From: a virus
Direction: 5' to 3' (one strand)
IMG/VR virus record: IMGVR_UViG_3300044691_000366
Coordinates: 3,174-67,173 of that record
Length of the DNA: 64,000 nt
Below, piece after piece: positions 1 through 64,000 of this stretch. The notes beneath the pieces were generated by a model. That model had not been told where the DNA came from and did not search any database. It worked only from the letters and a program-made list of their open reading frames with translations. Both the position numbers and the translations under genes were made by a program. How positions within the stretch are numbered: position 1 is the first letter of the stretch; every line of letters starts with the position of its first letter.

Positions 1-290
1 TGGCAGATTGCGCACAGGCCGCCCTGACTAACCATCAGCGCGTCGAATTGCTCGCTGGTGATGCCGTAGTAATGAACCATTTCGTATCGGCGGCGCTGTT
101 CGCGCGTCACGCCGTCCGAATGCTTCTTCGAGTGGGCGATATTGCAAATCTTGCACCGATTGCAGTGACCATCCGGCTTGCTACGGTCGAGGTGAAAATC
201 TTCCAAAATCTTGGATTGCTTGCAAATGCGGCATAGCTTCATGATCGAGATCACGCCGGCCGCGTCAGCTATTTGGGTTATGACGCGCAT
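1..290 (-). CDS. Endonuclease VII-like protein, runs off the window start
   Basis: Manual translation: MKLCRICKQSK...CNRCKIC...YYGITSEQFDALMVSQGGLCAIC (ATG at 290 or 242); not in ORF track. Confidence 0.75.
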   Translation of the reverse strand, partial: MRVITQIADAAGVISIMKLCRICKQSKILEDFHLDRSKPDGHCNRCKICNIAHSKKHSDGVTREQRRRYEMVHYYGITSEQFDALMVSQGGLCAIC

Positions 291-553
291 CGAGCCGATC
301 TCGTGTAATAGAAAATCTGACCGAGATAGACGACGTTCACGCCGGTCAGAAGAATGGACCCGTAGAATGAAGTCCATTGGCTTAAGCCGCTGTAGAAAGC
401 CAAATTCCACCCACCCCAGCTCGCAAAGAAGAAAATCGCCAGGGTCGAGACCCCGCGGACCATCTTTTCGCGGTGGAGCCTTCGAACCGAGAGGAGCAAG
501 GCGAATGCCCCTCCCAGCTCGAAAGCGCCGTTGATGGTGTCCGCGAGCGTCAT
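278..553 (-). CDS. Small 3-TM membrane protein, PQ-loop/SemiSWEET-like
   Basis: Three hydrophobic segments and a RRLHREKMVRGVS loop. Confidence 0.5.
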   Translation of the reverse strand: MTLADTINGAFELGGAFALLLSVRRLHREKMVRGVSTLAIFFFASWGGWNLAFYSGLSQWTSFYGSILLTGVNVVYLGQIFYYTRSARCAS

Positions 554-741
554 GCGGCTTCCGGCTCGACCTTATCGATGAAGGTCTCCGCATCCAGCTT
601 CTTGGGCGGGTGCGCGGCGTAGGTCTTGCCGCGGTTGTAGCCGGTGGCGTATTTGACCCGCGGATCGCGCGGACGGCCGCCGAGCAGCTCGTTGGTCAGG
701 CGATCGTTCAGCCGGGTGAAGCCGACGTTGTGGGCGCTCAA
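550..741 (-). CDS. Hypothetical protein
   Basis: SD AGGAG before TTG at 741; coupled to neighbours. Confidence 0.45.
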   Translation of the reverse strand: MSAHNVGFTRLNDRLTNELLGGRPRDPRVKYATGYNRGKTYAAHPPKKLDAETFIDKVEPEAA

Positions 742-977
742 GATTGTTCTCCTGTTGAATCGGTAAGGGCGTCGCGAATGAACGCGGTGGCGGCGTTGAT
801 CGCGTCCTGGCGCGTCCTGCACGGGCCATCGAGCGCGATCTCGGTCGACTTGTCGTCGCCGGGCAGCGGAATCGACCAGTAGAAGCCGGGCTCGGTCCCC
901 GGCGGCGTCGCGGTCAGATCGGTCAGGTCGTAGACTAGGAACGGCACCTGGGCGGCTGCGAAGTCGGTCGAGATCAT
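738..977 (-). CDS. Hypothetical protein
   Basis: ATG at 977, downstream of operator/promoter at 994-1033. Confidence 0.55.
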   Translation of the reverse strand: MISTDFAAAQVPFLVYDLTDLTATPPGTEPGFYWSIPLPGDDKSTEIALDGPCRTRQDAINAATAFIRDALTDSTGEQS

Positions 978-993
978 CTGTCGTTCCTGTGTA

Positions 994-1007
994 AGTAAAT
1001 GCTGACT
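994..1007. promoter_or_regulatory. 14-bp palindromic operator (AGTCA-N4-TGACT family)
   Basis: AGTAAATGCTGACT; promoter motif TATAGC-N10-AGGGTT at 1012-1033. Confidence 0.75.
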
Positions 1008-1034
1008 GTAATATAGCAGCAAATGAAAGGGTTA

Positions 1035-1260
1035 CAATCGGCAGCTATCTACAGGAGTCCCAGTCTGCGAAAGGCCGTATTCCCTTGTGGAAGGTAGTTG
1101 CGCCGCCGACGTCAACTTGGAGGTAAAACCGTCAGCGGCGCTCAGGAGGGCACTCCTGATAGGAAGATCAACTCGGCCCGTGAGGGCGAGATTTGCTCAA
1201 TTGGGTCGCTCGGTGATTCACATGACGTCCTCCTCGTGTGACATTAATTAGCTTCGACCA
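1035..1260 (-). ncRNA. Candidate structured small RNA or leader with its own promoter and operator
   Basis: About 225 nt without a long ORF, several hairpins, directly downstream of promoter motif at 1286 and operator at 1262. Confidence 0.4.
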
Positions 1261-1261
1261 C

Positions 1262-1275
1262 AGTCAATGCTTACT
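1262..1275. promoter_or_regulatory. 14-bp palindromic operator
   Basis: AGTCAATGCTTACT. Confidence 0.75.
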
Positions 1276-1276
1276 G

Positions 1277-1870
1277 TCAATGTAGTATAGCAGAGAATGC
1301 AAGGATGTCGATCGGCGTCGGTCGGTGAAGCAATCGGACGACGGGATCCGCCGTAGACCCGCGGTGCCAGACGAACCAGGAGCATTCGATCACCGGCTTG
1401 CCCTTGCCGTTGAAGTCCACGCGCCAGGTCAGCGGATAGATGATCGCCGGCGGATGCTTCTCGAACAGCGCCGAGCGGCCCTTGGCGTGGAAGAAGGTCG
1501 ATTTGAGCAGCAGCGCCATCTTGCGCGGCTGCAAAACCTCGAGCCCGTGCTCGATCATGGATGCTGCGATGTTCCAGGGCGGGTTGGTGAACAGGTTGTG
1601 CCCGACCTTCTTCTTGATCGAGAAGAAGTCCCGCTGGTGCCCGTAGCCGCGATTGATAAGGTCGGATGAAACGACCTTATATCCTGCCTTTTCTATCAGC
1701 TTCGACATGGTGCCGTCGCCGCAGCAGAACTCGTGCATGACGCCGTCGAACTTCTCGACGCCGAGGATGGCGATCGTCGGCTCGATGGGCGTTGGGTAAT
1801 GGTCGTTTTCGACCCGACCATCGGCGGGGTTTCCGCCGGCCATCATTGCGCCCAGACCAAGAGTGGTCAT
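1277..1870 (-). CDS. SAM-dependent DNA amino-methyltransferase
   Basis: YPTP, EFCCGDG (motif I) and TNPPW (motif IV); ATGA overlap with nrdJ stop. Confidence 0.8.
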   Translation of the reverse strand: MTTLGLGAMMAGGNPADGRVENDHYPTPIEPTIAILGVEKFDGVMHEFCCGDGTMSKLIEKAGYKVVSSDLINRGYGHQRDFFSIKKKVGHNLFTNPPWNIAASMIEHGLEVLQPRKMALLLKSTFFHAKGRSALFEKHPPAIIYPLTWRVDFNGKGKPVIECSWFVWHRGSTADPVVRLLHRPTPIDILAFSAILH

Positions 1871-4800
1871 GCGGCGACCTTCTCGCCGATATCCACAGGA
1901 CAAGCTCCAGAAGCGCAATCGATATGTTCAAGGCCAATATCCTCCATCATGTTGCTGGCGGCGATCGCCGCCGCAATGTGCTCGTATTCCTCCTTGTTGA
2001 CGGCGCTCTCGGGCAGATACTCGTAGGCGGACTTGTCCTCCTGCGGCATCACCGAGCAGCAGCGGATCTTGAACTGACCTTCGATCAGGGTGTCCCAGAA
2101 GCGATCGAAGGAGATCTTCTTCGGATCGTATTTGAGGGTGTAGGAGACCTGGTTGCCGGTCTCGGCGAGCGGCGTGACGCCGTCTTCCTCGACGCCGGTC
2201 AGCCAGTATTTCTCCAGCAGCTCCAGGAAGCGGTATTGCTCCTCGGGCGTTGCTTCGGAGGCCGTGACCACCCAGGCGCCGCCGTCCAGCTCGCAGATCG
2301 CAGGGCGGGTCGGGAAGCCCACGATCGTCGTGCCGGAATAGGTCTTGAGATGCTTGATCGGGTAGCCCTTAGATTCGTATTCCTTGACCAGTGGATCGTC
2401 GTTGCGGAACTGCACCCAGCGGACGAACTCCCGCATGGTCGGCAGATGCGCGCCCTCCGTCAGACCGAACAGCTTCGATGTGGTGCCCGCGGGTTTGAAG
2501 GTTGTGTTGGTGTGTGGAATGGTAACGCCGAGTGTCATGGCGTATGTCATCGACTCATCGACGATGGCACGCTTGAACCGCGACAACGTCAGCCACATTT
2601 CCTTGGACTTCTCCTCGTCGACGATATCGTGCCAGGTGAAGCCGAAGCGGGCATAGGCCCACTCGTGAAAGCCGGTGATGCCGACGCCGATGCGGTTGGT
2701 CCGCGTGACCTCGCGCTTGTAGATGCAGTCCATCAGGTTGGTGCGGATCAGCGCCCGCGTCGCAGTGCGGAAGGCGTCCTCGGCGTCCGTGTCCCAAGCC
2801 CACTCCTGAACCTCGGGCGAAAAGTCCGAATTTCGAGCCAGCGTGCCCGCATGAAACGGCACCACGTCGGCGATGACGCAGTAGCCGCCCAACAGCAGAA
2901 GCACGATCTCGCCGCAGGGGTTCGTGATGACCTTGTATTTCAGGCCGATGCACGCCTTCGCCAGTGCCTGCATCAGGGGCAGGCTCTCGGCGTCGACCTT
3001 GAACTTGGCGCCCTCGGCGAACATGCCGTCGAGATATTCGGGCAATCCTTCGTCGTTCTGGGTCAGCCGGTCCTGGTTGATGATCCCAGGCTCACCGGTG
3101 CCGTCGTTGTAGGCGGCCGCGGCGATCGCCTTCATGACGCGGAAGGCGTGAACCTCCATTTCCGTGGCGTATTTGTCGGCCACGATGTAGGCGAGCCACT
3201 TATCCGTGTGGACGGTGCTGGTCGCGCCTTCCCCAAAGAAACGCCGCATTAGCGCCCGCACTTTAAGCACGCCGTTCCTAAAATCGGCATCGACAGTGAC
3301 CGAATTATTTGACGACCAAAGGAAGCCGCCGCGCTTGACCGCGATGAAGTCGAAAATGGTCTTGTCGCGCCAGTTCTTGGTGGACATGCGCGCCGCGCGC
3401 CGGGCGCCGCCGACGAGCACGCATTCGGCCGCATAGTGGTCGGCGTAGATCGCTGCGCGCCACGGCGCCATGCCGGCGTCACGGAGCTTCGCAATATTGG
3501 CGATCGCGGCCATCAGCGGCCCCGGACCCGACGCCGGGCGACCCTGCATGCCCATGATCGGCGCGTCGCGCGGGCGGACAATCGAGAAGTCCAGGATCAG
3601 CACTTCGTCGCGCCGTTCCTCGAACGCCATGCGCTCAACGATCTCGATCGCCTTGGCCCAGCCCTCGCGACTGTCGGGGACGACATAAGTGGTGACCTTG
3701 CGGTCGGCGTAGAGGTGCTTGGCGTCCTTCACGGTCGAGTAGCCCTGGATCAGGCGCTTCTCGACGTCCTGGTGGTTCCAGTCGATCGCGCAGACTACGA
3801 TCGGCATCTGGTTGAGATCGGCGACGATCATGTCATCGTCATAGGCGCGGCCGACGCCGGCGCCGTTGAGCAGCAGATAAAACAGCAGGAAGGTGTTCGC
3901 CGCGGTGGCGCAGTTGCCGGTCAGAAGACCATTGGCGAGCACGAAACCCTGAGTGACCGGCTCCTCGACGCAATAGACCTCGTCGTATTCGAAGTCCTCA
4001 ATGCCTCGAACTTTTACGAAAGTCTCGCGGGTGAGCCTGATCGTGTAGAGCGTTTTTCCGTTGTCAAAGCCTGGGTGGATGCGTTCACTTCGATCATGAA
4101 CGGTCATGCCGACAATTCGATATCCCGCATAGGCAGCGTATTCCCGAAGCCAATCAATAGCGGCCTCGTTTGACGTGCTGATCTCAATGCCGGGCCGGTC
4201 ATAGGTTTTGGAACCATCCGCGAGCCACCAGCCCTTGATAAAGCCTGCGACATAGCTCGGATCGACCGTGAACGGCACTTCTTTCCAAAACCGCTTCTTG
4301 CCGACGTAGACGACAGGATCGCCGCCGGCGCTTTTTGGATAGGAGACGCCGAAACCATCAAAGAGTGAGAGATATTTCTTGTCAGCGCCGCAAAGCCGGA
4401 TCCCGAGATAATCTCGCCCCTGACACGCCATACCGTCGTGATAATCGTTGCGCCGCTTATGCGATGAACCGTCGCCAAAAATCAGACCGTGTCGAATTGC
4501 CTCATCGTCCTCATCTTCGAGAAAGACGGGGTTCTCCAGCACGTCGCCAACCTTGAGCGTCGTGGTCACCGTGCCGTCGCGCAAGAACCAACGATGGTTG
4601 GCTGTTGCGATCACTTCCTGCGACGTGCGACTCATTGGCCCCGACAGGCCGCCGAACTTGATCCGGAAAAGCTCCTGGGTGCCGTATGATTTGACCGCGG
4701 CCGGGCGCCACACGCCGTCGCGCGCCTTCACAGTGACCGTTTGTCCGACGATAGTGTCGATTGCTACCGGACCATGTTCGAGCGTCAGAATCTTCGTGTC

Positions 4801-5310
4801 GCCATGTAGGCAGTTCGTGAAAACCTCCATGTTACGAGTCGGTTGGGTCTCGTCGCCGTGCTGCAGATGGCGCCCGGACATGAGCACCGAGGCCTGGCGC
4901 AAATGGTGCTCCAAGGCCTGGCGCTCCGAGGCCTGCATCATCGGCCTGGGTTCGAGCAGCGAATTACCGTGCGCTACGCGCTTCGCCACATCTGCCCAAT
5001 CTTCAACACCTTTTCGCCCTGTTGCCCAGAAAAAGCCTGACATTGTCTCTTTTTCGACACCATTATACGTGCCGTATTCGATCGGATCCGTAAGCACGTA
5101 TCCCTCTTTCGCAGCGTAGGCTTCGACCATTGCCCGTGCAGTTTCGTGACTAATGTCACCGGGCGCCGGAATATTGAATTGGATCAGCTCCGGTTCGTCG
5201 AACTTGCGGATGATCTTACGGTTCACGGTGCGGTCTGCGACGGCTTTGCCCATGCCGCTGTGATAATTACGGGCGGGGGTGGAGAGGGCATGCGTCGGCG
5301 ATCGGCCCAT
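1867..5310 (-). CDS. nrdJ: Class II (B12-dependent) ribonucleotide reductase containing an intein
   Basis: SGRHL, GAGVG, PDSREGW, GGARR, TNPCGEI, KPAGTTS, C-terminal CASGACP. Confidence 0.92.
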   Translation of the reverse strand: MGRSPTHALSTPARNYHSGMGKAVADRTVNRKIIRKFDEPELIQFNIPAPGDISHETARAMVEAYAAKEGYVLTDPIEYGTYNGVEKETMSGFFWATGRKGVEDWADVAKRVAHGNSLLEPRPMMQASERQALEHHLRQASVLMSGRHLQHGDETQPTRNMEVFTNCLHGDTKILTLEHGPVAIDTIVGQTVTVKARDGVWRPAAVKSYGTQELFRIKFGGLSGPMSRTSQEVIATANHRWFLRDGTVTTTLKVGDVLENPVFLEDEDDEAIRHGLIFGDGSSHKRRNDYHDGMACQGRDYLGIRLCGADKKYLSLFDGFGVSYPKSAGGDPVVYVGKKRFWKEVPFTVDPSYVAGFIKGWWLADGSKTYDRPGIEISTSNEAAIDWLREYAAYAGYRIVGMTVHDRSERIHPGFDNGKTLYTIRLTRETFVKVRGIEDFEYDEVYCVEEPVTQGFVLANGLLTGNCATAANTFLLFYLLLNGAGVGRAYDDDMIVADLNQMPIVVCAIDWNHQDVEKRLIQGYSTVKDAKHLYADRKVTTYVVPDSREGWAKAIEIVERMAFEERRDEVLILDFSIVRPRDAPIMGMQGRPASGPGPLMAAIANIAKLRDAGMAPWRAAIYADHYAAECVLVGGARRAARMSTKNWRDKTIFDFIAVKRGGFLWSSNNSVTVDADFRNGVLKVRALMRRFFGEGATSTVHTDKWLAYIVADKYATEMEVHAFRVMKAIAAAAYNDGTGEPGIINQDRLTQNDEGLPEYLDGMFAEGAKFKVDAESLPLMQALAKACIGLKYKVITNPCGEIVLLLLGGYCVIADVVPFHAGTLARNSDFSPEVQEWAWDTDAEDAFRTATRALIRTNLMDCIYKREVTRTNRIGVGITGFHEWAYARFGFTWHDIVDEEKSKEMWLTLSRFKRAIVDESMTYAMTLGVTIPHTNTTFKPAGTTSKLFGLTEGAHLPTMREFVRWVQFRNDDPLVKEYESKGYPIKHLKTYSGTTIVGFPTRPAICELDGGAWVVTASEATPEEQYRFLELLEKYWLTGVEEDGVTPLAETGNQVSYTLKYDPKKISFDRFWDTLIEGQFKIRCCSVMPQEDKSAYEYLPESAVNKEEYEHIAAAIAASNMMEDIGLEHIDCASGACPVDIGEKVAA
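3913..4812 (-). mobile_element. 300-aa intein with LAGLIDADG homing endonuclease in NrdJ
   Basis: Starts CLHGDTKIL, block B ATANHRW, LAGLIDADG-like HGLIFGDGS and KGWWLADGS, ends VYCVEE...FVLANGLLTGN followed by Cys+1. Confidence 0.92.
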
Positions 5311-5366
5311 AATCAGGCTCCTTACATTTTACGTGGATGAGTGGTCGGAATGGTAGAGTTTAGAAC

Positions 5367-5380
5367 AGTCAACGGTGACT
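5367..5380. promoter_or_regulatory. 14-bp palindromic operator upstream of nrdJ
   Basis: AGTCAACGGTGACT. Confidence 0.8.
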
Positions 5381-5406
5381 GTATAGAATGAAGATTCGTT
5401 GACGGC

Positions 5407-6018
5407 TCAGGCCGCCTGTGCAGGAGCGGCGCGCCACATGGCGAGCAACTGTTTGAACTGGTCGGTCTGGATGCCGGCGTGGGCGACAGCCATTGCGTCG
5501 GCGACGTGCTCCTCGTCGTCCATGATATCGCCCTTCTTCCGAACGAGCTTGCCCTTGCGGATGATATCCCGCTCGTAGCGCACCCAGGGGCCTCCTGGGT
5601 AAGCCGCAGCCGCCCACTCGATCATTTCCTCCTTCGAGGCGGTCTTCGTCCCCACGGTCGCCAGCTTCGTCTCTGAGGGCTGAACCTGAATAACCGGAAC
5701 CGGGCAGGCGGCGACAGCCATGGTCGCAGCGCCGAATGACCACATCGCGCGCGCATCCTGGGCGCCGGTGGGGATCTCCGCGAAGACCACGGTGCAATCG
5801 GCGACCAGCGGCCGATAGGCGTTGATGATCTCCTGGCAGCGCCGCAGATCGTCTGAGTTCTGCCGAACGATCTTGCGCGCGGCCTTGGCGACCTTCTCGG
5901 TTCGGATCGTATGCAGGCTGATGATGCCGAACTGGAGCGTTTCCAGCTTCAAAACCAGCCGGGCGACGGCGAAGTTCGACAGCGAGGGGTCGAGGGCGGC
6001 TACCCGGATGGCTTTCAT
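5407..6018 (-). CDS. RuvC-like Holliday junction resolvase
   Basis: AALDPSLSNF, VFAEIP, ASKEEM, HVADA. Confidence 0.85.
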   Translation of the reverse strand: MKAIRVAALDPSLSNFAVARLVLKLETLQFGIISLHTIRTEKVAKAARKIVRQNSDDLRRCQEIINAYRPLVADCTVVFAEIPTGAQDARAMWSFGAATMAVAACPVPVIQVQPSETKLATVGTKTASKEEMIEWAAAAYPGGPWVRYERDIIRKGKLVRKKGDIMDDEEHVADAMAVAHAGIQTDQFKQLLAMWRAAPAQAA

Positions 6019-6569
6019 CAGAACGAGCCCCAATTCGGGTTGTCGCCGTAGGCGTCCTGCATGATCTCGGCCTTCACCTCGACCGCGGTCTTGATCTCGC
6101 CCTTAAGGCGATCACGCTCTGCGGAGATCCAGCCAACCTTGGAGTTGGCGAAATTGACGGCCCTATCGTGCGTGACGTTGAGCGCCACAATGAGCGATTG
6201 TTCAAAGTCCGGGAATACACCAAAGGCTTTGGTCTCGTCGATCTCGATGTGGATGCACTTGGTCGGATCGAGCGGCTCGAACTCGAAAATGATCTGGTGC
6301 CTGGCGCCGAGCTTCGCTGTCTTGAAGGTGAACTCTTCGTCGGCCGCGATCGGTTTGACCTTGTAATTCTTGTCGTGGGTCCAGGTCGTGACCGAAACCG
6401 GGGCGCTCGGAGCGAAGATTTCAGCAGCGATCGGGCCAGTGAACATCTTGTCGTTCAGCGCGTGAACGAACGCCTTGAGCAGCGCGATCGGGCTCATGGG
6501 ATCCGACGAGGGCATTCCGGCGTTGTCGAACTCGTCGGTCTTAGTCCTGGGTCGCGGTCGTCGTGCCAT
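6018..6569 (-). CDS. Hypothetical phage protein
   Basis: ORF behind operator/promoter; ends YGDNPNWGSF. Confidence 0.65.
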   Translation of the reverse strand: MARRPRPRTKTDEFDNAGMPSSDPMSPIALLKAFVHALNDKMFTGPIAAEIFAPSAPVSVTTWTHDKNYKVKPIAADEEFTFKTAKLGARHQIIFEFEPLDPTKCIHIEIDETKAFGVFPDFEQSLIVALNVTHDRAVNFANSKVGWISAERDRLKGEIKTAVEVKAEIMQDAYGDNPNWGSF

Positions 6570-6582
6570 TTGTGCCCGTTTC

Positions 6583-6596
6583 AGTCAGTGTTGACT
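6583..6596. promoter_or_regulatory. 14-bp palindromic operator
   Basis: AGTCAGTGTTGACT; promoter motif variant at 6604-6625. Confidence 0.8.
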
Positions 6597-6749
6597 GTTT
6601 TAATATAGCAGAAAATCGAAGGTTTGCGACTTCTCTCAGGGCGGCGGCCGCGGCGATCGCAATCTCGCCGGGCTGTTGCAGGAAGCCGCGGGCGTCACGC
6701 TGCGGCTTTTCGAGGATGCTGGCGTAGGTCAGCATTGTCTCGGGCGAGG

Positions 6750-6995
6750 TCAATCCGGCGTCCAGCCGGCTTCGACCAGCGCGTCGATGCCATCGAAGAA
6801 GATCGCCGTGCGATTTTCGCCGGGGTGCGCAGAAATGACGATTCGACCGGGTTGCAGGCCCTCCTGATAAATCACGCCGAACTCCATCGGATTATCGCTG
6901 ATCCGCTTCATACAGAGATAGACGCCGGGCCAGGTGCTCTTGTCGAGAACCATCTTACGGGCGCGAGCCTCGCGAACGGGGTCTAGTTTGGTCAT
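6750..6995 (-). CDS. Hypothetical protein
   Basis: Coupled ORF. Confidence 0.55.
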   Translation of the reverse strand: MTKLDPVREARARKMVLDKSTWPGVYLCMKRISDNPMEFGVIYQEGLQPGRIVISAHPGENRTAIFFDGIDALVEAGWTPD

Positions 6996-7339
6996 GTTGT
7001 TTCTCTCTTTATCTGACGGATAATATCGCCCATCGAGCCAACTTTGGTGATGGACCAGCCGCAGGTCGGGGCGGCCGAATAGGGCTGAACGGGCAGTGCC
7101 TTGAGTAGATTGCGAATGCTCATACCAGCTTCCTGCATTCGGTCGCGGAAGTCCGCTTCGCTCTCATCATGGGACACGATGGCGCGACTGAACCCGCCGA
7201 CGCTCGGGGGCGGCAATTCGTTACCCGAAATCCCGTAGAAGCCGATGGTGAAGATGCAGACCTGACGCTTCGTCACGAAACGCATTCCTCTATAGTTGCC
7301 TTGCCGCCTGATTTCTTCACGGTGATGGTGTTGCGACAC
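6992..7339 (-). CDS. Hypothetical protein (start uncertain)
   Basis: Coupled ORF downstream of sbcC. Confidence 0.45.
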   Translation of the reverse strand: MSQHHHREEIRRQGNYRGMRFVTKRQVCIFTIGFYGISGNELPPPSVGGFSRAIVSHDESEADFRDRMQEAGMSIRNLLKALPVQPYSAAPTCGWSITKVGSMGDIIRQIKRETT

Positions 7340-9213
7340 ATATCCTTGAGGTCGTTGTGGCTGATGACGAGCACGGTGCCGCGCTCCTTGCCCTTTTCCT
7401 CGAGAATCTCGGCCAGACGCTGCAAGCCCGCGGGATCCAGCGCATCGTCGATTTCGTCGCCGATGAACAGCTCGATGGGCTTCGAGGCCCGGCGCGCGAC
7501 CAGGTCTTGCAGGGCGAGGGCGCAGGCGATCCGCACCTTGCGCTTCTCGCCGCCCGACACGCTCTTGAAGGTGGCGCCGCCGCTGGTGGTCGCGATCTCG
7601 ACCGAGAACTTCTCCCGCAGCTCGCCCTTGGCGTTCTTGATCAGGGTGGTCCAGGTCGCGCTGATGTTACCATCGGACAGCGTTCCCAGGTATTTCGCGG
7701 TCTGATCGTTGAGGAACGGCGTCACCTCGTCGAGCAGAAAGGCGCGGACACCGCTCGGGCTGAAGATTTCGGAGACCTTGGTGTGGACCCTGACGGCCGT
7801 TGTTGCGGCGATGACCAGATTCTGATCAGCTTTCGCTTTGAGCGCCATGTCGACCATTCGCTTCTCGGCCGCGGTGATCTGGGCGATGAACGGGTTGGTT
7901 TCGTCGCGTTTCGCCTTGATCGCGCGAATGGCGTTGGCGAGGTCGGATTTGAGCCCCTTGATGCCGCTCTCGGCCAGGGTCACGGCACGCAGCGCAGCGA
8001 TCAGGGAAGCTCGCTCAGCGACGGAACCAGTTAGATCAGTCATTGACGCTTTGTAAGCGTCCCGCGCACTGACAGCGCTGCGAGCGTTTAGCAAAGCGCT
8101 ATCCTTCGCAGCGCGTGCATCTGTCAGCGCTTCACTCGCTTCGGTGAGCTTTTTGAGGGCGATTTTCTTTGCGGGCTCGATGTCGGCCGCGGTGAACGGT
8201 CGATCGCAGGTTCCGCACGGGCAGCCGATCTTGTGATCGAGGCCCTTTAGAGCCTTGGCGTTATCCGTCACCTGGCGCTCGAACACGATCAGATTGGTCG
8301 TTGCTTGATCAGCGGCGCCGCGCGCCTTGTGCATCGCAGCCTCGAAATCTCTCAATACCGTCTGCTCGGCTTCCACCGAGGCGATCTTGTCGTCGAGCGC
8401 CGCGATCTGCGCCTCAAGGTCGACGCGCGACACCATTTCAGCGAGATCCGCTTCTGCGTCGGCGACGCCGGTTTTGGTCCTCTTCGCTTCTACGGCGATC
8501 TCCCGAACCGTCTCGATGCGATCCGCCTCGAATTTGTCCCGCGCGTCGTGACTGGATTTGATCAGTTCGGCTGCCTCCTTTTCGCGCTGCGCCGCGTTGG
8601 TCGCGTGCAGTTCTGCGGCGCCGAGGGCGTTTTTCTTCGCCAAAAGCAGGGCGTTGGCTTCCTTGTAAGCTGCTTCGAGCAGCATGGCGCCGGATGCTTC
8701 CTCGATCAGCACCTTGAGCTGCTTGTCGGTCATGCCGGGAATGTCGGGCATCTTCTCTTGTCCGGCGTAGATTGCGCCCCAGAACACCTCCAGCGAGCAG
8801 CCCATGATCGCATCGACTACCGGCTGAGTTAGCGGGGTGGTGCCTTTGGTCATATTGATCGTTGGAGAACCAGCGGTGGTGCTGGAGACCGTCAGCGTGT
8901 TCTTGCCGATCGAGTGCTTGCGGTGGCGCGCGACGACATATTCAGTGTCACCCTCTCGGATGTGGATCGAGACGCGGGTTCCCTTGCCGGCGGCGATGTT
9001 CACGACGCCGTCGCCATCCTCCTCGCGCGCGGTGGATCCGTAGAGGCACCACGACAGCGCGTCGGCGATCGACGACTTGCCGGCGCCGTTGCTGACGGCG
9101 GAGCTATCGTCCTCGTTCTCACCCTGGATCAGCACCAGGCCGCGATCAGCGAGGCTCAACTCGGCGCGGCCGATTGCCATAAAATTGTCGATGCAGAGCT
9201 TGGTAAATTTCAT
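7273..9213 (-). CDS. sbcC: SbcC/Rad50-like SMC ATPase
   Basis: Walker A NGAGKSS, zinc hook CPCGTC, signature SGGEK, Walker B FIGDE, H-loop VISH. Confidence 0.92.
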   Translation of the reverse strand: MKFTKLCIDNFMAIGRAELSLADRGLVLIQGENEDDSSAVSNGAGKSSIADALSWCLYGSTAREEDGDGVVNIAAGKGTRVSIHIREGDTEYVVARHRKHSIGKNTLTVSSTTAGSPTINMTKGTTPLTQPVVDAIMGCSLEVFWGAIYAGQEKMPDIPGMTDKQLKVLIEEASGAMLLEAAYKEANALLLAKKNALGAAELHATNAAQREKEAAELIKSSHDARDKFEADRIETVREIAVEAKRTKTGVADAEADLAEMVSRVDLEAQIAALDDKIASVEAEQTVLRDFEAAMHKARGAADQATTNLIVFERQVTDNAKALKGLDHKIGCPCGTCDRPFTAADIEPAKKIALKKLTEASEALTDARAAKDSALLNARSAVSARDAYKASMTDLTGSVAERASLIAALRAVTLAESGIKGLKSDLANAIRAIKAKRDETNPFIAQITAAEKRMVDMALKAKADQNLVIAATTAVRVHTKVSEIFSPSGVRAFLLDEVTPFLNDQTAKYLGTLSDGNISATWTTLIKNAKGELREKFSVEIATTSGGATFKSVSGGEKRKVRIACALALQDLVARRASKPIELFIGDEIDDALDPAGLQRLAEILEEKGKERGTVLVISHNDLKDMCRNTITVKKSGGKATIEECVS

Positions 9214-9234
9214 GTTCTCTCTCGTTTGCTCAGA

Positions 9235-9459
9235 TCAGAATGCGCGCTCATACTTCGGATAGCGATCGGGGCCTCGCGGCTTCGCTCTGAAGGTGACGCT
9301 GCAATCAAATACCTCCAACACCTGGCGATCCGACCATTCGCGGGGAATCGCAACACAGCCGGTTCGGATGTTCCGCCCGCGCCGGCTGTCCTGGGTGATC
9401 ACGGCTCGGCGACCGCCTGGGTAAACCAACAGGAAGCGGAACGAGCATTTACGCTGCAT
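9235..9459 (-). CDS. Hypothetical protein
   Basis: ATG at 9459 overlapping the rtcB end. Confidence 0.4.
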   Translation of the reverse strand: MQRKCSFRFLLVYPGGRRAVITQDSRRGRNIRTGCVAIPREWSDRQVLEVFDCSVTFRAKPRGPDRYPKYERAF

Positions 9460-10837
9460 CGCCCAGTTCCTTGCCTGCCCGGCGCCAGTCGATCTCGCCG
9501 GCCATGATGCAGCCGTAGGGCAGCACCTCGTCGACGATCTCGGCGAGACCGAAGCTCTTGATCTGTCGGCGAACGCTCTCGGCATTCTTGTAGGCGCCGG
9601 GCAGTTCGCTGAGGTCTTGCTTGCCAGAGAACCAGCGAGCATCGACCGTGGTTGTCGGAACTTCGTCGCCCAGGCTCTTGAGATAGCCGGTGCGGCTCAG
9701 GTTGCGGCCCGCGCCGTGCGGGGCAAAGCCCAGACCGTGATCGGCGTTGAGCCCGCGCGCGATCAGGATCGGCTCGGCCATATTCATCGGGATCAGCGTC
9801 AGACCGTTGGTGTCGACCGAGAAGCCCGGATAGGCTGGCGTCGCGCCCTTCGCGTGATAAAACAGTCCGTCCGGCTTCTGGAAGACGAAATTGTGCTCGT
9901 TCCAGAAGCGATCATCCATGAAGGAATGCGTGTAGCCGGCGACGATTGTGTGGATCGAGAAGTGGTTCACCTTGGTCCAGGCGCGGCAGATTTGCAGAGC
10001 TTCCCAGTAGTCCTGACCTTCCTGCGAGTCGGCGACGATCCAGGCCTGGTGCTTGGGCACCGAGGGTGCGATCTTCTTGGTCATCGCCTCTGCGATCCGC
10101 ATGCCAGCCTTGTAGACACGCGCGCCGAAGCCGCGAGATCCGTGGTGCGTCACGAGCGCGGTGCGACCTGAAGACTTCTGGGTGCCGGCGTAGTAAAAAT
10201 GATTTCCATCACCCTGCGTGCCCATGTGGCGCTCGGCGTGTTCGATCAAAGGCGCCGTGATCGGGTTCGCCAGAATACGCGCACGCAATCCGTCGGGGAG
10301 GCGAAACAGGTCATCGTGTCGGCCGCCCGGCCCGAAATGCGTCAGCTTCATGCCGGCATCGAGGATGACTTTCGGCGTGGTGCTCGGACCAAAGACGGTG
10401 ATTGCCATCGAGCAGCAGACGTCGGCCGAGTGAAAGCCCGGATGAATAGCGTTCTCGCAGGCGACCACGCCGCCGACCGGGATCGTGCCAGGCGCGGAGC
10501 CAGCGGGGCAGGCGTCGGGCATCACGGCGCCGGCCTTGATTGTCGGCACGCGCATCAGTTGGTGCATGTGAATATGAACGGCGTCCCAATTGGTCACTTC
10601 GTCGTCGGACATAACCTCGTCGCCGCCGGGGTTGTCCATGTTGCAGAAGTAGCCCAGCTCGCCGAAAGCGCGCCGCGGAATGTAGACCGGCGGCTCGGGA
10701 GCGTAGAGCGAGAGGGTGCTCTGAATCTGGTCAATCTCCATGCCCTCGTGAACCAGCTCGTTGGCACGCTCGATCGCCGGCTTGAACCACGGGCCGGGCG
10801 TGTAGCCCCATGCGATCAGGTCTTTTCCGGTGATCAT
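9449..10837 (-). CDS. rtcB: RtcB-family RNA ligase
   Basis: MPDACP, ADVCC, GNHF, HHGSRG, EHNF, KGAT, PHGAGR. Confidence 0.92.
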   Translation of the reverse strand: MITGKDLIAWGYTPGPWFKPAIERANELVHEGMEIDQIQSTLSLYAPEPPVYIPRRAFGELGYFCNMDNPGGDEVMSDDEVTNWDAVHIHMHQLMRVPTIKAGAVMPDACPAGSAPGTIPVGGVVACENAIHPGFHSADVCCSMAITVFGPSTTPKVILDAGMKLTHFGPGGRHDDLFRLPDGLRARILANPITAPLIEHAERHMGTQGDGNHFYYAGTQKSSGRTALVTHHGSRGFGARVYKAGMRIAEAMTKKIAPSVPKHQAWIVADSQEGQDYWEALQICRAWTKVNHFSIHTIVAGYTHSFMDDRFWNEHNFVFQKPDGLFYHAKGATPAYPGFSVDTNGLTLIPMNMAEPILIARGLNADHGLGFAPHGAGRNLSRTGYLKSLGDEVPTTTVDARWFSGKQDLSELPGAYKNAESVRRQIKSFGLAEIVDEVLPYGCIMAGEIDWRRAGKELGDAA

Positions 10838-11151
10838 CGCGACAACGCCGCTGAGAGGTCGCCAGTCGCTGCGGCCGAGGGCTTCTCGATCGCAACAGGC
10901 TTCGGTGCTCGCGGCCGATAGTAGGTCGGCTCCTTCACCAGAACGATCTCGGGCTTGGTGAATGAGTCGTCCTGCGCAGTGATCACCACGTTGTTGAGGG
11001 GAAATTGGCGCTGGTAGCCGAGCGCCGTCGACCAGGGCAGATCGCCGTAGATCTGCGGAATGTCACGCTTGGTCTCGCTGAGCCGGCGACCGCGATCATC
11101 GTAGCGGCAGATGATCTCGGTGCGCGTCATCGTAACCGTGTAGAGCGGCAT
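10834..11151 (-). CDS. Hypothetical protein
   Basis: SD and ATG; coupled to rtcB. Confidence 0.6.
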   Translation of the reverse strand: MPLYTVTMTRTEIICRYDDRGRRLSETKRDIPQIYGDLPWSTALGYQRQFPLNNVVITAQDDSFTKPEIVLVKEPTYYRPRAPKPVAIEKPSAAATGDLSAALSR

Positions 11152-11220
11152 TGAAATTCCCCTGTGTGTCTGTCTATGCTTCGATAATAGCGATATCGAC
11201 GCGGTTGTCGGTCGGGAGCG

Positions 11221-12291
11221 CTAGGCTTCTACTGCCCGCACGGTCGAAAGAATGTCGGCCGCAGCCGCTTGGATCAGGACCAGCTCGGCTGCATCCATCT
11301 CCTTGAACTTCTCCTCGGCCCAGGAATGCACGCTCTCGTCCAGCGTCATCGACTTGGTAGCCGCTCCGCCGGCGCGCGCCGTGACGACGTTGCGCGTGAC
11401 CTGGAATGAGACGCCCTTGGCGCCCATGTCGGTCAGCTCGGTGCGCAGCCCGTTGATCTCGGCATCGGTCAGCTTGAAGCCGCGGATGCGGACATAATTC
11501 TGGTCGACGATGATGGCGTATTCGTCCGGATCGTCTTCGTCGGTCAGCTCGATGAAGGAGGGCGCATGGGACGCGCAGAACTCCACTCGGTCGGGATACA
11601 CCATCAGGAAGCCGGCCTTTGAGCCGATATCGCCCCACTGCTGGTGCGTGGTGGCGCCGATCGAGTAGACCTTGCCGCCTTCCATCTCCTTGAAATTGTG
11701 GTAGTCGCCGGCGAACACGCGCTTGAAGCCCCAGGAGGCAACCTCTTCCGAGGACAGACCAGTGGGCGGCACGCCTGGGAGAACGCCGTCGATGCCGACG
11801 TGCATGATCAGGTCAATCTCGGAACGCCCTGTCAGCGGAATTCGCTTGATCTGGGCGCGCAACAGATCCTTGGTGGCTTGCCAGGGAATCATGATGATCT
11901 TCTGGGCGAAGACAGTTGGCACGGTGCAGACCGTGACGCCCTCTATCTCACCCAGCGTCTGAATGGCGTTGCCGAGTTCGGTGGTGTCGCGACCCTTCAG
12001 GTCGTGATTGCCGGGAATAATGAAGATTTTGATGCCGTTCTCGGCGATCTGCTTGATCGTGCGGTGCAGCGGGTTGAACACTTCTGGATCCATCGAGCCG
12101 CGGGTGTGGACCAGGTCGCCGGCGATATACATGCGATCACCGCCGCGCTTGCGCAGCTCCTCGGCCGCGCGCACCAGCTCGTCGAGGATGATTCCCAGGC
12201 GCGAGTTGATGCCATTGGTCTGGACCTTCGAGAACGGGCTCCATGCGTGACAGTGCATATCGGCGATCAGACAATAGGGAACATCAGTCAT
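11221..12291 (-). CDS. sbcD: SbcD/Mre11-like metallophosphoesterase nuclease
   Basis: ADMH, AGDL, PGNHD, GDYH motifs; start re-chosen at MTDVPY. Confidence 0.88.
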   Translation of the reverse strand: MTDVPYCLIADMHCHAWSPFSKVQTNGINSRLGIILDELVRAAEELRKRGGDRMYIAGDLVHTRGSMDPEVFNPLHRTIKQIAENGIKIFIIPGNHDLKGRDTTELGNAIQTLGEIEGVTVCTVPTVFAQKIIMIPWQATKDLLRAQIKRIPLTGRSEIDLIMHVGIDGVLPGVPPTGLSSEEVASWGFKRVFAGDYHNFKEMEGGKVYSIGATTHQQWGDIGSKAGFLMVYPDRVEFCASHAPSFIELTDEDDPDEYAIIVDQNYVRIRGFKLTDAEINGLRTELTDMGAKGVSFQVTRNVVTARAGGAATKSMTLDESVHSWAEEKFKEMDAAELVLIQAAAADILSTVRAVEA

Positions 12292-12529
12292 AATCGATCT
12301 CCAGTCTGCCGAGCAATTTCCAAAACCACTTGAGGCCCTTCCACAAGAAGCGAAGCACCCAGCCGGTGACCCAGCACAGCACGGCGAACGCAATCAGCAT
12401 GTGAACCCACGAGGGCACATTGCTGATAAGCCCGCAGGCCGCTGCGCCGCCAATCCAAGCCAGCAAACCGATGCACATCGCGTCGAGGTGTGGCGTGTTG
12501 CATTTGTCGTCGGGGTCGGGATAACTCAC
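12284..12529 (-). CDS. Small 2-TM membrane protein
   Basis: GTGA overlap with upstream stop; hydrophobic. Confidence 0.5.
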   Translation of the reverse strand: MSYPDPDDKCNTPHLDAMCIGLLAWIGGAAACGLISNVPSWVHMLIAFAVLCWVTGWVLRFLWKGLKWFWKLLGRLEIDYD

Positions 12530-12915
12530 GCTGCGATCACCCTCTGTGCGACCAGGTGCGGCTTCTTCGCGTCGTGCTTGGTGCGACACTTGTCCTTGTT
12601 GTTGAGCATCCGCTCGATCTCGGTGATGCACACCTCATAGACGTCGACCTTGTGCGAGGTCGCCAGCGCGAACAGGGTATTCTGGACACCCGCGATCTCC
12701 TGGGAAAGCTCGCCCGCGACCGGCTTCTCGAGGAATTCCTCGTAGGCCAGCGCCATCACGTCGGACATTTTCAGCCCGGCGGATCGCATCAGCTCCATTG
12801 CCTCTTCGCCGAAGCGAAGGATGCGCTCGCGCTGGTCATCGATGTTTGCGTCGCCAAAGACAACGCGACCGACGACTTCGACGTTTCGCTGTAGGCCGCG
12901 CATTGAGTTGTGCAT
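12526..12915 (-). CDS. MazG-like nucleotide pyrophosphohydrolase
   Basis: RFGEEAMEL...QEIAGV helical acidic motif. Confidence 0.65.
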   Translation of the reverse strand: MHNSMRGLQRNVEVVGRVVFGDANIDDQRERILRFGEEAMELMRSAGLKMSDVMALAYEEFLEKPVAGELSQEIAGVQNTLFALATSHKVDVYEVCITEIERMLNNKDKCRTKHDAKKPHLVAQRVIAA

Positions 12916-12930
12916 GTCATCTCGCTTGTA

Positions 12931-12944
12931 AGTCACTGTTGACT
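12931..12944. promoter_or_regulatory. 14-bp palindromic operator
   Basis: AGTCACTGTTGACT; promoter motif at 12953-12974. Confidence 0.8.
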
Positions 12945-12989
12945 GTTCACACTATAGCGAAGAACGCAAGGGTTGCGATCGGGAGAACG

Positions 12990-13388
12990 TCAGATTTTAA
13001 CGGAACCTGTTTTGACGGTGAAGCGGTCGAGGGGCAGAAAACGCTGCAAAGACCCGCCTTTTGAGGTGAAATTGAGCATTTTATACTGGTTCTTGTCGAA
13101 ATAGTTCCGCAGGTCGGTCAGGTAAACGTCGGCTGTTTCTTTCACGAGGACGCCGACCATGCGGACCCCGGTGACCTTGAGCCGGATCAGGTCTCGGTCG
13201 TCAATCGCCCAGGCAGCGGTGCCCAGGCGGATCGCGGTGGAGATGTCCTTTTCCCCAGCGCGATAGATTTCGCGGATCCTGCGCCACGCCAGGTAGCAGC
13301 GGCGGCCGTCCGGGAGCGTGTAGGTCGCCCCGTAGGTCCGCCGGCCGCGCTTATTTAGTTCGATGGAGATTGACGACGTTCGCTTCAT
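12990..13388 (-). CDS. Hypothetical phage protein
   Basis: Basic ORF with typical codon usage. Confidence 0.65.
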   Translation of the reverse strand: MKRTSSISIELNKRGRRTYGATYTLPDGRRCYLAWRRIREIYRAGEKDISTAIRLGTAAWAIDDRDLIRLKVTGVRMVGVLVKETADVYLTDLRNYFDKNQYKMLNFTSKGGSLQRFLPLDRFTVKTGSVKI

Positions 13389-13806
13389 CGGGCCACAACC
13401 ATATTCCTTGTGCCCCTCTGCAGGGGATCGGTTTGTCGAGCGCCTGGTGGTCTCGGCAGCGCCAGGCGTAGCGCCCAGGTCGCCAATCTCCGTAGATCAG
13501 CTCCTCTTCCGTGGTGTCCTCGATATCGTCGTCGGTGATGATATCGCTCGAATTGACGTAAACCGTGCCGACGAGGGCGCCGTGCACCAGCTCGTCGAAA
13601 GGCGGCAGACCCGTCTTTTCGTAGTATTCCATGAACTTGGGGTCATCGAACACCATCCGCTGTTCCGGCTTGATAGTCTTCGTGGAGGCGATGCCGAGCC
13701 GCTGACGCAGCACGGTTGCCGGCGCCGGGAAGGGCCGGGTCTCATTCAGCTTGAAGCCGTGGACCAGCAGGCTGGCATAGGGTTGCCACAGGGAAATAAC
13801 GCGCAT
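13351..13806 (-). CDS. ASCH-domain protein
   Basis: ISLWQPYASL...GFKLNETR and C-terminal PIPCRGAQGIW. Confidence 0.85.
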   Translation of the reverse strand: MRVISLWQPYASLLVHGFKLNETRPFPAPATVLRQRLGIASTKTIKPEQRMVFDDPKFMEYYEKTGLPPFDELVHGALVGTVYVNSSDIITDDDIEDTTEEELIYGDWRPGRYAWRCRDHQALDKPIPCRGAQGIWLWPDEANVVNLHRTK

Positions 13807-13837
13807 TGAAGAACTCCTCGAATCAGGGCGCGCCACG

Positions 13838-14053
13838 TTATATTTCTTCATCCCCCTCGGCGAGGGCTTCGATGCCCTCGACCCACGCAACGCCAATTTG
13901 GTCTGTATGATCAATTTCCCAGATCAAATCCATATCCGCACTGCGACCCAAAGCGCGCACCTTCGCCGCCTCATCATCTGCGCCGTCCACGTCGACGGTG
14001 GTCTTTTCAACCACCGTCGACTCGCGAACCAATGTGACGCGGCTTATCGTCAT
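13838..14053 (-). CDS. Hypothetical protein
   Basis: ATGA-coupled to recA. Confidence 0.55.
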   Translation of the reverse strand: MTISRVTLVRESTVVEKTTVDVDGADDEAAKVRALGRSADMDLIWEIDHTDQIGVAWVEGIEALAEGDEEI

Positions 14054-15144
14054 GCTGCGACCGTCTCCGGCTCGGACTCAGCGCCTTCGATGATCTCGGC
14101 AACGGTCGCAGGTTCGTAGGCGGCAGGCAGCATGTCGATCAGCTCCTTCAACTTGCCTTCCTTCTCGATCAGGCGGGCGAGCGTCTCCTTGCCCTTCTGC
14201 ACGCCGTTCCACATGACGAAGCCCGGCTTGCCGATCGGGAGAATCTTCTCCGCGACCAGGAATTCGATCATCGACCGCTCGACGTCGAAGCGACCGGTGC
14301 CGTCCTTCATGAACATGAAGCGCCAGGTCGCCTTGAGCCAGGGTCGCGAGACCTTGTTCTTGATGACGACGCCGGTGATTTCAGAGCCCAGAACCTCTTT
14401 TGACTCACCTTCGCCGCGAGTGATCTTGGTCGCGCCGAGCATGACGCGCTGCGACGAGTAGAACTTCGGGGCGTCGCCGCCGGGCGTGGTCCGCGGATCG
14501 CCGTAGACGACGCCGATCTTGGTCCGCACCTGGTTGAGGAAGATCGCGCAGATGTTGAGTTCCTCGACATACTGGTTGAAGGCGGGAAAATGCGCTGACG
14601 TGGCGCGAGCGAGCGCCGCAGTATCATTCATGTTCCGGGTCCGGGGATCGCGGTCCTTCTTCGTCTTCATGTCCATAAGCACCGACTGCGGCACCATCGA
14701 CGCCAGTGAATCGAACACCCAGGCGATCGGGGCTTCGGGGGCGATCAGCTTCTTCTCGCGGATGTGAGTCGCTGCCTGAACGCATAGCGAAATGCTGTCC
14801 TCGAATGTGCGCGGGGTCTTGTAGATGAACGTGCCGTTGATCTTGAGGCCGAGATTTGGCGCCAGGATCTGGGAGAACGACCGTTCGTGATCGGAGAAGG
14901 CGGCGATACCGCCCATGCGCTGGGCTGCGGCCATGGCGCAGGTTGCGATCGCGGTCTTGCCGGCTGACGGCGGCCCGGACATTTCGGCCATGCGACGGCA
15001 GGCGAAACCCCCGTTCCATTTGTTCGACAGGGCGTGGTTGAACGGCGCGTAGCCGGTGTCCAAGAACGTATCGACGGTGCTCTCGTCGTCGTTCTTGCCG
15101 ATTGCGCCACTCAGGCTCTTTGCGATGTCTTCGGCGGATGCCAT
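14050..15144 (-). CDS. recA: Phage RecA/UvsX-like recombinase
   Basis: GPPSAGKT, DHE, FDSLA, FLNQVR, TTPGGDAPKFY, KNKV. Confidence 0.92.
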   Translation of the reverse strand: MASAEDIAKSLSGAIGKNDDESTVDTFLDTGYAPFNHALSNKWNGGFACRRMAEMSGPPSAGKTAIATCAMAAAQRMGGIAAFSDHERSFSQILAPNLGLKINGTFIYKTPRTFEDSISLCVQAATHIREKKLIAPEAPIAWVFDSLASMVPQSVLMDMKTKKDRDPRTRNMNDTAALARATSAHFPAFNQYVEELNICAIFLNQVRTKIGVVYGDPRTTPGGDAPKFYSSQRVMLGATKITRGEGESKEVLGSEITGVVIKNKVSRPWLKATWRFMFMKDGTGRFDVERSMIEFLVAEKILPIGKPGFVMWNGVQKGKETLARLIEKEGKLKELIDMLPAAYEPATVAEIIEGAESEPETVAA

Positions 15145-15165
15145 TTTGGTCTCTCTTTCTTGGGG

Positions 15166-15864
15166 TTATTCAGAATCGATGAAGCCGGCGAGCTTGATGC
15201 CCTTGTGGACCGGGTCGGGGATTTCGCCGGCCATATCCGGCATGGGATTGGCTGGCTTCACGCCGCCGTTCAGTTCGAACACGGTCGGGCCGGGCACGCC
15301 GGTCCCTTCTTCGCGCACCAGTCGCCCGGTCGCCTTGTGATCGTTGGTCGGTCGCTTGCCGACTGCCACCAGGACGACGGGCTCGGGGATGTAGGCGCTT
15401 TCGCGCGCCTCCAGCGCTTCGAGCGCTGCGTCATCCTCATCGTCGATGATCTCTTCGGGCGCTGGAACAACGGTGCGTGTCAGCGGCGCCGGCTGTGCTG
15501 CGGTCGGAACCTTCAGCACAAGATCAGGGCCTGGAATGATCTTGCTCGTGTGTCTGTCTACGTGACCGCCCAGAATGACCAGATCCTTGGTCGGCGGTGC
15601 ATACTCCGCATCGAGCGAGAACGTCGCGCCCCTGATCTTTTCGGCCGCATTAAGCGCGTTGCCGATATCCTGCTTCATCGCTTCAAGCTGGATTACCAGG
15701 AAGGCGACGGCCTTCTCGGCGTCGGTTGATCCAAAATTCACGGCATGTTCTTCGATCACTACTCCAACCTGACGAATAGCTTTGCCGGCATTCATCACAA
15801 GCATTTCGAACACGGCTCGCGAGTTTTCGGGTTTTGTCGTCATTCTGCGGGGTTGCCGGCTCAT
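15166..15864 (-). CDS. Hypothetical protein
   Basis: ATGA-coupled to the exonuclease. Confidence 0.6.
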   Translation of the reverse strand: MSRQPRRMTTKPENSRAVFEMLVMNAGKAIRQVGVVIEEHAVNFGSTDAEKAVAFLVIQLEAMKQDIGNALNAAEKIRGATFSLDAEYAPPTKDLVILGGHVDRHTSKIIPGPDLVLKVPTAAQPAPLTRTVVPAPEEIIDDEDDAALEALEARESAYIPEPVVLVAVGKRPTNDHKATGRLVREEGTGVPGPTVFELNGGVKPANPMPDMAGEIPDPVHKGIKLAGFIDSE

Positions 15865-16811
15865 GCTGCTATCGCCTCTTCCTGCGGGCCAAAGGGCGCG
15901 CACCAATCTTCAAGTTTCGTGGTGATCGAGTTGAACAGGAACTGCTCACAGAACGTGCCGAACGCGGGCACGTCGAGCTGACCCTTGACTAACTGCAAAT
16001 TGACCGGCGCCGGCCGCTCCGCTGTGCTCAGATCCATCAGGCGCATGTTGCGTCGGAACAGATCCTGTTTTTCGTCGCTGGTCGCGAAGTCGCGGAACTT
16101 TTTGTGCAGCTTGGTGATGTCGATGGTCTTGTCGGCGCACTGGTTGAGGAACGCTGCGACCGAGCCATACTGGTTGATGAACTCTTTCGCGCCCTTCTCG
16201 CCGATCTTGCCGACGCCAGAGATATTGTCGCCGAGATCGCCCATGAGACACTTCACCTCAAGGTGCGCGCGCGGGGAGGGGACGCCCTGCTTCTCCATGA
16301 TGTTGCCGACCGTGACGAACTTGTTCCGGTCCTTGATCGGATCGCGCCAGGCAACCTTGGACCGCACGAGCTGGATCCAGTCCTCGTCGGCCGAGAGCAT
16401 CATGATCCGCGAGCCCTGCGGCGCGTAGCGCTCGACCAGGAGACCAGCGAGATCGTCCGCCTCGTAATTGAGCGCCGAGAGCTGCTTGACGCCGAGCAGC
16501 GACAGGCCCTCGCGGATGAAGGGAAGCTGGGTTTTCAGATCAGCCTTGAGCTTCTTGGACTTGATTTCGTGGGGCATGACCGCGGGCTTGTCGCGGTTTG
16601 CCTTGTATTCGGCGAACACGTGATGGCGCCAGGATGACTTGTCCCAGAGCACGACCGGCTCGAAGGCGCGGAACACGTCCATGATCGGCCGCATCGAGCG
16701 CATGAACCCGTAGATCGCTTGCGTGGGCTGGTCGCCGCAGCGCATCGGCGTCATGTGGTTCTGGGCAGAAGCCACATTCGGACCATCAATGAGTAAATAG
16801 TTACGCGGCAT
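15861..16811 (-). CDS. 5'-3' exonuclease / flap endonuclease (PolA N-terminal, T4 RNase H-like)
   Basis: LLIDG, YKANR, YEADD, SADED, GDLGDNISGVGKIGEK. Confidence 0.92.
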   Translation of the reverse strand: MPRNYLLIDGPNVASAQNHMTPMRCGDQPTQAIYGFMRSMRPIMDVFRAFEPVVLWDKSSWRHHVFAEYKANRDKPAVMPHEIKSKKLKADLKTQLPFIREGLSLLGVKQLSALNYEADDLAGLLVERYAPQGSRIMMLSADEDWIQLVRSKVAWRDPIKDRNKFVTVGNIMEKQGVPSPRAHLEVKCLMGDLGDNISGVGKIGEKGAKEFINQYGSVAAFLNQCADKTIDITKLHKKFRDFATSDEKQDLFRRNMRLMDLSTAERPAPVNLQLVKGQLDVPAFGTFCEQFLFNSITTKLEDWCAPFGPQEEAIAA

Positions 16812-17346
16812 CAATATGCTTCCAATCTCGCTCGCGCTTGATGTTATAGATGGTCGATTTATGCACGCCAAATTCGCGAGCGATTTGAGCACCAACGTCA
16901 CCCCGAGCCAAGCGCCTCTTGATCTCAGCGACCTGTGGCTCAGTCAATATTGAGAATCCGTTTTTCGATCCGCGCGCAGTGCGGCCGTTGCGATCTCGGT
17001 CCTCTGAATTTCCCCTTCGGCTGTCCCAGCGAAGGTTGCTTAGAACGGAATTGGATCGAATATCATCTTCGTGGCACCCCTCCTCGCCGGGCGGGCAGGG
17101 GCCGCGAAACGCCTGAAGGATCAAAGAATGAACTGTTCGATTTCTCGAAATTCCAGGCATTCTCAGGTGAACAGAAGGATATCCATTTGATGGATCGATA
17201 CCGACCTTGCGCATCTTGCCGCCGCGAGGAACATTTCGAATATCTCGGCGCGGCACTCCGTAGACTCGACCGAGGCTCGATATCTCGTAAAAGCCTTCAA
17301 AACCGACTACGTCGCGCCACTCTTCGCCTGGCAGGTAATTCTTCAC
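16801..17346 (-). CDS. NUMOD4-HNH homing endonuclease
   Basis: EEWRDVVGFEGFYEISSLGRV, VHSL...CHEDD...NLRW, C-terminal HTH. Confidence 0.9.
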   Translation of the reverse strand: MKNYLPGEEWRDVVGFEGFYEISSLGRVYGVPRRDIRNVPRGGKMRKVGIDPSNGYPSVHLRMPGISRNRTVHSLILQAFRGPCPPGEEGCHEDDIRSNSVLSNLRWDSRRGNSEDRDRNGRTARGSKNGFSILTEPQVAEIKRRLARGDVGAQIAREFGVHKSTIYNIKRERDWKHIDAA

Positions 17347-17615
17347 AGAGAAACTTCCAAAATAACGACCCAGGGCAGCACTTTTTCCTCGCCGTCAGGC
17401 TCCTCGACGTTGAACACGCGGACGTTTTCGTGATTGAATTCGGCTTCCAAGAGGGCTTCATCCGAGGGCATATCATCCTCATCGTAAGTCTCTCGGAGCA
17501 GCTCGATCATGTAGGCTTTCCACAGGTCAAGCGCGCGCTCTGCGGTCTCTGCCCAGACAACCTGGTCACGATTGTTACCTTCGACGTCGGAGGCGACGAC
17601 AAGAAAAATCTGCAT
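17343..17615 (-). CDS. Acidic hypothetical protein
   Basis: Coupled ORF. Confidence 0.55.
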   Translation of the reverse strand: MQIFLVVASDVEGNNRDQVVWAETAERALDLWKAYMIELLRETYDEDDMPSDEALLEAEFNHENVRVFNVEEPDGEEKVLPWVVILEVSL

Positions 17616-17639
17616 GGCTGAAAATCTCGTCTGAGGAAG

Positions 17640-17675
17640 AAAAGGCGGCGCGCTACCGGGGAAGCAGCGCGCCGC
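17640..17675 (-). terminator. Intrinsic terminator after ssb
   Basis: GCGGCGCGCT stem followed by TTTT on minus strand. Confidence 0.75.
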
Positions 17676-17719
17676 TGACGGTCGGGTGGAAAGGGGACTA
17701 AAACACCCGACCTAACTGG

Positions 17720-18877
17720 TTACTCGTCGAGACCGGCGAGCATCTCGTCGATCTCGTCCTGCGGCAGAGCAGCGCCGAAACCGTCATCCTTCGAGACGGT
17801 CGAGTCGACTGCGGCGGCCTTGGCTGCGGCCGTCTTCGTAGCGGCAGCAGCCTTCTTCTTGGCGGCGAGCGCGGCCATCTTCTCGTTCAGTTCGCGCTCC
17901 TCCTTCTCGTCGTCGGTCTCGACCGTGGCAGCTTTTGCCCTGGCTGCGACTTCCGCGGCGGCCTTCGCCAAGGCTTCCGCGGCATCCTTCGCCGCCTTCA
18001 CCACCCTGCGAGCGGCGATCTTTTCGGCCAACTCGCGTTCTTCCTTCTCGTCGTCGGACTCGGCGACTTCTTCCTCGACGATCTCGGCGATTTCCGCATC
18101 CTCGACAACCGAGCTGGTCAACAGACCAGCGGGGCGGTGCGCGAGAGCGGCGGTCTTGAGACCATCGGTGTTGATGCCGGTCATGTTCGAGATCGCGAGC
18201 ATGGCCTTCGGTTCGTCACCGCGGAAGAACTCCTTCTCGATGTGCGCCAACAGATCGGGCATACGAGTGAGAATGTCCCTGTCGACCTTGTCGGACTTCG
18301 GGGCGACCTGAACGCGATACTTCGTGTCGAAGCCGCGGCCCGAGCGCTCGATGACCAGGTCAACGCCGGTATCGGGATCGAGAATGTCGACGTCATCGGC
18401 GAGGTAGGTTTCCCAGGTCGAGCAGATGTCGGCGAATGCACCGCCGGTGAGTTCGACGATCTGCGGTTCGGGGCTCTTGTCGGCGCCGGACTTGACCAGA
18501 GCGACCACGACCGCGGTCTTCTTGGTCTTCCACTCCTTGATGATCGCCAGCTCTTCGTCGCTGGTAACCGCCTTGGAGGCGCGATCGATGGCGGTGCAGG
18601 TTGCGCATGGCTTGCCGTAGACTTCGTCATGGCAACCGACGACCGCGACGGGCTTGCCGTCCTTCTCGGTCTTGATCCAATGCACCCCGAGTTCCTTCCA
18701 GAACTTGCCGGTGCCACCTGCAGCGACGGTGTCTTTCGGGGCGATCAGAAGGCGAAGGGTGGTCTTGCCTTCCTTCAGCTTCACGGAGTTGCCCCCGCGG
18801 GAATATCTGTTCTTGGCGTTCTTAACGAGCGCGAGGAGAGCTGCGGACTGAATTGACATTTTGGCGTTTGCTTTCAA
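17720..18877 (-). CDS. Single-stranded DNA-binding protein, T4 gp32-like (probable)
   Basis: LRLL...HW...C...CATC N-domain, G.DL.IERSG.G.DTKY, acidic C-terminus, position in recombination cluster. Confidence 0.7.
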   Translation of the reverse strand: MKANAKMSIQSAALLALVKNAKNRYSRGGNSVKLKEGKTTLRLLIAPKDTVAAGGTGKFWKELGVHWIKTEKDGKPVAVVGCHDEVYGKPCATCTAIDRASKAVTSDEELAIIKEWKTKKTAVVVALVKSGADKSPEPQIVELTGGAFADICSTWETYLADDVDILDPDTGVDLVIERSGRGFDTKYRVQVAPKSDKVDRDILTRMPDLLAHIEKEFFRGDEPKAMLAISNMTGINTDGLKTAALAHRPAGLLTSSVVEDAEIAEIVEEEVAESDDEKEERELAEKIAARRVVKAAKDAAEALAKAAAEVAARAKAATVETDDEKEERELNEKMAALAAKKKAAAATKTAAAKAAAVDSTVSKDDGFGAALPQDEIDEMLAGLDE

Positions 18878-18943
18878 AGACTTATGGCTGGGGACTGGTG
18901 ATTGAGACTACTTTTTCGCGATTTAGCGAATTAGCACTTTCAA

Positions 18944-18965
18944 TATAGCGAAAACTTCAAGGGTT
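18944..18965 (-). promoter_or_regulatory. AACCCT-N10-GCTATA promoter motif (no operator) upstream of ssb
   Basis: Plus strand TATAGC-N10-AGGGTT, same as other copies. Confidence 0.7.
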
Positions 18966-18975
18966 CTGTCTGGGG

Positions 18976-19311
18976 TCAGAGCACCTCTGCGGTGACAGTG
19001 GCGACGCCGGCTCCGATGATGCCGATCGCGCGGGCCGCAGCGGTCGAGAGATCGAGCACTCGGCCGCGAACGAACGGGCCGCGATCGTTGACCGTGACGA
19101 TGACGCTACGACCGGCGTGGGTGACCCGTAGCTTGGTGCCGAACGGCAGCGAGCGATGGGCGCAGGTCATGGCGTTCTGGTTGAAGCGCTGGCCCGAGGC
19201 TGTTCGACTGCCGGACTCGTTGCCGTAGTAGGAGGCTTTGCCTGTGAAGCTGCCGGCATGGGATGCGCCGCTGATCATCAGGGCGAGCGAAAGGGTGGCG
19301 AGAAACCGCAT
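18976..19311 (-). CDS. rlpA: RlpA-like lytic transglycosylase (DPBB) with signal peptide
   Basis: ASYYG...TASG..F...AMTCAHRSLPFGT...VNDRGPF..GRVLDLS. Confidence 0.92.
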   Translation of the reverse strand: MRFLATLSLALMISGASHAGSFTGKASYYGNESGSRTASGQRFNQNAMTCAHRSLPFGTKLRVTHAGRSVIVTVNDRGPFVRGRVLDLSTAAARAIGIIGAGVATVTAEVL

Positions 19312-19332
19312 TACGAGGAGATCCTTGTTTTG

Positions 19333-19662
19333 TTAGGAGGAGAGGCCGACCGCTTGACGACCACGACGACGCGCCATATCGGCGCGGATTCTTTTGTGCA
19401 GGGAGTCGAGGCGAGCCTGGTGACGCCGCGTGTTCCAGCGGCGGACGAAGCTGATACGACCAATTCGGTCATAGATTGCGACCATGCTGACCACGAGCAG
19501 GTAGATCGCAAGACCGACGAAGAAGCCGACCACGAACCAGATCGCGGGCCAAAACAGCAGAATCGCCCAAGTTTCCCACCTGAGCCAGTCGGTCGGGCCG
19601 AGCAGCGCCAGATTCGTCAGGATGCCGAAGCCCGAATAGAAGGCGAGGAAGGTGATTCTCAT
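19333..19662 (-). CDS. Membrane protein
   Basis: SD AAGGA; 2 TM segments and basic tail. Confidence 0.55.
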   Translation of the reverse strand: MRITFLAFYSGFGILTNLALLGPTDWLRWETWAILLFWPAIWFVVGFFVGLAIYLLVVSMVAIYDRIGRISFVRRWNTRRHQARLDSLHKRIRADMARRRGRQAVGLSS

Positions 19663-19666
19663 GGTG

Positions 19667-20203
19667 TTATTCCTTGCTTGCGACGCGCGCCTTGGCGCGT
19701 TCGAGAATGGCTTCGCGTGCGCTCTGCTCCATGATGCGAAACTCGCCGCTTCGCTCCTGACGTGAGTCATGCCCCTGCTGTTCGAGCATGCCCTTGCGCT
19801 GATGAAAGGCTTCGACAGCGACGGCACAGTTGGCGGCGATCTGCTTTGCTTCGTTGAGGCCCTTCTCCAGGGCGATCACCAGCGGGTGGGCCGTTACACA
19901 GGCGGCCAGATAGGGCTCGGTGAACTTCGAGCCCTTTTCGACGGCGCCGTCGCGGGTGTTGCGATAGACCTTGGCTTCGGCGATTTTCAGCTTCAACTTG
20001 ATGTCGTTGACCTGATGCACAGCCATCGCGTGGAGATCGCCATAGTAGCTGGCGAGTCCGGCTTGCTTCATGAAGGCGTCGTTCAGATCGACCATCGAAT
20101 AGGTCAGATCCGCCTTGAACTTCTCGGCGTCGATGAAGTTCTTGACCTTGAAGACGATCGGCTTCCTCGGCTCGATCGGCAGCGTTTCAGCGATATCGGT
20201 CAT
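19667..20203 (-). CDS. Helical protein, possibly UvsY-like recombination mediator
   Basis: Coiled helical pattern, KFTE motif, genomic context. Confidence 0.5.
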   Translation of the reverse strand: MTDIAETLPIEPRKPIVFKVKNFIDAEKFKADLTYSMVDLNDAFMKQAGLASYYGDLHAMAVHQVNDIKLKLKIAEAKVYRNTRDGAVEKGSKFTEPYLAACVTAHPLVIALEKGLNEAKQIAANCAVAVEAFHQRKGMLEQQGHDSRQERSGEFRIMEQSAREAILERAKARVASKE

Positions 20204-20218
20204 TCGTTCCTCGTGAAC

Positions 20219-20232
20219 AGTCAATTCTTACT
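20219..20232. promoter_or_regulatory. 14-bp palindromic operator
   Basis: AGTCAATTCTTACT; promoter motif at 20240-20261. Confidence 0.78.
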
Positions 20233-20260
20233 GTTTAGTTATAGCAAAAAGATCGAGGGT

Positions 20261-21415
20261 TTAGTCGATCAGCGTGGCGACCTGGGCGAACACCTCGTTG
20301 AGGGGTATCTGCTTGTCCGGGTCGTAGAAAATCTCGCCGGGGTTGAAGCCGATGATCATGTTGGCATCGAGTTCCTTGTTGTAGACGATCTTGCCCGCGG
20401 CGTCGGATGCCTTGCCCTTCAGATCGGGCATGAAGTGGCGAACGATCGCAGAGCCCATCAGCACGATCACGGGCGGCTTGATCAGGTCGATTTCCATGCG
20501 CAAGTAGGGCAGATATGCCTCGATCTCCTGGGCCGAGACCTGTTTGCCGGACTTCGGCCGCTTGATTAGCGCGGTCCAGTAGGCGTCGCCCCGGTTCAAC
20601 CCGGCTTCGGCGAGCGCTACAAGGGTGGTGCCAAAGCTGTCGCCCCAGGCCATCTGGCCGATTCGCTCCTCCTGGCTCGTCGGGCAGTCGCTGATGACCA
20701 TGAAGCGCGCCTGCTTGCCGAGCATCGGTTTGATCTGCTCGCCGTCGTCCTTCTTCTCGTCGCGGTATTTGACGACGATCTCGCCGAGCTTGGCCGCGGT
20801 GTATTTGTCCTTCAGCATGCCGCGGTCGACCGGCACGGTGTCGGTGATCAGCCCTGGGATCAGATCGCGCTGATCCTTGATGCGCAGCGGGTCGCGCTGC
20901 GCGGGCAGGGTCGGGTCGATGCTCGAAAAGGCGCCGATTTTGTTGAGGATTTCGACATGACCCTTGTGACAGGCCCGCTTTTCGACTCGACTGTTGAGGT
21001 CTGCGACACTTTCGAACTTTTTGGACCCTCTTGCTTTGACGATCGCTTCCGAGGTTCGCGACGCGATGCCCTTGATGCGGTTGAAGGGGATGCAGAGCAG
21101 GGTGTCGGTGAGAATTTCGAACTCGCCCGAGGACATATTGATGTCGGGGAGCATGATCTCGACGCCGGCAGCCTGAGCATCCTTTAATATGGCGGGCAAT
21201 TCTTCCGCCTTAAGCAAGCTTAGCGCTGCGGCGAAGAACTCGACCGGGAAGTTGGTCTTGAGCCACATCACCTCGTAGGAGATCAGCGTGTAGGTTACGG
21301 AATGGGCCTTATTGAAGCCATATCCCGCAAACCCTTCGATCTTGTCGAAGAGGTCACCGGCAAGAGTGGGTTCGAGCGCCGGCTTGATCGAAGTCTTGGA
21401 GACGATTTTAGGCAT
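20261..21415 (-). CDS. dnaE: DNA polymerase III alpha, C-terminal half, fused to a UDG-like domain
   Basis: FAGYGFNKAHS, WLKTNFPVEF, PDINMS, HhH IKGI; C-terminal YWTALIKR...EIDLIKPPVIVLMG (UDG family 4-like). Confidence 0.9.
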   Translation of the reverse strand: MPKIVSKTSIKPALEPTLAGDLFDKIEGFAGYGFNKAHSVTYTLISYEVMWLKTNFPVEFFAAALSLLKAEELPAILKDAQAAGVEIMLPDINMSSGEFEILTDTLLCIPFNRIKGIASRTSEAIVKARGSKKFESVADLNSRVEKRACHKGHVEILNKIGAFSSIDPTLPAQRDPLRIKDQRDLIPGLITDTVPVDRGMLKDKYTAAKLGEIVVKYRDEKKDDGEQIKPMLGKQARFMVISDCPTSQEERIGQMAWGDSFGTTLVALAEAGLNRGDAYWTALIKRPKSGKQVSAQEIEAYLPYLRMEIDLIKPPVIVLMGSAIVRHFMPDLKGKASDAAGKIVYNKELDANMIIGFNPGEIFYDPDKQIPLNEVFAQVATLID

Positions 21416-22088
21416 ACCGAACAAGATCCTCGAATGGGAAGTTTGCAGCCAGAAGCCATGCTCGCTGATCGAGACACTGGTCTTTGCGCATAGCGACGTG
21501 GAGTAGGGTGTGATGTTTCGAGGAAAGCACCAGCAGATTGATCGGCCCGTTATTCTTTCGATCGAGGTCGACGTGGTGAACCTGTTCCTTCGTGAGCAGC
21601 TTTCGCTTCAGGAGCGCCTCTGCGACGCGACGGTGTTCATATTTGCGCTGTTTGCCGCCGCCCGACTGCTCGTAGCCGCCTGTGACGTGTCCGCCCTTCC
21701 ATCGATTCGATTGTTCGCGAAACTTGCCGCGTTTGTTAGCGGCTTGAAGCGCACGAAGCTCGGAGCTACCCCGGCGCATCTTCTTTTCGTTGCGGTCTCG
21801 AATCGAGCCTGGAACTCGAATTCCCTTTCGCGCTTGAGGCCGAATACCTTCGCGACACAAAAACCCTCGATCGCGAAAAATGCCGTGTGCCTGAAGGTAG
21901 CGCCGTGTCTGAATGACGCTACATTTCATCTCCGCAGCGAGGACATCGATGATCGCGGCGTCGTCTATGTAGCGCCCGCGCGCCCACATCGGGTCGATAT
22001 GGCCCATCAGCTCGCCACGAGCCATTTTAGCCTGCTGATCGAGTTTGATGGCGTTCGCTTTAGAGTTGCCGCGCGCTGTATCTGACAT
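21408..22088 (-). CDS. Free-standing HNH homing endonuclease between the dnaE halves
   Basis: WKGG, YEHRRVAE...VHHVDLDRKNN...NL. Confidence 0.88.
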   Translation of the reverse strand: MSDTARGNSKANAIKLDQQAKMARGELMGHIDPMWARGRYIDDAAIIDVLAAEMKCSVIQTRRYLQAHGIFRDRGFLCREGIRPQARKGIRVPGSIRDRNEKKMRRGSSELRALQAANKRGKFREQSNRWKGGHVTGGYEQSGGGKQRKYEHRRVAEALLKRKLLTKEQVHHVDLDRKNNGPINLLVLSSKHHTLLHVAMRKDQCLDQRAWLLAANFPFEDLVRYA

Positions 22089-22096
22089 ACTGTAGT

Positions 22097-24484
22097 TTAC
22101 TGCTTAACTACAGGAAAACAAAGAGAAAAATCGCTTTTCTCTATTTCTTCCAAGCTGTGAAATCCACCTTCCTCGACCTGGTATTTTTCGTTGGATCGAA
22201 GGTCTACGGTCGAGCCATTGTCTAGCTTCACCGAGAAGATTTCAGCCTCACAGCCCGAAATAAATTTCCCCTTCTCCTTCGCCATTTCGAGCGGGAGCTT
22301 TTTACCCATGATCTTGCGGAGCTTGTCAGCATCCGGCCCTGAGTAGCCCGCAAGCGCTCTGGACGCCTGCATCACTTCTTCCTGGTATACGAAAACGCCG
22401 TATGTATCTTTCAGAATTGGTTCGAGCAGCGGGTGATCATACTCAATGGCTTCGACGCCCTGCTTTCTTTTGAAAAAGCTATCCATCATGCCCGACTCCA
22501 TCGGACCCGGTCGATACAGCGCGGTCGCAGCCGTAATATCGTCGAAGGTGATGACGCCGTCCTTGCCGAGTTCCTTCAGTAGCCGGCGCATGCCGCCCGA
22601 GGCGAACTGGAAGACGCCCGTCGTCTTGCCGGCAGCGAACTGCGCCAGCACCTTTTCGTCGTCGAGCGGAATGCGAAGCAGGTTGACGTGCTTGGCGTGT
22701 CGCTTCTTGATGTATTTGAGAGTCAAATCAATGAGATCCAGGGTCGATAGGCCCAAAATGTCGACCTTGACCAGGCCCTGATCCTCGACGATGCGCTTGT
22801 CCCAATTGAGGGTGTCGCCGTCCTTTCGCCGCTCGATAACGCCGCGCTCGGTCAGATCCACTCCGCCGACGACGATACCGGCGGCGTGCCGCCCGTAGTT
22901 CGTCATGGTGTCTTCGAGCCGCACCATCACGTCCCAGGGGCCGGGTGCGCCCGGCGTGCCCTTCCATTTGTCGCGGAAGGCGCCGATCTCCGACACCATG
23001 TCGGCCGCCTTGGGCAGCGGGATGTTGGCGCCGTGCGCTTTCGGGGTGAATTTCGAGCAGCGGTAGTCGTCCTCGCTCAGACCGAGGGCCTTGCCGACGT
23101 TGCGAATCGATGAGGCGGCTGCGAGGGTCGAGAAGTTGGAGATGCCGGCGACGCGCGCCTGACCATACTTCCCGATCAGGTATTCGATTATTTCGTGGCG
23201 TCGCTCGGACATGAAGTCGAGGTCGGCGTCGGGAAGATCGATTCGGTCGGGGTTGATGAACCGCTCAAAAAGTAGGCCAAAACGAATGGGATCACAATCA
23301 GTGATGCCAGTAAGGTAAGCAACAAGGGAACCTCCCACGGAGCCACGGCCAGGGCCGACAAGGATGCCATTTGTTTTCGCATAGTCGACGATGTCCTTGA
23401 CCAGGAGAAAGTAGCCGGAGAAGCCCAGCTTCTTGAGAACGCTCAATTCGTAGACTAGCCGCGGGGCATAAACGTCCCGCAGTTCGTCCGTCGTCGGCTT
23501 GTGCCCGAATGTCGTCTGACCCATTCGCGCGCCCCAGCCCTTCTTACAGGCGATCTTGAGGGCCTCGTATTCGTCGGGCGCCATGACGGGCAGCGCGATC
23601 GGGGCTTTCGACCAGGACCAGGTGATCCGGGCGACGAAACCATCGGTGTTTTCGAGCGCGATCTTCCATTGCCCAGTGCTGACGGTCATGTATCGCCCAG
23701 GCAAACGTTTGGCCGAGGCAACCAGCTCCCCGAGAAACTCTTTCTGACCCATCGGATGCAGGTTGCGCATCTCAGGCGCCTGGATCCACAGATCGCTCAT
23801 GCGGATATTGCGCGAGACGGCGTTCTTGATGTCAGCGGCGTCCGCGCCGCCCTGCTCGTAGAGCACGGGACGGGTCGCGAGCGTGGGCAAACCCTGGTCG
23901 CCGGCGATCTTGAGCGCTTCGGCGTTCATGCGGTCGAAATAGGGTGTGTCGATCGGCGTCAGCGTCATAAAGACGCTTTCCTTACCGATCAGCGCCACGA
24001 TGTTCTTGAACACGATGCCAGCTTGCGGATGGGCAACCAGGCTGTTGGTGTCGCCCGAGGCGATCGCGACGTCATCGCCGGTCAGATCACCGAGCGTGTC
24101 GAGAAAATCCTGAATGCCGAGCTTCGCCGTGTAGTAGAAATGCGCCTCATCGTTGGCGAGCGACAGCAGCTTGAACAGCGCCACCAGGCCCTTTTCCGAG
24201 CGCACGTAATAGGTCACGAACCATTCGCCGGGCAGCTTCGACTTTTCGCCCTTCGGCTTGCGCCAATTGTGATCGTCCACCAGGCGCAGCCGGCAGCCGA
24301 CGATCGGTTTGATCTCGGCCTTCTTAGCCCGATTGGTGAAGTCGATCAGCCCGGTGACGGACATGGTGTCGGTTAAACCGACAGCAGTGGCGCCGGCGAG
24401 CTTCGCCTGGTCGATCAGCTCCTCGACCGTGAGAATGCTTTCGCCGATCGAGAAGGTGGAGCGCGCTGCGAGAACGGTATGCAT
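22097..24484 (-). CDS. dnaE: DNA polymerase III alpha, N-terminal half (PHP, palm, part of fingers) with a 51-aa intein-like tail
   Basis: GPGRGS, FERFINPDR, PDADLD, GRHAAG, KVDILGL, RPGP, YQE, ADKLRK. Confidence 0.95.
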   Translation of the reverse strand: MHTVLAARSTFSIGESILTVEELIDQAKLAGATAVGLTDTMSVTGLIDFTNRAKKAEIKPIVGCRLRLVDDHNWRKPKGEKSKLPGEWFVTYYVRSEKGLVALFKLLSLANDEAHFYYTAKLGIQDFLDTLGDLTGDDVAIASGDTNSLVAHPQAGIVFKNIVALIGKESVFMTLTPIDTPYFDRMNAEALKIAGDQGLPTLATRPVLYEQGGADAADIKNAVSRNIRMSDLWIQAPEMRNLHPMGQKEFLGELVASAKRLPGRYMTVSTGQWKIALENTDGFVARITWSWSKAPIALPVMAPDEYEALKIACKKGWGARMGQTTFGHKPTTDELRDVYAPRLVYELSVLKKLGFSGYFLLVKDIVDYAKTNGILVGPGRGSVGGSLVAYLTGITDCDPIRFGLLFERFINPDRIDLPDADLDFMSERRHEIIEYLIGKYGQARVAGISNFSTLAAASSIRNVGKALGLSEDDYRCSKFTPKAHGANIPLPKAADMVSEIGAFRDKWKGTPGAPGPWDVMVRLEDTMTNYGRHAAGIVVGGVDLTERGVIERRKDGDTLNWDKRIVEDQGLVKVDILGLSTLDLIDLTLKYIKKRHAKHVNLLRIPLDDEKVLAQFAAGKTTGVFQFASGGMRRLLKELGKDGVITFDDITAATALYRPGPMESGMMDSFFKRKQGVEAIEYDHPLLEPILKDTYGVFVYQEEVMQASRALAGYSGPDADKLRKIMGKKLPLEMAKEKGKFISGCEAEIFSVKLDNGSTVDLRSNEKYQVEEGGFHSLEEIEKSDFSLCFPVVKQ

Positions 24485-24588
24485 TACTGTTTCACCTGAT
24501 AGCAAATAGGAGCTTTCTCCAGCTTGTCGACGATCTGACCGATGTAGTAGAGACTGATAATCATGCCGACGAATGTTATAGTTTTCAT
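24484..24588 (-). CDS. Small membrane peptide
   Basis: SD GAGG, MKTITFVG..., TAATG-coupled to dnaE. Confidence 0.45.
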   Translation of the reverse strand: MKTITFVGMIISLYYIGQIVDKLEKAPICYQVKQ

Positions 24589-24818
24589 GTGAACCTCACT
24601 GCTGAATAGGTGCCGGTGACCGCGCCTGCGATTGCAGGCAACAGCATCCAGGGATTTGTCGTGTAGCTGATGGCAGCGAAGCCACTGAGCCCGATGATGA
24701 CGCCGGCATAGCCGGACGCTTGCCAGGGCCATCGAGCGGTGATCGCCTGAGTGTAGCGCGCCCACACAAAATCGAGCGTGAACAGCGCCGCGAATACCGT
24801 GATGCCCTCGATGATCAC
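24585..24818 (-). CDS. Small multi-TM membrane protein
   Basis: GTGA overlap; hydrophobic. Confidence 0.5.
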   Translation of the reverse strand: MIIEGITVFAALFTLDFVWARYTQAITARWPWQASGYAGVIIGLSGFAAISYTTNPWMLLPAIAGAVTGTYSAVRFT

Positions 24819-25342
24819 TGAAAATTCCTCAGTCGCAGCGATCCGTCGACCTCGTTGGCCGCGCCGACAGCCTTGAGATACTGCACCGCCTGAATGACGT
24901 GGGCGTCGGCCGTGCCCTTGCTCCAGTTCAGCTTGGACATGAAGCAGGTGCAGAGCAGATCGCGGCTGATCCCCATCGGCAGTTTGAGCAGCAGATGACA
25001 GGTCACGCGCAGAAACGAGGGCCGGGTAGTGAACGGGTTCAGGCCCTGCGCCAGCGCTTCGGTGACCTTGATGCCGGCGGCGTCGATGCGCGTCATCAAT
25101 TCTGCCACCTTCTTGGGCAGGTTGAGCGCGAGCGCCGTGGGACTGACGGTTGGGTTTTTCACCAGGCGCTTCGGTGGCGCCACCTTGACGACGATACCCA
25201 TCTCGGCGCGAATACGTTCGAGCTGCAGGGCCGCCTTGGGGCCGCAGGTCGCGCCGAACGGGCAGGTCGAGCACTCGTTGCTTTCCGCCTTGAACAGCGT
25301 TCCCATGCCGTAGCAGCCGGGCGCTCCAGAGATTTCAAGCAT
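24815..25342 (-). CDS. Hypothetical protein with N-terminal Cys cluster
   Basis: PGCYG...CSTCPF...C. Confidence 0.65.
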   Translation of the reverse strand: MLEISGAPGCYGMGTLFKAESNECSTCPFGATCGPKAALQLERIRAEMGIVVKVAPPKRLVKNPTVSPTALALNLPKKVAELMTRIDAAGIKVTEALAQGLNPFTTRPSFLRVTCHLLLKLPMGISRDLLCTCFMSKLNWSKGTADAHVIQAVQYLKAVGAANEVDGSLRLRNFQ

Positions 25343-26003
25343 CAGCCATTTGCTCCAGATTCATGATCAGCCGGACTTCGCCCATGATGGCCGCCCGTTG
25401 TTTTGCGTTTGCGCCCATGACGTCGAAAATCAGCGACATCGAGAGCTTTTTGAGGAAGAAGCCGGCTGCGAGCCCGCGCTCGGCGGCGAATTGCTTCTTC
25501 GCCTGCTGTGCTTCGAGGATCGCCATGATCTGCGGGGGCGGGCTCTCGAGGATTTCCATGAACTTGCGGGCGTCGGCCGACAGGCATTCGAGGTTCTGCT
25601 CGCGCGCGTCCTTGCGCTCCAGGATTTCGAAGGCGCTGTCGCTCTGATCCGGCGTGACACCGTGGGCATCGCTCTCGAACTCGCCGGTCAGCGGCGCATC
25701 CAGGTCGAGGTGACCCCAGCCGTGCTCAAGAATTTCCTTGTCCGCCCAGCGATTGATGTGGTTGCGGACGCCATTGGCGAGATAGGCTCCGAACGGCACC
25801 TGCTTGATCGTGCCGTCATCCAGTGTAATCTCGGGCTTCCATTTGTCGCGCGCGATGCACCAGGCGATGCAGCACTCCTGAAAAATGTCCTGTAACTGGG
25901 TCGACTGGCCGCCGCAGCTAAAGACGCGCCGGTGAACCCGATGCGCCCAGTGCATCAGAAGACCCTTGTGGTCCTCGAACTCGATTATGTAATTCGAGTT
26001 CAT
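25335..26003 (-). CDS. Sigma-70 region 2-like protein (putative phage sigma factor)
   Basis: FEDHKGLL...QDIFQECCIAWCIARDKWKPE...FGAYLANGVRNHI resembles the DLxQE...FxTY...IRN pattern. Confidence 0.65.
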   Translation of the reverse strand: MNSNYIIEFEDHKGLLMHWAHRVHRRVFSCGGQSTQLQDIFQECCIAWCIARDKWKPEITLDDGTIKQVPFGAYLANGVRNHINRWADKEILEHGWGHLDLDAPLTGEFESDAHGVTPDQSDSAFEILERKDAREQNLECLSADARKFMEILESPPPQIMAILEAQQAKKQFAAERGLAAGFFLKKLSMSLIFDVMGANAKQRAAIMGEVRLIMNLEQMADA

Positions 26004-27175
26004 CCGAAGATCCGCTGTGCGAAGGCCTTGACGACCTCGCGATCGACAGTGGACAGACGATTTGCGAACGCCATCATCAGGCCGCCGCTCCAGTCGCTAC
26101 CGCGCACCATGCCCAGCCTGCCGGCGTTGATCAGTTCGCGCGGCGAGACCGTGCTGGAGATCAGTCGGCCGACGAACGCCTTGCGAACCTCGGTTGCGAA
26201 CGAAACCAGCTTCTTGGCGTCGTCCAGGCGAATGTTCGCCTGGCCCGCGACGATCGCGGCCTCGACCTTCGCTTCGGGATAATCGACCTGCTCGGTGATG
26301 CCAAAGCGCGAGAAGTTCGCGGCGTTCATGATCTGGGTGCCCTGATAGAGCCCCGTGTCGTCGCCGCCGCCGTTGGTGTTGCCGGTGCCGACGAAGCGAA
26401 AGTTCGGATGCGGCTTGATCACGCGCCATTCGAGCGGCGCTTCCTTGATGATCAGGCTCTTGCCTTCGAGCACCGGCTGGTAGACGGCGGTGACGTGGGG
26501 CAGGGCGAAATCGTATTCGTCGGCGCAGTAGACCGCGCCCATCAGCATCGCCATCGGCAGCGGGCCGAGCGCAAAGCGCGTCACAGCGGCGCCGGCGGCG
26601 TTGCTCTCGACGACCATCTGACCGAGAATGTGGCTCTCTTCGGTGTTGACCGTGTGCTGAACGCGCATGAACGCGCGACCGGTGCGGCACGCCGCCTGCT
26701 CGGGCAGGGTCGACTTGCCCGAACCATGCAGGCCCCAGAGATAGACGGGGATGTTGAGTTCGAAGCCCAGGATGACGGACTTTGTCAGCTCGATCGGGAA
26801 CACGTATTTCGCGTCCAGCTCGGGCAGATAGACCCTCTCCTCGGCCGTGAAGTTGCTCGGCTCGAAGTAGCGCAGCATGATCTGTTCGCCACGCGGGTTC
26901 TTGAGCTTGTCGGCCGGCATGCCGAACAGTTCAGCCATCGACTTGCGGGGAACGGAGGCGACTGCGACTTCCGCAGCCTTCTCGGCGCGGCTCAGACGCA
27001 CAGCGTCCATTGCGGTCTGCGACAGCAGCGGTTCACCAGGGAACTCGGCGCTGTAGCGCGCGACGGTCCAGACGCCAGCGTGGTTCTTGCTGATGTGGTT
27101 TTTGATCGAGTGGCACAGCGCGTTATCGATCTTGCAGATGATCCGCGTGTCGGATGTCGTATCGGCCGTCGTCAT
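26000..27175 (-). CDS. cobS: CobS/MoxR-type AAA+ ATPase with N-terminal C2H2-like finger
   Basis: GLHGSGKS, ADEYD, HPNFRFVGTGNT, NAANFSRF. Confidence 0.88.
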   Translation of the reverse strand: MTTADTTSDTRIICKIDNALCHSIKNHISKNHAGVWTVARYSAEFPGEPLLSQTAMDAVRLSRAEKAAEVAVASVPRKSMAELFGMPADKLKNPRGEQIMLRYFEPSNFTAEERVYLPELDAKYVFPIELTKSVILGFELNIPVYLWGLHGSGKSTLPEQAACRTGRAFMRVQHTVNTEESHILGQMVVESNAAGAAVTRFALGPLPMAMLMGAVYCADEYDFALPHVTAVYQPVLEGKSLIIKEAPLEWRVIKPHPNFRFVGTGNTNGGGDDTGLYQGTQIMNAANFSRFGITEQVDYPEAKVEAAIVAGQANIRLDDAKKLVSFATEVRKAFVGRLISSTVSPRELINAGRLGMVRGSDWSGGLMMAFANRLSTVDREVVKAFAQRIFG

Positions 27176-27235
27176 TAAAATTCCCCTGTGTCTCTGTGTG
27201 CAAGATCAACTTGCACGAAATTATCGTGGAAAACA

Positions 27236-27249
27236 AGTCAATAGTGACT
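27236..27249. promoter_or_regulatory. 14-bp palindromic operator upstream of cobS
   Basis: AGTCAATAGTGACT. Confidence 0.8.
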
Positions 27250-27800
27250 TACTTTTCGAGGGACAATCGAAGGGCTTCATCCAAATTGGATCGAACCTCA
27301 TCGATATCGGCCGCCTCCTCGAACACCTTGCTCGTGTTGTCGGTGAGCCATTCGCCGAGCACCTCGACCGCTTTCTGGACTGCGATTTGCAGCGGCGTCA
27401 GCACGGGCTCAGGACGGTGAACCAGCGTCAGCTCGCGCAGGTCGATCCAGCGGGGATCCCACTCGTGGTCATTCTTGTGAAGGAGCGCGCGCTGAAAATC
27501 CCGTGTCTCCTCGATCTCCGAGATGATCGCGGTCTCGGTCAGGGTATTCGGCGGCTTGCCACCGATCGTCCATTTGTAGGAGACGGTGTCGCGGGGCTGG
27601 AACATTCCCCGTGGGACTGGCGGAGCGGGATCCGGTTGGGCATAGGCGCAGTCCGCACACGAATATGCACGTTTGGCGCCGATGAAGTATTTGCCGCAGC
27701 CACCGCCGCACTTATTGATGTAGCCGCCTGGCGCCCAGCCGTGCCGATGTGGTCGCGGATCTTCGCGCTTGCAGTCCTCAAGTCCGATCGGCTTCTTCAT
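27249..27800 (-). CDS. Hypothetical protein with Zn-ribbon
   Basis: GWAPGGY..KC...C...FIG.KRA..CADCA. Confidence 0.6.
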   Translation of the reverse strand: MKKPIGLEDCKREDPRPHRHGWAPGGYINKCGGGCGKYFIGAKRAYSCADCAYAQPDPAPPVPRGMFQPRDTVSYKWTIGGKPPNTLTETAIISEIEETRDFQRALLHKNDHEWDPRWIDLRELTLVHRPEPVLTPLQIAVQKAVEVLGEWLTDNTSKVFEEAADIDEVRSNLDEALRLSLEK

Positions 27801-27807
27801 TGTGTCC

Positions 27808-30192
27808 TCACGCCGCTGTCAGAATGGTCTTGAGTTCGCGCATCACGGCGCCAGGCAGTTCTTCCAGGGTCCGCAGCACAGCGAACTTCGGATAGAAGCG
27901 CCGAACGCTGTCATCCATGATGCCGATGCCGACCAGGTCGATCCGCATCTTCTTCGCGTCCAGAACCGCGCGATGCAGATCAGCCTCGATCTCGTGCGGG
28001 AAGCTGCTCTCGCAGGCGGGACTGCCGTCCGACAACACGATCATCACCTTGCGAACTTCGCGACGCATCGCGAGCCGACTACCCGCGATCCGGACGCATT
28101 CGCCGTCGATGTTCTGGTGCAGGCGCAGATGACCGGCGCTGGGCATCGCAAAGCGACGCTTGACCTCGGGTGTCAGCCGTTCGTCGAAGGTCTTGTAGAT
28201 CGGGACGTAGAGCGGCTCGACCCGCGTGAAATCCTTGCCGATGCGCGCAGCTTCCGCGGCGACTTCGACATGATCAGGAGCGGGATCGGTAGCGCCATAT
28301 CTGCCGTAGGGCAGGGTAGTAAAGCCCAGAACCTCGTGCTTGATGCCGACCCGCTCCAGGGTCTGCGACAGCGCGAAGCCCGCTTTCATGGCGACGGCGA
28401 TAGGGGTATCTGTTGCGCCGCGTCCGCCGTGTCTCATTGACCCGGAATTATCGATCAGCAGGGTGACGGCCGTCTCCTTCGACTTGTGCTCCTGCTTGCG
28501 GCGGAACACCCGATCGTCGTTGATGGTCAGGCGGTGAAGGGATCCAGCGTGTAGCCGGCCCGATCGAAACCCAGGCACCTTGATGACCTGGCTGCGCGAT
28601 GCCATCATGCGCTCGATGTCCTTTTGCATCGGCGCGACCATGTGATTGGTGTCGTCTTCCATGCGCTTGACGACGCTGGCGGACAACATCGAGGTATCCT
28701 TGACGATCTCGACCTTGTCGAACTCGCGGGTGTAGACCCGGTAATCCGAATCGAGGGCGTCGGCCGTTGCGATCTCGGTCAGGACTTCGGCGATCGCGTC
28801 GCCCAGATCCGTATCCGAGAGGTCTATTTCCGCTTCACTGAACGGCGTGCATTTGCGGCCGGCTGCAGTTTCGTCGCTTTCACCCGGCTCATCGTCGTCG
28901 GCACCATCCGAACCGTCACCAGGCTCGTCGTCCGAATCACCATCGCCTTCAGCATCATCGGCCCCATCGTCAGCGTCCGAGCCGCCTTCATCGGCTTCCG
29001 CGTCGCCGTCAGGCGCGTCACCCGCATCCTCGTCAGGCCCGCCATCGCCGTCGCCGGCTTCATCATCACCGGTCGACTCGGGCTTCGTGCCCTCGGCGTC
29101 ATCCTCGCCATCGCCTTCATCTCCAGCAGGTTCATGGTCGCCGTCATCGGCTGGATCTTCCGCTTCGGCGGGTTCGTCGCCCTCGGCGTCGTCAGGATCT
29201 TTCGACCCCTCTTTGGGCTTTTCCTTTGTCGGTTCATCATCTTCACCTTCAGGCTTGGTCTCGTCTTTTTCACCGCCGGAACCTTTGTCCTCGTCGTCCT
29301 CGGGCTTCTCCGGGTTCGAACCTTCGCCGTCCTGCTTTTCATCGGACTTCTCATCCGATTTGCTATCGTCGCCAGGCTCGTCGCTCGGCTTGCCTGCCGG
29401 CGGCGGAGGGGGCGGGGGAGGCGGCGCCGGATGCAGGATCTTGTAATACTCCTCGGCGATCGTCAGTGTGTCGGCGGTGCTCTTGAGCCGCGGCATGCGC
29501 TCGATGTCGGCGGCCGACATCGCTTTAGCGAAGGCTGCGACCAGCGGGTGCGCCCACAGATTGTTATCGTTCATGAAGCGCTGGAAGATCGGCTGACCAG
29601 ACCAGGCGCGCGTCATCGGCACCATGATCGCGCTAAACGATTCCTCGTCGGTCCTGGCCTTCTCGATCGCGGGCAGAGCGACCCGTGCCAGAAACATTTC
29701 GTGCAGTTTTTCGAGGTTGTAGGCCGAACCCTTGAACTGGTTCGACATCATCCGCTCCTCGTAGGGATCCTCGACGATATTGTGGAGCTGATGCAGCTCG
29801 GCGATCGCGACCTTGTCGCTCTGCTTTGAGACCTTCGCCAGCTTTAGCGCGGTCGACTCCTTGAGCCGGCCCATCTCGGGGCTCATGTCGGTATGGAGAA
29901 TGTGACCGACTTCGTGATCGATGAAGCCCTGGATCGCCATCAGGAAGACGTCGTCAGCATCGTCCGGGATATGCGGAATGTTGACGCGATTGACCTTGCC
30001 CGTTCGCGGGTCGTGGGCGACGTAGGCCTGCGCGCCAATCTGGGTGACGCGAAGGCCTTTGCCGGCAATCATCGGGGTGAGCTTTACGATAACCTCGCGA
30101 AGCAGCGCGACCTTCGGGTTGATTGTCCCGACTGTCGGCTTGGCTACTGCTTCGGCCGATCTAAAGCTTGATCTCGATCTCGGTCGTCTCAT
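27808..30192 (-). CDS. cobT: CobT-like vWA protein with HExxH domain and long acidic linker
   Basis: DHEVGH, poly-Pro and D/E/G linker, MIDAS DNSGSM, LSDG. Confidence 0.88.
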   Translation of the reverse strand: MRRPRSRSSFRSAEAVAKPTVGTINPKVALLREVIVKLTPMIAGKGLRVTQIGAQAYVAHDPRTGKVNRVNIPHIPDDADDVFLMAIQGFIDHEVGHILHTDMSPEMGRLKESTALKLAKVSKQSDKVAIAELHQLHNIVEDPYEERMMSNQFKGSAYNLEKLHEMFLARVALPAIEKARTDEESFSAIMVPMTRAWSGQPIFQRFMNDNNLWAHPLVAAFAKAMSAADIERMPRLKSTADTLTIAEEYYKILHPAPPPPPPPPPAGKPSDEPGDDSKSDEKSDEKQDGEGSNPEKPEDDEDKGSGGEKDETKPEGEDDEPTKEKPKEGSKDPDDAEGDEPAEAEDPADDGDHEPAGDEGDGEDDAEGTKPESTGDDEAGDGDGGPDEDAGDAPDGDAEADEGGSDADDGADDAEGDGDSDDEPGDGSDGADDDEPGESDETAAGRKCTPFSEAEIDLSDTDLGDAIAEVLTEIATADALDSDYRVYTREFDKVEIVKDTSMLSASVVKRMEDDTNHMVAPMQKDIERMMASRSQVIKVPGFRSGRLHAGSLHRLTINDDRVFRRKQEHKSKETAVTLLIDNSGSMRHGGRGATDTPIAVAMKAGFALSQTLERVGIKHEVLGFTTLPYGRYGATDPAPDHVEVAAEAARIGKDFTRVEPLYVPIYKTFDERLTPEVKRRFAMPSAGHLRLHQNIDGECVRIAGSRLAMRREVRKVMIVLSDGSPACESSFPHEIEADLHRAVLDAKKMRIDLVGIGIMDDSVRRFYPKFAVLRTLEELPGAVMRELKTILTAA

Positions 30193-30207
30193 TATTCCCC
30201 GCCTTTA

Positions 30208-30221
30208 AGTCACGATTGACT
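30208..30221. promoter_or_regulatory. 14-bp palindromic operator upstream of cobT
   Basis: AGTCACGATTGACT. Confidence 0.8.
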
Positions 30222-30232
30222 GTAGTCAGAAA

Positions 30233-30484
30233 CTACAGCGAAGCGATATGGGAAACAACTGGGAGCAGCGCGGGAAGTAGTGCCCAGCCGCCCATCGCGG
30301 GCAGCAGCACATGGATAGGCCCATAGGCGGGGTGTCGGCCGCTGACGATCTTGATCGAGGGGGTTTCGTGAACGGCGCTGTCTTGCAGGTCGAGCGCGAT
30401 GGTGATGGCTTCTTCGTGACTTACATTAAGAATGGAGGAAAGCATATTCGGAGATCCGTTCTGCCGCCGCACGGGGCATGCCAT
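30233..30484 (-). CDS. Hypothetical protein (start uncertain)
   Basis: ORF between two operators. Confidence 0.45.
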   Translation of the reverse strand: MACPVRRQNGSPNMLSSILNVSHEEAITIALDLQDSAVHETPSIKIVSGRHPAYGPIHVLLPAMGGWALLPALLPVVSHIASL

Positions 30485-30489
30485 GAATA

Positions 30490-30503
30490 AGTAAACGTTG
30501 ACT
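30490..30503. promoter_or_regulatory. 14-bp palindromic operator
   Basis: AGTAAACGTTGACT. Confidence 0.78.
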
Positions 30504-30519
30504 GTAGGCTTAGGGCACG

Positions 30520-30555
30520 AAAAAGGCGCACACGCAATAGCGCAAGCGCCTTTTT
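30520..30555. terminator. Terminator after repressor gene, possibly bidirectional
   Basis: AAAAAGGCGC...GCGCCTTTTT. Confidence 0.75.
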
Positions 30556-30557
30556 CG

Positions 30558-31007
30558 CTAGTGGACGAGCGCGGACAGCGCCTTGTGGGTGCCGACCGGC
30601 GGCGCCGGATCGCTATCTTTGGTGACCTTGCGCCAAATATCGATCAGGGCCGATTCGTTTTTGGTGATGATATTGCCGAAGATCTCCTGAACCGCCTGAA
30701 GTTCCTCGGGCCAATGCTGCACCATGACCAGGCGCATCAGCAGCGCCGGATCAACGCCGAGCGATCGCGCCAGTTGCGGCACTTTCGGGATCGGCACTTT
30801 CACTTCTTCGCGGCGGAACATGGAAACCATATTCGGCATCTTGTAACCCAGCTCTTCGGCAATGATCTTCTGGGTTCGCCCCATCGACGCCTGGATGTCG
30901 AGGTGCTTGGAAATAAATTCCGCAACGGTAATGCGGCTATGCGCGTCGGACCCTGCGGTCCTTGCGGTAGATTTTTTCATGTCTACGTCCTCGTGGTGGA
31001 TACTCAT
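30558..31007 (-). CDS. XRE-family HTH regulator, candidate immunity repressor
   Basis: TQKIIAEELGY..PNMVSMF....VKVPI.KVP.LARSLGVDP; monocistronic, operator upstream. Confidence 0.8.
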   Translation of the reverse strand: MSIHHEDVDMKKSTARTAGSDAHSRITVAEFISKHLDIQASMGRTQKIIAEELGYKMPNMVSMFRREEVKVPIPKVPQLARSLGVDPALLMRLVMVQHWPEELQAVQEIFGNIITKNESALIDIWRKVTKDSDPAPPVGTHKALSALVH

Positions 31008-31094
31008 CTAACTCAAAACCTTCTTCTGTTGTCCTTGTGTGTGCGTTGCTCAACTGAGCACGATAGAGATATAGCAGCGCATCAAAGGGACAGA

Positions 31095-31108
31095 AGTCAA
31101 TTCTTACT
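31095..31108. promoter_or_regulatory. 14-bp palindromic operator next to the repressor promoter
   Basis: AGTCAATTCTTACT; promoter motif variant at 31070-31091. Confidence 0.78.
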
Positions 31109-31374
31109 TTGCTTATTTGGGAGTTTCGGGCTGGAGTCAAGCATCTTTTAACCAATTGTGTTTATTAGGTTCGAAATATCAAAGCCATATCAATGGCTTA
31201 CAGGCAAAATATTCCATAATGAAGGTTATGCGAATCGGCTTTGCCGTTCAACCTTGACTGTCTGAACCAGGCTGTGACCTGGTTTCGCGGTCAGAATACC
31301 AGGCTACAGCCTAACCCCTATGCGACTCAACTCGAATCGGTCATGACTCGTGGCGCAACGAGTCGGAGCCCTCA

Positions 31375-31578
31375 ATGGATACCGGAAATCACGACCGCGT
31401 CCGCAAGATGCGGCAGAACCGCAAGAAGGCGGGCTTCACCGAGACGAACGTGTGGATCCCGAGTGAAGTGCGTCAGGCGATCGACCAAAAGATAGTCGAA
31501 GGTGAGTTCCCGACCCGTCGCATGGCTATTATTCACGCTTTGGAAAAGGCTTACAAACCAACGAAAACAGAGGCTTAG
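31375..31578 (+). CDS. Small ribbon-helix-helix (CopG-like) protein
   Basis: SD GGAG; TNVWIPSEVRQAIDQKI...TRRMAIIHAL. Confidence 0.75.
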   Translation: MDTGNHDRVRKMRQNRKKAGFTETNVWIPSEVRQAIDQKIVEGEFPTRRMAIIHALEKAYKPTKTEA

Positions 31579-31579
31579 A

Positions 31580-31657
31580 CAAGCAAAAGCCCCGCTGAGT
31601 TTGCCGCTCAGCAGGGCTTTCGGGTCTTGGAAGGCGTAAGAGGGGCCTTGAAACACC
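31580..31657 (-). ncRNA. Counter-transcribed RNA (ctRNA) upstream of repC
   Basis: Minus-strand TTGACA (31691-31686)-N17-CATAAG (31668-31663); terminator hairpin 31586-31620 with U-tail; same position as repABC ctRNAs. Confidence 0.72.
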
Positions 31658-31741
31658 CCCTCCTTATGCCCTCCCAGAATCAAAGTGTCAATAACGCCGC
31701 TTTGGCGATCGCCCGCGCTTGTCCAAATTTTGGGGAAGATC

Positions 31742-32902
31742 ATGCGAACGGCTCTTTCGGGAGGCCGGCCGACGTCGGCTGCTGCCTTGGAGGCACGACA
31801 ACACCAGCTCGACGCCGAGCGCCAGGTCACGCGCAAGGAACTGTCGATGGCTGGGCGCGACGCCATGCGCGGGCTCAATCTTCGCGCCAACGACCGCCTC
31901 CTCCTGGGCGAGCTGATCGGCTGCTGGGGTGAGCGCATGGTCAATGACCGGATCATGGTCCACCCCTCGAACGAATACCTGGTGGCCCGCACTGGTCTGT
32001 CCGAGCGCCAGGTCCGCTATGGGATGCGGCGCCTGGTCGAGGAGAAGCTGGTGATCCCGAAGGACTCCGCCAACGGCAAGCGCTTCGTGGTCAAGAACCG
32101 GGCCGGCTCGATCGTCGACGTCTACGGCTTCGACCTGACCCCGGTGTTTGCGCGCCGCGGCGAGTGGTTCACGCTGGTCGCTGCCCAGGAAGCGCAGCGC
32201 GAGGCCAGGGCGCGTCTGTTCGACGAGGTGACAATCTGCCGGCGTGCGATCGAGGAGGTCGTCAGCGCCCTCGCCCGCCTGAGCAACGAGCGCTTTCAGG
32301 TCGATCTCGATCTCGAGGAACTGGCCGCGCGCACGCCGCGCCGGAATCTGACCGTTCATGAAGGCGTGCTGGCGCTGCTCGTCGACGCCTGGCGATCGCT
32401 GCGCGAGGTTGCCGAGGAAACCTACTACCAGGCCGCCTCTGGCGGCAAACTGTGCCCTCACATTGAATCAAAGCCCCCTGGTCTATTAGATAAAACCTTG
32501 GAACAAGAAGCTTCCAACGAAGCTGGGGGCGTAGAAGAACCTTCTCCGATCGCGAGCAATGCGCCCGTCGAGCTGGTAGTCGAAGCATGTCCTTCTCTTT
32601 TGGAGTTTGTCGAGAGGCCGCGAACCGAGGTTGATCTGGTCGCCGCCGGGCGGTATTTGCGGTCATCGCTCGGGGCGTCGGGCGATGTCTGGGACGAAGC
32701 ATGCAAGGCGCTGGGGCCGGTCAATGCCGCCGCGGCCGTCTGCCTGGTGTTCCAGCTCTACAACGACGACGTTTCCTCGGAGGAGCCCAAGATCCGTAAT
32801 CCGGGCGGCTACCTTCGCGCCATGGTCCGGACGTTCAAGGACGGCCGGTCGAACGTGCGCCGCGAGTTGATGACGATGATCCGAAAACGGGAGCGACAAT
32901 GA
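31742..32902 (+). CDS. repC: RepC plasmid replication initiator (repABC/repC family)
   Basis: VHPSNEYL, KDSANGKRF, YGFDLTP, VVEACP, IRNPGGYLR; AT-richer mid-gene patch with GANTC near 32465. Confidence 0.93.
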   Translation: MRTALSGGRPTSAAALEARQHQLDAERQVTRKELSMAGRDAMRGLNLRANDRLLLGELIGCWGERMVNDRIMVHPSNEYLVARTGLSERQVRYGMRRLVEEKLVIPKDSANGKRFVVKNRAGSIVDVYGFDLTPVFARRGEWFTLVAAQEAQREARARLFDEVTICRRAIEEVVSALARLSNERFQVDLDLEELAARTPRRNLTVHEGVLALLVDAWRSLREVAEETYYQAASGGKLCPHIESKPPGLLDKTLEQEASNEAGGVEEPSPIASNAPVELVVEACPSLLEFVERPRTEVDLVAAGRYLRSSLGASGDVWDEACKALGPVNAAAAVCLVFQLYNDDVSSEEPKIRNPGGYLRAMVRTFKDGRSNVRRELMTMIRKRERQ

Positions 32903-33660
32903 AGCCGTTAGGTTTTTACAACCCGCGAACGGCCGCGGTTGTTCGGAACACGGCAAAGCGAAACAAGATGCGCGACCGGCATTTCGACCGATTCGTCGGC
33001 CCACTGATCGAGCAGGCCTATGACGAAGGCGTGGTCTATTTTGGGCAACTGGCCGATTGGCTCAACAGTCGCCCTGTTCGCACCTGGAAAAACGAAGTCT
33101 GGACCAGGAGTCGGATCAAGGAAGCATTCCGGCGCCAGCGTATTCGTCTCGCGCTGAAGTATCCGGTCGGTTTACCCACCTGCCCTGTCTGCGGCAGGAT
33201 CGATCGCGTCGGCTGCGAAACCCAGGCGACCTGGTGCTATCCTGATTTTCGGATCAAGGGAACGACCAAGCCTCGCGTGTATAAGGCCCGCCCGATGCCA
33301 CCGCCTCGGCAGATGCTGATCGCGCAAGAGGAGGAATGGCGCCGGGTCGACGCGCTTAAAATCGGGATTTCAAGCCGCGGCCGAGTTCGTAGGCGACGGC
33401 TTTTGGAACCGAAGGTTGGGCTGGATGGGCATTTATACGTCGAAGTCGATGGCTTTCGGTATTTCGTCGCCTATCTCGTGACGACAATCTTTCATGGACC
33501 GCGGGTCGGAGCCGAGACCATTCACTTCATCGACGGCGATTATGGCAATGCTTGTGCCGCAAATCTCGGCTGGGGCAAAGCTCGGCGGAAACGGTTGGCG
33601 CTGCCGGCGCCGCGGCCTGTGAGCGATATTGACCAGACGCTGAAATTGGGTTCAAGCTAG
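32899..33660 (+). CDS. Recombinase-type HTH fused to a degenerate NUMOD4/HNH domain
   Basis: QLADWLNSRPVRTWKNEVWT; EEWRRV...ISSRGRV...IHFIDGDYGNACAANLGW; ATGA-coupled to repC. Confidence 0.6.
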   Translation: MKPLGFYNPRTAAVVRNTAKRNKMRDRHFDRFVGPLIEQAYDEGVVYFGQLADWLNSRPVRTWKNEVWTRSRIKEAFRRQRIRLALKYPVGLPTCPVCGRIDRVGCETQATWCYPDFRIKGTTKPRVYKARPMPPPRQMLIAQEEEWRRVDALKIGISSRGRVRRRRLLEPKVGLDGHLYVEVDGFRYFVAYLVTTIFHGPRVGAETIHFIDGDYGNACAANLGWGKARRKRLALPAPRPVSDIDQTLKLGSS

Positions 33661-33687
33661 GGTTGCGCCCTGAGAGAGCGCAACGAA

Positions 33688-33732
33688 CAAAGGCGGCCCG
33701 TGTCTCCACCGCGTTGGCACGGGCCGCCTTTG
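33688..33732. terminator. Terminator between convergent units
   Basis: CAAAGGCGGCCCGTG / CACGGGCCGCCTTTG 15-bp perfect stem. Confidence 0.8.
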
Positions 33733-33733
33733 A

Positions 33734-33811
33734 TCAACCCTTGCGGGCCGCCCAGACGACTGAGGCGGTGCCGACCAGGATCAGGAAACTCATAACTCCG
33801 AACTCAATCAT
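33734..33811 (-). CDS. 25-aa hydrophobic peptide MIEFGVMSFLILVGTASVVWAARKG
   Basis: Strong SD GGAGG, single TM, basic tail; not in ORF track. Confidence 0.55.
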   Translation of the reverse strand: MIEFGVMSFLILVGTASVVWAARKG

Positions 33812-33838
33812 TGAAACCTCCTTGAGGACGGCTGACAA

Positions 33839-34045
33839 TCAGCCGACAGTGAACTTGGTGACCTTGGAATCCTTGTCGACCCAGACATTCAGCCGATCGG
33901 GCTCGACGTCGATATTTCCCGAGATGCCGTTGCTGGGGTCCAGGACGTTGACTGAATGGTGCTGCGCGTGGGCCGCAAGCTCGATCGCGTCCTCGACGAA
34001 GCGCAATTCTTTGCCCTTGAAGGCGGCGAAGGGTGCGAGGTTCAT
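33839..34045 (-). CDS. Peptidase inhibitor I78-like protein
   Basis: C-terminal DVEPDRLNVWVDKDSKVTKFTVG matches the D..PDRLNV..D....V....G pattern. Confidence 0.65.
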   Translation of the reverse strand: MNLAPFAAFKGKELRFVEDAIELAAHAQHHSVNVLDPSNGISGNIDVEPDRLNVWVDKDSKVTKFTVG

Positions 34046-34068
34046 TGTGCGACCTGACGTTAGAGAAT

Positions 34069-34144
34069 TGGTTGCAGGGGCGGGATTTGAACCCGCGGTG
34101 GTCGGTTATGAGCCGAGTGCCTTACCGGACTTGGCGACCCTGCT
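34069..34144 (-). tRNA. tRNA-Met(CAT), initiator-like, CCA encoded
   Basis: AGCAGGG acceptor, anticodon loop CTCATAA, T-loop GGTTCAAATCC, 3' ACCA. Confidence 0.9.
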
Positions 34145-34205
34145 AAAAGTTTGAGCCCCTTCCCGCAGGAGAGGGACACCCGGAGCCGTAGCTCCGGGTC
34201 TTTGG

Positions 34206-34946
34206 TTACGAAATCGCGCCCGTGCTCACCAAGGCAACCCAGGTGCTGCCGAGATACTTGAGTTTGGCGAACTTGCCGACCGTGTCGAGCGTCAGCTTGG
34301 TTCCGCCAACGAACGCGCCATTGATCTGCGCGTTGGAGCCGGCGCCCTTGGACGCAAGGTAGAAAGTCGTCTCCTGGCCTTCCCCGCCGATCGGCAGGTC
34401 GAACTCGGTGACGGTGGTGCCGGCGACGGTCGACAGCGCCTTGGTCTCGGCGTCGAGATCGAGCTTGTCGGCGTCCGTGCCGCCCGTGAGGGTCGCAGCC
34501 GAAACGGTCGCGTTGGCTGAAACTTCAGCCAGCGTGAAGAGGTTGCCATCGGCGCCGTAGTTAACGGCGAGGACATGAAGCTTGGTGCCACCCACGTTCG
34601 AGTAGGTCGCGTAGCCCAGCACCTTCGGCACGATCACCGCGGGAACAGCGGACAGACCGGCAGCAATCGCCGCATTCTCGACAACGAGAGCCGCCGCGAT
34701 CGAGGCGACCAGCGCGTCGATGGACAGGGTCAGCGAAACGCCGATGTTGAATTCGTTGGCGACGGCGCCGGCAGCGCGGGCGGTGAAGGTGTGGCCCTTC
34801 AGAACGAAGGTCTCGCCTGCAGCGGGCTGTGCCGTGAAGGTGATGTCGCCGAGCGCCTGGCGCTTGCCGCCCAGCGGGGCGGACTGGACCTGGCCGGCAG
34901 CCAGCTCGCGGGTCTTCGACGGGTAGAGGAAGTTAATCTTGTTCAT
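34206..34946 (-). CDS. Probable virion structural/decoration protein
   Basis: A/G/T-rich beta-type sequence, TLTGGTD motif, own promoter and operator. Confidence 0.6.
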   Translation of the reverse strand: MNKINFLYPSKTRELAAGQVQSAPLGGKRQALGDITFTAQPAAGETFVLKGHTFTARAAGAVANEFNIGVSLTLSIDALVASIAAALVVENAAIAAGLSAVPAVIVPKVLGYATYSNVGGTKLHVLAVNYGADGNLFTLAEVSANATVSAATLTGGTDADKLDLDAETKALSTVAGTTVTEFDLPIGGEGQETTFYLASKGAGSNAQINGAFVGGTKLTLDTVGKFAKLKYLGSTWVALVSTGAIS

Positions 34947-34978
34947 CGTATCGGCCTCCCAAAGGGCTATTCGAGTTC

Positions 34979-34992
34979 AGTCAACATTGACT
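34979..34992. promoter_or_regulatory. 14-bp palindromic operator
   Basis: AGTCAACATTGACT abutting TATAGC. Confidence 0.82.
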
Positions 34993-35012
34993 ATAGCAGG
35001 AAACCCCTGGAG

Positions 35013-35050
35013 AAAAAAGGGGCGACGCCGAAATTTTGGACGCCGCCCCT
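35013..35050 (-). terminator. Intrinsic terminator of the ligase operon
   Basis: AGGGGCGGCG stem and T6. Confidence 0.8.
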
Positions 35051-35080
35051 GCACACAACAGAGGAATTGGGCTAGGCCCA

Positions 35081-35094
35081 AGTCAATTTTGACT
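35081..35094. promoter_or_regulatory. 14-bp palindromic operator
   Basis: AGTCAATTTTGACT. Confidence 0.78.
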
Positions 35095-35318
35095 TACTTT
35101 TGACCGCAAAGCAAGGTGTCATTCACCTGAAGCGGGAAACCGACCTTGGGAATCTGAGCCTCGGCCTTCCTGGCGCGGGCCAGGAGTTCGTTATTGTGGA
35201 CCAGGAGTTCCAGGTTGCGGATCTCCAGCTCGATGACGCGCTTCTCGAACATCTCCTGAGCGATACCCTTGCGGATCAGGCGGTCGGCTTCCTCGATGCC
35301 TCCTTGAAAGGGTGCCAT
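35094..35318 (-). CDS. Small coiled-coil hypothetical protein
   Basis: TGATG-coupled to ligase. Confidence 0.5.
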   Translation of the reverse strand: MAPFQGGIEEADRLIRKGIAQEMFEKRVIELEIRNLELLVHNNELLARARKAEAQIPKVGFPLQVNDTLLCGQK

Positions 35319-36424
35319 CAGTCCACTCTCCCCGTCGGACCCTGGAAGTCGATCGCGACCGGGAAGCGCAGCATGCCGTCCGGCGTCTCGCCGAAGTATC
35401 GGATCGTCGCCGACTTGCAGAGATCGGCGCGCGCGAGCAGGTTCTTGGCGAAGTCCTGGGTGCCGCGCATGCCGGCGCCGCACTCCTGGCCGTTTGGCAG
35501 CTTAATGACGATGCGCTTGGCGTAGCCGGCCCAGTTGCCGAGACCTTCCTCGATGCGAATGACCGGGAACTCAGCCGTCGTGAACTCCTTGCGCTTGAGC
35601 AGCGACTTGGAGCGGGTGTCGAACTCGTAGGGCAGATTGAGGCGCACCATCTGGCCTTCGTAGCCGGCCTCGGTGTATTCGCCGTTCAGCTCGTCGAGCC
35701 GCGCCTGGTTGCCGACTTCGTGGGTCGGCACCATGACGATGTGGGGCGACTTGATTTCGTCGAACAGATCCATCAGAGCGAAGGTCCGCTTAATGAACGG
35801 CAGCTCGCCGCGACTCGGCAGATCGTAAACGTGATACTGGATCAGCTTCGCGGCCTCAGCCCGCTGTTCCTCGGTCGGCTTCTGCTTGCGCACCACCGAA
35901 ACGATCTTGTTGAAGTCTTCCTTCAGATCGTGATTGTAGAACTCGCCATCGAGCATCGTGTCGGGATACAGGGCGAACATCGGCGCCAGAGCGGCGAGAA
36001 TGTGGTCGCAATTGTAATGCGGCTGAAGTTCGCGGCTGAATGCACCGAACCGGGTGATGATCGCACGAATGCCATCGAGCTTCGGCTGCGAAGCGACCGG
36101 GAACGTGACCGGCTTCTTGAGCTTGTCGTAGGAGGCGGCGAGCATCGGGCCGACCGGGACGCTGTCCAACTCGGCGATCGTGATGCGGTATTCGCGCTTG
36201 AGCTTCTTGCCTTCGTCGGCAATTGCCTCGGCGTGCGCCTGTTCCTGGGCGGTCGTTTCGTTCGCCCTGCCCTCGTTCTTGGGCAGACACTTGGTCCAGC
36301 CGGTGGTGACGAGATTGCCACCCATGATGCCGGCGATGGTGCGGTAACTTTCGTCCCCGACCTCGTATTGCCAGGTCCGGGTCTTGCCGGAGGTGTCGCG
36401 CTTGTAGATCGGGCTCGAAATCAT
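35318..36424 (-). CDS. ATP-dependent DNA ligase
   Basis: QPKLDGIRA, LDGEFY, YHVYD, GYEGQMVR, LLKRK, LRFPV. Confidence 0.93.
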   Translation of the reverse strand: MISSPIYKRDTSGKTRTWQYEVGDESYRTIAGIMGGNLVTTGWTKCLPKNEGRANETTAQEQAHAEAIADEGKKLKREYRITIAELDSVPVGPMLAASYDKLKKPVTFPVASQPKLDGIRAIITRFGAFSRELQPHYNCDHILAALAPMFALYPDTMLDGEFYNHDLKEDFNKIVSVVRKQKPTEEQRAEAAKLIQYHVYDLPSRGELPFIKRTFALMDLFDEIKSPHIVMVPTHEVGNQARLDELNGEYTEAGYEGQMVRLNLPYEFDTRSKSLLKRKEFTTAEFPVIRIEEGLGNWAGYAKRIVIKLPNGQECGAGMRGTQDFAKNLLARADLCKSATIRYFGETPDGMLRFPVAIDFQGPTGRVD

Positions 36425-36942
36425 AGGCTAGTCTCCGTGTTGATGGCCGCGGACATATCGCCCGTTGCCGCTGCTGTGATGATTGCGTCTGAAACGGCTG
36501 GCGCTGCGACGTCTTCCAGCTTCGGCGCCGCCGTGCGCTTGTAAGCCTTCGGCGAGGCCTTCGAGTGGGATCCGTCGCGCGCTTCGGCGTTGCAGCGATG
36601 CATCGCCTTTTTCTCGAGGTCGGAGGCGCCGGACTCGTCGATCTTGCGATCCTGGATCAGGGTCGGGCCGATCTGCGCGAGGATCTTCTGATCGAGCGCG
36701 CCCTTCTTGGGCTCCGTCGAATGATAGATGTCCTCGTTGAGCCGGATCATCCTGGTCAGGATTGCCGAGATCGGGCACTTCGAGGCGTTCAGTGCGACCT
36801 GACAGCCCTGGCGAACCGGCGGCCCCTCGCCTCGCGCCCACAGGTCGCGCAGCGTGAAGCACGAGGAGATCCTGACGTCGGCTCGAAACACCGGACAGGT
36901 GATCAGCATTTGGTTTTCGGGCGAGAGCGTTTTCGAGATCAT
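36421..36942 (-). CDS. Hypothetical Cys-containing protein
   Basis: Coupled ORF. Confidence 0.6.
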   Translation of the reverse strand: MISKTLSPENQMLITCPVFRADVRISSCFTLRDLWARGEGPPVRQGCQVALNASKCPISAILTRMIRLNEDIYHSTEPKKGALDQKILAQIGPTLIQDRKIDESGASDLEKKAMHRCNAEARDGSHSKASPKAYKRTAAPKLEDVAAPAVSDAIITAAATGDMSAAINTETSL

Positions 36943-37469
36943 TAGAACAGTCCCCAGTTTGGATTTTCGGAAATTCGCGCTTCGATCGGCTCCTCGATCG
37001 GCTTTGGCTCCTCGACCAGGCGACGCTTCGGGTCGACCCAGGCGCCGCGGCCGTCTTCGTCGGCCTGAAATCCGCCGGCGTCTGCCTGTGGTTTAACGCC
37101 TGTCGTGTCGATGCCCGGACAGATCCATTCGAGATCCTCGGGCCTCATCTTGAAGAAATACGGGCCGAGCGCCTTTCGAAGTGACTGTTCACTGCCGCAG
37201 ACATCCGTCTTATCGATGAAGTGGTCGCTGTATTGCTTGCCGAGCTTGTCTCGCCATTTATCGGTGTAGGCGACGAGCGCGTCGTGCATGTCCTGGAAGC
37301 GGTCGACCTTGAAGCCGACACCCCAGGAACCTTTCTTGCCCCAGCGGTTAATGACGATCGATCGACCTTCATCGCCATGCGAGATCCGGACCAGGTGATA
37401 TTCTTTGCCGCCCGACACTGAGTCGGCGCGACCTGATTCTTTCTTCACTGTGATCGGATAGATCGACAT
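36942..37469 (-). CDS. WGR-domain protein
   Basis: KEYHL...INRWGKKG; ends ENPNWGLF. Confidence 0.65.
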   Translation of the reverse strand: MSIYPITVKKESGRADSVSGGKEYHLVRISHGDEGRSIVINRWGKKGSWGVGFKVDRFQDMHDALVAYTDKWRDKLGKQYSDHFIDKTDVCGSEQSLRKALGPYFFKMRPEDLEWICPGIDTTGVKPQADAGGFQADEDGRGAWVDPKRRLVEEPKPIEEPIEARISENPNWGLF

Positions 37470-37539
37470 TCTCGTCCTCGAAGCGCTCGCTTGCGCTCTT
37501 GTGTGCAGTGTCGTTATAGCAGAACATCGAAGGGTTGAC

Positions 37540-37553
37540 AGTCATAATTGACT
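37540..37553. promoter_or_regulatory. 14-bp palindromic operator
   Basis: AGTCATAATTGACT; promoter motif at 37515-37536. Confidence 0.8.
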
Positions 37554-37559
37554 ATCCGA

Positions 37560-38675
37560 CTATCTACCCAGAAAGGGATCGCGGAGGCGCCATTTGACAT
37601 TCAGCATTTTGGTGTAGACCGTGGCTTCCCAGAACGCCTTGCGGACTACCTCGGGCAGCACCTCGTTGGGATCGCGCCCGGCAGGCAGTATGGCGATGCG
37701 GACCCGAAGGCCCACCTGGCGCAGCAGCTCGGCGGCGTCGAGGGCGGCAATCAGGGCTTTCCATTCGCCGTCCCACATGATCGTCACCTCCTCCAGGCCG
37801 GCGGCCTTGAGCTGGCGAAATTGACCGACCTGGTCGTTACCGTGGAGATCGCCGTAGCTGAGGTGCTTTCCGAAGGAGCCGAGCGGGACGACGTCCCGCA
37901 ACTCGCTCTCCTCATCGAACGCCATCTTCATGGCGGCGACGTCAAAAATTCCTTCGGCCATACAGACGCGCCGCGCCCTTCCTACCGATTGACCATTGAG
38001 CAAATAGCGCCCGGTTCCCGGAAGTCCCGATGCGAAGAGGTATTTTTTATCTCCGGCAAGGCCTGTGGTGTCGCGACCCTGAAAGGTGACGAATTTGCCG
38101 TCGAGGTCGAACACCGGGATGATCACGCGCCCGTCGAATTTCTGGTAACCCTTTGTGCCGTCAGGGCGGGTGAAGTCGTGCTTGCCGTGGATGCAGTAGC
38201 GCAGGTGGAAGTATCTGGCGATCTCGCTGGTGAAGCCGCGCTTTTCGAGATAGACAAGGTTTTCGCCGGCAGGCGTCGGCAGCTCGAACGATTCGGGGAG
38301 CACAGCTTCCTGGTATTCGACCGCGACCGTGACTGTCCGCCGCGGGCGCCAGCCCTGCTCGCTCATACACTCCTTGACGTGCTTGTAGGTCTCGCGCCAG
38401 CCCGCGGTGTCGTCCATCGTGTGGCCGAGCGCCTGGTGAACGAAGCCGAGCTTTGAGAACTTCTCGCCGCAGCTACCCGCAAAGCAGTTGCCGGCGCCGC
38501 TCTCCTTGTTGAGATAGACCTTCCACTTCATGTTGCCGCAGACAGGGCATTCCTGGGCGTTGATCTGCTCGCCCGAGGATCCGTGCGTGACCTTGAAGGG
38601 CCGACTCTCGCGATCGAACCAGTATTCCAGGTCGAACTCTTCCGCGATCTCCTTGGAATCGGATGCAAAGCTCAT
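37560..38675 (-). CDS. DNA primase (Zn finger and TOPRIM)
   Basis: CPVC...CFAGSC, YLEKRG, FQGR, EGIFD, WDGE, DPNE. Confidence 0.9.
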   Translation of the reverse strand: MSFASDSKEIAEEFDLEYWFDRESRPFKVTHGSSGEQINAQECPVCGNMKWKVYLNKESGAGNCFAGSCGEKFSKLGFVHQALGHTMDDTAGWRETYKHVKECMSEQGWRPRRTVTVAVEYQEAVLPESFELPTPAGENLVYLEKRGFTSEIARYFHLRYCIHGKHDFTRPDGTKGYQKFDGRVIIPVFDLDGKFVTFQGRDTTGLAGDKKYLFASGLPGTGRYLLNGQSVGRARRVCMAEGIFDVAAMKMAFDEESELRDVVPLGSFGKHLSYGDLHGNDQVGQFRQLKAAGLEEVTIMWDGEWKALIAALDAAELLRQVGLRVRIAILPAGRDPNEVLPEVVRKAFWEATVYTKMLNVKWRLRDPFLGR

Positions 38676-39349
38676 GCTCCGAAGCCCGTTACGTGCGCCC
38701 AGAGCTTGCCGCGGTTGATATCGCTGATGTTCTGCGGCGTAACGCCCATGTCAGCCGCGATCGCGGCCTGGGGCTCGGAAGCCTTGAGGCGCCTGGCGAT
38801 CTCCAAAACCTTAATCTTGTCCAGTTTCCGGCCGTGGGTGGAATGCGTCGGTGGCCTGATGTTCGCTGCGCTACGACCCGTGAGCCAACCCCAGATCGAT
38901 CCAGAGTTTATGTGCGTCACGAGACCGCGTCGAAGTCCCATGTCTTCCGCGATCGTTCGATATTTCTCGTTAAGATCGAGGCGACGACAAACCTCTAACA
39001 CCTGTTCCCGTGTTAGCTTTGCAGCCGCGGCGTCGATACCCTTTGCTCGATTGTTTCGAACGCGATCGTCAGCATTCTGTTTCGAATTGCCATAGTATAA
39101 GTTCGATAGATAGTTGTGCGACCGAATGTCGTCTTCATGGAGACCCCAGAGACCAAGCGGTCGCGGCCCCTTGAAAACATGCAGCACCAGAGCGTGAAGC
39201 AGCCATTGTCGACCGATGTTGATCTGAGTGTATCCGTCAGTTCGAACCGATCCGCCTAGGAAGGCGTTTCGCGTCTTGTTTCGAACCCGACCAAAATCCG
39301 AAACCTCGTAATTGGAGTTTTCTGGGTAATCGCGCCAGGTCTCGATCAT
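38672..39349 (-). CDS. NUMOD4-HNH homing endonuclease with two HTH repeats
   Basis: ETWRDY...YEVSDFGRVRN, LHAL...LHEDD...NLYY. Confidence 0.88.
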   Translation of the reverse strand: MIETWRDYPENSNYEVSDFGRVRNKTRNAFLGGSVRTDGYTQINIGRQWLLHALVLHVFKGPRPLGLWGLHEDDIRSHNYLSNLYYGNSKQNADDRVRNNRAKGIDAAAAKLTREQVLEVCRRLDLNEKYRTIAEDMGLRRGLVTHINSGSIWGWLTGRSAANIRPPTHSTHGRKLDKIKVLEIARRLKASEPQAAIAADMGVTPQNISDINRGKLWAHVTGFGA

Positions 39350-40701
39350 CTTGTAAGGCCCACGATTGAGGAGATAAATTTCATCTTGGCCCTGCACTGC
39401 TTGATCGATAGCGTGATCTCCTTCTGGTTGCGTGATGCGATAAACTTGATCCGAGCCTCTTCCGAATCCTTCTCAGCTTCGGATGCAGCGCCAGCTACAA
39501 CCAGATCGGCGATGCGGATCTTGTTGTAATCCTCGGCGACGTCGGTCGCGGCCGGCATCATGGACTTTGCGCCGGCGCGGTTGGTCTGTGTCGCGGTCAG
39601 GACTGCGGCGTTCTCTTCATAGGCGATACCGCGCAGGTCGATCCAGACGCTTTTCGAATCCTCGCGCGGCTGATCTGACGGCTTCTCGGCCTGCATCAGA
39701 TCGGCGTAATCGACTTCGATCAGGTCGAAGATGATGCCTTCATTGCGATATTCCTGCAGAACGCGACGGAGCTGCGAGGGTTTGAGACTACCGCTGGCGA
39801 AGTCTCTGATCTTGAGATGGCCGTGCGGGCGAGCTGCCCAGGCCAAGACCTTCTTCTGGACCTCGATCGGCTTGTCGCGGATCAGATCCATCAGAGTGTC
39901 GGAGAAGTTCGCGTCGAGGCGCTCGGCGTAGATTTCGCGCGAGACTTCGCAGGAGGCGATGAAGACGTTGTAGCCGGCCATCGCCGCTGACTTGCCGAAG
40001 TCGCCCAGCGCCATCGACTTGCCGAACTTGGCGTCGGCCATGATCGCGCTTAGTTCCTTGCGACCCCAGCCCCGGTGATAGAGATGCTTGTCGAGATCGG
40101 GGAACCCGGTCGTGATGCCGTTCGGCTTGATGGTGCCGGCGGCCATCGCGATGCGCGTTGCCGTGCGGCTCTCGATCTCCTCGAAATAGTCGTAGTCGCC
40201 GCCATCCGCGGCCGCGCCGACGAGCTGCGCCGCGTCGACCAGCTTCTTGATGCCTGCGAAATCGCGCTTGGCGAGCAGATCGACCGAGGCAACGATCGCG
40301 TTCTCGTATGCCCGCTCCTGGGCGAACTCGGACACCTTGTCGATCACGAAGTCGCGATCGGTGATAGTCGCCGACAGAAGCTGGCTCATGCGAGCCTTGA
40401 GGCCCGGATAGGTCTTCATCTTCTTGGAGGCCATCGCCTCCTTGAGGATCAGCGCGACAGAGCCCTTGTCGGGCACCTTGCGATATTTGGCGTAATAGGC
40501 CGCAGCGACGGCGATCAGGGCGCCGTCGATCTCATTCTCGAAATACTCTGGCTTGATCAGCCCGTCCGTCCGCTGCGCAAACTTCTCGTCGCGCCAGATC
40601 ATGTTGACGATCTTCCGTTGGAAGTTTTCGTCGAACTCGAATTTGGCGATCGGAAGTTCCGCTACCGGCGGTTCGGGGACCAAGGTGGCTGCGCTCGGCA
40701 T
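39346..40701 (-). CDS. dnaB: DnaB-like replicative helicase
   Basis: TTGFPDLD, ADAKFGKS, SCE, VDYADL, ATQTNR. Confidence 0.9.
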   Translation of the reverse strand: MPSAATLVPEPPVAELPIAKFEFDENFQRKIVNMIWRDEKFAQRTDGLIKPEYFENEIDGALIAVAAAYYAKYRKVPDKGSVALILKEAMASKKMKTYPGLKARMSQLLSATITDRDFVIDKVSEFAQERAYENAIVASVDLLAKRDFAGIKKLVDAAQLVGAAADGGDYDYFEEIESRTATRIAMAAGTIKPNGITTGFPDLDKHLYHRGWGRKELSAIMADAKFGKSMALGDFGKSAAMAGYNVFIASCEVSREIYAERLDANFSDTLMDLIRDKPIEVQKKVLAWAARPHGHLKIRDFASGSLKPSQLRRVLQEYRNEGIIFDLIEVDYADLMQAEKPSDQPREDSKSVWIDLRGIAYEENAAVLTATQTNRAGAKSMMPAATDVAEDYNKIRIADLVVAGAASEAEKDSEEARIKFIASRNQKEITLSIKQCRAKMKFISSIVGLTR

Positions 40702-40997
40702 CAGACCGCTGCGTAGGCGTCGATGGCGTGCTTGAAGTAAGTCACACTTGACTGTTGATGGTCGTCAATATTTTGAACCTTGACGGAAAACTGATCAGCC
40801 TCAATCAAGGTAACCTTGGTCCACTTTCCGAAGACCTTGAGCGAAAGTTTTCTGCCCTTCAGGGTGTTCAGTTCATCCTGGTGCGACCAGCGCTTGGGCT
40901 TCTTGTTGCGGGTCAGGCCGCTCGGCGCGAAGTCGTTTCGCAGGTCGCCAACGGCGTTGAGTGCTGCCTTGCGGGCCAGGCGTGCGCTGTCTGTCAT
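40701..40997 (-). CDS. Hfq-like (Sm-fold) RNA-binding protein
   Basis: HQDELNTLK helix, LIEADQFSV (Sm1), TYFKHAI (Sm2). Confidence 0.72.
   Translation of the reverse strand: MTDSARLARKAALNAVGDLRNDFAPSGLTRNKKPKRWSHQDELNTLKGRKLSLKVFGKWTKVTLIEADQFSVKVQNIDDHQQSSVTYFKHAIDAYAAV
40740..40753. promoter_or_regulatory. 14-bp palindromic operator inside the hfq-like CDS, upstream of dnaB
   Basis: AGTCACACTTGACT. Confidence 0.72.
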
Positions 40998-41025
40998 GTT
41001 CTTCTCTCTGTTTGCGTGCGTTGCG

Positions 41026-41847
41026 TTAGTTATAGCGTGATTGATCAGGGTTGCGATCGGTGACAGCGAGCACGCGCTGAAACAGCTCGGCGTTGAGCCG
41101 GCCGCGGACCTTGATCTCGGGAAGCACCTTGTCGTCGAAGATCATCCGCGACAGCACCTCGGGGTGGTTGCCGCGGCGCTCCGCCTGCTCGAACAGCCAT
41201 TCGTGATGGGCGTTCTGCGACTGCAGGATCTTGCCCTCGAAATCGCCGTCGTTCATCTGGGCCGTGATCGCCTCATAGGCGGTGTTCTGGTATTGCGGCA
41301 GCCGGCTGAAATACAGCTTGTGATTCTGGTATTCGTCCCAGTCGATCGCCGCCCGATCGGTCGCAATGTCGCCGTAGAGCTGCTGGGCGCGCGGCAGATG
41401 GCGCTGTTGCCAGTAGCGAAGCGTCCAGTGGAAGGCGCGATCGAGATAGACGTCGTAGGGCATGCCCATTGCGTCGGCGACCTGGCGCCCGCGCCACAGA
41501 CCCGAAATCTGCTGCTTGCGGCGTGCGACGTCCTTTTTGGTCGCACCCTCGCGGATGTGGAACATATCCTCGTCGAGGACGATCCTGATGTTCGGACCCT
41601 TGATCGAGTCGATGTTGCGGGAGAACGCCGCCCGATAGCAGCGGACGAAGTGATGGGCGTAGAGATAGGTCGCCTGGACCGGGTTGAGGAAGCGGTAATC
41701 GAACCATTTGCCCGTGTAGAGGGCGGTCTCGACCTTGATCCAGTCGTTGTTGATGAACTGGAACATCAGGCGTGCTGCATCGTCCGCGCTGGTATCAAGG
41801 CCGTAGATCACTTCGTCGGTCATTACGCTCTCAGGTCGGGCGCTCAA
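41026..41847 (-). CDS. Hypothetical phage protein
   Basis: Long ORF with typical codon usage; promoter motif 41031-41052 overlaps its 3' end. Confidence 0.7.
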   Translation of the reverse strand: MSARPESVMTDEVIYGLDTSADDAARLMFQFINNDWIKVETALYTGKWFDYRFLNPVQATYLYAHHFVRCYRAAFSRNIDSIKGPNIRIVLDEDMFHIREGATKKDVARRKQQISGLWRGRQVADAMGMPYDVYLDRAFHWTLRYWQQRHLPRAQQLYGDIATDRAAIDWDEYQNHKLYFSRLPQYQNTAYEAITAQMNDGDFEGKILQSQNAHHEWLFEQAERRGNHPEVLSRMIFDDKVLPEIKVRGRLNAELFQRVLAVTDRNPDQSRYN

Positions 41848-41885
41848 TCGCGCTTCGATCTGTATATAGCGAAACGAGCGACGCT

Positions 41886-42629
41886 TTACTTACCGTAATA
41901 CGTCTCGGCGATCGCCTGACACATTGGATCTCGAACGATGTCAGCCACGGTGAAGTTGACCACCTCGACCATGCGTAGATGCGCCAGTCGTTTCGCCGCA
42001 TCCTCGAGCCCGGACCTGCGGTTGATGTCGTTCTGTTCCACGTCGCCGTTGACGATGAATGTTGCGCCCTTGCCGATCCGGGTCAGGAACATTTTCATCT
42101 GCTCAATGGTCGAGTTCTGCATTTCGTCCGCGATCACCCACGCATTCTTCAGCGTGGAGCCACGCATAAAGGCCAGCGGGCGGGCCTCAATGATGCCGGC
42201 CTTGATCATGTATTCGACCTGCCCTGAACCCAGCCGCTCCTCCAGCGCCTCGCGCACGGGCCGGAAATAGGGCTCGTATTTCTCGTCCATGTCGCCCTTG
42301 AGGAAGCCCAGGCTCTCGCCGGCCTCCTTTGCGGGCCTGGTCACGATGATCTTCTCGATCTCGCCAGCGGCGAGCTTGTCAGCCGCTAGAGCTGCGGCAT
42401 ACCAAGTTTTTCCGGTTCCTGACGGCCCAATGCCGAAGACGACTCGGCTTGCGAGGATCGCGGCGCCATAACGGCGCTGAGTATCCGTAAGAGGAACGAG
42501 GGGCGCTCGGGCGGCACGAACAGGTTTTCGTCGAACTTCATCACGCACCAAAGCCAGAAAAGGCCCGTCATCTCGGACCTTACTTGCCCTTCGGCTTTTT
42601 CGGGCTTCGCTCTTGGGCTGACGCGGCAT
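41886..42629 (-). CDS. phoH: PhoH-family ATPase
   Basis: GPSGTGKT, TRPA, LGFLKG, PLAFMRG, DEMQN, LTRIG, GDVEQ. Confidence 0.95.
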   Translation of the reverse strand: MPRQPKSEARKSRRASKVRDDGPFLALVRDEVRRKPVRAARAPLVPLTDTQRRYGAAILASRVVFGIGPSGTGKTWYAAALAADKLAAGEIEKIIVTRPAKEAGESLGFLKGDMDEKYEPYFRPVREALEERLGSGQVEYMIKAGIIEARPLAFMRGSTLKNAWVIADEMQNSTIEQMKMFLTRIGKGATFIVNGDVEQNDINRRSGLEDAAKRLAHLRMVEVVNFTVADIVRDPMCQAIAETYYGK

Positions 42630-42651
42630 TTTTGGCTCCGGTAGTGGTCAC

Positions 42652-43425
42652 TTAATAAGTCCTGGACATGACGTGGACCGGCTTGCGCAGCACGGAGAGC
42701 ATTCTCTTCCGCCGCGACTGATTTGGTGAGGTGGCGAGCAGAGTATTCAGGTTGCCGTCGAAGATGTGATCGACGAAGCCCCATCGCTTGGCCTCGTCGG
42801 CCGACAGCCACACGTCGCTCTTTCGATCCATATGACCGCGGAGAATGTTGAAAATATCCTCGTCCGTTTTCAGCTTGTATTGACCGCGCTCTTTGAGACG
42901 GGCCACATAGAGCCGCATCATGACTTCGGACGATTTGCGCAGTTCATCCGAATCCGTCAGCACTTCTTTGGTCGTTCCAAATATCGAGGCCGAGCCATCG
43001 TGAATCATGTATCTGGCTGGAGGTCGCATTGCGAAACGATCCGCCGCCAGCGGAATGATCGAGGTCATCGACCTTGCCCAGCGCGTCGCCAGCACCGTCA
43101 CCGGGTTCGGACAGGTCAGGATGGCGCCGAACATTTGCATTCCGGCTTCCCAATCGCCGCCGCAGCTCGCCAGATGCACGAGGATGGGCCGATGAGGATC
43201 GATGCCGCTGAGAATTGACAGGTTCATTTCGAATCTGTCGGCCATCAGGTATTCAACGCCTGGCTCGCTATGATCTTCATCCGCTGCGTGAAGCGGGTCG
43301 CCGCCAACGTAGACGGTAAAGGAGTGCCGATTGATGCGATACAGGTGAACATCTTCGAGAACGAAGTCGCCAAGTAGCGACTTATTAGCGCTCCCAAGAC
43401 TGGCGTAGGCTTTCTTTCTCGGCAC
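42652..43425 (-). CDS. ClpP-like serine protease
   Basis: SCGGD, ARSMTS (Ser), MIHD (His), SDVWLSADEAKRWGFVD; SD AGGAG before GTG 43425. Confidence 0.85.
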   Translation of the reverse strand: MPRKKAYASLGSANKSLLGDFVLEDVHLYRINRHSFTVYVGGDPLHAADEDHSEPGVEYLMADRFEMNLSILSGIDPHRPILVHLASCGGDWEAGMQMFGAILTCPNPVTVLATRWARSMTSIIPLAADRFAMRPPARYMIHDGSASIFGTTKEVLTDSDELRKSSEVMMRLYVARLKERGQYKLKTDEDIFNILRGHMDRKSDVWLSADEAKRWGFVDHIFDGNLNTLLATSPNQSRRKRMLSVLRKPVHVMSRTY

Positions 43426-43452
43426 AGCAGCTCCTGATCTGCCACAGAGTAT

Positions 43453-43466
43453 AGTCAACGATGACT
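43453..43466. promoter_or_regulatory. 14-bp palindromic operator at head of the replication arm
   Basis: AGTCAACGATGACT. Confidence 0.8.
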
Positions 43467-43587
43467 GTTGAGACCAGTCAGAAATTTATTTATTTCGCGA
43501 CCTCCCTGAGACCTATCTTGTCGCAGTTCCTCCCCGTTAACCTCGAATCAGGGTTGATAGCGGGCGCAACGTCGAGTAGCGTGGGGC

Positions 43588-43680
43588 ATGAAAAACACAG
43601 ACAGAAGTGAAGCGCAGTGGCTGGCTGCACTAATTATCGTCAGCCTGATATTTTACGCGCTTACCGGCGGGATGAGGTAG
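43588..43680 (+). CDS. 30-aa single-TM peptide MKNTDRSEAQWLAALIIVSLIFYALTGGMR
   Basis: Manual translation; G-rich SD-like run; upstream of acyltransferase. Confidence 0.4.
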   Translation: MKNTDRSEAQWLAALIIVSLIFYALTGGMR

Positions 43681-43714
43681 TTAACAAATCCATTTTGTGG
43701 TCGAGTTTTTTCCA

Positions 43715-44752
43715 ATGAAACGGTTTTATTTGATAGACGCCTTGCGGGCATCCATGATTTTTATTGTCCTGGCCCACGCCAAAGATGGTCATCACATCGA
43801 CGACCTGATCGCGGTGTCGCCATCGTTCGTTGTTTTTATCTTCAATCACGGCGTTTGGGCTGTTGGCTTGTTCTTCGTCATTAGCGGGTTCGTTGTCACT
43901 CACAATCTGACTGGCTTACCTATCACCGGCTCGTTGAGCTTGCGGTTCCTGGCAAGACGGTCACTGCGCCTCGATCCCACATATTGGTTCGCGATTGCGC
44001 TTTCTATTTCCGTCGCGTTCCTGTCCACTAAATTCGTTGTCGGCAAAGAGCTTCCGCACTATCTGATCCCGCAGCTCGTCTCGCATGTGTTCTATCTGCA
44101 GGGCATCCTTGGCTACGATCACATCGATCCCGCCTACTGGACTCTTTGTTTCGAGTTCCAGTTCTATATTTCCTTCGTCCTCATACTCTGGCTCGGCGGC
44201 GGCGATCCGCTGGCAAAGGATGCGCGCGGCACCCGTTGGGCGCTCGTCTCGATCGCCCTCGGAAGCGTGATCTGGCCTCTCTTTGGGGCGCCATGCCCGC
44301 AGGGCGTTTTTCTTGAAGTCGCTTATATGTTTTTCTTTGGCGTATTCGCCTATTGGGCTTTCCGCTCCAGTGCATTGCGGCCGTGGTTTTTGGGCTACAG
44401 CGTGCTGCTCGCCGTCGCATTCGCTTTCGTGGGCAATGATCTTGCCTGCTTTTGCGCGCTGGCCGCTCTGGCTCTCTCGATGGTCGCGTGGGCAGATCGA
44501 CTCAATCTGGGCAACTGGAAGTTCCTGCAATTTCTCGGCCTGATTTCCTATTCCGTCTATTTGGTACACAACCCGATCAGCGCCGTCGTCTTTCGAATCG
44601 GCACCAAGCTGATGCCAAATCAAACTCCCGCCGTGCAAGCCCTTTGGCTGGCAATCGACGTGACGGCATGCGTCGGTTTTGCCTACCTCGTGTGGCGTTT
44701 TGTGGAGGGACCAAGCACCGATCTGGCACGCCGGGTTAAATTAACGCCATGA
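43715..44752 (+). CDS. Acyltransferase family 3 (OafA-like) membrane protein, moron
   Basis: IDALRA, AVGLFFVISGFV, RRSLRL, YWTLCFEFQFY, LGLISYSVYLVH, RFVE; opposite strand, lower GC. Confidence 0.92.
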   Translation: MKRFYLIDALRASMIFIVLAHAKDGHHIDDLIAVSPSFVVFIFNHGVWAVGLFFVISGFVVTHNLTGLPITGSLSLRFLARRSLRLDPTYWFAIALSISVAFLSTKFVVGKELPHYLIPQLVSHVFYLQGILGYDHIDPAYWTLCFEFQFYISFVLILWLGGGDPLAKDARGTRWALVSIALGSVIWPLFGAPCPQGVFLEVAYMFFFGVFAYWAFRSSALRPWFLGYSVLLAVAFAFVGNDLACFCALAALALSMVAWADRLNLGNWKFLQFLGLISYSVYLVHNPISAVVFRIGTKLMPNQTPAVQALWLAIDVTACVGFAYLVWRFVEGPSTDLARRVKLTP

Positions 44753-44824
44753 TATGAGATAGCGTAGTGACAGAAACTATCGCCCTGTTACTTCTTATTC
44801 TTCTGTGCGTGTGCATCATTGTCG

Positions 44825-47194
44825 CTAAAACACGCCAGAGATAGCCCCTGATCCCCGGTATCCGATATAGAACGTATTGTAGGTGTTGATGTCGCCGCAA
44901 ACCGTCGTGACGATATCAGAACGCCCCAACGGGAATGTGCCGAGCAAAGTCCATGTTGGCGTTGCCTGCTCGAAATCATCCGAGCGATAGACGCCGTAAA
45001 CGCCACTCAGCCAACCAACAATGAATACTGTGGGATGACCGCCGCCACCGGGCTTGGCCTTGCCGAACCCGAAATGCTTGACTTCGGTGACGTTTGAAAT
45101 CGCGGCCCATGTCACACCGGAATCCGTCGATCGCGTAAACGCGCCGAAGATGCTGCCGCCGGAATCTCCGGACGTATACACCAGACGGCCAGTGTAAGAT
45201 GCTCCTGGAACCGCTTCAAGCTGAGCATTGAAGCCATCAGCACCCGCCGTAGATGCACCCGCCATATGACCCGTGAAGACCTTCGTGAAGTTAACACCGC
45301 CATCTGTTGACTTGTAAACTCCGGGATTCGTACCGGAATTGTAGGCGTAAAATACTCCGGCATAGTCGCAAGTGATGATCTGGCGGTGCAACGCATTGTT
45401 GCCGTCCTGCCAGCCATCAGTAACGCCCGTGACGGTCGAACTCGCCCATGTCGTGCCGCCGTCCAGCGTATAACGTGGCGTCTGCGGAGAACTGCCGTGG
45501 ATGACGACGAAATTCTGATTGGTCGCCGCCGCGATGCCGCCGCCGTAACTGCTACCGAACAGGATCGGATCGCCACTGTTGATAATGCTGGTCGCATTCG
45601 CGGACATCACCACTGTGGTAGCGGTCCAACTGACGACGCCGGTACCGCTCGGTATCTGCGTAAACGGTGCGGTCTGATCAGCCAGACCCATCCCGACAAA
45701 GATATCGGCAGGCACGGTGCCGGAGGTGAAATGCAGCGTGTTGTTGCCGGAGGCCGTGCTGGCATTGGTGTTGACGTTGCTAAGAACGACAGGCTGCTTT
45801 GCGAACAATACCCAATTTTGGCCACCGTCAGTCGATTTGCCTCCGGCCGCTGCACCGCCATTGTCGGTGGCGTGAACGACGATGCACGTCGGATCTGACT
45901 TGGCATAGTCGCAGCCCCATCCGTGCATGATGGACTGGGTGTAGTTGATGCCGTGGTTGGCTGGATAAGCTGTCAGGCTCGGCAAACGAAAGACAGGACG
46001 ATCCCAACACGATGTTATCGGAACGCCGCTTGGTGGGGAGATGATCTTGTTGACGACAAGCTGTTCGATGCCTTTCGACATTGAATTCCACGTCGTTGTC
46101 GCCCCCGGACTATCCGTGTACCAAGCGCCGATGCCTTCGGCAAAGATGATCCGCCCCGTCGAAGTCGTAACCATGTTGCCATTGGTCATGCTGTTTTCGA
46201 GCGTTTGCGAAAACCATCCGGGCTCTCCCCCTCCTGCCACGCGAATAGGAGGGATGTTCGGATCGGTCCAACTCGATCCCGCATTCGTTGATGTAATAAT
46301 GTCGCCACCGTCCATCGCCGCCCAAATGTTATTTGCAGTGCTTGGGGAAGCAACGATGCTGTAGACCCTGTTAGTATACGACCCTAGATTCTTGTTGGTC
46401 CAAGTCCCTCCGGAATAGAGATACGTGACGTGCGTGCCGCTATCCGTGAGCGCCCACAACCGACTGTACTTATCGTGATACAGCCTGCGAAAATTCTTCA
46501 AGGTCGGCGGCGTTCCCGAAGAAATAGCTGAGAAAGTTCCCGCGACTCCGGTTGTCGATTGATAGACGCCGACTCCAGCGCTCGCAATTGAAACCGTGTT
46601 GCCGTTCGTCGGATCGAACGTGACCAACATTCCCGGCCCGTTGGTGGTCGGGTTGGTAATCCCTGAAATCGCGGTCCAGTTAGACCCTCCGTCCGTGGTG
46701 TAGAAGGCCCCATTCGATTGCGTCGTTGCGACGACGGTGTTCGGGTCGGTCGGATGGATAGCCATCCGCGAGCCAAAGCGACGAGAATTGAAATAGTTGC
46801 TGTCGCCAAACACCCGCTGCGTGAACGCAGTCCGAGTCCAGTTTCCGCCTTGGTTGGTGCTCTTGTAGACATACCCATTATACATCTTGTATAGGATTTG
46901 CGAATTCGATGGCGCGATGCAAATCTCATAGCAGCCGTATGGCGGCTCGATCAGATCGCCGTTGGCGTCCTGCCCGATATCCGTCCCGTTGACCATGGTT
47001 AAGGTCGTGGCAAGCTGGACCCAAGACGCGCCGTTCCAAAGATATTCGCCGTAAGTGTCGGTGCGCACAACGATCGTGTCATCATTCGCGATGCTGACAT
47101 TAGAAAGAAAGCCGCCGGCGCCTATCGGCAGCACGGCGAATCCGGTTGCTGTAATGACCGAATGACCGGCAAACTGAAGCATTCCAAAAGACAT
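44825..47194 (-). CDS. GH74/sialidase-like beta-propeller with BNR repeats (putative virion depolymerase)
   Basis: GAGGF, VRTDTYG.Y.W, multiple S/T-x-D-G-G-x-x-W/F boxes, GIEQL; no signal peptide. Confidence 0.75.
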   Translation of the reverse strand: MSFGMLQFAGHSVITATGFAVLPIGAGGFLSNVSIANDDTIVVRTDTYGEYLWNGASWVQLATTLTMVNGTDIGQDANGDLIEPPYGCYEICIAPSNSQILYKMYNGYVYKSTNQGGNWTRTAFTQRVFGDSNYFNSRRFGSRMAIHPTDPNTVVATTQSNGAFYTTDGGSNWTAISGITNPTTNGPGMLVTFDPTNGNTVSIASAGVGVYQSTTGVAGTFSAISSGTPPTLKNFRRLYHDKYSRLWALTDSGTHVTYLYSGGTWTNKNLGSYTNRVYSIVASPSTANNIWAAMDGGDIITSTNAGSSWTDPNIPPIRVAGGGEPGWFSQTLENSMTNGNMVTTSTGRIIFAEGIGAWYTDSPGATTTWNSMSKGIEQLVVNKIISPPSGVPITSCWDRPVFRLPSLTAYPANHGINYTQSIMHGWGCDYAKSDPTCIVVHATDNGGAAAGGKSTDGGQNWVLFAKQPVVLSNVNTNASTASGNNTLHFTSGTVPADIFVGMGLADQTAPFTQIPSGTGVVSWTATTVVMSANATSIINSGDPILFGSSYGGGIAAATNQNFVVIHGSSPQTPRYTLDGGTTWASSTVTGVTDGWQDGNNALHRQIITCDYAGVFYAYNSGTNPGVYKSTDGGVNFTKVFTGHMAGASTAGADGFNAQLEAVPGASYTGRLVYTSGDSGGSIFGAFTRSTDSGVTWAAISNVTEVKHFGFGKAKPGGGGHPTVFIVGWLSGVYGVYRSDDFEQATPTWTLLGTFPLGRSDIVTTVCGDINTYNTFYIGYRGSGAISGVF

Positions 47195-47893
47195 TTACGA
47201 CGCCCATGAAGCAGCGGCGAGAGTACCGCCGAATGATAGGGACGAACTGCTGGAAACACCAACTGTCCCGGTTGAAGTGGAATGCGCCAAACTTATTTGT
47301 GAGTTCGCGTCGCCAGACGTTTTGTCGCCAGCGCCAGCCGTTGTCCCGGTCCATGTAAAGGTGGGCGCAACCGCGCCTGCCTTGTTGCCTGCAACGGCGA
47401 TTCCGATGCCGCCCGCAGGAACGGTCAATGAAACGGTCAGAGGTTGCGCGCCGACTGCCGTATTGACCACCGCGTTGGCTGATGTTGCGCTGCCACCACC
47501 GCTTTGCCCTTTGAGTATTCCGACTGCGATACTGATGCTCTGCGAGCCGCCCGGAAACTCAACGGTCATCGTCGTGCCGGAGGGAATATTGGCGTAGTAA
47601 AGCCCGATTTGATCGGAGACTGCGACCCCCGCTGAAGCGACGCTCCAAGCGCTGCCGCCGTTATATGTTGGTGCAGGCAGGTTAGTTCCGGAATCCGTCT
47701 GATAGCCCATTACAACTATGCGATCGGCACTCGCTGCGCCGATTGCTACCGATGCGAAGGAGCCGGGAGAAAAGCCGGAGGCTACGGTCTGTGCATCGGT
47801 TTCGGTGAAGGCGATTCCGCCTCCACCACCGCCACTCGCGGCCTTCCCGTAAACGGCGACTTGGCCGAAGCGCTTGCCGCGAATTCGCATCAT
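47195..47893 (-). CDS. G/S/A/T-rich putative virion/adhesin protein
   Basis: Composition and position in cassette. Confidence 0.6.
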   Translation of the reverse strand: MMRIRGKRFGQVAVYGKAASGGGGGGIAFTETDAQTVASGFSPGSFASVAIGAASADRIVVMGYQTDSGTNLPAPTYNGGSAWSVASAGVAVSDQIGLYYANIPSGTTMTVEFPGGSQSISIAVGILKGQSGGGSATSANAVVNTAVGAQPLTVSLTVPAGGIGIAVAGNKAGAVAPTFTWTGTTAGAGDKTSGDANSQISLAHSTSTGTVGVSSSSSLSFGGTLAAASWAS

Positions 47894-49419
47894 GTGAAGT
47901 TGCCAACGCCGATTGCGGTGACGTTTAGGTTCGTTATGATTTTCCAGCCGCCCGCGCCGCCCGAGCTGATGGCGCCGAACGGCACAAAGAACGGGGCGAG
48001 TGTCGGGAGCGCCGTGGTGCCGCCGCCCGCGAAGATCGTGATGGCAGCGCCACTGCCATCCTTAATTTGAACAATGCCCGCTGCTGCCGCGCCGGGAATG
48101 ATCAGAACACCGTCCAGATAGTCGCCAGTCGCGCCAGTAGCGCCGCACTGTTGCGTGGCGCTAACTGCAACGGGCACATACGTCATCGAATTGAGGACGA
48201 CGGGCGCTGATGCGGTGGGCAGAGCGCGGCCGTTGGGGTTGAGTCCAGCAATGAATGCTTGCAGTGTCTTGCTGATCTGTTTCCAGATGGAGATTGCAGA
48301 GATGGGCGTCGCGTCGGTAGCCGCATTAGCTGCATCCGCCTTGGTGCCCAGAACCGTGTTGGTCGCGGTCTCCTGGGTCAGGATCGAACCCAGATCGGCG
48401 TGAAGGGTCGTGCCGACGTCAGCGTGAAGCGTCACAAGGTCGGCGTGATTGGTCACTAGATCGGTGTGCAGAGTTCCAAGTGCAGTAATTTCTGTCGCCT
48501 GGTTGGCCGAGGTCGCGAATCCCGTGATCGCCGCCGGAGGCGTCAGGGCCGTAACGGTAGCCGCAGGCAACGAAACCGGCGTCGCACCGGCTACGAGCGC
48601 CGGGGTCTTAGTATCGAGAGAGGCCAGCGAGACCTGGGCCGCCGTCTGGGCAGCGGCAGTGGCAAAGCCGGTGATTGCAGCCGGGGGTGTCAGAGCGGTC
48701 ACCGTTGCAGCGGGCAAGGAGACAGGCACAGCGCCAGCGATAAGCGCAGGCGTCTTGGTATCGAGCGAGCTGAGAGAGGTCTGCGCAGCCGTCTGAGCCG
48801 CGGCCGTCGCGAACCCAGTAATGGCTGCGGGCGGCGTCAGGGTCGCAACCGTTGCGGCCGGCAGCGACACGGGAGACGCACCGGCTACGAGCGCCGGGGT
48901 CTTAGTATCGAGCGAGGCCAGCGAGGTGTTGCCGGTATCCTGCTTGGCCGAGGTGGCGGAGCCGACAACGGTGGTCGAAATCGGCGAGATATTGGCCGAG
49001 GACGGCGCCGAGCCGAGCAACTGCTCGGTCGTGGCGTTGATCCAGAAATGAGCAATCACGGCGCCCGTCGCCGGGTCAGCCGTCACGTAATGATTGACGA
49101 AGTCGCCGATCGAATAGCCGGTGCCGGCCGCGGTGGCCTGATAGGCCGACCTGTCCATGATGATCGAGGGGCCGGCAGCCGGACGGCCGCTGGCGCCCGG
49201 CGCCGACGTAGCTGTGCCGTTCGCAAACGTCCAGGTGATCGTGCCGCCCGTGTTGACGCGAATGTAGAAAATGCCGTTGTCGTCGGTCCAAAGCGATTCG
49301 GTGACGATCGTAGTCGAGCCGCCTACACCACCCGTGATACCGTCGACATGCACAACGTCCGGAACGCCCGTCAGAACGCGATTGTCGACATTTACGTCCG
49401 GTGAAACTGTCAAGCCCAT
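47890..49419 (-). CDS. Fibre-like protein with internal repeats
   Basis: 3 x 49-aa repeats and TLHAD heptad-like repeats. Confidence 0.7.
   Translation of the reverse strand: MGLTVSPDVNVDNRVLTGVPDVVHVDGITGGVGGSTTIVTESLWTDDNGIFYIRVNTGGTITWTFANGTATSAPGASGRPAAGPSIIMDRSAYQATAAGTGYSIGDFVNHYVTADPATGAVIAHFWINATTEQLLGSAPSSANISPISTTVVGSATSAKQDTGNTSLASLDTKTPALVAGASPVSLPAATVATLTPPAAITGFATAAAQTAAQTSLSSLDTKTPALIAGAVPVSLPAATVTALTPPAAITGFATAAAQTAAQVSLASLDTKTPALVAGATPVSLPAATVTALTPPAAITGFATSANQATEITALGTLHTDLVTNHADLVTLHADVGTTLHADLGSILTQETATNTVLGTKADAANAATDATPISAISIWKQISKTLQAFIAGLNPNGRALPTASAPVVLNSMTYVPVAVSATQQCGATGATGDYLDGVLIIPGAAAAGIVQIKDGSGAAITIFAGGGTTALPTLAPFFVPFGAISSGGAGGWKIITNLNVTAIGVGNFT
48500..48925 (-). 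repeat. Three tandem 147-bp (49-aa) coding repeats
   Basis: SLDTKTPALxAGAxPVSLPAATVxxLTPPAAITGFAT x3, synonymously diverged. Confidence 0.9.
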
Positions 49420-49447
49420 GTCGAAATCTCCAATTCAGGGACAGTAT

Positions 49448-49461
49448 AGTCAACGTTGACT
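49448..49461. promoter_or_regulatory. 14-bp operator, perfect palindrome
   Basis: AGTCAACGTTGACT. Confidence 0.85.
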
Positions 49462-49468
49462 GTAAAAG

Positions 49469-51358
49469 CTAGCCGCGCCATTTGCCATTTTGCAGAGTGA
49501 CAATCTGTCTCTTGCCGTCCGGCTGCTGCACCACCAGGGCCACGGCCCAGCCCGAGGGGCCTTTGTTGTAGCCGTGGTTGAGTTCCATGACGCCGGCGAC
49601 ATAGACGCCATCCTCGATCTGGGGCGAATGCTTGTCGCCGATCGTCATCTTGATGCCGAGCCGGGCGAAGCCGATCACGGACCCCTTGGCGCCGTTCGAC
49701 CCGCGAAAGCCGTGATGACCGTGCTCGATGCCGTCGATCTTGAAGGATTTGCCGTCATAGGCCCAGATGATGTCGTCCATGGCCTTGCCGCGCATCCGCC
49801 GGCCGAGGGTCTCCAGTAGGCTCCAGTTCGGGGTCTTCTCGTAGGTGTCGCGGCAGCGGGCGATGACTTCGTGACGATCCAGCAGGTCCGCTTCGAGCTG
49901 GTTGCCCAGGCGAGCGTTGATGCCGTCCATCCGGAACCGGCCCTCGACAACGTAGCGGTTAAGGGCAATGTCGTGGTTGGCCTCGATCACGACCGACGTG
50001 GTCCCAGGCCGCCTGGTCTGAATCAGGAAGTCGAACCCCTGCCCGGCCTCGTTGGCAACGATGCCCTTGCCGCGGAACGCCTGCTCGTAATTGTGCATCG
50101 GATCCTTGGCGTGGTGGTGGTTCCGATCCTCGTTGTCAAAGAAGTCGTGGTAGGTCATGAACTCGGGATTGAGCACCTCGACCATGCTCTTGGTGTTCTT
50201 CCAGCCGGGCAGCACGTCGCGGCAGCGTTTGCCGGTAATCGGATCCCAGCCCCAGATCACGCGGGCGTTCCGCGGACCCATCTTCGCCCGATGGCTGTCG
50301 GGCGTGGTCAGTGCTTTGACCCTGTGCTTGCCTCGAATGACCTTGCCGTCCTTCACCTGAACGTCGAGATCGTAGAAATTGCCGTGCTTGTCGGCGGAGA
50401 TGTGCCGGCAGAATACGTCGCCATCCTGGTCGAACTCGACGACGACGACGCCGAGCACGTGATGGAACAGGCTCTTGATGCCGGCCTTGCGGGGAATGAC
50501 CTTCGGCTTGGTGACCAGCCCGGTCGACATGACCTGCACAGCCTGCACGTCCGGGTCGGTCGAGGGCACCGATCGAAGCTGGCGCTTGGAATGCGGGAAC
50601 ACGGCCCAGCGGCCGCGGCTATTGGGCACCAGGTCCGAGATGGGACTGGGCGCCGTGGGAATAATGTTCATCTGACCGCAGAACATGAAGTTCTCGCCGA
50701 TCTCGAGCTGACCAAAGCACAGGTGCTTTTCCAGGACCGAATCGTAGGCGCGTGCGGTCGGGTTGTTCTCGCTCCACCACTGGGTCTCGTAGGTGCCGGG
50801 ACCGATCGCGATATCGTGGCCGAATTTCTTGGAGTAGGCCTTGAGGTTGTTCCAGAAGCCCTTGTGAACCTCAGTGTCGTTCTGTGCGCCGGAGAAGATG
50901 AACTTGCGACCGGCTGAGTTGGCGATCGGCGCCACCAGGGGTGTCGAGTTGAGCCAGGTCCGAGGGCTGCTCTCGCGCAGCACATAATGGCCGCGATCGC
51001 GGTCATACTTCCGCATCATGAAGCTCTCGGTCTGGATGCAGTCGGGATTGATCAGCGGGTATTTCGAGCGGGTCGTGAGAACCGTGATCTGTTCGGCGAG
51101 ATCGAGCGCGCGGGCGTGGGCGTGCTGCTGCGGGGTCATCTCTTCAGTCTTCGCGACCACCTTCACGAACTGATTGTTGCCGCGCTGGATCAGTTTGACC
51201 AAACTGTCATCGAGCCGGGTGCGGGCGCGGTAGACCGCGGCCTTGTTTCGAATGGTCTGGTAGGAGATACCTAAAGTCGCGGCAAGATCCGTGAGCGCCG
51301 GGTATTTCTTGAGGTTGTTGTAAGCCTTAACGAATGTCTTCTGTTGAGCCGAAAGCAT
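49469..51358 (-). CDS. T5 A1-like metallophosphoesterase/nuclease with N-terminal HTH
   Basis: SGAQND, RKAG...FHH, EANHD, HGHHG..G.NGA.GS, GYNKGPSGW. Confidence 0.7.
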   Translation of the reverse strand: MLSAQQKTFVKAYNNLKKYPALTDLAATLGISYQTIRNKAAVYRARTRLDDSLVKLIQRGNNQFVKVVAKTEEMTPQQHAHARALDLAEQITVLTTRSKYPLINPDCIQTESFMMRKYDRDRGHYVLRESSPRTWLNSTPLVAPIANSAGRKFIFSGAQNDTEVHKGFWNNLKAYSKKFGHDIAIGPGTYETQWWSENNPTARAYDSVLEKHLCFGQLEIGENFMFCGQMNIIPTAPSPISDLVPNSRGRWAVFPHSKRQLRSVPSTDPDVQAVQVMSTGLVTKPKVIPRKAGIKSLFHHVLGVVVVEFDQDGDVFCRHISADKHGNFYDLDVQVKDGKVIRGKHRVKALTTPDSHRAKMGPRNARVIWGWDPITGKRCRDVLPGWKNTKSMVEVLNPEFMTYHDFFDNEDRNHHHAKDPMHNYEQAFRGKGIVANEAGQGFDFLIQTRRPGTTSVVIEANHDIALNRYVVEGRFRMDGINARLGNQLEADLLDRHEVIARCRDTYEKTPNWSLLETLGRRMRGKAMDDIIWAYDGKSFKIDGIEHGHHGFRGSNGAKGSVIGFARLGIKMTIGDKHSPQIEDGVYVAGVMELNHGYNKGPSGWAVALVVQQPDGKRQIVTLQNGKWRG

Positions 51359-51370
51359 GAGACCTCGTTA

Positions 51371-51384
51371 AGTCAATGTTGACT
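51371..51384. promoter_or_regulatory. 14-bp palindromic operator upstream of the A1-like gene
   Basis: AGTCAATGTTGACT; TATAGC at 51392. Confidence 0.82.
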
Positions 51385-51458
51385 GTAGAGTTATAGCAGA
51401 TTTCTGCGCCGGAATGCAATCTTCCAAGACCGCGTCTCGACTCTTACTGTCTACTCTC

Positions 51459-51839
51459 TTACTTCTTCGACCTACTAAAGAGATTAGATAGTCGAGATTT
51501 GGCGACTGTGATCGGGAGCGGCGCAGTGACGGCTTCAGTTCCCGGCGCAGGCCGACCTTCGTAATAATCCATCACGGCGTTCGCGCTGCTCATCCAGCCG
51601 TAGATCTCGACCTTGTTCTGAACCAGGCGCTGTGCTGCGGCCGGCGGAAGACACACCATCTTGCCGCAGCGCTGAAACTTTTCGTCGACCAGTTTAATGC
51701 CCGCCGGGCGTGCCGGCTTGAGTTCCGTCAACTGGGGCGCGGCCACGAAGGTTTCGTGAGGCACGTTCGAGCATCCGATTGAGGTCAGCGTGACCAGCGT
51801 TAAGGTGAGTAGCAGCAGTATCCGGTTGATCACTTTCAA
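51459..51839 (-). CDS. Outer-membrane lipoprotein spanin (Rz1-like)
   Basis: Signal with lipobox-like SIGC, Pro-rich, overlaps 3' end of Rz-like gene. Confidence 0.7.
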   Translation of the reverse strand: MKVINRILLLLTLTLVTLTSIGCSNVPHETFVAAPQLTELKPARPAGIKLVDEKFQRCGKMVCLPPAAAQRLVQNKVEIYGWMSSANAVMDYYEGRPAPGTEAVTAPLPITVAKSRLSNLFSRSKK

Positions 51840-52185
51840 TATCCTGTTCCAGGTCCATTGCGTCGATTTCGGCGCGCAGTTTCGAGACGTCCTCGGTCAG
51901 ATCCTTGCGGCTCGTCTCCAGCGCGTCGGCCCGGCGCACCTGCTCATTGTGCTGGTCCTGAATTTGACCGGCGCGCTGATTGGCGAGATTTGTGGCGAGC
52001 GTCTGCTCGGCGAGTGCCTTCTGACTATCGGCGTATTTGGTCTGCAGTTGATCGACGCTGTAAACGACACCGCCGATTGATCCCACTATAGCGAGAACCG
52101 CGAGGCCAATGCCGATCCACTTCCAGGGAACGACCTTGCCGGCGAAGTAGGCGGCGACGGGCGCCAAGAATGACATGCCTAACAT
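51694..52185 (-). CDS. Inner-membrane spanin (Rz-like)
   Basis: N-terminal TM followed by coiled coil. Confidence 0.7.
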   Translation of the reverse strand: MLGMSFLAPVAAYFAGKVVPWKWIGIGLAVLAIVGSIGGVVYSVDQLQTKYADSQKALAEQTLATNLANQRAGQIQDQHNEQVRRADALETSRKDLTEDVSKLRAEIDAMDLEQDIESDQPDTAATHLNAGHADLNRMLERASRNLRGRAPVDGTQAGTPGGH

Positions 52186-52190
52186 GGGGA

Positions 52191-52592
52191 TTATCCTGAA
52201 GTTGACGGGGCGGCTGGAGCGGCTGGATTCGAAACTTCCCTGGTGTCGGGCACTGGGGGCGAGGAGCTATTCTCAGCGTCGCTGGTAGCGTCGTCGGCAG
52301 CATCGACGTCGCTCTCTTCTCGCGCCCCGTAGCTCATCTGACGCTTGCTGTGATCGTCCCAGACGACACCGAAGACGTAGAAGAACAGCACCGAAATAAC
52401 AGCGGTCGCGAGCGTGATGAAAATCTGGATCTCGAGGTTGTTGCCACCGCGCCAAACCGTGTCGCCGACGATCACCTCCATGTTGACGCCAAACAGAATC
52501 GTCCAGATCTTCATCCACCGGCGCCGGATCGGCCAGGTATCGGAATTGATCTCCTTGCGTGCAGCCTTGGTGAGGATCTTGGTGATGGGCAT
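52191..52592 (-). CDS. Putative holin (2 TM)
   Basis: WPIRRR plus two TMs, upstream of spanins. Confidence 0.55.
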   Translation of the reverse strand: MPITKILTKAARKEINSDTWPIRRRWMKIWTILFGVNMEVIVGDTVWRGGNNLEIQIFITLATAVISVLFFYVFGVVWDDHSKRQMSYGAREESDVDAADDATSDAENSSSPPVPDTREVSNPAAPAAPSTSG

Positions 52593-52993
52593 CAGGGGGT
52601 CTTTTCGATGTCGTCGGTTCGCTTGGAGAGTTCGTCCTTGCGGCGCTCGATGGCGAGCAGGTCGTCATTGATCTGGCCGATGCGGTTATTGAAGGCAGAC
52701 CGGCGCATGAGATCGATGCGCTCGGTCAGGGTCTGCTCGATGACGATGCGCTCGGCTCGCAAAATGCCCTTTCTGGTGTCGAGCTGGTCCAGGGAATTGC
52801 TGATGATCAGCACCTTGACCTGCTTCAGCGACTCCTTGAGTGGCACCAGGCGTTCGTCGACATAGGTCTTGGACGCCGGAACCGGGAACCCGGAGGCGAC
52901 GTATGTCGATCCAAAAATCGCCAGAAACGTGCAGACGGCGACAGCCAGCGGCGCGTTCGAGATGATCTTTTTGACGGTATCGCCGGCAGGCAT
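52592..52993 (-). CDS. Single-TM coiled-coil protein (lysis cassette)
   Basis: TM plus coiled coil, behind operator. Confidence 0.55.
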   Translation of the reverse strand: MPAGDTVKKIISNAPLAVAVCTFLAIFGSTYVASGFPVPASKTYVDERLVPLKESLKQVKVLIISNSLDQLDTRKGILRAERIVIEQTLTERIDLMRRSAFNNRIGQINDDLLAIERRKDELSKRTDDIEKTP

Positions 52994-53012
52994 CGCTCGC
53001 TCACTTCGTTAC

Positions 53013-53026
53013 AGTCAAGATTGACT
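53013..53026. promoter_or_regulatory. 14-bp palindromic operator upstream of the lysis cassette
   Basis: AGTCAAGATTGACT. Confidence 0.82.
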
Positions 53027-53062
53027 GAGTATAAAGGACGAGGCGTGATACCGCCAGCGCTA

Positions 53063-53359
53063 TTAAGGGGTCCAGGTGCCGATGACCTGAACTTCGGCAA
53101 TGAAGGACATCGAGATCGAGCCGGCCTTGGTGTAGATCGCGACCATACCCAGCAGAGTTCCCTGCGGGTTGCTGAGAACCAATACTGGCATATCTTCGAC
53201 ACCCTGCAACGCCTCCAGGTGCTGGGGATCCAGAAACAGAAATGTTCCCTTGGGGTGCGCAAACTGCTGATCGGCACTGGCGTTCGCGAACTTGAGCAGC
53301 GCCTGCGAGATCAACTGCGGCGTCGCTTCGACTTCCTGGGTGACGATCATTGCGGCCAT
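53063..53359 (-). CDS. Hypothetical protein
   Basis: SD AGGAG before MAAMIV. Confidence 0.5.
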   Translation of the reverse strand: MAAMIVTQEVEATPQLISQALLKFANASADQQFAHPKGTFLFLDPQHLEALQGVEDMPVLVLSNPQGTLLGMVAIYTKAGSISMSFIAEVQVIGTWTP

Positions 53360-53372
53360 TATGGTCTCCTGG

Positions 53373-53789
53373 TTAGAGCTGGGCTGCGGCCATAAAGAAG
53401 GCATCGATCTGATCGGAGGTCATGCCGTAGCCGGCGCCGATGGCGATCGTCAGCGGATCGGCTCGATTGAACGTGGTTGCGCCCGACACGATCATCTTGG
53501 CTGAGAACTGCTGCTCGGTCGGCATCGCGTCGATGAGCGTCATAAGTGGCGGAGGAATAATCGCAGCGTTCGAGGCGAGCGCCTGGTCCTGGGTGATGAT
53601 GCCGGCGACAGCAAGCTGCTGGAAGAATTGGCGATCCGAGATCGACGCAGGAACCGTATTGGGCGGCTTGAGATAAGCGACAACGGCGGCGTCGTCGTCA
53701 GACAGGAATTCTTCCGAAAAAATCCCGTTCTGTTTATTAGCACATACGCCACATATTGCGCCAGCGGCGTTGTATTGAACCCAAGCCAT
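53373..53789 (-). CDS. Tail fibre-associated/chaperone protein
   Basis: PASISDRQF...QIDAFF..AAQL pattern following a tail fibre. Confidence 0.7.
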   Translation of the reverse strand: MAWVQYNAAGAICGVCANKQNGIFSEEFLSDDDAAVVAYLKPPNTVPASISDRQFFQQLAVAGIITQDQALASNAAIIPPPLMTLIDAMPTEQQFSAKMIVSGATTFNRADPLTIAIGAGYGMTSDQIDAFFMAAAQL

Positions 53790-56489
53790 TTATGCGTCCC
53801 TTCCGCGACGGTCGATCCATCCCGCCGTGATGATGTAAAGAGAGTTTCCAGAAGCTTGGCCTGCAATCGCGTTGATTTGCGCCGATGTGTTGGTTCTTAT
53901 GTTAAATGGACTGGAGCAGTATACGCTGATTACCGGGTTTGTGAGGCTCCAGCTTCCCGGTGGAGTTCCTGCGGCTTGAGCGGCTGAGGCCGGTGAATAA
54001 ATCAGAGCAATTGCCTGTGCTATGCTGCTACTGGTGTAGTCGGCCTGAAAGAGAGCATTCACAACAACGCCAGTCGGCACGGACAACGTAAGAGCGGAGA
54101 CAGTATTGGTGATGGCAAGAGCACTAGCGTCCGCTACAGGAACATCCCACAAAAATTCATCGCCGTTCTGGATGAACTTGACCCACTGGAACGAGCCATT
54201 GGTTTTCATCGATCCGATACGGCGGAACAGCGTGTAATTTGCAGGCAAGTTTGGTGCTGTCGGGTTAGGTGACAAAAGAACATCAACGAGACCGGTATCC
54301 GGTCGCTTAATCAGAAAAACGTGATACCAGCCTACATTAGCTGTAGGACTTGCGCCGCCACCATCCCACGCGCCGTTACCTGTTCCAACAGCCCATGCGC
54401 CCATTGTTTTCGTAAAGGCTGACGCCAGCGCCATGATATCAGAGTTGGTGCTATCGGCTGCAACGCCAGCGGCGACACCGAACGTTGCCGATGAACCGGC
54501 AGTCGATAGCGTCAATCCAGCGATATAGCTTCGCATGATCGTCGGAATGCCAAGAGATTTATTCGCGGTCGTCCGATCGGCCGGAACATAACTTACGGCC
54601 CTAACCAGACTACCGAAGGTAACCCACTCGATCAAGTCGCCCGGAAAGGTCGTGAAAGAACTAATCCCCATAGGAGGATATAAACCAGTGACCAATTGAA
54701 ACGTGACCGCGCCCGTATAGCGCGTCCATCGGCGATGACCATCGCCAAGCGTGATCGCAGTCACCGTAGCCGAGCCGGTGATATCGACAAGGTAGCCGGT
54801 CGCTGTCTCCAAATTTAAGGTTGCGGATGCCGCAATATTAGCGCCGCGAGAGGTCAGATTGTCGATCGCGGCTACCTTATTCGGTAGCTCAGAAAGATTG
54901 TTCGTGGAGAGCATATCGCCGGCGCCGGGGTCGCCCGCGGCGTTCAAATTCCAGTCAGCAAATGTGCCAGAGCCGCCAATGCGGATGACGTTGATGGTCA
55001 ACGTCGTGCCAGCATAGGTCGTAATCAGGCCTTCCATATAGTTGGCGCCATTTGCATTCGAGCTGGCTCGCACGCGGGCACCGACGCTATAGGCAAGCCC
55101 TGCCGCTACAGTGAGGCTTGTGGAGCCTGTTGCAACCAGAAGCGAAGTTGCCGAAGAAGCACGAAAGCCTGAACCAGTGGCGCCAGTGTTTCCCTGTGCG
55201 CCGGTTGCGCCCTGTGGAATGCTGAAATTGAGCGTCGCGGCTCCCGAGGTGCCGGAATTCGTGACGGCAGCGGCGCTGCCAGGTGCGCCGGTTGTAACTG
55301 TGCCGACAGCGATCGTTGCTGCGGTGCCAGTTGGTCCCTGCGGACCCGTGAAGGTCGATAGACTGTAAAGGTCGGTCCAGGCGATGGTGCCGACATAGCT
55401 CCACTGCAGCATCGCTCCGGACATACGAAACTGAACCTGGTCACCCTTGGGGCCGACCACGCTGACAGCCGCGGCCGCGGTCGAAACAAGACCGGTCGGG
55501 CCGACATAGGAGCCCACTGCGGGCTTGGTGCCCTCGCCGCCGGTCCAGTCTGCGATCTGTGCGACCTGTCCGCCGGCGCCGTTGGTGACGTAGGCCAAGA
55601 TCGGCGACCAGCCCTTGGTGCCCGGAGATCCCGAGCCAGTTGCCGAGCCCGAGATGGCGCGCCAGCGGCTGACGGCGCCATCATAGATCAGCAACGCGGA
55701 GGTGCCCGCGGGCACCACGATGTTGCCGGGGGCTGTAAAGCGGTTTGCGGCGGCCGAGGTGCCGCCCTCGTCTTCCAGATCCAGCTCGAAGGCGCCGACG
55801 TTCATCAGCGCCAGGACGCGCCCGTTGGCGCCGCCAGCGATACCGGTCAGGGTGCGCGCGGCATTAGTTGAGACCCGAAGAATATTTGCCTGTGCAATGC
55901 CGGCCGGCGCGAGGTCGTCTGTGGTCGCCGTAATTATTGGCGCTGTGACGACGCCGCCAAGCAGGAGCTGCGAGTAGATCGTGGCGGCGCCCGTGGTCGA
56001 GCTGATCCCGATCGCCTTGGTCCAGGTCGAGGCCAGCAGGTAGCGAAGCGAGAAGTCATCGTCCTGGAACGAGCCGGCCTCGAACAGGTCCACCCCGGCC
56101 TTCTGCAACAGCAGACCGGCCCGATCGCCTGTGGTCGATTTGCTCAGCCGCACCTGTTGATCGGGTCCGGTGAGATTGAGAATATTTCGGTAAAGGGTGG
56201 TGATTTCGCCCAATTGCTTGGACGCGGTGCGAACCGAGTCGCGCGCCAGGCTGGAGCGGAAGATGGTCCAGCCGGTGCCGCCTACCGAGGCCAGCGCAGT
56301 GGTGCCGGTATAGGTCCGGTCCAGGGTGGCGTTATTGTCGTCGACAGGCGACACCTCATACCAGTGCCCATCGGGCGCGAGAATGGGATCACCTGCGATC
56401 AGCGAAAGGAAAAAGGCGCTATGACCTACCAGGGCTGCGGAGCCGTTGGTGAAGTCAATCGTCCCTGTCGTGTAAAGGGTTGTTGCCAT
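53790..56489 (-). CDS. Tail fibre protein
   Basis: N-terminal YTTGTI anchor, collagen-like G-x-y stretches, NNLSEL, RRIGS, mosaic GC. Confidence 0.85.
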   Translation of the reverse strand: MATTLYTTGTIDFTNGSAALVGHSAFFLSLIAGDPILAPDGHWYEVSPVDDNNATLDRTYTGTTALASVGGTGWTIFRSSLARDSVRTASKQLGEITTLYRNILNLTGPDQQVRLSKSTTGDRAGLLLQKAGVDLFEAGSFQDDDFSLRYLLASTWTKAIGISSTTGAATIYSQLLLGGVVTAPIITATTDDLAPAGIAQANILRVSTNAARTLTGIAGGANGRVLALMNVGAFELDLEDEGGTSAAANRFTAPGNIVVPAGTSALLIYDGAVSRWRAISGSATGSGSPGTKGWSPILAYVTNGAGGQVAQIADWTGGEGTKPAVGSYVGPTGLVSTAAAAVSVVGPKGDQVQFRMSGAMLQWSYVGTIAWTDLYSLSTFTGPQGPTGTAATIAVGTVTTGAPGSAAAVTNSGTSGAATLNFSIPQGATGAQGNTGATGSGFRASSATSLLVATGSTSLTVAAGLAYSVGARVRASSNANGANYMEGLITTYAGTTLTINVIRIGGSGTFADWNLNAAGDPGAGDMLSTNNLSELPNKVAAIDNLTSRGANIAASATLNLETATGYLVDITGSATVTAITLGDGHRRWTRYTGAVTFQLVTGLYPPMGISSFTTFPGDLIEWVTFGSLVRAVSYVPADRTTANKSLGIPTIMRSYIAGLTLSTAGSSATFGVAAGVAADSTNSDIMALASAFTKTMGAWAVGTGNGAWDGGGASPTANVGWYHVFLIKRPDTGLVDVLLSPNPTAPNLPANYTLFRRIGSMKTNGSFQWVKFIQNGDEFLWDVPVADASALAITNTVSALTLSVPTGVVVNALFQADYTSSSIAQAIALIYSPASAAQAAGTPPGSWSLTNPVISVYCSSPFNIRTNTSAQINAIAGQASGNSLYIITAGWIDRRGRDA

Positions 56490-56520
56490 CTCTGAGAGTA
56501 TGCCATCCTTTTGAGAAGTA

Positions 56521-56534
56521 AGTCAACATTGACT
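56521..56534. promoter_or_regulatory. 14-bp palindromic operator upstream of tail fibre
   Basis: AGTCAACATTGACT. Confidence 0.82.
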
Positions 56535-56905
56535 TATATTCTGGGGCGAACGCCTGCATCCTGCAGAATCTGGTCCAGCTCCGCGGAGTTCTTGGCCGCG
56601 CGCAGCCGCACGATCACCTGACGCCTGGCGTTTTCGCGCGCCATCAGGGCATCCGGCTTGGCGACAATCAGCGAAGCAAGGGTTTCAACAGTTAGGCCCT
56701 CAATCTGGGCCGCCTGTTGAAACTCTGCCGATGGCGTAGCGCCGGCGATCACCGCGAGCGCCGTCTGTCGCTTGCGATCGTGGGCGAGATCCTGGCCCTG
56801 GGGGTAAAAATCCCCATTGACCCGGCCTTCGGCCTGTTCGAGCAGCTTCGGTAAGGGGGTGACGACGATCTTCATGTGGCCTCCACGGTCAAAACAGTTG
56901 CGCAA
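56534..56905 (-). CDS. Tail-associated protein (start likely MKIVV near 56875)
   Basis: Position; coupled. Confidence 0.6.
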   Translation of the reverse strand: MRNCFDRGGHMKIVVTPLPKLLEQAEGRVNGDFYPQGQDLAHDRKRQTALAVIAGATPSAEFQQAAQIEGLTVETLASLIVAKPDALMARENARRQVIVRLRAAKNSAELDQILQDAGVRPRI

Positions 56906-57282
56906 TAGGGGAAAGCCGCCTCGAAGCTCAGCTCATAGGCGCCCGGATGATCGACGGCGAATTCGAGCGTGCCAACGGGGGAACTTTCCTGATGAACAAT
57001 CGTGCCGTCGAGCCTGATCGTCAGCGCGAACGAGGCCGGCTCAATGGTTAGCTTCAGGGTATCGACGCCATCGGCCGCGATCGGGCGAATCTCGCCGGAA
57101 ACTGCGACAGGAGGCCGCGGCAGCACCTGCCCGTTCTTGACGTAGATGCTGATGGTGTCCAGCACGTGATCGGCCTCGAGGACCAAGTGGCCGTTAGCCT
57201 CATAGATCGGCTTCAGTCGTTCGAAATCGCCAACAAAGATCGCCTGGGTGACAAGTCCGGTATCGTCGTGAACAATCAGCAT
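56872..57282 (-). CDS. Tail-associated protein
   Basis: SD AAGGA; YVKNGQVLPRP. Confidence 0.6.
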   Translation of the reverse strand: MLIVHDDTGLVTQAIFVGDFERLKPIYEANGHLVLEADHVLDTISIYVKNGQVLPRPPVAVSGEIRPIAADGVDTLKLTIEPASFALTIRLDGTIVHQESSPVGTLEFAVDHPGAYELSFEAAFPYCATVLTVEAT

Positions 57283-57292
57283 TTTCGTTTCC

Positions 57293-57748
57293 TTAGCGGT
57301 AGACCGAATACCAGAAGTAGGCATTCGCGAATGATCGGATCAGCGCATTATTGGGATCGCTGGGGTCATCAAAGAGCGCCGCGTAAAACTGCATATAGCT
57401 GTTCGTCACCTGGCACAGATCCATGCCCAGATACGTTCCGCCGCCGCTGGTCAGGCAAGCAAGAGGAGCTGTGACGGTGACCGGGTTGGTATCTGGGTTA
57501 GGGTTGGCGCCGCCGCCGTCATTATAGGCGCAAAACACCCGCGGAATAGTTGAGTAGCTTTGCGGGAAATAGACAGTGGTCCAGGTTTCTGCAGGCACAT
57601 AGACAGAGCCTGACATGATCAGGCTCGTATTGGAAAAGCGCGCGTCGAACGCCATCTGATCGAGCGTCGCCGTGTTGACATCAAAGCCAGGAAGACTGAC
57701 TTGCAACGACGCCAGCGCGCCACCTTTCATGAGAACGCGATCGACCAT
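57293..57748 (-). CDS. Minor tail protein, paralogue 3
   Basis: MVDRVL...VSLPGFDVNTAT; TAATG coupling. Confidence 0.65.
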   Translation of the reverse strand: MVDRVLMKGGALASLQVSLPGFDVNTATLDQMAFDARFSNTSLIMSGSVYVPAETWTTVYFPQSYSTIPRVFCAYNDGGGANPNPDTNPVTVTAPLACLTSGGGTYLGMDLCQVTNSYMQFYAALFDDPSDPNNALIRSFANAYFWYSVYR

Positions 57749-58134
57749 TACGGTAAAGACCTGTTGAAAACGAAGTAGTTGAAGATCAGCCCGAGCCCGG
57801 TTGAGTCGGAGAAGGTCATAGACGAGGCTGATACCGCAACCACAGTTTCGCCGGACCTGGTTACGGCGTTGGTCGGGAATGGGTAATATTCGACGCCCGA
57901 AGCGTTGGTCGGCCAGAAATAAACCATTGGCTTGTCGCTCAAGGTCTGCGGAAAGAAGACGGTCTGCCCGCCGCTGGCCTGCCCAATCAGCATCACCATG
58001 TCGTTCTTGACACCTGGACAGATCAGAAAATTGTTCGGATCGACAGTCGTCGTCGCATCGATCCCCGGCCTTGAAAGCCAAATACCGTAGCTGCCGTCGA
58101 GCGGATGTCTGCCGAGGATGAGTCGCTGCGTCAT
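57748..58134 (-). CDS. Minor tail protein, paralogue 2
   Basis: MTQRLI...LSRPGIDATTT. Confidence 0.65.
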   Translation of the reverse strand: MTQRLILGRHPLDGSYGIWLSRPGIDATTTVDPNNFLICPGVKNDMVMLIGQASGGQTVFFPQTLSDKPMVYFWPTNASGVEYYPFPTNAVTRSGETVVAVSASSMTFSDSTGLGLIFNYFVFNRSLP

Positions 58135-58574
58135 GATGCCGGGAACACCAGATAGATCCAGTTGCGATTGGTGCCGTAATAGGTCGGATCCGACTGTCCC
58201 TCGTAATTATCCGCGCGCTTGATCGTGAAGTTGCTTTTGGTCATCTTGGTATTATAGGGATTGAAGTAGAGGTCGGCGTGCGCCGAACCATGCATCCATT
58301 TCTGGAACAGGTTGTGAACGTTGGAGATGCTCCCCGACGAATCGAAGGGCAGCACGAATACCTTCGGGAAATTCGTGTAGGTTGTTCCGTAACTGACCGT
58401 GGGAAAGTTGATGATCGATACGTTGAATATGTAGCCACCCGTCAGCAGTCGCAGCGGCTTGCCGAAGCTCGAATCCACGGCCAGAAAATCCGGCGAGATC
58501 GTTGCCGTCTTGACGTCATAGCCAGGCCGAGAGATCGCAACACGTGTCGGCGTGATCAGAATGCGGTCGACCAT
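58131..58574 (-). CDS. Minor tail protein, paralogue 1
   Basis: MVDRIL...ISRPGYDVKTAT. Confidence 0.65.
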   Translation of the reverse strand: MVDRILITPTRVAISRPGYDVKTATISPDFLAVDSSFGKPLRLLTGGYIFNVSIINFPTVSYGTTYTNFPKVFVLPFDSSGSISNVHNLFQKWMHGSAHADLYFNPYNTKMTKSNFTIKRADNYEGQSDPTYYGTNRNWIYLVFPAS

Positions 58575-61500
58575 TACGAATCCGCCACGATCAGGGTTGC
58601 GTTGGTGAGGTCGAATCGCACCAGATTGTTGGCGCTGCGGATCATGCCGGCCGTGACTGTGCCGACGTTGGCGCTGACCGCGGACAGACTGGTCACGTTG
58701 AGCTTTGCCGCGGAGATCGTGCCGTTGACAATCAGGCTGCCTTGAATTTCGACGGCGAAATTCACGCTGCCGTCGAGTTTCTGGATGCCGGTGAAGCTGA
58801 AGCCGCCGGTGATGCCATTGATGGTGCCGATCACACCATACTGCACCTTGACGCCGTTCACGCTGGTTGTGACCGTGCTGATGTTCGCTGTATTGGTGCC
58901 GACCGTGGTGGTCAGGCTGCTCACCGAGGAGGCGATCGCGCTGTCGGCCGTCACTCGGGCGGTCGTCTCGGTCGCAACGGCCGCCGAAATAGCCGAGTTT
59001 AATGAGACTGCGAGCGCCGCCCGTGCGGTCGCTTCCGCGGTGTCGTTGGTCGCCCGTGTCACCGACTCGGTCGCAAGCGTCGCGGATACGGCGCCTACAT
59101 TGACAGCAAGAACCTGACGAAGAGCTGCCTCGGCGAAGTCTGCCGCAACTCGCAAGTCCTGCTCGGTCGAGATCGAAGCGCCGAGACCCGTATCCTGAAC
59201 AGCCAAAATCTGGCGCACAGTCTGGTTGTGACTATCGTTCGCGTCCCTGGTCTTGATGATCTCGGACTGGATCGAGGCAATTACGTCTTCGATATTGGCG
59301 ATATCGGTGAGCGTTGGCGTATTTTTAAGAGTCTCCAGGTTCGGCAACACAGCCGCAAGGGTCGACTGCAGATCATTGATTTCGAGGTGCTGGGGATCGG
59401 AGAGAATAAGCCCAACCTTGCCGAACGCATCGTAAAGCGAAACCCAGACATACTGGGTGCCACCGCTGACCCAGGCGACAGTCTTGGTGTCCGGCCCGTC
59501 ATAGACGAAGTTCGATAGTGTTGGAACGAAGCCTGAATTTGTCGAGACCCAAACCAGGGCGCCCGCATAGTCCGCGTCGTTGTTGATCCAGCTTATGTCG
59601 ATCGAGCCGACATCGCCCTGAAGCGTCGGCACAACCTTGGCCGGAACCGGGTTCGAGACGATAATCGAAGCAGGGGCCGACTCAGTGCCGGTTACATTGA
59701 GCGCCGTGATGTCGATGCGCACCGCGCGGCGCGGCCCGCCGTCATTGACGTTCTGCTCATAGGTGTAGGTGTAGGTCGGCGTCGTCACCTGCTCGGTGTG
59801 CAGCAAGGTATTGGAGATCGAATCGTAGACCCGGACGACGTTTTTGACGTCATATTGGACATAGTTCGCCGGGAAGACGTTGTTCCAGGTGATCGTCGGC
59901 GCGCGCCCATGAAAGGTCGTTCCGCCATCGGTCGTCTTCAGGGTGTCAGGCACCGGTCCATTGACCGCTTCCCAACCCTGCACCGTGAGGGGAAAGGAAA
60001 CAACGGTCGAGGTAGCGCCGGTGATCGAGCGGACGACGATGTAGAAGGTCCAGGCGCCCGGCGTTGCATCTAGCACGTCGAGCGTCGGCGAGATGCTGGA
60101 ATTGAAGTTGACGAAGCCATGCGGGCTATCTGCTGTCAGCAGATAGTCGGCGACCTGGAAGTCGTTGGGGCCGGTCCAGGAGATCGTGACGCGCGAGTGG
60201 GATACACCGTTCTGGAAGAAGCGAGCCTCGCTGCCGGTGACATCGGTGACCTTGCTGATAACGTTGCGCGGTCGCACATAGGGGATCGGATCAAGCGCCA
60301 AATTCTGCTCGACCCGAGCGAACTTAGCAGGATCATGGATCAGTGCCGTAACCTTGAAGAGATTCTCGCCATCTTCCTGCACCGCCATCACGCGATACTG
60401 GCGAGCGACCATATCGGCGCTCTGAATGATGAAGTCGGCCGCGACAACCGGCACATTCGGGAAGGCTTCCGAGAGCGTGATCGTCTTGTGGTCGACCCCA
60501 AAGCTCGAGATTATCTTGGTCACGAACACGCCATCTGGCATCAGTGCGCTGATGGTGTAGGTTTGACCGGTCTCAGGTAGAAACGGGAAGTCGAGCACCA
60601 CCGAAGTCGTCGAGATCGACTGCGCGAGCCGGCCGCCGGCGCGGAAATTGCCGTTCTTGCGCGGGTCGGTCAACAGGATGATATCGCCGGGCTTCAGCGC
60701 CTGGTTGTCCTTCAGGACATAGCCGTCCCAGGACATCGAGAACTGAACGGTCTCGGTCTGGTTCTTCTCGGTGTCGAGGATCCACTTGCCGTAGCGGTTC
60801 GCCTGCCCACGCGAAGTGCAACCCATCAGGGTCACATCGGTCTGGCGCCATCCGAAGCGACGGATCTGATCGTCGTCCTGGACCACTTCCGGCGTTTGGC
60901 GCCAGTAGTTGTTCGGGTCGTTCCAGGTGATGACCGCGACTGAATGTCGGGCCTTCATCGCAGTGCCCGAATATTTGAAGTGCCCGTCGATCACATTCGC
61001 GGGCGTGATCGCGCATACGGGATCGGAGGGCATGTCGGCCGAGCAGAACACCTGGCCGAGCGACCAATAGGCCATGCCGCGGAATGCCGCGGCCAGGCTC
61101 TGAAGCACCGTGTAGGCTTCATCGCGCGTGTTGATCACGCCGTTGAAGGCAAACCGCGGCTCCAGAATATCATTGCCGGAGACGTCCTTGAAGCCGGACG
61201 GCACGAGCGCGTCGCAATACTGACCGATCTGATAGAGCGACCATTTGTCGACCGAGGCGATCTGGACGAATTCACCGATGCCGTAACGGGTATTGGTCAA
61301 AAGATCCCAGAAAATCCAGGCCGGGTTCGAGGTCCAGGCCGGCTTGAAGGTTCCGTCCCAGATGCCGCTGTAGGTCTTGTTGATCGGGTCGTAGTTCGAG
61401 GGCACGTCGATGATCAGTCCGCGAACGTGATAGGAGCGCGTCCCGACATTGGCGCCGAACAGGAAGGCGTCGACGTAGAGGCTGATCAGCGCGGTGTCGT

Positions 61501-62206
61501 CGTAGGTGAACTGACCTGAGACGATCGTCGCATAGCTCTGCCACCAGGTCTGGTTCTGCAGGAAGTTCGCTTCGACCGGATCCGGATCGGGCGTGAGACG
61601 CGTGATCCTGATATCCCAGGGCGAGCCCGAATTATTCGGCGCCGGAACGAAATGCTGCTTATTGTAGGGTGAGGTGACCTTCTGATTGTTGATGTTGACG
61701 CTGATGACGGTTTCCCATCCGGCGCCCGCGGCGCGGCGCTCCACCAGATACGCAACCGAAGTGCCGGTGACATCGCCGGTATTCTGGTTGGCGGCGGCGA
61801 GCGCGGGAATACGCATGATGATCTGCACGGCGATCGCCGTGGAATCGTCGATGGTTCGGATGACCGGGGTCGATTGCTTGACTTGGGTCTCGACCGTGAA
61901 CGGGGTCGAGGTCTGTGCTGGGCCGGGTAGCGGCGTCTGGTCGGGTAGACCCGTGCGCTGATCCCAGGAAACACCGACGAAGTTCTTGGTGCCGTCTGCG
62001 TCTTCCAGCGGTGTGTCGTCGAAATAGATTGAATTGCCGCCGTTGCGCAGCCCAACGATCGGGCCTTCGCCGAGCGCCTCGATCAGATTGACAGTGGTTG
62101 ACGAGCGAAGCGTATCAGCGGCTTCGTTTGAACTGCCGGGCGCAAGAGCGCCCTTGCCGCTGCCGCCCTGCCCGCGAACGATCATGTTCATGACGAGCCA
62201 CTCCAA
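58574..62206 (-). CDS. Tail tip / host-specificity protein J (lambda gpJ-like)
   Basis: LGEGPIVGL, VPSNYDP, WDGTFKPAWTSNPAW, GCTSRGQA.R.G.W, FN3-like and coiled-coil regions. Confidence 0.95.
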   Translation of the reverse strand: MEWLVMNMIVRGQGGSGKGALAPGSSNEAADTLRSSTTVNLIEALGEGPIVGLRNGGNSIYFDDTPLEDADGTKNFVGVSWDQRTGLPDQTPLPGPAQTSTPFTVETQVKQSTPVIRTIDDSTAIAVQIIMRIPALAAANQNTGDVTGTSVAYLVERRAAGAGWETVISVNINNQKVTSPYNKQHFVPAPNNSGSPWDIRITRLTPDPDPVEANFLQNQTWWQSYATIVSGQFTYDDTALISLYVDAFLFGANVGTRSYHVRGLIIDVPSNYDPINKTYSGIWDGTFKPAWTSNPAWIFWDLLTNTRYGIGEFVQIASVDKWSLYQIGQYCDALVPSGFKDVSGNDILEPRFAFNGVINTRDEAYTVLQSLAAAFRGMAYWSLGQVFCSADMPSDPVCAITPANVIDGHFKYSGTAMKARHSVAVITWNDPNNYWRQTPEVVQDDDQIRRFGWRQTDVTLMGCTSRGQANRYGKWILDTEKNQTETVQFSMSWDGYVLKDNQALKPGDIILLTDPRKNGNFRAGGRLAQSISTTSVVLDFPFLPETGQTYTISALMPDGVFVTKIISSFGVDHKTITLSEAFPNVPVVAADFIIQSADMVARQYRVMAVQEDGENLFKVTALIHDPAKFARVEQNLALDPIPYVRPRNVISKVTDVTGSEARFFQNGVSHSRVTISWTGPNDFQVADYLLTADSPHGFVNFNSSISPTLDVLDATPGAWTFYIVVRSITGATSTVVSFPLTVQGWEAVNGPVPDTLKTTDGGTTFHGRAPTITWNNVFPANYVQYDVKNVVRVYDSISNTLLHTEQVTTPTYTYTYEQNVNDGGPRRAVRIDITALNVTGTESAPASIIVSNPVPAKVVPTLQGDVGSIDISWINNDADYAGALVWVSTNSGFVPTLSNFVYDGPDTKTVAWVSGGTQYVWVSLYDAFGKVGLILSDPQHLEINDLQSTLAAVLPNLETLKNTPTLTDIANIEDVIASIQSEIIKTRDANDSHNQTVRQILAVQDTGLGASISTEQDLRVAADFAEAALRQVLAVNVGAVSATLATESVTRATNDTAEATARAALAVSLNSAISAAVATETTARVTADSAIASSVSSLTTTVGTNTANISTVTTSVNGVKVQYGVIGTINGITGGFSFTGIQKLDGSVNFAVEIQGSLIVNGTISAAKLNVTSLSAVSANVGTVTAGMIRSANNLVRFDLTNATLIVADS

Positions 62207-62892
62207 AGCGCGGAGTTGTGCCCAAATGCTGCCTCAATCGAACCCGCGGAATTGGAATAGACGGCGATATCTTCGACGTCGGACTGGGCGGAGATCGGCA
62301 CCGACCCGGTCAGCACTTCGCCGTAGATCAGCGGCACGGCGTCGCCCTGCTGACCCGAATTGCCGATGTTGCCATTGTTGACGTTGATGCCGTTCGAGGC
62401 CGTCGAAACTGTGGGCTTGCTCAGCAGCGTTGCGGCGCCGGCTAGCACAAGTCCAAGGCCAACCAGCGCGATGCTGCCCCAGGAGACCGCCATGCCGCCG
62501 ACCGAGAATGCAGCCGAACCCATACCCAGAAGCGGAGCTGCGAGCGTTCCGCCGGACATGAAGATCGCGCCGCCGATCAGCGCCGCACCAAGCACAACCT
62601 TGGTAGTGCCCTTGGCGGTTTGCGACATCACGGCGCCCTTGGCGACCGGGATCAAATGCAGGTCTGCGAAGCCGAGCTTCAGCTCGTTGACCAAGCCAAG
62701 ATCGAGGCTCATTCCGGAGCGCCTGTCGCCGCGCACCAGCTTGAAATACCCGTTCTGCAGTGCTCCGACGAACTTGCCCGGAAACGCACAGTTGAGCGCC
62801 CTGAGCGCTTCAGCAGCGGTCATGACGTCGAACCGAAAGCTCGGGCCAAACTCCTTCTTGAGCTTGCCGTAAAGGTGAATCGTTCGCATCAT
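62188..62892 (-). CDS. Tail assembly protein I (lambda gpI-like)
   Basis: IHLYGKL..FG, AEALRAL, VPLIYGEVLTGS. Confidence 0.9.
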   Translation of the reverse strand: MMRTIHLYGKLKKEFGPSFRFDVMTAAEALRALNCAFPGKFVGALQNGYFKLVRGDRRSGMSLDLGLVNELKLGFADLHLIPVAKGAVMSQTAKGTTKVVLGAALIGGAIFMSGGTLAAPLLGMGSAAFSVGGMAVSWGSIALVGLGLVLAGAATLLSKPTVSTASNGINVNNGNIGNSGQQGDAVPLIYGEVLTGSVPISAQSDVEDIAVYSNSAGSIEAAFGHNSALWSGSS

Positions 62893-63689
62893 GACGTTGG
62901 GGCCTCATAGCGGACCCAGATGTCGGCTGCGCGCGCCCACACGCCCGCGGGCATACGCGCTGAAATACGGGTCGGGAAGTGATGGAGAATTTGGTCGCAC
63001 TCCAGCAGCACGCCGGCGTGGTTGAGCACCTTCTTTGGATTGTCGCGGCTGTCGCCGAGCGCACAAAGGAAGCCATCACCAGGCTGGGCCTCGGAACGGC
63101 TGATTTGTTTGAAGCCGGCCTTGGCAAGGTGATCGGAATAGAGATCGCCGCCCGAGGACCACCAGTCGGCGCCGCGGGCGACCTCCGGAAGTTCAATGGG
63201 TGCGAGCGGCCAGGAGACGCCCTGCTTTGCAAGCTCATCCTTGCCGAGCCGAAATACGTCGCGCACCATCGAGTAGCAGTCGAGGATGCCATGAAGGAAC
63301 GGGCGCGCGATGACCGGCGCAATCGGCAGCTTGCCGCCCCAGGCCGCCATCTTGTGGAAGCCGGTCTCGTTGAGCATGATGATGCCCCAGGGAACGTCGC
63401 TGATGATCTGCTGGCTCATGTCCAGTTCAGACGGCGCCAGCGGCCCGTTCGGGTGCGAATGAATGATCGCCTGCAGCTTGCCCGAGGTCACCGCGGTCTC
63501 GTAGCGCGGGTCGTCAATGGTGAATTCGGTTTCGGGCTTGGGATCCGTGTTCTCGCAGGCGACGTAGGCGCCATCGGCGATGAAGCCGCAGCTCTCCTTG
63601 GGAAACTGGGCGATCGCATGAACCTTTGAGGCCTCGACCGCATCAGCGCCGAGAAATGACTTAATCGTAGCTTCGTATTCCTCGATCAT
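62889..63689 (-). CDS. Tail assembly protein K (JAB and NlpC/P60)
   Basis: ESCG, HSHP...S..D, DCY, NHAGV...ILHH. Confidence 0.92.
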   Translation of the reverse strand: MIEEYEATIKSFLGADAVEASKVHAIAQFPKESCGFIADGAYVACENTDPKPETEFTIDDPRYETAVTSGKLQAIIHSHPNGPLAPSELDMSQQIISDVPWGIIMLNETGFHKMAAWGGKLPIAPVIARPFLHGILDCYSMVRDVFRLGKDELAKQGVSWPLAPIELPEVARGADWWSSGGDLYSDHLAKAGFKQISRSEAQPGDGFLCALGDSRDNPKKVLNHAGVLLECDQILHHFPTRISARMPAGVWARAADIWVRYEAPTS

Positions 63690-64000
63690 GTCTTCACCCG
63701 TCCGATGCCCGGAAAGGCGCCCATCGGCATCACGCTGCCGAAGCGAAGCTGACAGTCGGATTTCTTGCGGCCGCACTGGTCATTGGCAGCCGTGGTCGCT
63801 ACGCCAAGCGAAGTGAAGGCCGACGTGCCGGTGTATTTGCAGGGGAAGATCTTCGGGTAGACGTAGCCGTCAGATGCTGCGGCTGGGTCCGCAGGCTTGT
63901 ATTGCCGATAGCGGCGCGTGCATACATCGCGGATGAACTGACGCCGCGGCAACATCGTGCCCTCTTGGTCGATTGCTGCCGACAACTCCCATTCGATAAA
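63686..64000 (-). CDS. Minor tail protein L, 3' part
   Basis: EWELS, LPRRQ....C, C.Y.G, DQCGRKKSDCQLRF, GAFPG. Confidence 0.9.
   Translation of the reverse strand, partial: FIEWELSAAIDQEGTMLPRRQFIRDVCTRRYRQYKPADPAAASDGYVYPKIFPCKYTGTSAFTSLGVATTAANDQCGRKKSDCQLRFGSVMPMGAFPGIGRVKT

Follow-up and report, generated by a model that had tools for sequence, protein, structure and literature searches.

The window analyzed here, a 64,000-nucleotide stretch of viral DNA, carries the DNA polymerase gene dnaE in two pieces with an HNH nuclease gene between them, and the locus raises the question of how two such pieces might act as one polymerase. An earlier note, made from the sequence alone, had proposed that the two chains are held together by a remnant of an intein that can no longer splice. 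The analysis presented here favors that whole reading, of a split DnaE with a non-splicing half-intein clasp joining its two chains, as a likely one.

Architecture of the interrupted dnaE locus

The three open reading frames claimed for the locus, DnaE-N, the HNH gene and DnaE-C, were all confirmed on the minus strand (Table 1). Pfam likewise put the reported break of the fingers region where that domain ends, the DNA_pol3_finger profile being matched over positions 1–164 of 166 and ending at residue 754 of 802. Its stated distance of about 17 residues upstream of the FNK motif was roughly right, the measured distance being 20–24 residues. The N-half frame spans 22097–24505 with an alternative TTG start at 24505; read from the ATG at 24484 it comprises 795 aa, as does the window's protein P0001 in the database, and it matches PHP, DNA_pol3_alpha (1.4e-67) and DNA_pol3_finger (1.5e-52). 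The C-half frame (20261–21424, ATG at 21415) encodes 384 aa with matches to HHH_6 (8.8e-17), UDG (3.4e-9; UDG-like domain at about 20336–20716), PHROG 405 DNA polymerase and PHROG 4335. A Logan contig from an independent assembly, though probably of the source sample, spans 20261–22579 with zero differences.

Table 1 Features of the split dnaE locus, with positions in the window
Feature	Position	Strand	Description and basis
DnaE N-half, native part	22244..24484	-	PHP, palm/NTPase, fingers up to ...KGKFISGCEA; ORF, Pfam and alignment to intact relatives
48-aa tail (EIFSV...VVKQ)	22100..22243	-	homologous to the second (block-B, "N2") lobe of DnaE split N-inteins
N-half stop codon	22097..22099	-	within the loop between the arms of an 8-bp inverted repeat; HNH start 8 nt further on
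Free-standing HNH homing-endonuclease gene, 226 aa	21408..22088	-	Pfam, PHROG, homologs; frame differs from both dnaE halves
11-aa leader of the C-half (MPKIVSKTSIK)	21383..21415	-	putative counterpart of the first C-intein strand ("C1")
DnaE C-half, native part and stop codon	20261..21382	-	rest of fingers with GYGFNKAHS, HhH, C-terminal UDG-like domain
Terminator-like hairpin	20251..20270	-	directly after the C-half; consensus scan only

Between the three frames, a consensus scan of this strand detected neither terminator-like nor promoter-like sites, and the fold of the inverted repeat at the N-half stop did not rise above that of shuffled sequences (z 0.25). The ATG of the leader overlaps the HNH stop codon (ATGCCTAA), and translation of the C-half is probably coupled to that stop. 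Third-position GC amounts to 0.77 and 0.82 in the native halves, 0.48 in the tail and 0.62 in the HNH gene, and the lower values of the latter two were counted in favor of the preferred reading as a sign of foreign origin.

The HNH protein matches PHROG 21964 "HNH endonuclease" (1.3e-18) and, at 19.2 bits (E 9.4e-4), falls below the curated cut-off of 24.8 for Pfam HNH_3. Nine free-standing homologs are 50–61% identical to it, and the residues H171, H172, N184, H193 and H197 of the catalytic motif (HH...N...H...H) are invariant among 12 homologs. The gene takes the place that the endonuclease has in inteins, and the site has a patchy distribution of empty, fused and occupied alleles; the enzyme may home into alleles free of the nuclease.

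Intein ancestry of the tail and probable intein origin of the leader

Tail and leader boundaries were set from six aligned split loci together with intact relatives. Both segments are foreign to DnaE as the earlier note had claimed, though shorter than it had stated: the tail has 48 aa and not 51, because "GCEA" is native DnaE (the Cys formerly assigned to the tail being a native residue), and the foreign part of the leader has about 11 residues and not 13.

On its own, the window's tail has weak intein likeness (E 0.41), and single tails matched no Pfam or NCBIfam intein model. With a profile built from the tails of five independent split loci, DnaE-intein chains were the top 14 of 46 matches in the PDB, 13 of them at E 6.4e-5 to 0.007 and one at 0.16, the best other match following at 0.23; the alignments are gapless, place profile positions 1–42 on intein residues ~55–98 and end before the C-intein part. 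A 14-row profile gave a best intein match of 4e-5 and also matched KDM4 tudor domains (E 0.005–0.06, positions 6–30). In a search of 1.84e9 proteins with four tails (hmmsearch), 37 matches were obtained at E<=1e-3, and the 31 examined comprised 20 DnaE half-intein tails, six tandem-repeat proteins and five true N-inteins, which carry a block-A Cys or equivalent and block-B xxH and were recovered at 1.5e-5 to 8.4e-4. The gapless match to the second lobe of a DnaE N-intein, proposed in the earlier note, was thus reproduced by profile search, and the significant similarity of the family profiles shows homology with the HINT superfamily over one lobe only. Tails of the other loci are 14–35% identical to that of the window.

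Position, a short motif and the model of a fused homolog, rather than a significant sequence score, suggest that the leader corresponds to the first C-intein strand. True phage C-inteins start with a similar K-I-x-S strand, and the resemblance noticed earlier is further borne out by an AF2 model of the fused insert (pLDDT 83.8; a fused homolog, not the window's own pair), residues 3–60 of which superpose on 52–116 of chain 4kl5_A. That chain, the Npu DnaE intein, is the best structural match of the model (Z 5.9, rmsd 2.8 Å, 58 residues; by the comparison tool's own caveat, a common arrangement may account for a Z below 8), and the first 21 rows contain nothing but inteins, while Foldseek returned no match to the model at E<=0.001 (best 0.07). 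The complete pseudo-two-fold HINT fold is not reached, the insert having 55–63 aa and its model matching Npu 52–116 only. The fused form is, with confidence, predicted to adopt a half-HINT fold, the scores being modest.

In the window the tail is acidic (5 K/R against 10 D/E) and the leader basic (net charge +3), as had been observed. The complementarity was found not to extend family-wide, being clear in four of seven tail–leader pairs and weak or absent in the other three, and hence electrostatic capture is not a property of the family.

Loss of the splicing apparatus

The nucleophile at position 1 of an intein is Cys or Ser, rarely Ala, and at the corresponding position the half-inteins would have E, S or G. 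All 17 half-intein sequences begin 0–3 residues before the block-B lobe and lack the block-A lobe, for which six of six true N-inteins carry ~55–65 more residues. The block-B His occurs in none of the 17, the window reading RSNE in place of TxxH; true N-inteins read SSKH, SMKH, TLDH, SANH, SMEH and SLDH. None of the ten leaders has blocks F and G, a terminal Asn or a +1 nucleophile; they enter native DnaE after 7–11 residues, while true C-inteins (L274–L278) run on as ...DLEV..DHNF...SN/SHS. These observations agree with the absence of a splicing apparatus asserted in the earlier note, and by sequence the module would not qualify as a protein-splicing intein. Protein splicing cannot occur because the other HINT lobe has been lost along with every catalytic residue, and with the splicing parts missing, the module therefore remains in the mature enzyme.

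Distribution of the module and selection on its fused form

Close Rhizobium and Methylobacterium relatives have a single intact dnaE of 1118–1135 aa; L001 and L002 (1135 aa each) and L004 (1118 aa) are uninterrupted at the site and have ~820 bases fewer. Six split loci carry both tags at the same site, namely the window, two further IMG/VR sequences (L007, L008), a metagenome (L123), an Aeromonas plasmid (L005) and E. coli plasmids (L006); one more locus (L122) has the leader only. In SSU5 and Cyrano the module is fused in frame without a nuclease, and in PLSDB the fused form is present in 551 of 924 matching records (at least 80% cover of the 84-aa fused query). Acinetobacter plasmids have a different HNH gene (NUMOD4 type) in the same slot, and L263 and L205 are split without a nuclease, with a 75-nt spacer carrying AAGAGG only. 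In some of the plasmids (L006, L205), PGAP annotates no CDS over the halves.

The two tags are found with the HNH gene, without it and as a fused insert, the three states covered by the co-conservation test that the earlier note had proposed, and the same site and module recur in distant elements, including alpha- and gammaproteobacterial ones. Rather than being peculiar to the window, the half-intein module is a resident domain found widely in this family of polymerases. Over 41 distinct fused sequences, dN/dS is 0.084 for the insert and 0.024 and 0.023 for its flanks, and the fused insert is under purifying selection.

Relation to known split genes

The locus shares its host protein and the fingers region with the naturally split DnaE inteins (cyanobacterial Npu/Ssp; phage "fractured" DnaE at FNK/S, L274–L278), from which its site is 20–24 residues apart. 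Its tail and the second lobe of their N-inteins are homologs with the same end point, its leader is like the first strand of their C-inteins, and its nuclease lies in the intein endonuclease slot. It differs from them in insertion site and in being without the block A lobe, Cys1, TxxH, blocks F and G, the terminal Asn and the +1 nucleophile.

Fractured genes, in the available part of Dassa et al. 2009 (PMC2677866), are replication genes present as two adjacent ORFs, mainly in phages and with dnaE among the hosts, in which a free-standing homing-endonuclease gene lies between intein-derived ends. The window's dnaE is likewise broken in two around a nuclease gene with intein-derived ends. The split inteins described there retain six HINT motifs and five catalytic residues and their nucleases are GIY-YIG or Vsr-like, whereas the window's flanks do not form a catalytically complete split intein and its nuclease is HNH. 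Another related case is nrdA-a / mobE / nrdA-b of phage Aeh1 (Crona et al. 2011, PMC3045599), in the excerpts of which an essential gene is interrupted by the gene of an HNH-family nuclease, and foreign C- and N-terminal tails acquired along with it are required for activity, with neither RNA nor protein splicing taking place. According to the same excerpts, the NrdA fragments pair without the tails, which act in dimerization of the heterodimers, and the tails were speculated to be degenerate intein remnants and matched nothing. The window's dnaE too is split by an HNH gene with foreign tails at the break; in contrast to the Aeh1 tails, its tags can be traced to an intein, and their function as a clasp is putative. 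No paper on a half-intein clasp in a split DnaE was found in the literature.

Proposed mechanism and alternatives

We propose that a cassette has entered the dnaE of this soil phage or phage-plasmid, an RHEph10/SSU5-like element, in a loop of the fingers flanked by ...KFxxG[AC]xx and [NQD]G[LM]...; it would consist of a 48-aa homolog of the N-intein second half, the HNH gene and an 11-aa equivalent of the first C-intein strand. With the cassette in place, the polymerase would consequently be made as two polypeptides from one operon. Tail and leader would together represent one of the two pseudo-symmetric HINT lobes (~52–116 of the Npu DnaE intein), the other having been lost, and most likely the leader strand completes the beta-sheet of the tail by strand complementation, tethering the halves non-covalently at the break. 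We infer that tail and leader bind in trans and that polymerase function depends on this binding.

The tags could instead be a decaying intein remnant without a job, carried along with the nuclease, while the halves pair via their large native interface. The pairing of tailless Aeh1 NrdA fragments (in the excerpts of PMC3045599), the position of the break at a Pfam domain boundary and the unconserved charge complementarity would all suit such a relic. It is nevertheless rather unlikely, as the module has been kept across the deep divergence of the tails and of their alpha- and gammaproteobacterial carriers, the fused form has a predicted compact fold and is under strong purifying selection (dN/dS 0.084), and split alleles free of the nuclease persist with both tags retained.

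That the split gene is a pseudogene, with replication of the element left to the polymerase of its host, is very improbable, even if the missing PGAP features in L006 and L205 could be read in that way and the record of the window is 59% complete (CheckV), so that other polymerases are possible. Both halves are open, over 795 and 384 aa, and their domain sets are full; the C-half starts at an ATG of its own with GAGGA upstream, stand-alone C-halves have a PHROG family (4335), and the arrangement recurs in many lineages with frames intact. It is barely credible that the halves are rejoined into one chain, whether through a group I intron, by translational bypass or by some novel splicing chemistry. 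In its favor, HNH genes are frequent in phage group I introns and the window's two halves happen to share one reading frame. Against it, that relation holds in only two of the six split loci, the N-half ends at a stop and the C-half begins at a start of its own, and a nucleophile, a terminal Asn and a block-B His are lacking. A group I intron with an HNH ORF was considered and rejected on those separate stops and starts and on the lack of any Rfam intron match at E<=10 across 20000–24800.

The non-splicing clasp may be part of something more general. The N2–C1 half-HINT would then be a self-sufficient fold-upon-binding tag/catcher kept after the death of the intein, acting in cis as a fingers insert of hundreds of SSU5-like plasmids and in trans in split DnaE. 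Nucleases of at least two unrelated HNH families would use it as a standing landing pad, and the activity of the split polymerase would need the 11-residue strand docked in its 48-residue partner; this broader proposal is about as likely as not.

Implications

The locus would be the first nuclease-split gene whose assembly tails trace by sequence and fold to an intein, and it makes the intein-remnant speculation of 2011, as worded in the excerpts of PMC3045599, testable. It also offers a natural small (48 + 11 aa), putatively non-covalent split-protein pair of which many diverged and possibly orthogonal versions exist. For annotation, the split dnaE of SSU5-like phage-plasmids of E. coli, Klebsiella and Acinetobacter, now left without a CDS or named UDG-family or hypothetical, is probably a working two-chain polymerase. 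Overall, the finding illustrates a possible fate of an intein that loses catalysis: being unable to leave, half of it may be kept as a domain and docking device.

Organization of the split dnaE locus

The dnaE locus of the window comprises three tightly consecutive ORFs, in which an HNH gene lies between the N-half and the C-half of the polymerase, with 8 nt separating the N-half stop from the HNH ATG and the ATG of ORF 3 overlapping the HNH stop (ATGCCTAA) at a distance of 11 nt from an upstream GAGGA. Translation from an ATG at 24484 within ORF 1 yields 795 aa, as long as the database entry for this very protein (P0001), and the DNA_pol3_finger profile of Pfam is complete in the N-half up to position 164 of 166, ending at residue 754. 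No promoter-like or terminator-like sites were found between the three ORFs on the minus strand, and a terminator-like hairpin follows ORF 3. Both dnaE and this HNH gene occur once in the window's record, an IMG/VR virus contig which comprises 67,173 bases and is 59% complete.

Features of the split dnaE locus and its cassette in the window
Feature	Position	Strand	Size	Assignment
ORF 1 (DnaE N-half)	24505-22097	minus	802 aa	Pfam PHP, DNA_pol3_alpha and DNA_pol3_finger
Foreign tail of N-half	22100-22243	minus	48 aa
Inverted repeat	22074-22097	minus	8 bp, perfect	CTGTAGTT/AACTACAG
ORF 2 (HNH)	22088-21408	minus	226 aa	Pfam HNH_3 (weak); PHROGs HNH endonuclease, 1.3e-18
HNH segment shared with run X2	21837-22055		219 nt
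ORF 3 (DnaE C-half)	21424-20261, ATG at 21415	minus	387 aa	Pfam HHH_6 and UDG-superfamily; PHROGs DNA polymerase part
Foreign leader of C-half	21383-21415	minus	about 11 aa
C-terminal domain of C-half	20336-20716	minus		UDG-superfamily (Pfam UDG, 3.4e-9)

A Logan contig across 20261-22579 showed 0 differences to the window; as it probably derives from the same source sample, it shows only that a second assembler arrived at the same junctions. Contigs of sequencing runs X2 and X3 match small portions of the window only. One of these, 219 nt long and assembled from a second soil sample (run X2), matches a segment of the HNH gene without differences, so the same nuclease gene is present in the sample of another study. 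At the C-terminus of the DnaE C-half, a UDG-superfamily domain replaces the usual OB and tau-binding end, as it does in the intact dnaE relatives; in Acinetobacter plasmids the entire C-half is annotated as 'uracil-DNA glycosylase family protein'.

At the DNA level, the window is most similar to RHEph10-like phages of Rhizobium and to ~117-kb plasmids of Methylobacterium, Shinella, Sinorhizobium and Pararhizobium. Intact dnaE occurs as a single ORF of 1135 aa (L001, L002) or 1118 aa (L004), and alignment with the two halves of the window shows these relatives to be continuous across the site (...KGKFVEGCVATVDCTPEWAGLLFDKIEGFAGYGFNKSHS...), which indicates an insertion of about 0.84 kb in the window. 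At third codon positions, GC amounts to 0.77 and 0.82 for the native halves but falls to 0.48 for the tail and 0.62 for the HNH gene, and these low values fit a recent import of the cassette. In the Rhizobium beringeri plasmid pRlX6 (L003, 1197-4566), dnaE is annotated as two CDS broken elsewhere, 1197-2243 for a PHP-domain protein and 2248-4566 for dnaE, with no intervening nuclease gene; either a further split or a frameshift could underlie this.

Recurrence of the split and boundaries of the insert

Relatives of the HNH protein led to further split dnaE loci, namely an Aeromonas jandaei plasmid (L005), E. coli SSU5-like plasmids (L006), IMG/VR contigs L007 and L008, and metagenome contigs L122 and L123/L124. 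dnaE flanks were present in 2 of 80 viral loci and 3 of 80 metagenome loci, and in none of 35 genome loci. L123 and L124 are two copies of the same split dnaE locus, 108,012 bases from each other on one metagenome contig of 216,877 bases; this contig probably represents a circular genome of ~108 kb that is doubled head to tail.

The break falls between ...KFxxG[AC]xx and [NQDP][GA][LM]... in every split locus. The N-half tails measure 43-48 aa and follow the pattern h-x-V-x-L-x-D-G-S/T...K-Y/F...G...E-E, and the C-halves start with M-(x)-K-I/V-x-S.... Since the aligned split loci identify 'GCEA' as native DnaE, the foreign parts of the window are reduced to the tail and leader of the sizes tabulated. 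The split DnaE with a foreign tail and leader, described in the earlier note, was confirmed, with slight corrections to the sizes which that note had assigned to both peptides.

Homology of the tail to DnaE split N-inteins

Single-sequence scans of the window's tail and leader against Pfam and NCBIfam gave no matches. Against the PDB, the tail alone placed a DnaE intein at rank 2 (E 0.41) amid leucine-rich-repeat chance matches, in a gapless alignment of query residues 2-44 on chain residues 55-97. The sole match of the tail in a word-based search of 5.8 billion proteins was the window's own protein, so close relatives of this tail are rare, the nearest (P0014) being found by hmmsearch.

A profile built from five tails gave 46 PDB matches at E<=10, of which the top 14 are all DnaE inteins (7qil, 6.4e-5; Ssp 1zd7, 0.003; Npu 4lx3, 2keq and 4kl5, 0.004-0.006) and the best unrelated entry stands at 0.23. 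All 14 alignments are gapless, with profile positions 1-42 on intein residues about 55-98, which bears out the gapless match to the second lobe of the Npu DnaE N-intein that had been proposed in the earlier note. A 14-row profile including the fused forms described below retrieved 13 DnaE inteins at 4e-5 to 0.003, and KDM4 tudor domains at 0.005-0.06 too, the latter over positions 6-30 only.

An exhaustive hmmsearch of 1.84 billion proteins with four tails retrieved 37 matches at E<=1e-3, of which 31 were inspected; the other six (P0021, P0024, P0031, P0040, P0044, P0048) each contain 4-23 short stretches, as do the inspected repeat proteins. The inspected matches comprise 20 further DnaE ends or inserts of this type, 6 tandem-repeat proteins with artefactual summed scores, and 5 true N-inteins (P0028, P0039, P0042, P0045, P0046); three of the latter visibly occupy the ...FNK|C or ...FNA|C site of DnaE and possess both a first lobe and a block-B xxH. 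In the joint alignment the tails correspond to the last ~45 residues of the true N-inteins and share their end point, which is the split point of natural split inteins and the endonuclease position in inteins. Judged by this profile homology, the tail represents a fragment of a DnaE split intein. Among the true N-intein proteins, the DnaE-like N-half P0028 (1160 aa) contains two inteins: a complete cis intein that carries a LAGLIDADG-like insert, and a terminal split N-intein at ...FNA|C.

Absence of the splicing apparatus and alternative origins

The first lobe of about 55-65 residues, which holds block A, is absent in 17 of 17 half-intein sequences, as is the block-B His; block B of the window reads RSNE versus SSKH, SMKH, TLDH, SANH, SMEH and SLDH in true inteins. 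True C-inteins from phage 'fractured' dnaE loci (L274-L278) read M..T[KR]I[QK]...G-IKKTIDLEV..DHNF...SN|SHS. The ten leaders have just the first strand (K-I-x-S...) in common with these and then continue as native DnaE, with block F, block G, the terminal Asn and the +1 Cys/Ser/Thr absent from all ten. The absence of splicing residues noted earlier thus holds for every element concerned, and on these sequence signatures the module is not an intein, yet it is homologous to half of one.

Other readings of the locus were weighed against the same data. A group I intron was rejected, for Rfam models matched the region 20000-24800 at E<=10 in just three places, all by chance and outside the cassette. 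The frame shared by both halves of the window might have pointed to a former in-frame intein, and this was rejected because the frame is shared in just 2 of 6 split loci. The resemblance of the leader to the native end of the N-half (PKIVSKT... vs GKFISGC...) suggested a diverged duplicate, a candidate dropped after the leader family was aligned with true C-inteins. As for the inverted repeat around the N-half stop, directly before the HNH start, a role as translational control hairpin for the HNH gene is not supported, its fold energy being not better than that of shuffles (z 0.25).

States of the module

The homologous dnaE loci can be arranged by whether the module is absent, split or fused. 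The site is empty in the Rhizobiales relatives. It is split with the HNH family of the window in the window itself, in L005-L008 and L122-L124, and, out of 30 PLSDB records that match the HNH, in 26 plasmids of Enterobacterales or Aeromonas. Acinetobacter plasmids are split in the same slot with an unrelated NUMOD4-type HNH gene; in an Acinetobacter baumannii plasmid (L204, 3196-3771) this gene (PHROG 1492, 5e-50) lies exactly between tail and leader. The identical slot of two unrelated nucleases signifies one landing site for two nuclease families.

Split alleles devoid of a nuclease carry a ~75-nt spacer with AAGAGG ahead of the C-half ATG (L263 from IMG/VR and the Klebsiella plasmid L205), and look as though a nuclease gene had been deleted there and the split had persisted. 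The spacers, at about 3130-3215 in L263 and 3150-3225 in L205, contain three in-frame stops before that ATG.

Finally, tail and leader occur fused in frame as a ~55-aa insert of an otherwise intact DnaE, for instance in phages SSU5 and Cyrano, Klebsiella phages, Yersinia pMT1-type plasmids and Salmonella plasmids. An 84-aa fused query matched 924 PLSDB records, 551 of them with at least 80% coverage in one piece, a coverage also reached in 9 of 12 phage records. Of the 68 IMG/VR loci, 60 are apparently fused, 56 by regex (53 of a 63-aa type, 3 of a 67-aa type) and 4 taken as fused from a contiguous 252-nt tblastn match of 80-81% identity. The remaining 8 have a longer, split-type match; L263 is the one read, and L264-L269 and L273 are assumed to be alike from equal match length and identity. 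All three arrangements that the earlier note had put forward for checking co-conservation (tags with the HNH gene, without it, or as a fused insert) were therefore found.

Fold and constraint of the fused form

The 63-aa SSU5-type insert was modelled with AlphaFold2 from a 14-row alignment (mean pLDDT 83.8, pTM 0.63), giving four predicted strands and a short helix followed by a final strand (residues 49-57), which corresponds to the leader. Foldseek returned no match to this model at E<=0.001, but DnaE inteins fill its ten best rows (E 0.07-0.78). The top 21 rows of VIA-align are likewise all inteins, the best being the Npu DnaE intein 4kl5_A (Z 5.9, rmsd 2.8 A over 58 residues) with model residues 3-60 on chain residues 52-116, i.e. 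the second half of the N-intein and the first strand of the C-intein. As a Z below 8 can mean a common arrangement, according to the warning of VIA-align, the structural match supports the sequence evidence and is no stand-alone proof. The Nei-Gojobori dN/dS, pooled for 41 distinct fused sequences, was 0.084 for the insert and 0.024 and 0.023 for the 150 codons on either side; the fused insert is constrained, less so than the polymerase core.

Proposed mechanism

Most probably, the module retains one lobe of a HINT domain, and split alleles carry the last strand of this lobe, the leader, on the other polypeptide. In the simplest reading, the leader strand would complete the sheet of the tail and so tie the DnaE halves at the break with no covalent chemistry. 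According to a review (PMC11766414, citing Shah et al. 2013), split-intein assembly starts when an N-intein segment that is disordered and often anionic captures the cationic C-intein, after which the rest collapses, and strand completion by tail and leader would agree with this. Net charge in the window is -5 for the tail and +3 for the leader. Such complementarity is clear in 4 of 7 pairs and weak or absent in 3, so electrostatics is not the conserved principle. A complex prediction from alignments of the tail and of the leader (residues 1-30), run without controls, scored 0.10 (mark 0.32) and speaks neither for nor against binding. The non-splicing half-intein clasp suggested in the earlier note is supported by the tail homology, the missing splicing residues and the recurring states; that the tags bind in trans, and that the polymerase depends on such binding, we infer.

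The HNH gene would presumably be the mobile agent that enters nuclease-free alleles, and this reading fits both the patchy HNH distribution and the second nuclease family in the same slot.

Comparison with known systems

Dassa et al. 2009 (PMC2677866) describe 'fractured genes', among them three dnaE loci in which complete, catalytically competent split inteins surround a free-standing GIY-YIG or Vsr-like nuclease gene, a layout in common with the module of the window. L274 (4127-4405) and L276 (4114-5079), whose split inteins are complete, are likewise true fractured dnaE loci; the endonuclease ORF between the halves measures 322 aa in L276 and is reduced to its last 93 codons in L274, which looks like nuclease decay underway. 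At the break made by mobE in Aeh1 nrdA, the foreign tails were shown by Crona et al. 2011 (PMC3045599) to be essential for activity, and these authors speculated that such tails might descend from a degenerate intein, no similarity having been seen. The module shares this non-splicing logic and, unlike Aeh1, has a visible intein ancestry.

The supplementary DnaE loci of Dassa 2009 (Table S1, Figure S1) aside, no published description of a half-intein DnaE module was found in the full-text literature, and the sole mention of 'intein' in PMC8914359 is an unrelated reference. Overall, the half-intein DnaE module is relevant to inteins, homing endonucleases and phage replication.
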